Source: a virus (lineage: Duplodnaviria; Caudoviricetes). Taken from it: a stretch of DNA of 31,259 bases. Location: positions 1 to 31,259 of IMG/VR virus record IMGVR_UViG_3300012667_000404; one strand, written 5' to 3'. This document shows, piece by piece, positions 1 to 31,259 of this stretch. The first letter of the stretch is position 1. Each line of letters starts with the position of its first letter. The position numbers and the translations under genes were made by a program. The notes beneath the pieces were generated by a model. The model was not told where the DNA came from and searched no databases. It saw nothing but the letters and a program-made list of their open reading frames with translations.

Positions 1-55
1 AGCTTGCGCGGGAAACACTGGCGCAGAAATGAGCCTTCTGGCATAAGGTGCAAAG
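1..55. repeat. 55-bp exact direct repeat, copy 1 (copy 2 at 30963-31017)
   Basis: AGCTTGCGCG...GGTGCAAAG is identical at both positions; sequences diverge at base 56 versus 31018. Confidence 0.97.
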
Positions 56-91
56 CTGTTAGACGGATTTCTAAACTAGAAGGGAATTGAT

Positions 92-367
92 ATGGCTGGA
101 AGGCCAAAGGGCATCCCCAAAACAGGTGGAAGGGTCAAAGGGACGCCGAACAAACTCACCAAGACCATTCGGGAAGCCATCGAAGAGAGTTTTGAGCAAG
201 TCGGGGGCGCTGACTATCTGGCGCGAATGGCAATCTTAGAGCCGTCATCCTACATGACCCTTCTGGGCAAGGTGCTTCCCGCGCATATGAATATCAAAGC
301 AAGCGACAACACTTTCCGCCTTGTCGTTGAAAGAGCCAGTGCCACAGATCAAACTAACCCTGACTGA
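92..367 (+). CDS. terS: terminase small subunit (putative)
   Basis: GRPKG..GGRVKGTPNK basic N-terminus typical of this TerS class; lies directly upstream of and overlaps TerL. Confidence 0.75.
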   Translation: MAGRPKGIPKTGGRVKGTPNKLTKTIREAIEESFEQVGGADYLARMAILEPSSYMTLLGKVLPAHMNIKASDNTFRLVVERASATDQTNPD

Positions 368-1589
368 GCCACAAGAGCGTTTCGTTTTCAGCGATGCGCC
401 TCACCCTTGCATGGTTGCGGGATATGGCGCGGGCAAGTCTCAGGCTGCGGTTGCACGGCTTCTCATCAAGGCGCTGAATTATCCGGGCATGGATTTTGGC
501 TTTGTCGAACCGACTTATGACCTTGTGAAGCTGATTGCATGGCCTCGCTTCTGCTCAATGCTGGATCACTGGGGCATCCAATACGAATTGAACAAGACCG
601 ATAGCACCTTACGGATTGAAAACGCCTCGCAGATTATCTTTCGGTCTGCGGACAACCCAGAGCGCATGGTTGGCTTTGAGATTGCAGACGGCGTGATTGA
701 CGAAATCGACACGCTCAAAAAGGACCATGCGGCTGATGCCTGGTCAAAAATGCTGGCGCGTTGCCGACAGAAGAAGCCTGATGGAGCCATTAATACGCTT
801 TCGGCAGCTTCGACGCCTGAGGGTTTCCGCTTCGTCTATGAACGCTGGGGCAAAAGCCCAAGGCCCGGTTACGAACTGATCAGAGCGCCGACAACGAGCA
901 ACCCTTACCTTCCGGCAGGATATGTCGATCAACTGCGCAACGACTATTCGAGCAGCCAGCTTGCCGCTTATCTGGACGGCGAGTTTGTCAATCTGACATC
1001 GGGCAGCGTTTATGCAGAGTTTGACCGCGCCTTGAACGGCTGCGATGCCGACATCCAGCCAAACGAGCATCTGCACGTTGGGATGGACTTTAACGTCAAC
1101 AATATGAGCGCGGTCGTTTTGGTCATCAGGCAGGGCGACCCTGTGGCTGTTGAGGAAATAACCAAGGTCCGCGACACGCCGACGATGATCGACGTTCTCC
1201 GGTCGCGCTATCCCAGCCATTCGATAACGGTCTACCCTGACGCATCCGGCAAATCGACCAAATCGGTCAACGCCAGCGTTTCGGATATAAGCCTGCTGCG
1301 AAGCGCCAACTTCACGGTCTTAGCCAATCCGGCAAACCCTGCGGTCAAGGACAGGATTATGGCCGTAAACCAGCTTATCCATTCAAACGGACGCCGGAGG
1401 CTGCTGGTCAATTTTGACAAATGCCCGACTTTGGTGGAAGGCTTGGAGCAGCAGTCTTACAACAAAAACGGCGAACCAGATAAGGCAAGCGGCCACGACC
1501 ACCTTAATGATGCGCTGGGGTATTTTTTGTGTTATAAATTCGGCATCAATCGTGGCAGCGTATCATTCGCCAAACTTTCAGGGGTGTAA
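339..1589 (+). CDS. terL: terminase large subunit
   Basis: Walker A AGYGAGKS, Walker B GVIDE, STPEG coupling motif, RNase H-like nuclease motifs GMDFN, DASG and DHLNDALGY; start GTG 339 (ORF open from 321). Confidence 0.95.
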   Translation: MPQIKLTLTEPQERFVFSDAPHPCMVAGYGAGKSQAAVARLLIKALNYPGMDFGFVEPTYDLVKLIAWPRFCSMLDHWGIQYELNKTDSTLRIENASQIIFRSADNPERMVGFEIADGVIDEIDTLKKDHAADAWSKMLARCRQKKPDGAINTLSAASTPEGFRFVYERWGKSPRPGYELIRAPTTSNPYLPAGYVDQLRNDYSSSQLAAYLDGEFVNLTSGSVYAEFDRALNGCDADIQPNEHLHVGMDFNVNNMSAVVLVIRQGDPVAVEEITKVRDTPTMIDVLRSRYPSHSITVYPDASGKSTKSVNASVSDISLLRSANFTVLANPANPAVKDRIMAVNQLIHSNGRRRLLVNFDKCPTLVEGLEQQSYNKNGEPDKASGHDHLNDALGYFLCYKFGINRGSVSFAKLSGV

Positions 1590-1591
1590 CT

Positions 1592-3109
1592 ATGTCGGTC
1601 ACTAACACGCACGATCAGTATGATGCGTATAAGTGGAAGTGGCGCAGGTGCCGCGATGTCATCGCCGGAAAAGATGCAATCATCCAGAACGGCAGAACGG
1701 GTGAACGCTACATTGGATCGCTCTATAACACGACCTATGCGCCTGACGTTTACCTGCCGCGCCTCGCCAATCAGACGGATAACGAATATCTGGCGTATCA
1801 GGAGCGGGCCGCATTCTTCAACGCGACAGGCCGCACGCTTGACGCGCTGACCGGGCTAATCTTTGCCAAAGACCCGCAGTATGAACTGCCCATTGCCATT
1901 GCGCCTTATGCCGACGACATCACGTTGACCGATACGAACCTGCGCGAGTTTAGCGAACAGGTTGTCGAGCAGCAGCTTGCAGTGGGCCGCGTGGGCATCA
2001 TGGTCGATTATCCGCAGGGCATTCCGACCGACCTAACCGTTGCGATGGCCGAGGCATTGAACGCCCGCCCATTCCTGCGCTGGTATAGCGCCGAAAACCT
2101 CATCAACTGGCGCACCAGCATGGTCAATGGTGCGCGGACGCTGACCCTTGTTGTGCTGCGTGAGAACGTGGAAACCTATGAGGACCAATTCACGGCGCAG
2201 AGCGGCATCCAATATCGGGTGCTTGATTTGACTGAGGAAGGCTACCGCGTCCGCGTCATGGATGATGACGGCACGGTCAAGAGCGAGGTTTACCCGCAGG
2301 TTAAGGGCGCACCGCTGCCCTTTATCCCGTTCACCATCCTTGGCGCGAGTAGCTGTGACCCTGACGTGCAGAAGCCGCCATTGCTCGATTTGGTGGACAC
2401 GAACCTTGCGCACTATCGCAACGGCGCTGATTATGAGCATGGCTTGCACTTCACCGGCCTGCCGACGCCTTATGTCGCTGGCGTCCAGCTTGACGATGGG
2501 CAGACGCTTTCTGTCGGCTCAATGACGGCTTGGATATTCCCCGACCCAAGCGCCAAGGCTGAGTTTCTCGAATTTAAGGGCGATGGCCTTGGCACCTTGC
2601 GCGAGGCAATGAAGGATAAGGAGCAGCGCATGGCTGTTCTTGGCGCTCGAATGCTGGTGGACGAAAGCCGACGCGGCGAGGCTTACCAGACGGTCGAACT
2701 TCGCTTCACGAATGAACGGTCTGTCCTCGCATCAATCGCCCGGTCGGCATCTGACGGCATCAAGCGTTGCTTGAACTGGATGGCCTTTTGGGTGGGCGCT
2801 CCGCAGACGACCGAGTTTTCGCTGAATACGGATTACGGCGCAACCAAGATGCAGCCCCAAATGCTGACGGCCCTTGTTAGCGCATACCAGAGCGATGTCA
2901 TGCCGCTGTCGGTTCTGTTCGACAATATGCAGCGCGGCGAACTGGTGCGGCGCGATATGACGTTTGAGCAATACGAAGCGGAGTTAGACGATCAGGGACC
3001 GAGCCTTGGACTGCCTGAGGGCAATCTATTTGTCGAAAATGCTAGTGAAAATAACAACCAACAGGAAGAAAGCCTGCTGGCGGGAATACGTCAACGATTG
3101 GGGCTTTAA
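1592..3109 (+). CDS. portal protein (DUF4055-like)
   Basis: 505 aa after TerL; YLPRL, GRVGIMVDYP, INWR, PPLLDL..NLAHYRNGADYE motifs. Confidence 0.9.
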   Translation: MSVTNTHDQYDAYKWKWRRCRDVIAGKDAIIQNGRTGERYIGSLYNTTYAPDVYLPRLANQTDNEYLAYQERAAFFNATGRTLDALTGLIFAKDPQYELPIAIAPYADDITLTDTNLREFSEQVVEQQLAVGRVGIMVDYPQGIPTDLTVAMAEALNARPFLRWYSAENLINWRTSMVNGARTLTLVVLRENVETYEDQFTAQSGIQYRVLDLTEEGYRVRVMDDDGTVKSEVYPQVKGAPLPFIPFTILGASSCDPDVQKPPLLDLVDTNLAHYRNGADYEHGLHFTGLPTPYVAGVQLDDGQTLSVGSMTAWIFPDPSAKAEFLEFKGDGLGTLREAMKDKEQRMAVLGARMLVDESRRGEAYQTVELRFTNERSVLASIARSASDGIKRCLNWMAFWVGAPQTTEFSLNTDYGATKMQPQMLTALVSAYQSDVMPLSVLFDNMQRGELVRRDMTFEQYEAELDDQGPSLGLPEGNLFVENASENNNQQEESLLAGIRQRLGL

Positions 3110-4144
3110 ATGGCCGTCCAAAATGAACTAATCACGGCGCTGGTCGAGGGGATAGCGAACCTCAACACACGCCTAAATGACTTGGCAAGCGAAAGGCGCA
3201 TTCCGGGACCGGAGGGTCAGCCGGGACGCGATGGGGAAAATGGCAAGGACGCACCGCCTGTTAGTGATGATGCAATCAAAGCCCAAGCTGTCGCTTGGCT
3301 TGAAGCAAACATCACCCAGCCCAAGGACGGACAGCCCGGAGAACCCGGCGCAGACGGCAAAGACGGAGAGGCTGGACGCCCACCAACGTCTGACGAAATT
3401 CGCCTTGCGGTTGATATATGGTTTGAAATCAACGCCGAAGATTTGCGCGGACCTGCTGGCAAGGACGGCATTGACGGTCGTAATGGTAATGATGGCCGCG
3501 ACGGTCGCAATGGCATTGACGGCGATGTTGGCCCTGTGGGGCCTGCGGGTGTTGGTGTTGCGCTTGTCGAGCAGCGAGACGAAAGCTCGTTTTGGATAAC
3601 GCTAACTGACGGACGCGAGTTTGAGATTGAACTGCCCAAGCCGAAGCGCCGGGGCAGCGTGATTGCAAGCGGAACGGCGACAGCAATTTATATGTCTGCG
3701 TTTGATAGGCAGGTGCAGACCGCCTTACCCAATACCGCCACTGCGATGGAGATTGACACTGTTGTCGAGCATTTCGGCATCAATATGGAAAACCTCACGC
3801 ATATCACGTTTGGCGAAAGCGGGCTTTTCAATATCCAATTCAGCATCCAGCTTCATAACACCGACAGTCAAGAGCATGATGTCAGCATCTGGGTGTCGCG
3901 TGACGGCATCGCAGAGCCTGATAGCTGCACCGACATGACAATTCCTGCGCGACATGGCAGCTTTAATGGGGCTTCTGTCGCCGCGTGGAATTTCTTCTAT
4001 CGCGCCAAGAAAGGCGAATATTGCCGCCTAATGTGGTCGACGCCGAACGCGGCTGTCTATATCGCGGGCTTGCCAGCGCGCACGGCTCCTGTGCGGCCAG
4101 AGACGCCTTCTATCATCCTGACGGTTAACAAGGTGGCTCCGTGA
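3110..4144 (+). CDS. collagen-like (Gly-X-Y) virion protein with C-terminal beta-rich domain
   Basis: Three Gly-X-Y tracts (GPEGQPGRDGENGKD, GQPGEPGADGKDGEAG, GKDGIDGRNGNDGRDGRNGIDGDVGPVGPAG); located in the head module. Confidence 0.75.
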   Translation: MAVQNELITALVEGIANLNTRLNDLASERRIPGPEGQPGRDGENGKDAPPVSDDAIKAQAVAWLEANITQPKDGQPGEPGADGKDGEAGRPPTSDEIRLAVDIWFEINAEDLRGPAGKDGIDGRNGNDGRDGRNGIDGDVGPVGPAGVGVALVEQRDESSFWITLTDGREFEIELPKPKRRGSVIASGTATAIYMSAFDRQVQTALPNTATAMEIDTVVEHFGINMENLTHITFGESGLFNIQFSIQLHNTDSQEHDVSIWVSRDGIAEPDSCTDMTIPARHGSFNGASVAAWNFFYRAKKGEYCRLMWSTPNAAVYIAGLPARTAPVRPETPSIILTVNKVAP

Positions 4145-5175
4145 ATACGTCTGATCGCCTGCTTGACCTTTTCACGATTAGGACGCTCCTCCTGCTGCGC
4201 ATCGCTGCGGGCGAGAATATCCGCATTAACAAGGAATATGACGCAATCGCGGCTGACATCCAGCGCCAGCTTCGCGGGCCTGAGTTGTCTACATACAAAG
4301 GGAAGCGGCTGGACAAGGCCATTGCCGAACTGAAAGCCCGCGTTGCCGTCAAGCAGCCCAAGATTGGCGAACTGGCAAAGACCGAGGCCCGCTATACGGT
4401 CCAGAGCCTTATCCAAGTCGGTATCAATGCCGTTCTGCCGCCTGATGACGTGATCGAGAGCGTTTCCAAATCGTCCTTGGTGCAAGGCGCGACCATTAAG
4501 CAATGGTGGGAAAAGCTAAACGACACGACCGCATTTGACCTTGAGCGCGCCATCAAGAATGGCGTCCTGCTTGGGCAGACTAACCGCGAGATTGCCAGCG
4601 CGATTGTCGGCAACGGAACGGACAAGGGGCCGGAGGCTCTGTCCAAGGCTCGGCGCGATGCGATGGCGATAACGCGCACTGGCGTCCAGACCGTTGCCAA
4701 TGATGCGCGGTTTGCGACCTATGAGCAAAATGCAGACATCATCAAGGCGCTGCAATGGGTGTCAACTCTCGACAGTCGCACAAGCGATATTTGCATTGCG
4801 CGCTCAGGCAAGACTTGGGCCTTTCCGTCAATGAAACCAATCGGCCATGAAATCCCTTGGAATGGCGGCCCGCCTGCGCATTGGGCCTGCCGGTCAACGA
4901 CCGTGCCAATCACAAAGACCTTTGCCGAACTCGACGGCGAGGACGCCTTAACGCCGGACATCACGCCAAGCACAAGGTCGAGCATGGACGGCCAAGTCGC
5001 AGCCGACCTTAGCTTTGATGACTTCCTAAAGGGCAAGCCTCAATCCTTCGCGGATGAAATGCTGGGGAAGGGCCGGGCGCAATTGTGGCGCGAGGGCAAA
5101 ATCACGCTTTCTGAATTATTGAGCGCAAAGGGAACGCCTTTGACGCTGGCCCAATTGAAAGCCAAATATTCCTAA
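4141..5175 (+). CDS. minor capsid / head morphogenesis protein (SPP1 gp7 / Mu gpF-like)
   Basis: ITRT, WVSTLDSRTSDIC and PPAHWACRST motifs; located between portal and scaffold. Confidence 0.9.
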   Translation: MNTSDRLLDLFTIRTLLLLRIAAGENIRINKEYDAIAADIQRQLRGPELSTYKGKRLDKAIAELKARVAVKQPKIGELAKTEARYTVQSLIQVGINAVLPPDDVIESVSKSSLVQGATIKQWWEKLNDTTAFDLERAIKNGVLLGQTNREIASAIVGNGTDKGPEALSKARRDAMAITRTGVQTVANDARFATYEQNADIIKALQWVSTLDSRTSDICIARSGKTWAFPSMKPIGHEIPWNGGPPAHWACRSTTVPITKTFAELDGEDALTPDITPSTRSSMDGQVAADLSFDDFLKGKPQSFADEMLGKGRAQLWREGKITLSELLSAKGTPLTLAQLKAKYS

Positions 5176-5187
5176 TTGCATGACGCT

Positions 5188-5215
5188 TTGATTTATCAAG
5201 GTTTGGTGTTAAATG
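5188..5215 (+). promoter_or_regulatory. putative late promoter upstream of scaffold/major capsid genes
   Basis: TTGATT-N16-TAAATG; the 10-mer GTGTTAAATG is shared with the region upstream of the major tail gene (9014-9023). Confidence 0.4.
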
Positions 5216-5230
5216 GGTTTGGATTGCTGC

Positions 5231-5280
5231 GGCAGAGCCAATGCAACCCAACGGCCTGAGGCCACAACGTCCAGAGGACA
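5231..5280 (+). promoter_or_regulatory. three C-(A/T)GA-G triloop hairpins in the scaffold leader, the last covering the RBS
   Basis: GGC-AGA-GCC 5231-39, GGCC-TGA-GGCC 5253-63, GTCC-AGA-GGAC 5269-79. Confidence 0.6.
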
Positions 5281-5287
5281 ACACTTT

Positions 5288-5890
5288 ATGAGCGAAGAAA
5301 ACAGCGAATTGGAAGAATTGAAAGCAGCAATTGAGGTGCTGAGTGCCAAAAACCGCGAACTGCTTGGTGAACTGCGAGTGACCAAGGCGAAAGCCAAGGG
5401 CGCAGACATTGACCCAAACGAATATGCGGCGCTTCAATCAGAGGTTGAGGCATTGCGGGCCAATTTGGACAAATCGCAAAAGGAAGCCGGTAAGACGATT
5501 GAGAACCTTACAAAGAGCCTCGGTGAAAAAGACGGCGCTTTGCAGAGTTATCTAATCGACAATGGTTTGAACGATGCCTTGCTAAAGGTTGGTGTGCGAC
5601 CTGAGATGATGCCAGCCGTTAAGGCGATGCTGAAATCCAAGACGCAGCTAAACGCACAAGACGGGCAATATTCGGCGCTCATGGGTGATAAACCGCTGTT
5701 TGATGCAGTCTCAGAATGGGCCGCTGGTGATGAGGGCAAGCACTTTGTCGCAGCACCGGCAAATGTTGGGGGCGGCGCTCCCGGCAATCAGGCTGGGGGC
5801 AATCAATCTGTCGCTCCTAAGGGCAACCTTGGTGGCGACAAAACGCAGCGGGTCAACGCGCTTAAAAATCGTTTCCCCGAACTCGCATAA
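5288..5890 (+). CDS. capsid scaffolding protein
   Basis: Coiled-coil rich with Gly-rich C-terminal linker; immediately precedes the MCP; ATG 5288 with AGAGGA RBS. Confidence 0.85.
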   Translation: MSEENSELEELKAAIEVLSAKNRELLGELRVTKAKAKGADIDPNEYAALQSEVEALRANLDKSQKEAGKTIENLTKSLGEKDGALQSYLIDNGLNDALLKVGVRPEMMPAVKAMLKSKTQLNAQDGQYSALMGDKPLFDAVSEWAAGDEGKHFVAAPANVGGGAPGNQAGGNQSVAPKGNLGGDKTQRVNALKNRFPELA

Positions 5891-5901
5891 GGATTTAAGT
5901 T

Positions 5902-6867
5902 ATGTCTCTCTCGCAGATGCAGGTTTTCAACCAGTATATCATGCCCGCCACCATCGAGAGCCTTGCTCAGATGGTCGAAAAGTTTAACGCCGCTTCAAAC
6001 GGTGCTTTCCGTCTGACGACCGAAGGCTTTGATGGCGACTTCTTTCAGGAAAGTTTCTTTGCTTCGGTTCACGCAGCCCAGCGTCGCGTAGACCGTTATG
6101 CCTCCAACGGCGATGCAACAGCGACGGACCTGACGCAGAACCTTGCCAACGCCGTTAAGGTTGCTGGTGGCTTCGGTCCTATCCGCTTTGAGCCTTCGCA
6201 GCTTACGTGGCTTAACAAGCCGACCGCTGAGGGCATCGAAGTTGCATCGCGCAACTTTGCCGAAGCAATGCTCAAGGACCAGCTTAACACGGCTGTTGCC
6301 GCGATTGTGGCCGCAACCCGCAATCAGGCTGGCGCGTGGTATTCGGCTGGTTCCGGTAACGAAATCACGCAGAACAGCATCAACAGCGGTCATGCGCTGT
6401 TTGGTGATGCGTCCTCGCGTATCGTTGCGGACGTGATGACCGGCGCAATGTTCCACAAGCTGCTCGGCCAGAACATCACCAACGCGAACAACCTGTTTGT
6501 CGCTGGCGATGTTACGGTTGTTGACATCCTTGGCCGCGCCATCGTTGTCACCGACGCACCAGCTCTGACGTTCACCGAAAGCACGGTCGACTATGACGCC
6601 GTTCTCGGTCTGGCCGACAGCGCAGCCATCGTCTATGACGCAGGCGACGTTGTTTCCAACATCGAAACGACCAACGGCAAGCTGCGCATCGAAACGACCA
6701 TGCAGGTGGACTATTCGTTTGGTCTGCGCCTCAAGGGCTATTCGTGGGATGCAACCAACGGCGGCAAGTCGCCAACGGATGCAGAACTTGCGACCGGCTC
6801 GAACTGGGACAAGTGCGTCACCAGCATTAAGGACACTGCGGGCGTTGTCATTCTTGGCGAAGCCTAA
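5902..6867 (+). CDS. major capsid protein
   Basis: 321 aa, strongly biased codons, C-terminal GYSWDATNGGKSPTDAELATGSNW motif; follows the scaffold and precedes a terminator. Confidence 0.9.
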   Translation: MSLSQMQVFNQYIMPATIESLAQMVEKFNAASNGAFRLTTEGFDGDFFQESFFASVHAAQRRVDRYASNGDATATDLTQNLANAVKVAGGFGPIRFEPSQLTWLNKPTAEGIEVASRNFAEAMLKDQLNTAVAAIVAATRNQAGAWYSAGSGNEITQNSINSGHALFGDASSRIVADVMTGAMFHKLLGQNITNANNLFVAGDVTVVDILGRAIVVTDAPALTFTESTVDYDAVLGLADSAAIVYDAGDVVSNIETTNGKLRIETTMQVDYSFGLRLKGYSWDATNGGKSPTDAELATGSNWDKCVTSIKDTAGVVILGEA

Positions 6868-6878
6868 GGTCTGAGGTT

Positions 6879-6930
6879 TGGGGCTGCGGTTTGGATTGGG
6901 TGTTCCCGGTTGCCGCAGCCCCATTCTTTT
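6879..6930 (+). terminator. rho-independent terminator after the MCP gene
   Basis: TGGGGCTGCGG / CCGCAGCCCCA 11-bp stem followed by TTCTTTT. Confidence 0.75.
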
Positions 6931-6942
6931 AAGGGATAGAAA

Positions 6943-7185
6943 ATGGCCAGAGAAGTGACATACGAACCTCATCCGATTAGCGCAGAGCGCAAGGCGGAAC
7001 TGTTGGCCAAAGGCTTCCGCATCATTGACGCACGATTTGCGCCTGACGATGCGCCGAAGCCAGTGATTGAACAGCCCGCGATTGAAGTGCCGATTGCGCA
7101 GCCTGCAAAGAAGCGTGGCCGACCGGCTAAGGTTGCCAGCGAGGCGCAAATAAGCGATAAGCCAGCGGCACCTTCGGAGGATTAA
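6943..7185 (+). CDS. hypothetical head-associated protein
   Basis: YEPHP..ERKAEL..GFRIIDARFAP and KKRGRP; typical small gene after an MCP; RBS present. Confidence 0.7.
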   Translation: MAREVTYEPHPISAERKAELLAKGFRIIDARFAPDDAPKPVIEQPAIEVPIAQPAKKRGRPAKVASEAQISDKPAAPSED

Positions 7186-7188
7186 ATC

Positions 7189-7704
7189 ATGGCATTTGTG
7201 GTCGAAACTGGCGCGGGTCTTTCCAACGCGAACAGCTACGCATCGGTCGCAGATGCAGATGCCTATGTCGCTGATCGTGGCATTGCTGGCTGGGCTGCAT
7301 TGTCATCGACCGTAAAGCAGCAATCGCTCATCAAAGGGACAGATTACCTTGAGCAGACCTACCGCGAAGCGTGGAAGGGTTATCGGGTAACTTCAACGCA
7401 GGCTCTTTCGTGGCCGCGTTCTGACGTGATTGTGGACACCTTCCCAGTTGCCGCCAATGTTGTGCCGACAGCCGTTGTGCGCGCCTGCATTGAAATGGCT
7501 ATCCGCGCAAGCGCTGGCGACGAATTGATTGCCGATCTTGGGCAGCAGGTTGTCCGCGAGAAGGTGGACGTGATCGAAACTCAGTATTCGGAATACGGCA
7601 GCCCTTCGGTGAAATATCCTGCCGTTAACCGGCTCCTCATTCCTTACGTGCTTTCCAGCACAAGCGATGGCGGCTTTGCACAGGCGCGGGTGGTGCGGAC
7701 CTGA
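7189..7704 (+). CDS. head-tail adaptor (DnaT-like family)
   Basis: VETGAGLSNANSYASVADADAY and QALSWPR motifs. Confidence 0.85.
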   Translation: MAFVVETGAGLSNANSYASVADADAYVADRGIAGWAALSSTVKQQSLIKGTDYLEQTYREAWKGYRVTSTQALSWPRSDVIVDTFPVAANVVPTAVVRACIEMAIRASAGDELIADLGQQVVREKVDVIETQYSEYGSPSVKYPAVNRLLIPYVLSSTSDGGFAQARVVRT

Positions 7705-8057
7705 TGGCTGACACTGCGGCGCAAGCGGCGAAACTGCTCAACAAATTTGGTGAAGCCGTCACCATTACATTCCCCGGCACTGCTGGTTTTGACCCTATCA
7801 CTGGGGAGCCTACTACCCCTAGTAGTGGCAATAGCTACACTGCCAAGGGCTACGCTGGTCAATACGTTAGCTCTGATATTGACGGGACGGTAATCCAGCA
7901 GAACGACATCCGCCTGATTATGCAGATCATCGCTGTCCGCCCTGAGGTTGGCTGCACGGCCCTTGTTGATGGCACGACTTATCGGGTCATGGACGTTCAA
8001 GCCATCCGCAAGAGTGGCGTTGACGTGATTTACATTTGCCAATTGAGGGCGAATTAA
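7704..8057 (+). CDS. head closure / head-tail joining protein
   Basis: Size and synteny; FDPITG and IDGTVIQQND motifs; translationally coupled. Confidence 0.7.
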   Translation: MADTAAQAAKLLNKFGEAVTITFPGTAGFDPITGEPTTPSSGNSYTAKGYAGQYVSSDIDGTVIQQNDIRLIMQIIAVRPEVGCTALVDGTTYRVMDVQAIRKSGVDVIYICQLRAN

Positions 8058-8224
8058 TGGAGGTTGGCGCTAAGGTCTGGTTTCCTTCCGTTTGGGAGGT
8101 CGGCACCTTAGACAGCGTTTTGGTGGGCAATTCTGGCCGCGTCATCGCTTACATTATCGCCAAGGATGATGGCACCAAGGTTGCGATTGATATGCAAGTC
8201 GCGGAGGCTTTTGAGGATGAGTAA
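8057..8224 (+). CDS. hypothetical protein
   Basis: TAATG coupling at the start; stop overlaps the next gene. Confidence 0.6.
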   Translation: MEVGAKVWFPSVWEVGTLDSVLVGNSGRVIAYIIAKDDGTKVAIDMQVAEAFEDE

Positions 8225-8612
8225 TCAGGCAATCGCAGCGGCATTGGCGACCCAATTGGACACGCTTAACCTGCCGACCCAATGGGAAAACGCACCATTC
8301 ACGCCGACCGCTGGCGTGACCTATGTTGCAGAAGCCCTATTGCCGGGCCCGACGCTCTCTGTGGGCGTTGCTGGCACGTCCAGCGATGAGTTTGGAGGCA
8401 TCTATCAGGTGCTTGTATATGCCCCGCTGGGCGGCACCAAGGGCGATGGCTTCGCGGTTGCAAAGGATGTTGCCGACGCTTTCCCCAAGGCACTGAAACT
8501 CACCTATGACGGCCTGACGGTCATTATCCTTCGGACATCGCAGGCTACCGCATTCACAAGCGGCGACCGCTGGGTCATCCCTGTGTCAGTGACGTATCGG
8601 GCCTTTGCATGA
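8217..8612 (+). CDS. tail terminator-like protein (DUF4128-like)
   Basis: WENAPFTP and GIYQVLVYAPLGG motifs; neck module synteny; ATG 8217. Confidence 0.75.
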   Translation: MSNQAIAAALATQLDTLNLPTQWENAPFTPTAGVTYVAEALLPGPTLSVGVAGTSSDEFGGIYQVLVYAPLGGTKGDGFAVAKDVADAFPKALKLTYDGLTVIILRTSQATAFTSGDRWVIPVSVTYRAFA

Positions 8613-8992
8613 GCGCCAAAGACTTTTCGCTGGATATTTCTAAATTCATCGAAAAGACCACAAAGAATGTCGAGCAGAAGGTGCGGGTTATCTGCCTCAA
8701 CCTTTATTCTGGCATCACATACGAAACCCCGGTCGACACTGGCCGCGCCATAAACAATTGGTTTACCAGCATCGGACGGCCCAGCACCGAGACGACAACG
8801 GCGACAGACCCAAGCGGGAAGGCTGGCCTTGCGCGGGCGCAAGCCGATATTAAGATGGCACCGGGCAATGTTTTCTGGATCACGAATAACTTGCCATACA
8901 TTTACCGGCTGGAATTTGAGGGCTGGTCAAAGAAGGCACCAAACGGCATGGTCCGGATTACCATTGACCGCATCCAGCGTGAGTTGCGCTAA
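8609..8992 (+). CDS. tail completion / neck protein (HK97 gp10-like)
   Basis: TPVDTGRA..NW and NNLPYIYRLEFEGWSKKAP.GMVR motifs. Confidence 0.85.
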   Translation: MSAKDFSLDISKFIEKTTKNVEQKVRVICLNLYSGITYETPVDTGRAINNWFTSIGRPSTETTTATDPSGKAGLARAQADIKMAPGNVFWITNNLPYIYRLEFEGWSKKAPNGMVRITIDRIQRELR

Positions 8993-8994
8993 AT

Positions 8995-9023
8995 TAGACA
9001 CGCATTTTGCCCTGTGTTAAATG
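8995..9023 (+). promoter_or_regulatory. putative late promoter upstream of the major tail gene
   Basis: TAGACA-N17-TAAATG; shares GTGTTAAATG with 5206-5215. Confidence 0.4.
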
Positions 9024-9063
9024 CAGGAAGCCTTTTGGCTGTTCATGAACAGGAGTTATAAAA

Positions 9064-9522
9064 ATGTCTGATGTTGTTTCCTCGGTCGGCACTGCCGTTT
9101 CCGTTTCGACCACTGCCCCGGCCACCTATAACGAAGCCGGTTTTGAAGCCCTTACGTGGTCGCTTGTTGGCGAACTCGCAGAATTGCCTTCATTTGGTGC
9201 TGAGGCTGCTCTTGCAACGCATACGCCTCTCAAGACCGGCATTGTCGCCAAGCGCCGTGGTTCGCTGAACTATGGCTCTGTAGCCCTGACGATGGCAGTT
9301 TCGGATACCGACACCGGCCAGACGGTATTGCAGGACGCAGCCGAAGCTGCCGCTGGCACTGACGCGCAGGTTTCGGTGAAGGTTGTGCTGGTCAACGGCG
9401 AAACTCAGTATTTCACCGCACAGGTTATGTCCTACAAGGTGAACGTGGGCAACGCCGACGCCATCACGATGGCCGAAGTGACGCTCGAAATCGACAACAG
9501 CGTTGTTAAGGTTGCCGCATAA
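9064..9522 (+). CDS. major tail tube protein
   Basis: PATYNEAGFEAL, KRRGSLNYG, DTGQTVL motifs; strong AGGAG RBS; precedes the chaperones and TMP. Confidence 0.85.
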   Translation: MSDVVSSVGTAVSVSTTAPATYNEAGFEALTWSLVGELAELPSFGAEAALATHTPLKTGIVAKRRGSLNYGSVALTMAVSDTDTGQTVLQDAAEAAAGTDAQVSVKVVLVNGETQYFTAQVMSYKVNVGNADAITMAEVTLEIDNSVVKVAA

Positions 9523-9532
9523 GGCTAAACAG

Positions 9533-9600
9533 CTTGGGCGGGTGGTTTACTATCCGGGCCACCCGCCCAAGACATTTAACCGGATAGCTTGAAAGGATAG
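9533..9600 (+). promoter_or_regulatory. H-type pseudoknot-capable leader of the tail assembly chaperone
   Basis: 13-bp perfect stem 9533-45/9559-71; loop CTATCCGG is complementary to CCGGATAG at 9580-87. Confidence 0.6.
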
Positions 9601-9606
9601 TTTTCA

Positions 9607-10008
9607 ATGGACCTGAACGACCTAAAGCCTGTGAAGGCTGACGAAGGCGCAATTCTGCAAATCCTTCACCCTGAGACGGAAGAGCCTATCGCTGGCATGA
9701 GCATCGTTCTGCTGGGCCACGACAGCGCCGTTTATCGCAAGCTGCAACTTGCCAAGCAGCAATCAATCCTTAACCGGATGGCGAAGGGCAAGAAGGCTGC
9801 GGAACTGGACGCAGAACGCCTCAACGCTGACCTGATCGACGAACTCACTAAGCTGACAATCGGCTGGTCGGGCTTCAAGCTGGACGGCAAGGAACTGGAC
9901 CCGACGCCTGAAAACGTGAAAACGGTCTACAGCGAATGGGCTTGGATTAAGGACCAAGCGCAGGAGTTTGTCAGCAATCGCGCCAACTTTTTTCGCGGAG
10001 ACGCTTGA
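9607..10008 (+). CDS. tail assembly chaperone (gpG-like)
   Basis: Between the tail tube and TMP genes; ends FVSNRANFF at a T-run. Confidence 0.85.
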   Translation: MDLNDLKPVKADEGAILQILHPETEEPIAGMSIVLLGHDSAVYRKLQLAKQQSILNRMAKGKKAAELDAERLNADLIDELTKLTIGWSGFKLDGKELDPTPENVKTVYSEWAWIKDQAQEFVSNRANFFRGDA

Positions 10009-10429
10009 GCAGTTAAAGCTCTACGTCCGCCAAACTGCTTGGCTTAACACCATCCCAGAAAAAGGGACAAAGCCTCGGCGCGATACGGTTGGCGGTTCAT
10101 TGCCGCCAATCAGTGCCGGGGCGCATTTGCTCAACATCCTTTTTGATGTCGGGCCAGCCAAGCCAATGCCAATGGCCGCGCCGGTTGCGATTGACGAAAT
10201 GGATTTGCTGGCGTGGCAATGGAATAGGGACACGCGCCTAACGCCATTTGAGACAAGCACCATCCGCGAACTGTCGCGGGCCTATGCCTCACAACTTGCG
10301 GACGCCGCTTCCAAGAGTTGTCCAGCCCCATATTTCCCGCCCACTGGGCTGGATGATGAGCGGCGCAGAAAGATTTCGGACGCCATGAGCGGCTTCGCGG
10401 ACAAGCTAAACGCATCCCGCAAGGTTTAG
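9989..10429 (+). CDS. tail assembly chaperone extension (gpT-like), probably reached by programmed frameshift
   Basis: Overlapping ORF (open from 9968) with no well-spaced RBS; slippery AAC TTT TTT C at 9985-9994. Confidence 0.7.
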   Translation, partial: FFAETLEQLKLYVRQTAWLNTIPEKGTKPRRDTVGGSLPPISAGAHLLNILFDVGPAKPMPMAAPVAIDEMDLLAWQWNRDTRLTPFETSTIRELSRAYASQLADAASKSCPAPYFPPTGLDDERRRKISDAMSGFADKLNASRKV

Positions 10430-10487
10430 GTTGTAAAAATAGGCAAAAACCAGCATAAGGCGAAATCGAAACCCTTGGGGGCGCGCC

Positions 10488-13400
10488 GTGGTTGATTTAG
10501 CTAGTTTGCGCATTGCTGTTGACAGCCGGGATGTCAAATCAGCAGATGGCGACCTAACATTATTGGGTAAAACCGCGACGACCACAACGGGTGCGGTTGA
10601 GCGCCTTTCTACGGCCAACAGCCGACTAGCTGATGCCGTCGCCAGCAGCCACAAGCCAACGATTGATGCGGTAAAATATATCAATCAGCTTCAATACGAA
10701 GTTGACGCTGTGGGCAAATCATCGCAGCAATTGAAGGCGCTGGAAATTCGCATGGCCGCTGCAAAAGCGCCGACAGCGGAACTGGCTCAAGAAATCCGCA
10801 ATATGGGGGCGGCTCTGTTGCAGTCTGAAAGGGCCGCGCAATCTGCCGCAAATGCTCAAAGGGCCGCACAAGCAGCCCAGCGGGCATTTAGCCAAAGCAC
10901 CAACCAAGCCAAAGAATATGTCGAACGGTTGAACTTAGAGCTTCAAACTGTCGGTAAATCTGCGCTTCAAATTAAGGCAATTGAAATTCGCATGGCGGCG
11001 GCGCGCGCTCCGACTGCGGAACTTGCTCAAGAAATTCGCCAAATGGGTGCGCAGTTGATTATGGCAGAGCGTGAGGCGTCAAGAGCCTCTGGAACGCCGA
11101 CAACTGGCATCACAGGGATGGGAACGTCATCAAAATTAGCCGGTCATCACGCTCAAAATCTCGCCTTCCAGCTTCAAGACGTTTTTGTCGGACTAAGCTC
11201 TGGCCAGAAGCCCATGACCGTTTTCATGCAGCAGGGAACGCAAGTCGCAGGGATTATGCAGCAGGCGGGCCTAAGTGTTGGTGGGCTTACCAAAGAAATC
11301 CTAAAGATGGCAGGAACGGCGACGGCTGCGGTTGCGCTTAACCCTGTTTTCCTCGCTCTCGCTGCTGCGGCGGGCGTTGCTTACGTTGCCTTTAAGGACT
11401 TCAACAGCGAAGTTGAGAAAAGCGGCAGGTTGAAAGATTATGTCGCTGGCCTTGGCCTGACGACTGAGGAGATGAAGAAACTTGGTCCGGTCGGTATTGA
11501 GGCAATGGACGTTGTGCGCGGCGTCTGGAAAACCATTTCTGATGGCCTTGGGCTGGACAAGATTTTCACGGCGATTGGTGGCTTCTTTACCGACTTGTTC
11601 CGAGGCATTGGCGCAACGGCTGGCGACCTTATGGCTGGCCTTTATGGCGTCTTTGTCGGCACCTATAATGGCATTCTCAAAGTTTGGCATATGCTGCCAG
11701 CAGCCTTTGGCGACCTTGTTATCAGCGCGGTCAATCTGTCCATTCGCGGCCTTGAAGGCTTGGCTAATGGCGCGATTGACGTAATCAACGCTCTCATCAG
11801 CAAGGCCAATGGCATTCTGGCAACGCTGAAAATGCCGACGATCAGCCTTCTTGGCGACATCGACATTCCCGAACTGGAAAACCGCTATAAGGGCGCAGCA
11901 AGCAAGGCTGGTGGCGCTTTTGTTGGCGAGATTAGCAAGGCAACCTCGCAAGCCAAGAATGCCATTGGCGACATCGGCAGCACGATTGGCGACAACATCG
12001 TCATTTCAGCCCAAGAGCGTATCAGCAAGGAAGCTGGTGCAATCATTGACGAGCGCAGCGCGTCCAAGTTGAAGGATAGCGCGGGCAAGGCCGGTAAAGC
12101 CTCCGGCGATGAATTTGGGGACCAACTAACCAAGAACGTAACTGCCACCATTGGCAACATGATGGGTAATTTGCAGACTTCCAGCGCCGACTTCCTGAAG
12201 GATTACGGCAAGGGCAGCATGGAAGAAATGAAGAAAATTATCGCTGAAATTGACAAGCGGCGAGAAGCTGAGGCGGCAAAGGCAGCGGAAGACCTCGCCA
12301 GAAACATCAAGACGGCCACTGACGGCGCACAGATGATTGCAGACATCATCGGCGGCGGCATTGGGGATGGCGTCAAGCAGCTTTCGGACGTGCTGGCGAA
12401 GAACTTCCCTGACTTTATGGCGAGCCTCGGCAAAGCGTTTTCCGGCATCAAGGACAGCCTTGACGGCTTGCTTGGCGGCCTTGGCACCAGCTTTAAGGAA
12501 TTGGGCGCAGGCGCGCAGGTTGGCACGGCTGTTAACTCCATTGTGGGCGGCAGCAAGACAGGCGCGCAAATCGGCGGCGCTCTTGGCAGCGCATTTGGGC
12601 CTATTGGTTCAATTGCTGGCTCCATCCTTGGCAGCGTTGTTGGTGGTCTGTTCAAGAAAACCAAGTCGGCATCGGCAACCATTTCCGCAGAAGCGGGCAA
12701 GCTGGATGTCGCCGGGCTGGTTGGCAACAACGCGCAATTCAAGCAGACTGCCAACACGCTGGCGGGCGCTGTCATTGGCGGCTTGAACAATGCTGCAAAC
12801 GCCTTGGGCGCTGAAATCACAAACGCAATCAACGTCTCAATCGGCCAGCGCAAAGACAAGTTTGTTGTTGACCTCATGGGCCTTGGCCGCACCAAGGGCA
12901 GCGGGACAATGGCCTTTGCGACTGAGGCGGAGGCAATTTCGTTCACTATCGACAACGCTATCCGTAATGGCATCTTTGGCGGGCTGCGGGCAGGCACAGA
13001 GCGGCTCCTAAAGGGCTTCGGTGACGTTGAGGACCGGCTTGCCAAGGCCGTGGACTTTGAGAACGTCTTTAAGGCGATGCAGTCGAACCTAGACCCGGTT
13101 GGCGCGGCCCTTGAAGGTCTTGATAAGCGGTTTGCTGCGCTGATCGAGACATTCCGCGAAGCTGGCGCGACGACAGAAGAATTTGCAACGCTTGAAAAAT
13201 ACTACCAGCAGGAACGTCTTAAAGCGATTGAGCAGGCGAACGCGGCTGCAATCGAAAAGGCCAACACGGCCCGCGATGCGTTGATTGAAGCGTATGACCG
13301 CGAGAGCCAAGCCATTCTGACGACCCTTGAACGTTTCCAGAGCCTGACGGCAAGCCTTGAGGGCTTCCGTATGTCGCTTGCCGAGCAGCTCATGACGGCA

Positions 13401-14129
13401 GAACAGATTTACGCGACATCAAGGGCCAAGTTTGACGAAATCTCTAAGCTGGCGATTGCTGGCAATGAGCAGGCTATCTCCGAACTTGTCAGCGTTTCGC
13501 AGCGGTATCTGGACGCGGCCAAGTCGTTCCTGACGCCTGAGGAATACAACCGCGAAATCGAAAACGTCATGAAGGCGGTCGACCTCGCTATCGTCCAGAC
13601 CAAGACGATGGAGGAATATGCGCAAAGCCAACTGGACGCGCTTAACGCTTCGGTTGATGGCCTGATTACGCTCAACGACAGCGTTTTGTCGGTCGCTGAC
13701 GGCATAAAGAATTTGAATGTCGCCATTGCAGAGCGTGACAAAACCATTGCCAGCACTGCCTTGAAGTTTGAAGCTGGCGCACTGCTGACGGTTATTGATG
13801 GCTCAATCCAAGGCGCATTTGAACGCTATGGAAACAATTATTTTGGTCTACCTCAGTTTGCTGAGGGTGGCGATTTCGGTGGCGGGTTGCGCATTGTTGG
13901 CGAGAATGGCCCAGAGTTGGAAGCGACCGGCTCAAGTCGCATTTACAACGCTGCACAGACTGCCGAAATCCTTTCGGGTGGCAGCAATGTGGCCGACCAG
14001 ATCGCCAATTTGCGCAGCGAAATGAAAACCAGCCTTTACGCTATCGCAAAGAACACCGGCAAGACGACCGACCAGCTTCAACGCTGGGATGGCGATGGTA
14101 TGCCAGAAGTTAGGGATTGGGCCGCATGA
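10488..14129 (+). CDS. tail tape measure protein
   Basis: 1213 aa, Ala/Gly-rich helical; lambda-type NLAFQLQDVFVGLSSGQKPMTVFMQQGTQ motif; C-terminal FAEGG..GGLRIVGENGPELE. Confidence 0.95.
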   Translation: MVDLASLRIAVDSRDVKSADGDLTLLGKTATTTTGAVERLSTANSRLADAVASSHKPTIDAVKYINQLQYEVDAVGKSSQQLKALEIRMAAAKAPTAELAQEIRNMGAALLQSERAAQSAANAQRAAQAAQRAFSQSTNQAKEYVERLNLELQTVGKSALQIKAIEIRMAAARAPTAELAQEIRQMGAQLIMAEREASRASGTPTTGITGMGTSSKLAGHHAQNLAFQLQDVFVGLSSGQKPMTVFMQQGTQVAGIMQQAGLSVGGLTKEILKMAGTATAAVALNPVFLALAAAAGVAYVAFKDFNSEVEKSGRLKDYVAGLGLTTEEMKKLGPVGIEAMDVVRGVWKTISDGLGLDKIFTAIGGFFTDLFRGIGATAGDLMAGLYGVFVGTYNGILKVWHMLPAAFGDLVISAVNLSIRGLEGLANGAIDVINALISKANGILATLKMPTISLLGDIDIPELENRYKGAASKAGGAFVGEISKATSQAKNAIGDIGSTIGDNIVISAQERISKEAGAIIDERSASKLKDSAGKAGKASGDEFGDQLTKNVTATIGNMMGNLQTSSADFLKDYGKGSMEEMKKIIAEIDKRREAEAAKAAEDLARNIKTATDGAQMIADIIGGGIGDGVKQLSDVLAKNFPDFMASLGKAFSGIKDSLDGLLGGLGTSFKELGAGAQVGTAVNSIVGGSKTGAQIGGALGSAFGPIGSIAGSILGSVVGGLFKKTKSASATISAEAGKLDVAGLVGNNAQFKQTANTLAGAVIGGLNNAANALGAEITNAINVSIGQRKDKFVVDLMGLGRTKGSGTMAFATEAEAISFTIDNAIRNGIFGGLRAGTERLLKGFGDVEDRLAKAVDFENVFKAMQSNLDPVGAALEGLDKRFAALIETFREAGATTEEFATLEKYYQQERLKAIEQANAAAIEKANTARDALIEAYDRESQAILTTLERFQSLTASLEGFRMSLAEQLMTAEQIYATSRAKFDEISKLAIAGNEQAISELVSVSQRYLDAAKSFLTPEEYNREIENVMKAVDLAIVQTKTMEEYAQSQLDALNASVDGLITLNDSVLSVADGIKNLNVAIAERDKTIASTALKFEAGALLTVIDGSIQGAFERYGNNYFGLPQFAEGGDFGGGLRIVGENGPELEATGSSRIYNAAQTAEILSGGSNVADQIANLRSEMKTSLYAIAKNTGKTTDQLQRWDGDGMPEVRDWAA

Positions 14130-15019
14130 AAATTGTAACGCCGCAGCCTATCACGGCAGCTACGCTAACCGCGTCCAACGTCACTATCACGGAGACGCTG
14201 TGGACGGCTGGCACCTATACGACCGGCACACAGCGTTATGAGGGGATTACCCTTTATGAAGTGATTGCATCGCCAAGCACGACTGACCAGCCCAGCGTGG
14301 GCGCTGCTAAGGCTGTGCCAACGTGGAAAGTGATTGGCGCGATTGGCCGCTATAAGATGTTTGATAACGTCATCAGCACCCAATCAACGCGCACCGGCAC
14401 GATTGTGGTAACGGTTGACCCCGGCCAGATTGTCAACGCGGCTGCATTCTTTGGCCTTGCTGGCAACACCATTAACGTCACGATGACAGACCCGGTTGAG
14501 GGGGTGGTGTATAACGAAACAAAGACGCTTCAAGACAACACGCTTATCGCTGATTGGTATGCTTATTTCTTTGAGAGCATCTACCCGCTGACCGACGCGG
14601 TTTTCACCGACCTGCCAAGCTATCTTAACGCCACAATCACTGTGACGATTGATGCGGGTGCGGCGACGGCTGCTTGCGGCGAAATGGTCATCGGCAGGCA
14701 GTCGCTGCTTGGCGTCTCAAACTTCGGCACAAGCGTTTCCATTCAAGATTATTCGATCAAGACGACCGACGATTTCGGCAACGTGGTCATTCAAGAGCGC
14801 GCATACAGCAAGCGAGCCGATTATGACGTGACGGTCGAGACAAGCCGCGTTGCGACTGTCCAGAAGCTGCTGGCCGACATCCGCACGACACCGACTGTTT
14901 TCATCGGTGAAGAGGACAAGCCCGAGACGGTCGTCTATGGCTTTTATAAATCGTTCAATATTGTTATATCAACACCGAGCATTTCTGATTGCTCCATTGA
15001 AGTCGAGGGTCTTGTCTAA
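14126..15019 (+). CDS. tail tip / distal tail protein (putative)
   Basis: ATGA-coupled to TMP; beta-rich; DYSIKTTDDFG..VIQERAYSKR motif. Confidence 0.65.
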   Translation: MKIVTPQPITAATLTASNVTITETLWTAGTYTTGTQRYEGITLYEVIASPSTTDQPSVGAAKAVPTWKVIGAIGRYKMFDNVISTQSTRTGTIVVTVDPGQIVNAAAFFGLAGNTINVTMTDPVEGVVYNETKTLQDNTLIADWYAYFFESIYPLTDAVFTDLPSYLNATITVTIDAGAATAACGEMVIGRQSLLGVSNFGTSVSIQDYSIKTTDDFGNVVIQERAYSKRADYDVTVETSRVATVQKLLADIRTTPTVFIGEEDKPETVVYGFYKSFNIVISTPSISDCSIEVEGLV

Positions 15020-16806
15020 TGCCAGCGCCAACCATCACACCGCTTCCTACGCCTCCGTCACGGTCCACTGACCCGACGAATTTCGCCATTGAGGCGGATG
15101 CGTTTGTCGCTGCGCTTCCAGAGTTTGTGACGGATGCCAATGCGCAAGCATCATACTTGGACGGCGTGGCGACTGCGGTTGATGCAGATGCGGTGGCGGC
15201 GGCTGCCAGTGCGACTGCTGCGGAAGGCTTTGCGGATGACGCAGAAGCATCTGCTGCTGGCGCTGCGGCTGCTGCGGATGTTTCAGCATGGGTTAGCGGA
15301 ACCACTTACGTCATTGGCGATTGTGTATTTAGCCCTATCGACTTCCAAACATATCGACGCACGACCAATGGCGCTGGAACAACCGACCCCAGTGCGGATG
15401 CGGTTAACTGGTTGGCAATTACAAGCCCGGGCGGAAGCATTTTTAAAGCTATTGCTTCTGGGGTTCTTTCAAACGGATCGACCGTGGCCGTGAACGCTGA
15501 TGGAACCGTTAGCGTTGTGTCTGGCGTGGCTCAGGTGGTCGGGACGCCGAGTGTGTTTAATAGCTCTACTACTAATCACATTTCTGCTACTTATGATGCA
15601 AACTCTCAGCGTGTGATTGTCGCCTATCAGGCTGTCACTGGCTACGGCACTGCTGTTGTCGGCACTGTCTCAGGCACAAGCATTACCTTTGGGACACCGG
15701 TTGTGTTTAAGAGCGCAACTACTACTGTTATTAGTGCGGCCTATGACCCCAACACGCAGAAAGTCGTCATTGCCTACACAAGCACGTTAGGCCGCGCAAT
15801 CGTTGGAACAGTTTCTGGCACGACCATCAGTTTTGGCGCTGAAGTTACGTATGAGAGCGCAGGTGTTATCTACAATACAATTACTTATGACACGAACGCA
15901 CAAAAGGTCGTGTTGGTATATCGAAATGGCTCAAACTTTGGTGCAGCTAGTGTGGGCACTATCTCCGGCACAAGCATCAGCTTTGGCAGTGCGGTTGTAT
16001 TTGCCGCCGTTGGTGACACCAGAGTTATGTCAGCCACTTATGACACGAACGCGCAGCGTGTCGTTATCGCCTACCAAGAATATAACAATTCCAGCTACGG
16101 CACTGCTGTTGTCGGCACTGTGTCAGGCACAAGCATCAGCTTTGGCACACCGGTTGTGTTTAGAAGCGCAGCGATATCACTCGTGTCAGCCACTTACGAC
16201 ACGAACGCACAGAAGGTTGTTATAGCTTACGACGCTTCCGGGGCTGGTAATATTATTGTCGGCACTGTCTCTGGCACAACCATCACCTTTGGTAGTGCGG
16301 TTGTGTTTGCCGCCGGTATCTTGACATACGTTTCTGCTATCTATGACCCGAATGTTCGCAAAATCGTCATTGCTTACAGAGCATCAGGCGCAGGATTTGG
16401 CAATGTTATCGTCGGCACCGTGTCAGGCACAAGCATTAGCTTCAATACTGCGGTTGTGTTTGAGAGCGCGAGCACCAATTGGATCGCGACTGCCTATGAC
16501 ACGAATACGCAAAAAGTAGTTATTGCTTATCAAGATACGGGTAATTCCAGCTACGGGACTGCTGCGGTTTTCCAAAATGAAAATTCTAACTTTAGGAGTT
16601 TTATAGGCTTTAGCAGCGCAGCATACACTGACGGCCAGACAGCAACCATACAGGTTGTTGGCTCCGTTGATGACGCGCAATCTGCACTAGTGGCAGGACA
16701 ATCGTATTATGTGCAGCTTAACGGCACGCTTGGACTGACCCCAGCAACACCCTCTGTCTTTGCTGGGACAGCCGTTTCAGCAACAAAGATCATTGTAAAG
16801 GGCTAA
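15019..16806 (+). CDS. tail fibre / receptor-binding protein with seven ~50-aa repeats (predicted beta-propeller)
   Basis: N-terminal TPLPTPPSRSTDPTNF anchor; repeats of YDxNxQKVVIAY...VGTVSGTSISFG.xVVF. Confidence 0.8.
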   Translation: MPAPTITPLPTPPSRSTDPTNFAIEADAFVAALPEFVTDANAQASYLDGVATAVDADAVAAAASATAAEGFADDAEASAAGAAAAADVSAWVSGTTYVIGDCVFSPIDFQTYRRTTNGAGTTDPSADAVNWLAITSPGGSIFKAIASGVLSNGSTVAVNADGTVSVVSGVAQVVGTPSVFNSSTTNHISATYDANSQRVIVAYQAVTGYGTAVVGTVSGTSITFGTPVVFKSATTTVISAAYDPNTQKVVIAYTSTLGRAIVGTVSGTTISFGAEVTYESAGVIYNTITYDTNAQKVVLVYRNGSNFGAASVGTISGTSISFGSAVVFAAVGDTRVMSATYDTNAQRVVIAYQEYNNSSYGTAVVGTVSGTSISFGTPVVFRSAAISLVSATYDTNAQKVVIAYDASGAGNIIVGTVSGTTITFGSAVVFAAGILTYVSAIYDPNVRKIVIAYRASGAGFGNVIVGTVSGTSISFNTAVVFESASTNWIATAYDTNTQKVVIAYQDTGNSSYGTAAVFQNENSNFRSFIGFSSAAYTDGQTATIQVVGSVDDAQSALVAGQSYYVQLNGTLGLTPATPSVFAGTAVSATKIIVKG

Positions 16807-16810
16807 CGAC

Positions 16811-17059
16811 ATGAAAACCATCGTTGAAACCGCTAGTGGTTTATCTAAGTATTTAATTCCAGATGACGTAGATATCACCGCCAACGCTGACCATATTGTT
16901 GTTGGCGAACCGCCGCAGTTAATCGTGGCAGATTTGAACGCTGACAATTCCGTTGTGTATGTAGGCGTCACCGCCCCGATTGATTGGACGGGCGACAAAT
17001 ACATTTTTGATGATGGCGAGTGGTTGCCTAATCCAGACTTTGAAGCCGAGCCAAGCTGA
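16811..17059 (+). CDS. hypothetical protein, probable fibre-associated chaperone
   Basis: Acidic 82 aa directly after the fibre; DWTGDKYIFDDGEW..NPDF ending. Confidence 0.65.
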   Translation: MKTIVETASGLSKYLIPDDVDITANADHIVVGEPPQLIVADLNADNSVVYVGVTAPIDWTGDKYIFDDGEWLPNPDFEAEPS

Positions 17060-17277
17060 TGGATATGTCATTCGGCCTCGACACGCTGCTGACCGTCATT
17101 GCTGGCATTTTCGCCATCATTGGCGTTTGGACGAAATTGAGCAACCGGCTGGCAATCTTGGAAACCAAACTGGACTTTGGCGATGAGAAGTTTTCTGCCA
17201 TCGATAAGAAGTTTGATGAGGTCATGACGCACCTTCGCCGGATTGAGGACAAGCTAGACAATAAGGCTGACAGATGA
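17059..17277 (+). CDS. single-TM plus coiled-coil protein (holin/antiholin-like candidate)
   Basis: Hydrophobic LLTVIAGIFAIIGVW followed by heptads (RLAILETK, LRRIEDKLD). Confidence 0.65.
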   Translation: MDMSFGLDTLLTVIAGIFAIIGVWTKLSNRLAILETKLDFGDEKFSAIDKKFDEVMTHLRRIEDKLDNKADR

Positions 17278-17771
17278 GTTTCTTGAACGATTTTGAGAGC
17301 AAGGCGGAAGGCGTCAACGACACCGTAGAGTTTGTCATCCGCGTGGCTGTGGTCACGCTTTCCGCTGTCATCCTTGTGGTGGTGGCGGCTTTGGCTATTG
17401 GCCTGTTTGTGCCGAATGAAATGGTAGACAGCACGGCCATTCTTGAAACGATCAACCCGGCCTTCCAGACCATCATCGGTGCGTTTGTCGGTCTGCTGGG
17501 TGGTCTGAGCCTCAACGCCAATGCGCGGGACAAGGACGTGCCGCCCGAAGCGCCATTGGAACTGGACACGCCCGCGCCTGACCCGGTTGTGTCTCATCCA
17601 GTGGACGCAAGCCCTGTTGTCGATCAGGAAACGGATCCTGTGATCGACAACGACGACGACGACGACATGGCCGAATACGAAAAGTATCGCAACGACCTAC
17701 GCTATGACGTTAACGGCGACGGGGTTGTCAGCGACGACGAGATGCCGAACTGGCGTAATCCGGCAGCTTAA
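17274..17771 (+). CDS. two-TM membrane protein with acidic tail and EF-hand-like loop (holin candidate)
   Basis: Two hydrophobic segments, poly-Asp tract, DVNGDGVVSDDE. Confidence 0.65.
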   Translation: MSFLNDFESKAEGVNDTVEFVIRVAVVTLSAVILVVVAALAIGLFVPNEMVDSTAILETINPAFQTIIGAFVGLLGGLSLNANARDKDVPPEAPLELDTPAPDPVVSHPVDASPVVDQETDPVIDNDDDDDMAEYEKYRNDLRYDVNGDGVVSDDEMPNWRNPAA

Positions 17772-17938
17772 TGATGGGCGACCTCTCAACCGTTGAACTC
17801 ATCGGCCAGCTATGGCCGCTTGTTCTGGCCTTCATTTCGCTGGTCATCATCCTTGCGAAAATGGACGTGCGGCTGGCTGTGGTTGAGGAAAAGATCAAGA
17901 CGCTCTTTGAATTGTGGAACAAAGGACAGGACAAATGA
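17771..17938 (+). CDS. small single-TM plus coiled-coil protein, 55 aa (not in ORF track)
   Basis: MMGDLSTVELIGQLWPLVLAFISLVIILAKMDVRLAVVEEKIKTLFELWNKGQDK; coupled at both ends (TAATG, ATGA). Confidence 0.75.
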   Translation: MMGDLSTVELIGQLWPLVLAFISLVIILAKMDVRLAVVEEKIKTLFELWNKGQDK

Positions 17939-18552
17939 GCCTGATTAACTTTCAGAAAAAGATCGGAGTGACGGCAGATGGTGCGTTTGGTCCGGGAACT
18001 TTTAAGCGCGGTGCTGCTTTCTATAAGCTATCACCAAATCGCGCTGCGCATTTTTTTGCTCAAACGGCGCACGAAAGCGGGAATTTCAAGACCTTCTCGG
18101 AGAATTTGAATTATAGCGCCAAAGGGCTTCGCGGCACGTTTGGCAAGTATTTCCCTACCAACCTTTCAGCGCAGATGTATGCGCGCCAGCCGCAGAGGAT
18201 AGCCAATCGCGTCTATGCCAATCGCATGGGCAACGGAGACGCGGCCAGTGGCGACGGCTGGAAGTATCGCGGGCGCGGGGCGCTCCAATTGACTGGCAAG
18301 GAAAATTATGAAGCCTTTGCAAACTACATCGGTCGTCCCGACATCATGTCCAACCCTGATCTGGTTTCTGGTGAACTCTGCTTTGAGAGCGCGCTGTGGT
18401 TCTTCGACAAAAACAGGCTGTGGTCAATCTGCGACCAAGGCATCAACGAAAGGGCCATTCACGCCCTAAGCTCTCGGATCAACGGCAGCAAAAACCCGCA
18501 CGGCCTTGATGATCGACGGGCCAAGACCAAGAAGTTTGCAACATGGGCCTGA
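17935..18552 (+). CDS. endolysin, glycoside hydrolase family 19 with short N-terminal PG-binding element
   Basis: FFAQTAHESG, ENLNYS, YANRMGNG, DGWKYRGRGALQLTGKENY, RING; N-terminal FQKKIGVTADGAFGPGT. Confidence 0.92.
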   Translation: MSLINFQKKIGVTADGAFGPGTFKRGAAFYKLSPNRAAHFFAQTAHESGNFKTFSENLNYSAKGLRGTFGKYFPTNLSAQMYARQPQRIANRVYANRMGNGDAASGDGWKYRGRGALQLTGKENYEAFANYIGRPDIMSNPDLVSGELCFESALWFFDKNRLWSICDQGINERAIHALSSRINGSKNPHGLDDRRAKTKKFATWA

Positions 18553-18944
18553 TGCCCAATCCCTTAATGCTTTACGCAGCGGCTGGCGCTTTGGTTGTCG
18601 GCGCGGCTGCTGGCTACAAGGTGCGCGACTGGCAATGTGACGCAGCATATTCCAAGGCTTTAGAGAAAGCCGAGAAGGAACGTGCAGCCAAGGAAAAGGT
18701 GGTCTTTGATGTTTCCGAAGTTTACGAGGAAGAACGCAATCAAGCCAATGTCGTGGCAACCGAGCGGACCAACACCATACGCGAAATATACAAAACGGCT
18801 CCTGCCGTTCCTGTTGATTGCAGTCCTCCTAATGGTGTTGGCCGGTTGCTCGAAAGCAGTATCAGTGACGCCAATGCCGCGTCCTCCGGCAAATCTGGCG
18901 GCGAATTGTCCGCTGCTGCCCAGCCCGCCAGCCCTGTTGACTGA
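18552..18944 (+). CDS. i-spanin (Rz-like)
   Basis: N-terminal TM, coiled coil and C-terminal Cys; follows the endolysin. Confidence 0.8.
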   Translation: MPNPLMLYAAAGALVVGAAAGYKVRDWQCDAAYSKALEKAEKERAAKEKVVFDVSEVYEEERNQANVVATERTNTIREIYKTAPAVPVDCSPPNGVGRLLESSISDANAASSGKSGGELSAAAQPASPVD

Positions 18945-19053
18945 CCCCGACCGAGCGGTCTGGGAGGCTGACATTATTGCTAAATATGCCGACTGTAGTG
19001 TCAAGCATCGCTTGACAGTGCAAGCATGGTTGAAGGCTTTGGAAGCCAAATAA
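18748..19053 (+). CDS. o-spanin (Rz1-like lipoprotein), overlapping Rz
   Basis: KRLLPFLLIAVLLMVLAG-C lipobox; Pro-rich mature part with two further Cys; start codon uncertain. Confidence 0.8.
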   Translation: MSWQPSGPTPYAKYTKRLLPFLLIAVLLMVLAGCSKAVSVTPMPRPPANLAANCPLLPSPPALLTDPDRAVWEADIIAKYADCSVKHRLTVQAWLKALEAK

Positions 19054-19064
19054 AGGAACCGGAT

Positions 19065-20060
19065 ATGCCAGCAGCTAATGTCACAGATGAAGAATTTATC
19101 GTCGCTTGGGAGCGCGGACAGGGCAGCCCGATTAAGGTTGCAGCCATTCTTGGCATCAAAGAGCGCGGGGTCTATTCGAGGCGGGAGCGATTGGCACAAC
19201 GCGGCATCGTCCTGAAAAGCATTCCATCAGACGGCAGGCCGACCAAATGGACATCTGACGACACTGGGCGCGCATACAAGCGGCAGATCGACCTAAGCAT
19301 TGATACCGGCACGGTGCTTGCCTTCTCTGACGCGCATTTTTGGCCCAATCAGAAGCGCACAGTTGCCAACGAGGCTCTGCTGCTGCTGATCGAGGAATTT
19401 AAGCCGAGGGCCATCTTTGCCAATGGCGACTTATTCGACGGCGCAAGGGTCAGCCGTCATGCGCCTTTGGGCTGGGCTGAATTGCCTTCGGTCAAGGAGG
19501 AGTTGGAAACCTGCCAAGACCGCATTGATGAAATTGAGCAGCGGTTGCCCAAGGGATGCCACAAACTTTGGAACGTGGGCAACCATGATGCGCGCTTCGA
19601 CCGCGCCCTTTGTGTTGGCGCTGCGGAATATGATGGCGTTGTGCAGCGGCTAGAGGAGAAATTTAGCCGCTGGGATTTCACTTGGTCCACGATGATTAAC
19701 GAAAACGTGATGATCAAGCATCGCTACCACAACGGCATTCATGCAGCATATAACAATGCCCTTAAATCCGGTCGCTCAATCGTCACAGGACACCTTCACC
19801 GACTGGCCGTGACACCTTGGGCCGATTACAACGGCAGGCGCTATGGCGTTGATACAGGGACGCTCTCAAACCCGCATGGCCCGCAATTCGACTATGCCGA
19901 GAACAATCCATCCCCGCACACTTCGGGCTTCGCTGTCCTGACGTTTAAGGACGGCTTGCTGCTGCCGCCTGAGTTGGTCGAAGTCATCAATGGCCGCGCA
20001 TATTTTCGCGGCGAATGCGTCTTTGACGGAGGGGTGGACGATGACGATTTCGGCAATTGA
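19065..20060 (+). CDS. calcineurin-like metallophosphoesterase with N-terminal HTH-like region
   Basis: All five motifs present: SDAH, NGDLFD, GNHD, KH, TGHLH. Confidence 0.88.
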   Translation: MPAANVTDEEFIVAWERGQGSPIKVAAILGIKERGVYSRRERLAQRGIVLKSIPSDGRPTKWTSDDTGRAYKRQIDLSIDTGTVLAFSDAHFWPNQKRTVANEALLLLIEEFKPRAIFANGDLFDGARVSRHAPLGWAELPSVKEELETCQDRIDEIEQRLPKGCHKLWNVGNHDARFDRALCVGAAEYDGVVQRLEEKFSRWDFTWSTMINENVMIKHRYHNGIHAAYNNALKSGRSIVTGHLHRLAVTPWADYNGRRYGVDTGTLSNPHGPQFDYAENNPSPHTSGFAVLTFKDGLLLPPELVEVINGRAYFRGECVFDGGVDDDDFGN

Positions 20061-20364
20061 GTTTCTCGAAAGGGCCGCCGACTTGATGTTGGAGCGCGGC
20101 AAGGAATACGACAGCCCGGACGGCGAAAGAAGCATGGAGCGCACGGTCTTTGCGTTCAACGTCCTGACCGGCAATATTCTATCGGAACAAGACGGCTGGC
20201 TATTTATGCTGCTGCTGAAATTGTCGCGGCAGCAGAATTCAACCGAATGGCACAAAGACAGCTCGGAGGATGCCATAGCTTATGCCGCTTTGCTGGCTGA
20301 GGCTTGGCAAAATGCCGAAACTGCAAAAGATGAAATCATATTCACAGCCGACGAAAGCGATTGA
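20041..20364 (+). CDS. DUF6378-like helical protein
   Basis: ERGKEYD, FMLLLKLSR, DSSEDAIAYAAL pattern. Confidence 0.7.
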   Translation: MTISAIEFLERAADLMLERGKEYDSPDGERSMERTVFAFNVLTGNILSEQDGWLFMLLLKLSRQQNSTEWHKDSSEDAIAYAALLAEAWQNAETAKDEIIFTADESD

Positions 20365-20365
20365 T

Positions 20366-20650
20366 ATGGCTAAAGATCCGCGCCTTACCAAATTGGGCTT
20401 GGAGGGCTTCAACAAGCCCAAAAGGACGCCCAGCCATCCGACGAAGAGCCATGTGGTCGTTGCCAAGTCTGGCGACACCATCAAGACCATTCGCTTCGGC
20501 CAGCAAGGCGTCAAAGGTTCGCCACCAAGGGAAAGCGAAAGCAAGGCGGACAAGGAGCGCAGGGCAGCATTTAAAGCGCGCCACGCTAAGAATATTGCCA
20601 AGGGCAAGCTGTCGGCTGCCTATTGGAGCGACAAGGAAAAATGGAGTTAA
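20366..20650 (+). CDS. conserved basic phage hypothetical protein
   Basis: KPKRTPSHPTKSHVV..KTIRFGQQG..RRAAFKARH..SAAYW. Confidence 0.75.
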   Translation: MAKDPRLTKLGLEGFNKPKRTPSHPTKSHVVVAKSGDTIKTIRFGQQGVKGSPPRESESKADKERRAAFKARHAKNIAKGKLSAAYWSDKEKWS

Positions 20651-20652
20651 TC

Positions 20653-20802
20653 ATGCCGCTAAAAATGGGTTATTCGCAGAAAAGCATCACCGCCAACATC
20701 CGCGAAGAATTGAAGCGCGGCAAGCCTCAAAAGCAGGCTGTGGCGATTGCGCTTTCGACCGCTGAGGAAGCCCGCAAGAAGGCCAAGAAGCGCAAGAAGT
20801 AG
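20653..20802 (+). CDS. small basic phage protein, 49 aa (not in ORF track)
   Basis: MPLKMGYSQKSITANIREELKRGKPQKQAVAIALSTAEEARKKAKKRKK; GGAG RBS. Confidence 0.75.
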   Translation: MPLKMGYSQKSITANIREELKRGKPQKQAVAIALSTAEEARKKAKKRKK

Positions 20803-20895
20803 GGCGATGGTGCAACCTGTGATGTTGGCAAGGGGAAAGGGTGCTGCTGAGGCTCACAGCTATCACAATTCCCACCACCGCCCCGGCAGTGCAGC

Positions 20896-21093
20896 CTAAG
20901 CTGCTTTCCTGCCTTCGCGGGCCTCTACCGCGTTACGCAAACTCTCTGGCCGGACTATCCATGTTTTTGTGGTTTCCCGATAATCCGAGCATAACATTTT
21001 GATTTGCAATTCGACAGCCATCATCTGCGCTTTGAGTTTGTCATGCTTGGCGAATGCGGCCTTGGCGCGCTTTAGGATTTCTGCCTCCGTCAT
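20896..21093 (-). CDS. hypothetical protein
   Basis: ATGA-coupled last gene of the leftward operon. Confidence 0.65.
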   Translation of the reverse strand: MTEAEILKRAKAAFAKHDKLKAQMMAVELQIKMLCSDYRETTKTWIVRPESLRNAVEAREGRKAA

Positions 21094-21458
21094 CGTCCCG
21101 TCTCCGGGCAAACGAGATCAGCGCCAAAGGCATAACGCCTTGCTTCGATTTGTTCCCAAGGCTCCATTTTGCGATGCGTCTTGCCTGTCCGCAGGATAGC
21201 AGCGCACAGCTTTCTTGAGCCTTCCTTAAAATCCTCATTCTGCCGAAACGTGATATAATCCTTCGACGGCGGCTGCTCATCCTTAACCGGCTTGGCCTTC
21301 GCCACTGAGACGCTGACTGTCGGATTGACCGACATCATGGTGCGGCGCAGCGTTGCAATGACTGTCGGGTGGCAACCGAAATGCGCACCAATCTGGGTGT
21401 CGCTATCCCCGGCTTGCAACCTCTCAATCAACTCAATTGCGTTAATCATTTTTGACAT
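21090..21458 (-). CDS. hypothetical protein with N-terminal HTH-like segment
   Basis: GDSDTQIGAHFGCHPTVIATLR; operon tiling. Confidence 0.6.
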   Translation of the reverse strand: MSKMINAIELIERLQAGDSDTQIGAHFGCHPTVIATLRRTMMSVNPTVSVSVAKAKPVKDEQPPSKDYITFRQNEDFKEGSRKLCAAILRTGKTHRKMEPWEQIEARRYAFGADLVCPETGR

Positions 21459-21461
21459 TCT

Positions 21462-21761
21462 CTATCCCCTTTTTCCGTGCAGGATTTCGGAAACCCTGCC
21501 CATGTTGATATTGTGCGCTTCTGCAATCTCTTGCTGGGAAGCGTCCGGGTGGTCTTGCGCATAAATGCGGACTGACCTTTTTATGTCATCTGTTATGCGG
21601 CGCGAGGTGACGGGCGCTCTGTCATACGCCCGCCGTTTCGTTTCCTCTGCTAATACGCCAATGCGCTTTGCGATTGCCCTAATGTGCTTGGCGGCTGCGT
21701 CAGCCTCAAGGGACAACTCAATCATTTCTTCCCGAATTTCGGGTATCGTCAACTTCCCCAT
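21462..21761 (-). CDS. HTH DNA-binding protein
   Basis: C-terminal ASQQEIAEAHNINMGRVSEILHG. Confidence 0.7.
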   Translation of the reverse strand: MGKLTIPEIREEMIELSLEADAAAKHIRAIAKRIGVLAEETKRRAYDRAPVTSRRITDDIKRSVRIYAQDHPDASQQEIAEAHNINMGRVSEILHGKRG

Positions 21762-21771
21762 GACTTGCCTT

Positions 21772-22197
21772 TCACCAAGGAACTTCGTCCTCTAAATCCC
21801 AATCGGCTGGCCCTTGTGCCTGCTGGGCCTGCTGTCCGCCTTGGTCGCCTTCCTGCTTGCCACTGAGCATGACCAGCTTGGCGTCAAAGCCGGTTAGGAC
21901 AATCTCTGTCGAATAGCGGTCGTTCCCGTTCTGGTCCTGCCATTTGCGGGTGCGCATCTTGCCTGAGACAAACACCTTGCTACCTTTGCGCAGGTAACGC
22001 TCAACGACACCAACAAGGCCATCACTGGCGACGGAAACGCTAACCCATTCGGTGCGCTCTTTCTTTTCGCCGGTCGCCTTGTCCTTCCACGTTTCGGACA
22101 CGGCAAGGCGCAGGTTTGCAATGCGCCCGCCATTGTCAAATGACTTGATTTCAGGGTCAGCCCCAAGGTTACCGATAAATTGACACTGGTTAAACAT
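21772..22197 (-). CDS. ssb: single-stranded DNA-binding protein
   Basis: IGNLGADPE, YLRKGSKVFVSGKMRTRKWQD, acidic tail DEVPW. Confidence 0.96.
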   Translation of the reverse strand: MFNQCQFIGNLGADPEIKSFDNGGRIANLRLAVSETWKDKATGEKKERTEWVSVSVASDGLVGVVERYLRKGSKVFVSGKMRTRKWQDQNGNDRYSTEIVLTGFDAKLVMLSGKQEGDQGGQQAQQAQGPADWDLEDEVPW

Positions 22198-22200
22198 AGC

Positions 22201-22440
22201 TCAATCCAATCCCAAAGCGGCTTTATAGGTGTCGAGGATGGCTTCCATTTCGGCCCGGTCGTGGGCTTCCATTTTGCGCAACTTCACAATCTGGCGCATA
22301 ATTTTTGCGTCATATCCCCGCGCCTTGGCTTCGGCATAGACATCGTTGATGTCCTCTGTGATGCCCTGCTTTTCCGTTTCTAAATTCTCAATTCTCTCAA
22401 TGAGCAAACGCAATTCGTATGCTGCAACATTCTCACTCAT
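22201..22440 (-). CDS. gapR: GapR-like nucleoid-associated protein (DUF2312)
   Basis: ELRLLIERIENLETEK..DVYAEAKARGYDAKIMRQIVKLRK..YKAALG. Confidence 0.9.
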   Translation of the reverse strand: MSENVAAYELRLLIERIENLETEKQGITEDINDVYAEAKARGYDAKIMRQIVKLRKMEAHDRAEMEAILDTYKAALGLD

Positions 22441-22822
22441 AGTAATATCCTTTCTCTGTCCATTTCACGCCATGTTCAGCGCCATAGGCGTAAATGCATT
22501 CGATTAAGTCGCTGAAATCCTTCACATTTAGCGTCGAGGTTCTGGGTGCCAGTGCGACAACACCAGTGCCATCAAGGCTTGGTTCAAACTTAACTTTCTT
22601 GCCTATTTCTGCAAGGAATATTCCCTTCCACGTTTCATTGTCCAATTCGCGCCCCTGCGGCTTCTGGTCCCTCAAATCGCCAAGCATCGCATGAAGTTTG
22701 GCATTCTGCATCGTGGACCGATTGCGCGGGCTGATTTTGACCACACTGTCGTCAGGAGCCAAATCAATAAGGTTCTTGGCAAGCTGGCGCTGCTCGAAGC
22801 CTCTAAGAATGATCGTTTGCAT
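22433..22822 (-). CDS. ninB: NinB/Orf-like recombination mediator
   Basis: RSTMQNAKLHAML, WK.IF, RTSTLNVKDFSDLIECIYAYGAEHGVKW. Confidence 0.85.
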   Translation of the reverse strand: MQTIILRGFEQRQLAKNLIDLAPDDSVVKISPRNRSTMQNAKLHAMLGDLRDQKPQGRELDNETWKGIFLAEIGKKVKFEPSLDGTGVVALAPRTSTLNVKDFSDLIECIYAYGAEHGVKWTEKGYYYE

Positions 22823-23138
22823 ATATTTCCCAAAGCCTTTCAGCCTCTAAAAGTAGGTCGACGTTCCAGCGCAGCTTGAACCCAGCGTGGCCCAGAGCCT
22901 CAACCGAAACTGTCGGGCCATGCTGGATTAAATGGTGCATCGCACAAAGTGGCACGATGCGTTTGTGGCTGCGCGCAATCCGCTTATAACCATCGCTTGT
23001 CACATGATGCAGCGTTACCGGCTGGCGTCCGCAGGCGAGGCAGGACAATTCGGTTGCGACCCATTCCATAAACCGCTTTTCCTCGGCTGTTGGTGGTGCG
23101 CCCGCCTTTGGCTTCATGCGGCGATGATCGACCTTCAC
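22803..23138 (-). CDS. Zn-binding HNH-like putative nuclease (Ref/DUF968-like)
   Basis: CLACG..LHH..VPLCAMHH; GTG start overlaps the upstream stop. Confidence 0.7.
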   Translation of the reverse strand: MKVDHRRMKPKAGAPPTAEEKRFMEWVATELSCLACGRQPVTLHHVTSDGYKRIARSHKRIVPLCAMHHLIQHGPTVSVEALGHAGFKLRWNVDLLLEAERLWEIYANDHS

Positions 23139-23371
23139 GCGGCCAAATCCTCGGCCATCACGCCCTTGTAAATATACCGGGCAACGCTGCAATCCTCGCC
23201 AAACTGATTGGTGACATCAATGCGGTCTGTGTCGATCACGAAGCCCTTGCCGCGCAACTTGTAAACCGTATCAGCCAGCCGATAGATGCCGAGCATGGTC
23301 CAAGCCTGCATTGGCGTAATGGTGACGTGCTGCTTGAGATATTGCAGAAGGCGGTCTTGTTGGTTGCCCAT
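23135..23371 (-). CDS. winged-helix HTH protein
   Basis: QQDRLLQYL..ITPMQAW..GIYRLA..VYKLR..G..I.T..VARY. Confidence 0.8.
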   Translation of the reverse strand: MGNQQDRLLQYLKQHVTITPMQAWTMLGIYRLADTVYKLRGKGFVIDTDRIDVTNQFGEDCSVARYIYKGVMAEDLAA

Positions 23372-23372
23372 A

Positions 23373-23996
23373 TCACTTGCTCCTGATTGCGTTGATAGCG
23401 GCCAAATCCGCCGTGACCTCATCCAGAAATTCACCGATTGCAGCTTCCAATTCCGCAATGCGCTGATCGTCGCGCTCAACCCGCGCCACGAATAATTGCA
23501 AATCCTCCGGCAGCCTTGGGTCATAGGAAACAAAGTCGCACCATTTGCGGTTGGTGCAGGCCATTTGCCACTGCATCTGCGTTAGATATTTGGCTGGCAC
23601 TTTCTGACTGCGCAGCGTGGCAATGTGCGTGGCTGTGTTGGGGCATTTGATTTCGACCAAGCCGTCATCGCCCACCAGCCTGTCCGGGCTGGCATGGGTG
23701 GCCAGCAATGTCGGGTGGAAATAAAGCCCGCACGTCTCGACATCGTTGCCGGTCAAGAAGGCATAAGCGTTTGCTGCGTTGTCCTCTTGGTCGTTGCCCC
23801 ATTGCATCGCCGCGTTGCTGAAAGTCTCCTGCGGCGCTCCTGTAAGGCGTTCTGCAATGATGCGGGCCTTGAGGTTTTCGCGGGATGCGCCCCAGCCACC
23901 TTTAGTGGTGGCAAGGGCTTCGTTGATGGCACTGGCACCAAGAGAGCCGGCGCGGGCTTGCAGCCATTCAGGGCTGCCTTGCACGACATTAAGCAT
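23373..23996 (-). CDS. YqaJ / lambda-exonuclease family recombination nuclease
   Basis: QGSPEWLQAR, ASPDRLV, EIKCP, YLTQMQWQM, WCDFVSYDPR. Confidence 0.93.
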   Translation of the reverse strand: MLNVVQGSPEWLQARAGSLGASAINEALATTKGGWGASRENLKARIIAERLTGAPQETFSNAAMQWGNDQEDNAANAYAFLTGNDVETCGLYFHPTLLATHASPDRLVGDDGLVEIKCPNTATHIATLRSQKVPAKYLTQMQWQMACTNRKWCDFVSYDPRLPEDLQLFVARVERDDQRIAELEAAIGEFLDEVTADLAAINAIRSK

Positions 23997-24324
23997 GATA
24001 ACCTCCAAGCATTTCAAACGCTCTATCAACTGCGATTAAAGCGGCTTCTCTGCGTCGTTGCTGCGTAACTCGCCGCATTGTTTTGCCTTGTTCTTCTCTT
24101 GCCTCATCAATTGCAGCTTTATCTAACAATGGCATAATTCCTTGCATGACTGTGGCCAGCGTATGCAAAACGCTCATTGCGTCGCTTCTGTCCATTGTGC
24201 GCATAACGAGATCCGCACGCTGCAAATAATCCGCCCGAGCAGGCTCTGTTGCGTCTTCCCATTCGTCGCCATGATAATCTTTGAACAATGCCGCTGCGAT
24301 TGCCTCTTTCATCGGATTAAGCAT
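23989..24324 (-). CDS. hypothetical protein
   Basis: Tiles between ERF and the exonuclease with overlaps. Confidence 0.65.
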   Translation of the reverse strand: MLNPMKEAIAAALFKDYHGDEWEDATEPARADYLQRADLVMRTMDRSDAMSVLHTLATVMQGIMPLLDKAAIDEAREEQGKTMRRVTQQRRREAALIAVDRAFEMLGGYHA

Positions 24325-24943
24325 TATCGATCACCTTCTTTGCGAGAGCGGCCTTTGCATGGTCGAACTTATCGGCTGGAAGGGCGTTCAATGCCGCAAT
24401 CTTATAGAAGCGGCACATTCCGGCGATGTCTGTTCCGGTGCTTTCGATAAGCGCCTGCAATTCAAGGAACTGCTGCTGGTTTATAACCGGCGCAGATGGT
24501 GCTGGGGCTGACTTCACCTCATGGGTGTGACCATCTGCATCGTTATCGCCTTCTGTCGGGATGGCAAAAGTCAGAAATGCCACATATTTATAAGCGGCGC
24601 TCATCGCCTTGTTTGTTGATTTATCGCCGCTGTCCATCGCCTCACCAAAGGTTGAAGCAATGTGCTTGCTACCATCCTTGGCTGATACAAAATCAAATTC
24701 AGCATGGACGGTTGTGTAGAACAAAGCGCCACCATTTTTGCTTTGGCGCTCTGAAACCTGCCGGTTAATCATGCGAGGAATAATGACCAGACCATGCTCT
24801 GCCAACAATGGCGAAAGGGCGGCATAAACGTCATCAATGCCCCGAAACATATATCCAGTGCCTTGGGTGTTTTTCCTGTCTTTTGAAATGCCTGTTTTGG
24901 ACAAATCATGCTGGACGGCAGCAATTGCCTTGTAAACTTCCAT
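24317..24943 (-). CDS. erf: ERF-family ssDNA annealing protein
   Basis: YMFRGIDDV, GEAMDSGDKSTNKAMSAAYKY..FAIPTEGDNDAD. Confidence 0.88.
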   Translation of the reverse strand: MEVYKAIAAVQHDLSKTGISKDRKNTQGTGYMFRGIDDVYAALSPLLAEHGLVIIPRMINRQVSERQSKNGGALFYTTVHAEFDFVSAKDGSKHIASTFGEAMDSGDKSTNKAMSAAYKYVAFLTFAIPTEGDNDADGHTHEVKSAPAPSAPVINQQQFLELQALIESTGTDIAGMCRFYKIAALNALPADKFDHAKAALAKKVIDNA

Positions 24944-24944
24944 G

Positions 24945-25304
24945 TCAATTCCCCTTGAGATTAAGAGCGGCGAGAATGCGCTGGCTGCGGTCCTCTGTCG
25001 CCTGTGGTTTGGTCCAATCGCTATTGATTACGTCAGCGATGCGCTGGGCAATCTCACGTTCGCGGCTGGGGTGATGGAATGGGCTGTCTTGGCAAAACTC
25101 CAAGGCCACCATGCAAGCATAGCAGTCGCCGTTTGCGTCCATCAATTCGGAGCGCGCACCGCAATAGTCGCACGTCTCAACCTCAAATTCGCCGGAGCCA
25201 TCGCAGGTTGTGCAGCGCGCCTCATAAGGCCCATTGGAATTGTAATCTGTGAATGTGCCGCCATCGCAATCTTCGCAATCGCGGCGCGGAATTGGTCGTT
25301 TCAT
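24945..25304 (-). CDS. Zn-finger protein (DnaJ-type CxxCxGxG repeats)
   Basis: CEDCDGG, CTTCDGSG, CDYCG, CYAC; first gene of the leftward operon. Confidence 0.7.
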   Translation of the reverse strand: MKRPIPRRDCEDCDGGTFTDYNSNGPYEARCTTCDGSGEFEVETCDYCGARSELMDANGDCYACMVALEFCQDSPFHHPSREREIAQRIADVINSDWTKPQATEDRSQRILAALNLKGN

Positions 25305-25326
25305 GTAAACACCCTTTCGTTTCTTG

Positions 25327-25375
25327 CCCTCCCTTCATACAAAGCTGGTCAAGACGTTCAAGCGAAAAATGCAAT
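25327..25375 (-). promoter_or_regulatory. leftward early promoter
   Basis: Minus strand ATTGCATTTTTCGC-TTGAAC-N16-TATGAA; aligns without gaps to 27974-28022. Confidence 0.65.
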
Positions 25376-25435
25376 CGGGTTATATTTTTTTCAAATGGGC
25401 TAGACCTTCCATATAAGGACAGTTAGAGAGACGCC

Positions 25436-25648
25436 ATGACAAACGAAGTTGAAACACTGGTCCGACAAATCTTTGAGGACGCAGACCGCTATGGCATTCA
25501 CGCTTATGAGGTTGCAAAACGCGCCGGGGTTAGCCCCAATGGCATAAGCTACTGGCGCAATGGTCGCACGAAGCCCAGCTTGTCAGTCTACCTCAAGGTC
25601 CGCAAAGCCGCTGACGACCTGATTAGCGAAAAGTCCTCAATCAAATGA
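25436..25648 (+). CDS. Cro-like / XRE HTH regulator
   Basis: AYEVAKRAGVSPNGISYWRNGRTKPS; first gene of the divergent operon. Confidence 0.82.
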   Translation: MTNEVETLVRQIFEDADRYGIHAYEVAKRAGVSPNGISYWRNGRTKPSLSVYLKVRKAADDLISEKSSIK

Positions 25649-26052
25649 TGCGCTTTTTGCTGCCAGTCCCGCCATCCTCAAACATGGCTTACCGCAACGT
25701 CCCCGGAGTTGGCCGGGTGAAAACGAAGAGCCATATCGAATGGAAGCGCGGCGCGGGCATTATCGCAAAATTGCAATTCCGCCAGCAGGGGTCGCCGGTC
25801 ATCGCGCCAAAGACGCCATTCAAGGTGCTGTTGCTGGTCAACATCAACCGGCGCGGCGACATCATGAACCGCGAGAAGCTGCTGACTGATTTGTTTGTCG
25901 GTCTTGGGATGATACCCGACGACTGCTGGTGCGATGAATATATCGTCCGCCGTGACCCTTGCATTGATGGCTGCGAGGTTTTCATTGAGATTTTGGGGCC
26001 GAAGCAAGGCACCAACTCCGGCCCCGTCACGGGGAGTGACGACATTGGATAA
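25645..26052 (+). CDS. RusA-like Holliday junction resolvase
   Basis: LPVPPSSN..YR, RRGDIMNREKLLTDL..G.IPDD motifs. Confidence 0.72.
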   Translation: MMRFLLPVPPSSNMAYRNVPGVGRVKTKSHIEWKRGAGIIAKLQFRQQGSPVIAPKTPFKVLLLVNINRRGDIMNREKLLTDLFVGLGMIPDDCWCDEYIVRRDPCIDGCEVFIEILGPKQGTNSGPVTGSDDIG

Positions 26053-26464
26053 CACAGATTGTTGCACGATCACAAATCACAAAATGACAGGCTTGCACTG
26101 CATCGTCTGCGGCAGCCTCGAAATTGAGATGGACGAACAGGGCTGGCTTTGCTGCGACGGGTGTTGCAGCCTTTCACCGGAGGCGGTTAAGACTATGATA
26201 AGGCACGGAATTAAAGCGTTTTCGCCAAGCAAGATGCAAGCGGAAGCGACCAGAATTGCCAATGCGTATGGCTACACGATGGAGCAAATCAGGGGCGATG
26301 CGCGAGACGCTGCAATCTCGAAATGCAGGCGGCACATATTTTACGAACTGCGCCAGCGCGGCTTGCCGTTCTCGCAGATTGGCAAAATATGCAAAAAGGA
26401 TCACACCAGCGTAATGGCTGGCGTCCGCAAGGTTGAGGCAGAACTTGCCTTGGCCGTAAGTTGA
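26045..26464 (+). CDS. Cys-rich protein with DnaA C-terminal (domain IV)-like HTH
   Basis: SQIGKICKKDHTSVMAGVRKVE resembles DnaA GRDHTTV; N-terminal CIVC and CDGC; start uncertain. Confidence 0.7.
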   Translation: MDNTDCCTITNHKMTGLHCIVCGSLEIEMDEQGWLCCDGCCSLSPEAVKTMIRHGIKAFSPSKMQAEATRIANAYGYTMEQIRGDARDAAISKCRRHIFYELRQRGLPFSQIGKICKKDHTSVMAGVRKVEAELALAVS

Positions 26465-26475
26465 TGTAAAAAGGT

Positions 26476-26507
26476 GGGCGGGGAGCGTTGACGCGCTCGA
26501 CCCGCCC
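26476..26507 (+). promoter_or_regulatory. stem-loop upstream of the replication gene
   Basis: GGGCGGG-GAGCG / CGCTC-GA-CCCGCCC. Confidence 0.55.
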
Positions 26508-26579
26508 GTATCGCCGGAGAAGGAGACGACGACATGAAATTCTTTACACGCCCGCATTCCGTGACGCAAGCATAGCGGT

Positions 26580-27371
26580 ATGCACTATTTTCAATTCAAC
26601 ATTGGCGATTACGCCAGCCACACGCGCCACCTCTCATTGATGGAGGATTTGGCCTATCGTCGGCTGCTCGACCTCTACTATCTGAAAGACGGCGAGATAT
26701 ACGGCAGCGAGACCGAAGTGGCCCGCCAGATTGGTATGCGAGATTTCGCTCAAGATGTAACGCAGGTGCTTCAAGACTTCTTTTGCCTTGGATTGGACGA
26801 CCGCTGGGCGCATGACCGCTGCGACGCAGAAATAGCGCATTTCCGCCAAAAGTCGGAGAAGGCATCAAACGCCGGTAAGGCATCTGCGCAACGTCGGTTC
26901 AACGGACGTTCAACGGACGTTCAACCAACCAATAACCAAGAACCAATAACCAATAACCAACAACCAGATATAACCCCCCATAAGCCCCCCACGGGGCAGG
27001 CTGTTGAATTGCCTGACTGGTTGCCGGTTGAGGCTTGGAACGGCTGGATTGATATGCGGAAGCAGCGCAAGAAGCCTTTGACCGACCGGGCTGCATCGCG
27101 GGCCATCAACAAGCTGGAAGCCATGCGCGATGCAGGGCAGGATATAACCGAGGTGCTTGACCGCAGCACGATGAACGGCTGGACAGACCTTTACGAAATC
27201 AAGGAGAAGGCAATTGGAACAAACCGCACTAACAAAGATGGCGTCTCAGCAGCCCTTGACGAAATGCTCGGAATTGGACGCCCTGCCCAGCCGATTGGAC
27301 GACGACCGTTTGAAATCGTTGATGCAAAGCCTGTCGCGGCCATTGCCGGACCCGACACCGTGCAGCGATGA
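26580..27371 (+). CDS. replication initiator, YdaU/DUF1376 family (lambda O analogue)
   Basis: MHYFQFNIGDYASHTRHLSLMEDLAYRRLLDLYY; C-terminal LPDWL..AW..W..MRK..KKPLT. Confidence 0.88.
   Translation: MHYFQFNIGDYASHTRHLSLMEDLAYRRLLDLYYLKDGEIYGSETEVARQIGMRDFAQDVTQVLQDFFCLGLDDRWAHDRCDAEIAHFRQKSEKASNAGKASAQRRFNGRSTDVQPTNNQEPITNNQQPDITPHKPPTGQAVELPDWLPVEAWNGWIDMRKQRKKPLTDRAASRAINKLEAMRDAGQDITEVLDRSTMNGWTDLYEIKEKAIGTNRTNKDGVSAALDEMLGIGRPAQPIGRRPFEIVDAKPVAAIAGPDTVQR
26897..26968. repeat. iteron-like repeats, putative replication origin inside the initiator gene
   Basis: GTTCAACGGAC x2 plus GTTCAAC (26897-26925), then six AACCA(A/G)N heptamers (26927-26968). Confidence 0.7.
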
Positions 27372-27804
27372 CCATTTCGGGAAGTGCTTCAAGTTTATGG
27401 TCGCTGTGCTGCCCAAGCAGTCGAAGGACGCGCTCGACGGCAAGCTGTTCCTGCAAGCCTACCAGCGGATGTTGCAAGGCTACCCGAAGGACGCAATTAG
27501 CTTTCTGGCCGAGCAATCTATGGCCCGCTGCAAATGGTTCCCGACGATTGCCGAGTGCTTGACCATCTTGAAGGATTGGACCCGAGACGACGACGAAACC
27601 CGCTTCGCGGACAAGGCGCGGCAGATCGTCAGCCGTGAACTTGCAGCGCGGCATGACGACCAAATTGAAATGGAGCGGCGCAACAAGCCAAAGATGACGG
27701 CAGAGGAGATAGCTGGCTTGCCTGATGGCCTTGTCGAGATTGGCTTGAAGTGCGGCGCGCTGCGCAAGCTGGATGACGGCACCATTGTGGACCGCGATGC
27801 CTAG
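27214..27804 (+). CDS. putative helicase loader (lambda P analogue)
   Basis: Follows the initiator; CKWFPTIAECL motif; true start may be downstream. Confidence 0.6.
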   Translation: MEQTALTKMASQQPLTKCSELDALPSRLDDDRLKSLMQSLSRPLPDPTPCSDDHFGKCFKFMVAVLPKQSKDALDGKLFLQAYQRMLQGYPKDAISFLAEQSMARCKWFPTIAECLTILKDWTRDDDETRFADKARQIVSRELAARHDDQIEMERRNKPKMTAEEIAGLPDGLVEIGLKCGALRKLDDGTIVDRDA

Positions 27805-27964
27805 CAACAATGGACGGCGACCGGGTTCGCCCTTGGTCGATATTAAATTGCGCAACGGTCACATTGTCCGAGACACTGACCCGCAGAAATGGCGCTGGAA
27901 GCCTTGGCCAACCGGGCCGCATGACTTTGATATTTTGGTTTATCGGGTAAAAAAGAGCGATTAA
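27797..27964 (+). CDS. hypothetical protein
   Basis: VDIKLRNG..WRW..FDI..YR; overlaps the upstream stop. Confidence 0.6.
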   Translation: MPSNNGRRPGSPLVDIKLRNGHIVRDTDPQKWRWKPWPTGPHDFDILVYRVKKSD

Positions 27965-27973
27965 TCTAATTAA

Positions 27974-28043
27974 ATTGCATTTAGCGTTTGACATGGTTGG
28001 TCAGATGTTTAGAAACAGAGGGGTCAACAGGGCAATCAAGCCC
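27974..28043 (+). promoter_or_regulatory. rightward early promoter with leader hairpin
   Basis: TTGACA (27988)-N16-TAGAAA; GGGC-AATCAA-GCCC hairpin 28030-43 before a GGAG RBS. Confidence 0.7.
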
Positions 28044-28061
28044 GCCAACACGGAGACTGAC

Positions 28062-28223
28062 ATGATTTACATTGTTCGCACATACCGCATCGAGAACGGC
28101 GCACACATTGCCCATCTCGACCGCACTTTTAACACCGCTGCCGAAGCGCGCGACCATGCACTTGCTGCTAATTGCAAGGCATACACACCATTTATCAGCA
28201 CCGTCAGGGAGATTGAAGCATGA
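28062..28223 (+). CDS. hypothetical early protein
   Basis: GGAG RBS; first gene after the promoter. Confidence 0.65.
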   Translation: MIYIVRTYRIENGAHIAHLDRTFNTAAEARDHALAANCKAYTPFISTVREIEA

Positions 28224-28465
28224 TAACCCCGACCATCAACATCAACGGCAGCAGCATTCACGATTTAGTCAATCCGCGCCTAGCAGCAATGGACCACCTT
28301 ATGGCGGCTACCGAAGCACTGCGTCAGACGGCACCGAACGGTCGCGATTACCCCGGTGACCATGAGGGATTGCAGCGCGACCGCGAATTGCACTTTAGAC
28401 GCCTTGAGGAAATCAAATGCTTGCGCGAGGAATTGATGCGCGAGGCTGTCCGCATCAAGTTTTAA
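28220..28465 (+). CDS. hypothetical early protein
   Basis: PTININGSS..APNGRDY; ATGA-coupled. Confidence 0.7.
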   Translation: MITPTININGSSIHDLVNPRLAAMDHLMAATEALRQTAPNGRDYPGDHEGLQRDRELHFRRLEEIKCLREELMREAVRIKF

Positions 28466-28471
28466 CCAAAC

Positions 28472-28487
28472 GGGGGCTTCGGCTCCC
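28472..28487 (+). promoter_or_regulatory. UUCG-tetraloop hairpin with no U-tract
   Basis: GGGGGC-TTCG-GCTCCC, intergenic. Confidence 0.55.
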
Positions 28488-28505
28488 ACTACACAGGAGA
28501 GTAAA

Positions 28506-28835
28506 ATGGCAAAGTTGGATATTGAATATGCAAAGGCAATAGTTGCGGCACATCCGCTCGCTGACAGCGTGACGCTTGAAAATGACGGCAGTCTAATCGT
28601 TTACGCAGCTATTGGTTGCGGTTGGAGTGAAAATGGAGACACATGGGTTGAAACCCGCTTTCCGCCGAGGACTGCGGCAAAGCATTTTATCCTTGAATTA
28701 AGCAAATTGAAGGGCGTTCCAGCTTCTCCAATTGAGGTTGAGGAACTGACCGAGGAAGAAATGCAGGAATATCAAGCCGACTGCGAAGGCGATGCCAAGG
28801 CGCAGATGATGAAGGAGGAAAACGACGATGCGTGA
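28506..28835 (+). CDS. hypothetical acidic protein
   Basis: AGGAG RBS; 109 aa. Confidence 0.7.
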   Translation: MAKLDIEYAKAIVAAHPLADSVTLENDGSLIVYAAIGCGWSENGDTWVETRFPPRTAAKHFILELSKLKGVPASPIEVEELTEEEMQEYQADCEGDAKAQMMKEENDDA

Positions 28836-28953
28836 ACTTAACATGATTGCAGCCGTTTGGCGCGATATGCCAGCAGCCGACAAGGCTTATGGCTTGGCCT
28901 TTATCATTGCCGCACCAGTGGCATTTTTGGCCCTCATGGCGGTTCTGCCGTGA
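28828..28953 (+). CDS. small membrane peptide, 41 aa (not in ORF track)
   Basis: MRELNMIAAVWRDMPAADKAYGLAFIIAAPVAFLALMAVLP; AGGAGG upstream; stop overlaps the next GTG. Confidence 0.6.
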   Translation: MRELNMIAAVWRDMPAADKAYGLAFIIAAPVAFLALMAVLP

Positions 28954-29162
28954 TCGAAACGGGAAAGGATTTGGCGAAGGCAAGGCGGGCAATGAAGATG
29001 TCACTGTCCGACCTTGCCGACGCCTTGCGGATGGGCGCTAATGGAGAGCGCAATCTGAGGCGCTGGGAAAGCGGGGAGACCCCTATGCCCGGTGCTGTTG
29101 GTGTCGCTGTCGAGGCGATGCAGGCGGGTTTTGTGCCAAGCATTAACGAGGACATTTATTGA
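28950..29162 (+). CDS. XRE-family HTH protein
   Basis: LAKARRAMKMSLSDLADAL..ERNLRRWESGETPMP. Confidence 0.8.
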   Translation: MIETGKDLAKARRAMKMSLSDLADALRMGANGERNLRRWESGETPMPGAVGVAVEAMQAGFVPSINEDIY

Positions 29163-29174
29163 GGAGATAGAAAA

Positions 29175-29309
29175 ATGGATATTGTGATATTTTTTCTGAC
29201 CACCGCAGCGGCTTTTTGCTCCGGTTACGTGATTGGCGATGCAAGGCAAAAGGCATCAAGCAAGCCGACACGCGGGCCTGATGGAAGATTTGCAAAGCGC
29301 AGCAAGTAA
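29175..29309 (+). CDS. small membrane-anchored peptide, 44 aa (not in ORF track)
   Basis: MDIVIFFLTTAAAFCSGYVIG..RGPDGRFAK; GAGGAG RBS. Confidence 0.6.
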   Translation: MDIVIFFLTTAAAFCSGYVIGDARQKASSKPTRGPDGRFAKRSK

Positions 29310-29326
29310 CAAGAAGGGGAGTGATT

Positions 29327-29623
29327 ATGGACATTTTCGATAAAATTCGCGGTTGGGCAGAAGCCCGGAACCTGATTGAAGGCAGCAATCCGACCGCCCA
29401 GCTTATCAAGCTACGGGAGGAAATGGAGGAACTGACGCAGGCTATTATCGCAGACGATGACGCCGAGTTTATCGACGCCATTGGGGATTGCGTTGTCGTG
29501 CTAACCATCATAGCCCGCCAAAAGGGCTATGCCATTGAAGATTGCATCGCATCCGCATGGCTCGAAATCAAAGACCGCAAGGGCAAGATGGTGGGCGGCA
29601 TTTTCGTAAAGGATGCGGGATGA
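29327..29623 (+). CDS. MazG-like nucleotide pyrophosphohydrolase
   Basis: KLREEMEEL..DAIGD..V.L; AWLEIKDRKG. Confidence 0.85.
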   Translation: MDIFDKIRGWAEARNLIEGSNPTAQLIKLREEMEELTQAIIADDDAEFIDAIGDCVVVLTIIARQKGYAIEDCIASAWLEIKDRKGKMVGGIFVKDAG

Positions 29624-29853
29624 ACCAGAAGCACCCTTGGGAAGAAGCCAAGGACCGCATCGAAGCCCAAGCGGCAGAGATTGAGCGGTTGCGTGAGGCG
29701 TTGGAAAAAGCCGCGATCAATTTGGCCCATCTTGGCGGCCAGATTGAAGCTAGTTTTGCGATAAGCGGAACCCTCCGCGCAGAACAGGCAATGATAGCGC
29801 GTCATATGAGCGACGAAGCCCGCGCAGCCCTAGCAGGAAAGGCAGAGCAATGA
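29620..29853 (+). CDS. hypothetical coiled-coil protein ending in repeat-encoded LAGKAEQ
   Basis: ATGA-coupled; AAEIERLREAL..ARAAL. Confidence 0.7.
   Translation: MNQKHPWEEAKDRIEAQAAEIERLREALEKAAINLAHLGGQIEASFAISGTLRAEQAMIARHMSDEARAALAGKAEQ
29830..29853 (+). repeat. 24-bp boundary repeat, copy 1
   Basis: CTAGCAGGAAAGGCAGAGCAATGA. Confidence 0.97.
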
Positions 29854-30209
29854 CGTTCTGTAACGAGCATGCGGTCAAAGCGGTTCGCAAGAACCATTTC
29901 TGCGAAGGGTGCGGGAAGTATGTCCTTATCGGTGAACCGGCAATCAGGTGGACAGGCATAGGCGAAGATGGATTTGCCAGTGTGATCTACCACCCGGAAT
30001 GCCGTGAAGCCGAGGTCTACATGAACCGGGAGATAAACAGTTTCGAATGGTGGCCGTTGAACAGCCATGAAGAAGATGACTGGCCTTGGCTGATGGACAA
30101 GTTCCCGGCTGTCGCGGCCCGCTTCAACATCACGCCTGAACGCTACAAAGAATATCAGGAACGATATGCGGCTGCGTGGCACAATCTAGCAGGAAAGGCA
30201 GAGCAATGA
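29850..30209 (+). CDS. hypothetical Zn-binding protein (cassette 1), ending LAGKAEQ
   Basis: HFCEGCG..YHPEC; starts in repeat 1 and stops in repeat 2. Confidence 0.72.
   Translation: MTFCNEHAVKAVRKNHFCEGCGKYVLIGEPAIRWTGIGEDGFASVIYHPECREAEVYMNREINSFEWWPLNSHEEDDWPWLMDKFPAVAARFNITPERYKEYQERYAAAWHNLAGKAEQ
30186..30209 (+). repeat. 24-bp boundary repeat, copy 2
   Basis: CTAGCAGGAAAGGCAGAGCAATGA. Confidence 0.97.
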
Positions 30210-30235
30210 TTTTTAACCAAGAAGGAGAAGTACAG

Positions 30236-30466
30236 ATGAATACCCAAACTTATGGCGAGAAGGCAGTCGGTCTTTCGTTTAACCCTAGCAACGACAGTTT
30301 GGTCGATAGCGTTAAGCGTCAATACGCAAGGATCATTGATCATTTTCACGTGCTGCGGTGCGCTGATGGCGCAAGCGATGAAACCCGTCGCCTTTGTTCA
30401 ATTGCCATTACGGAAGCGCAGTCAGCGCAGATGTGGGCAGTTAAGGCTATCACTTGGCGTGATTAA
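30236..30466 (+). CDS. Acb2/Tad1-hairpin-like protein, candidate immune-signal sponge (cassette 2)
   Basis: GEKAVGLSFNPS..VD.VK..A.IID...RRLCSIAITEAQSAQMWAVKAITW; in-frame upstream ATG at 30206 inside the repeat. Confidence 0.6.
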   Translation: MNTQTYGEKAVGLSFNPSNDSLVDSVKRQYARIIDHFHVLRCADGASDETRRLCSIAITEAQSAQMWAVKAITWRD

Positions 30467-30496
30467 ATGTGTCGGGGGCCTTTACCCCCGCACAAC

Positions 30497-30520
30497 CTAG
30501 CAGGAAAGGCAGAGCAATGA
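30497..30520 (+). repeat. 24-bp boundary repeat, copy 3
   Basis: CTAGCAGGAAAGGCAGAGCAATGA. Confidence 0.97.
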
Positions 30521-30702
30521 CCGACATCTACGAAGACATCCGCATCGTTGTCCAGCGCCACCGCGAACAGGCAGCAGCAGAGGAGCGCGCCAAGATCGTG
30601 GCGTATCTGCTGAACGAGCAGCGGGAATATCCCGGCACGGAATACTCAGGGTTCGCAGCGATGATCGCGGAAATGATAAGCGCAAAGGAGCATTTGAAAT
30701 GA
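30517..30702 (+). CDS. hypothetical protein
   Basis: Starts at the ATG of repeat 3; AAAEERAKIVAYL. Confidence 0.7.
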   Translation: MTDIYEDIRIVVQRHREQAAAEERAKIVAYLLNEQREYPGTEYSGFAAMIAEMISAKEHLK

Positions 30703-30881
30703 TGATCGAGATCGACCCATCCATGCTCGACGGTCTTGTGCGCGCATGGCTTAAGGACACGCTGCAAATCATCGAAAGCAATCTTGCCCATGATTACGTC
30801 CATCCAGAGGATGAGAAGACGTATAAGAAGGACATCAAGGCGGTGAAGCGACTGCTGGATTATGTGGGAGAGGCACTTTGA
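30699..30881 (+). CDS. hypothetical protein
   Basis: AGGAG RBS; ATGA-coupled. Confidence 0.65.
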   Translation: MMIEIDPSMLDGLVRAWLKDTLQIIESNLAHDYVHPEDEKTYKKDIKAVKRLLDYVGEAL

Positions 30882-30994
30882 CCAGCGAACAACAAGCGAA
30901 GCGCATCGAGCAGCTAGAGGCAGCATTAAAGCGCATTGCAGCAGGATGGCCCAAGCCAATGCAGCTTGCGCGGGAAACACTGGCGCAGAAATGA
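30878..30994 (+). CDS. small hypothetical protein, 38 aa, TTG start (not in ORF track)
   Basis: MTSEQQAKRIEQLEAALKRIAAGWPKPMQLARETLAQK; GGGAGAGG RBS; TTGA overlap. Confidence 0.55.
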   Translation: MTSEQQAKRIEQLEAALKRIAAGWPKPMQLARETLAQK

Positions 30995-31017
30995 GCCTTC
31001 TGGCATAAGGTGCAAAG
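30963..31017. repeat. 55-bp exact direct repeat, copy 2
   Basis: Identical to 1-55. Confidence 0.97.
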
Positions 31018-31033
31018 TTATTAGAGGGCGCAA

Positions 31034-31259
31034 ATGACAAATCTGATTATTGAACAACGCACGGTCGCCGGGTTAATCCCTTATGCTGCAAACAGCCGAA
31101 CGCACAGCGATGCGCAGGTTGCGCAGATTGCGGCGAGTATCAAAGAGTTTGGCTGGACAAACCCCATTCTGATTGACGGCGATAACAGCATTATCGCTGG
31201 GCATGGACGGCTGCTGGCTGCGCGCAAATTGGGTATGGACGAGGTGCCTTGCATTGTGC
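31034..31259 (+). CDS. ParB/Srx N-terminal domain protein, truncated by window end (often fused to a DNA methyltransferase)
   Basis: MTNLIIEQRTVAGLIPYAANSRTHSDAQVAQIAASIKEFGWTNPILID..IIAGHGRLLAARKLG. Confidence 0.85.
   Translation, partial: MTNLIIEQRTVAGLIPYAANSRTHSDAQVAQIAASIKEFGWTNPILIDGDNSIIAGHGRLLAARKLGMDEVPCIV

Follow-up and report, generated by a model that had tools for sequence, protein, structure and literature searches.

Short sequence joints with variable flanks between and within small genes of an aquatic tailed phage

The locus and its two cassettes

The window, by which we mean the whole stretch of DNA analysed here, is an IMG/VR virus record of 31,259 bases (84% complete) from a tailed phage encoding terminase, portal, a Gp13-like capsid protein, tape measure and a GH19 endolysin. 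SSB, NinB, Erf, a RecE-like exonuclease, RusA and a lambda-O-like replication protein are also encoded; an earlier note on this DNA had listed an ERF protein and an exonuclease, and both genes were confirmed. From the replication genes to the small terminase runs a series of small + strand genes with ATGA overlaps, in which a 24-bp sequence, termed joint B, recurs. Metagenome runs holding parts of this locus are labelled aquatic or freshwater. The region is absent from cultured phages, as judged by blastn (eight weak partial matches) and tblastn (none). Its features, together with two context genes, are:

23373..24029, − strand: RecE-like exonuclease (context)
24317..24943, − strand: Erf-like ssDNA annealing protein (context; candidate recombinase)
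29327..29623, + strand: MazG-like pyrophosphatase, upstream in the same gene run as the joint region
29620..29853, + strand: 77-aa coiled-coil family member with joint B as its tail; no Pfam match over cut-off, no PHROG match
29830..29853, + strand: joint B copy 1 (the upstream gene's last seven codons and stop, an SD-like stretch, the next gene's ATG)
29850..30209, + strand: cassette 1 gene, 119 aa, Cys/His-rich N-terminus
30186..30209, + strand: joint B copy 2, within a 31-nt match to copy 3 that begins at 30179
30236..30466, + strand: cassette 2, a 76-aa Acb2/Tad1 hairpin-family protein (PF24729), candidate immune-signal sponge
30467-30520, + strand: mini-ORF of 17 codons from the cassette-2 stop to copy 3, spanning the GC-rich hairpin and closed by copy 3
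30468..30494, + strand: GC-rich hairpin with no U-run (z −2.66; 0/200 shuffles equally stable)
30497..30520, + strand: joint B copy 3, within a 31-nt match to copy 2 that begins at 30490
30699..30881, + strand: conserved 60-aa gene, the unbiased anchor for choosing loci

The 24-mer is exact at 29830, 30186 and 30497 (spacings of 356 and 311), a fourth copy was not found in the window at up to three mismatches, and 100 shuffles gave no matches. Between copies 2 and 3 the match extends to 31 nt and has a single mismatch, copies 1 and 3 are identical over 26 nt, and in many relatives the shared block reaches around 12 nt further 5′. Every copy contains an overlapping ATGA, and a purine-rich SD-like stretch ends 7 nt 5′ of the ATG. 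The genes stopping at 29853 and 30209 both end in LAGKAEQ, the remainder of the two being unrelated. The earlier note is thus upheld in its description of three exact 24-bp copies, of a stop/SD-like/start module, of the 31-bp extension and of a common ending on two unrelated proteins. One point needs refining: the cassette-2 gene stops at 30466, before copy 3, and the 17-codon mini-ORF that follows it would keep translation coupled to the next gene. No promoter-like site was found on the + strand in 27800-31259, and joint B itself holds neither a sigma-70-like promoter nor a stem-loop terminator.

The cassette 1 protein has no named family, and its Atlas matches are to hypothetical viral clusters only. 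Just two homologues were found, at 85% protein identity to the window and identical to each other over the aligned stretch. Both (L189/L190) sit between copies of a different junction allele, where genes end AALGE-x-x, and their tail differs; identity to the window begins at the start codon and stops around 13 nt before copy 2. The L189 locus (712-2586) is a parallel array with this other allele, with four consecutive genes ending AALGE-x-x and two ending EEHLK.

The cassette-2 protein scores 38.4 bits against the Acb2/Tad1 hairpin domain PF24729 (cut-off 27, E 1.4e-9) and is predicted to form two long antiparallel helices (pLDDT 94.6); in both respects it resembles the Acb2/Tad1 sponges. A profile search gave a weak match to T4 Vs.4 (E 0.061), and the model aligns with Vs.4 (7uq2) at Z 7.0 (rmsd 2.9, 62 residues aligned), tied with unrelated helical hairpins. 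Foldseek returned no match at E≤0.001, a single-sequence PDB search returned none, and the structural searches did not single out Acb2. As a sponge the protein would be expected to form a hexamer binding cyclic-nucleotide or gcADPR signals; Acb2 homologues vary in target, CBASS or Thoeris, according to the accessible text of bioRxiv 10.1101/2025.08.24.671296.

As the earlier note had seen, the cassette-2 gene keeps its own AGGAG and ATG (30236) in frame behind the module ATG at 30206, a start at which would add ten codons. Among the best 80 of its 293 relatives none has the module within five mismatches, and these 80 end natively at the same residue as the window protein; in some relatives there is a comparable leader, or the stop is followed by a hairpin. 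The missing module and the common native end argue for a self-contained gene onto which the joint was grafted at both sides, in agreement with the proposed capture of foreign genes including an anti-defence candidate. The GC-rich hairpin at 30468..30494 probably arrived together with the gene.

Two further repeats were noted in the window. An exact 55-nt repeat (1-55 and 30963-31017) leads to the small terminase at the start of the contig and to a ParB-like N-terminal gene (31034 onward, cut) at its end. The direct terminase form is found in run X3 and the ParB form in run X1; in L007 the same upstream gene is followed by a methylase, so that this repeat is either another optional-gene junction or a population bubble. 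Around seven degenerate repeats of 144-156 nt lie at 15581-16530 in a 595-aa tail-region gene, and are also present in G004.

Joint B as a gene-family tail, and its flanks elsewhere

Joint B is the DNA-conserved tail of a small coiled-coil gene family together with the start of the next gene. Family members consist of a variable N-part, the EAQAAEIERLR coiled-coil, a variable middle and ARAALAGKAEQ; 29 of the 68 distinct contexts of the internal motif end in AGKAEQ. Eight other module-to-module intervals were found (197-1269 bp) and seven of them hold the family's internal motif, hence most of these ‘cassettes’ are tandem paralogues. The module is therefore the C-terminus of a paralogous family and not the dedicated cassette delimiter that the earlier note had taken it for, and the window is unusual in having two unrelated passengers between module copies. 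The 1269-bp interval, between two exact copies at L012:2501-3793, holds several genes including one of the Mom DNA-modification family.

The joint is conserved at the level of DNA. A scan for LAGKAEQ-stop written in any codons gave 22 sites, of which 16 are exact (two duplicate rows of one contig were dropped). In the shared endolysin, codon agreement at identical residues is 60-68% in eight genomes and 32% in a ninth. Codon choice in joint B is partly forced by the SD-like stretch and the ATG; with the four free positions at the endolysin four-fold identity of 0.46-0.68, a full match would be expected at an estimated 5-20% of sites, compared with the 73% observed. At 12 loci picked by the downstream anchor gene, six carry the module at 0-1 mismatch and six have nothing closer than seven; at four of the six module-bearing loci, DNA identity in the anchor gene is as low as 72-73%.

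These data bear on the idea that LAGKAEQ is a functional binding or degradation peptide, added to many proteins by selection. The 29/68 family members ending in AGKAEQ and the acquisition of the tail by unrelated proteins would suit such a tag, but the codon choice is nearly invariant, other tails (ALGETE/K, EKLK, EHLK, GFGK) fill the same role, and copy 3 comes after a gene that does not use the LAGKAEQ tail. We consider a protein-level tag extremely improbable.

Exact joint B was found in 13 stretches of 12 IMG/VR contigs, in 23 metagenome stretches (some from the same contigs) and in two short MAG contigs, with one to three copies per carrier genome. Allowing up to three mismatches, and after identical contexts were collapsed, there are 45 distinct sites, at which 28 left flank families meet 27-28 right ones in 40 pairings. 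The gene downstream of the module in the window follows the module behind four left families (the window, L007, L122 and L123). L007 is an empty site: 37 nt match the left edge of copy 1 at 100% and are followed directly by the downstream gene at 96%. The search of the 24-mer in phage and metagenomic contigs that the earlier note had called for found gene content at the module to vary between relatives, and the 40 pairings and the empty site bear out its view that genes are gained and lost at the module.

Where the left gene is common and the right is not, divergence begins 0-7 nt from the end of the motif in 34/34 pairs, and where the right gene is common it begins within 12 nt of the gene start in 44/47, in a test that is partly circular because the flank families were defined on nearby sequence. 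Control windows within genes gave few sites and at most two right-flank families, which makes them a weak control. The pairings at joint B include no closed four-way set; under random pairing the expectation is 1.06, and 35% of trials yield none. A slight residual linkage is present: six of 40 left-sharing pairs share the right gene as well (random 2.1, 95th percentile 5).

The main rival to recombination at the joints is selection alone acting on random junctions. Rare illegitimate recombination would occur anywhere, only products that keep RBS, stop and start would survive, and the joint would be a recently spread gene tail and no favoured site of crossover. The left breakpoints of joint B fit this, being nested at variable distances before the 24-mer (0-12 nt, three at 37), as does the gain of the cassette 1 tail around 13 nt upstream of the motif; the paralogues of one family in 7/8 other intervals and the lack of a recombinase common to the carriers point the same way. 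Its weakness lies in synonymous sites that are homogeneous across unrelated genomes, and above all in the intragenic joints A and C described below, where there is no RBS or stop to protect and yet the flanks are many-to-many, with a full 2 × 3 set. It fits these intragenic joints badly, and we judge it rather unlikely.

The pairings could also be artefacts of assembly, the flanks of 24-50-nt blocks shared by co-occurring phages having been mis-joined to give a chimeric tandem order in the window and chimeric pairings. Contig depth at the joints in runs X1, X2 and X4 lies far above that of the flanks, a pile-up which indicates that many carriers co-occur. Neither cassette-2 junction is bridged by a contig in runs X1-X6, although missing cover there proves nothing, and the ends of the window carry the unresolved 55-nt repeat. 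Against this, the copies share at most 26 exact nt, which is less than the length of the reads and of the 55-nt end overlap (the inferred k-mer size), and while mis-pairing is possible, 28 unrelated flanks are not something an assembler can create. Furthermore, cassette 1 with both copies was assembled independently on single contigs in two runs of one study (X1 and X2, with three differences and another upstream gene) and in two overlapping pieces in a second (X3), and the cassette-2 body was found in run X4 with three differences in 202 nt. Chimerism could change the order in the window or some pairings, not the variety of flanks, and as a full account it is very unlikely.

Further joints, their carriers and recombination enzymes

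The single module of the earlier note proved to be one of several. A k-mer census revealed about eight such blocks in this region, located at junctions (tails EHLK, GFGK, GETE and EKLK) and inside genes. The others defined in the window, with the gene that holds joint C, are:

29653..29703, + strand: joint A, intragenic, EAQAAEIERLR codons; 68 contexts, 48 left × 50 right families, 68 pairings
30517..30702, + strand: 61-aa mosaic gene, N-half and C-half each found with other partners
30571..30610, + strand: joint C, intragenic, AAEERAKIVA codons; complete 2 × 3 half-gene combinations
30682..30702, + strand: joint D, at a further stop/start junction with AKEHLK tail; 15 left × 11 right families

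All 68 contexts of joint A are different pairings. At joint C, two N-halves and three C-halves occur in 6/6 combinations (the window, L007, L123, L002, L003 and L133). Over 48 nt, identity is 94-100% between matching halves, apart from one N-half at 73%, and 25-33% between non-matching ones. Simple descent cannot account for this full set. Four-way cycles number zero at joints A, B and D, as is often the case under random pairing. The joint A pattern had no matches in GTDB genomes.

Only five of 75 joint-associated proteins scored over a Pfam cut-off, to Lar (twice), Mom, HNH and an N6/N4 methylase, and the remaining 70 to none. The Lar restriction-alleviation domains at L118:349-648 (−) and L177:1893-2240 (−) are the N-part of shuffled-family genes. 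The HNH endonuclease gene at L007:1474-2004 has the GFGK junction tail as its end; a mobile nuclease gene, too, thus lies between joints.

For genome comparison 17 of 22 records were fetched; they had been picked via the motifs or the anchor gene and are thus not a random sample. Among these 17, the capsid, portal and tape measure of the window are common only to G013, which has joint A and lacks joint B. Exact joint B is present in G001 to G006, of which G001, G003 and G004 have three different terminase/capsid sets. Most of the fetched genomes match the window at 75-79% in the lysis region and mostly at 85-100% in the joints, and in each genome joints A-D lie within around 2 kb on one strand. 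In G001 an anti-restriction protein (phrog_7245; L191:14264-15118, −) is encoded a few kb from the joint region. The lysis region of the window (17274-20030; endolysin and metallophosphoesterase), found at 75-79% in phages with unrelated head and tail genes, is a possible marker of a common host. A host search based on the endolysin pointed to no single host, the matches being short contigs in MAGs from five taxa, Sphingorhabdus among them.

Searches for annealing proteins in 18 genomes found ERF in four, Sak4-like in two, and neither RecT nor Rad52 in any; the complete carriers G001 and G009 had no match to any of the four families. The tie to ERF made by the earlier note is therefore not sustained. 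Tyrosine integrase (PF00589) or serine resolvase was found in 0/5 genomes searched, four of them at least 96% complete and the fifth the 84% complete window, in keeping with the description of the system as integrase-free.

A site-specific, integron-like system, with the 24-mer as the target of a phage or host recombinase that inserts or excises cassettes, might be suggested by direct repeats around single genes, by the 16/22 exact sites and by the 31-nt near-duplication flanking cassette 2. The absence of an integrase or resolvase from the five genomes argues against it, as do the properties of the joint itself: on either strand copies 1 and 2 fold less stably than their shuffles (z +1.2 to +1.7) and form no attC-type hairpin, the sequence is not palindromic, and only copy 3 has a hairpin in front of it. 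In addition, at least eight unrelated sequences show the same behaviour, with breakpoints that are not at one fixed base. The integron-like mechanism of the earlier note accordingly finds no support in fold or enzyme, and we give it hardly any credence.

Interpretation and comparison with known systems

Collectively our data show that the joints are identical between unrelated phages, that their flanks pair many-to-many, that breakpoints lie at the joints, that sites exist both empty and filled, and that half-genes occur in different combinations. The explanation we favour, and think probable, is that joint B and several joints of 20-50 nt are short homologies through which genes and half-genes are exchanged, gained and lost by general recombination. 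Recombination at the joints is what we infer from these patterns, as follows. Phages carrying the joints would co-infect one host, as the shared lysis region suggests, and crossovers within the 24-50-nt joints could be the work of whatever recombinase the phage or host provides. Such crossovers would always be in register, so that an incoming gene would receive stop, RBS and start and the operon would stay translated. In-register, translated products would be selected, and repeated exchange would keep the joints homogeneous. A foreign gene such as that of the Acb2/Tad1 family would enter once, by a microhomology event that grafts a joint at each side, and would then be movable as a unit. Several points weigh against this explanation: all the sequences are metagenomic assemblies, selection alone would likewise place breakpoints at gene boundaries, joint B shows no closed four-way set and a slight residual linkage, and the two complete carriers G001 and G009 gave no match to the four annealing-protein families. 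Lengths of 24-40 nt are, moreover, short for efficient homologous recombination.

It is possible, if somewhat doubtful, that phages of different virion types in one aquatic host use a common ‘grammar’ of around eight joints for enzyme-independent, in-frame shuffling of genes and domains, giving a communal library of small proteins that takes up and passes on anti-defence modules (Acb2/Tad1-like, Lar and Mom).

Whether phage mosaicism arises via targeted exchange at short linkers or via random illegitimate recombination followed by selection is an old open question. In the accessible text of PMC3029335, short boundary sequences could not be found at most mosaic boundaries. The present locus offers a sharply delimited case that is open to testing: its joints can be named, one site is empty, the half-genes form a full factorial, and the carriers differ in having unrelated capsids. 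Should crossovers concentrate in the joints, this would explain a fast spread of small anti-defence genes and of chimeric proteins among the phages of one host, and the joints would serve as handles for finding candidate anti-defence genes among dozens of unannotated neighbours.

Integrons (IntI, attI and attC) hold tandem single genes between repeats, which are gained and lost as units. The joints resemble them in that single-gene units are gained and lost, as in the empty site L007 and in cassette 1 with its other neighbours. Unlike integrons they have no integrase and no attC-like hairpin, and they occur inside reading frames.

A closer likeness is to the PeSLs of the T4-type phages RB49 and phi1. 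According to the accessible text of Arbiol et al. 2010 (PMC2839356), these are short repeats in a hyperplastic region, proposed as sites of homologous recombination for the integrase-free insertion, deletion and replacement of small genes. They span the upstream stop to the SD and start, and their authors, too, draw the comparison with integrons. The same text describes them as intergenic, with a sigma-70 promoter and stem-loop, in around 50 copies per genome and with mini-circles. At joint B, too, the repeat bounds indels and replacements of small genes; by contrast, joint B lies in coding sequence, has neither promoter nor stem-loop and is present in one to three copies per genome. Joint B also differs in being common to unrelated phage types and in having intragenic partners, as far as this source describes the PeSLs.

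In the lambdoid linkers (Botstein 1980, as cited in the accessible text of PMC2839356; boundary sequences in that of PMC3029335), short conserved module borders target homologous exchange and place the module correctly. Similarities to this picture are joints far more conserved than their flanks, phages that are dissimilar, and breakpoints at the joint (in the partly circular test). The differences, within what these sources describe, are that the modules here are single small genes and half-genes, that the joint doubles as tail, RBS and start, and that tandem copies occur in one genome. The homeologous ‘shoulders’ of around 200 bp at 64% identity reported in the accessible text of PMC2327257 are a different signature from our short, near-identical joints.

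The architecture of the joint family resembles that of the Ea22/Ead-like lambdoid proteins, whose variable N- and C-parts surround a conserved coiled-coil and in which a C-terminal K/RGE motif, short and ‘of unknown significance’, is common to otherwise unrelated tails (PMC7093339, accessible text). The motif is not treated as a DNA joint in that text; by analogy it might be one. None of the 75 proteins scanned gave an Ea22-type Pfam match. A named ‘Enterobacteria phage motif’ was found neither by search nor in the accessible text of bioRxiv 10.1101/2023.04.06.535777, and no comparison with it is drawn. Our literature search, with incomplete coverage of subscription journals, found nothing relevant on coding stop/start joints or intragenic linkers, which may nonetheless be published. 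Set beside these systems, the locus is best read as linker-guided homologous shuffling, akin to the PeSLs and to boundary sequences and not to the integron.
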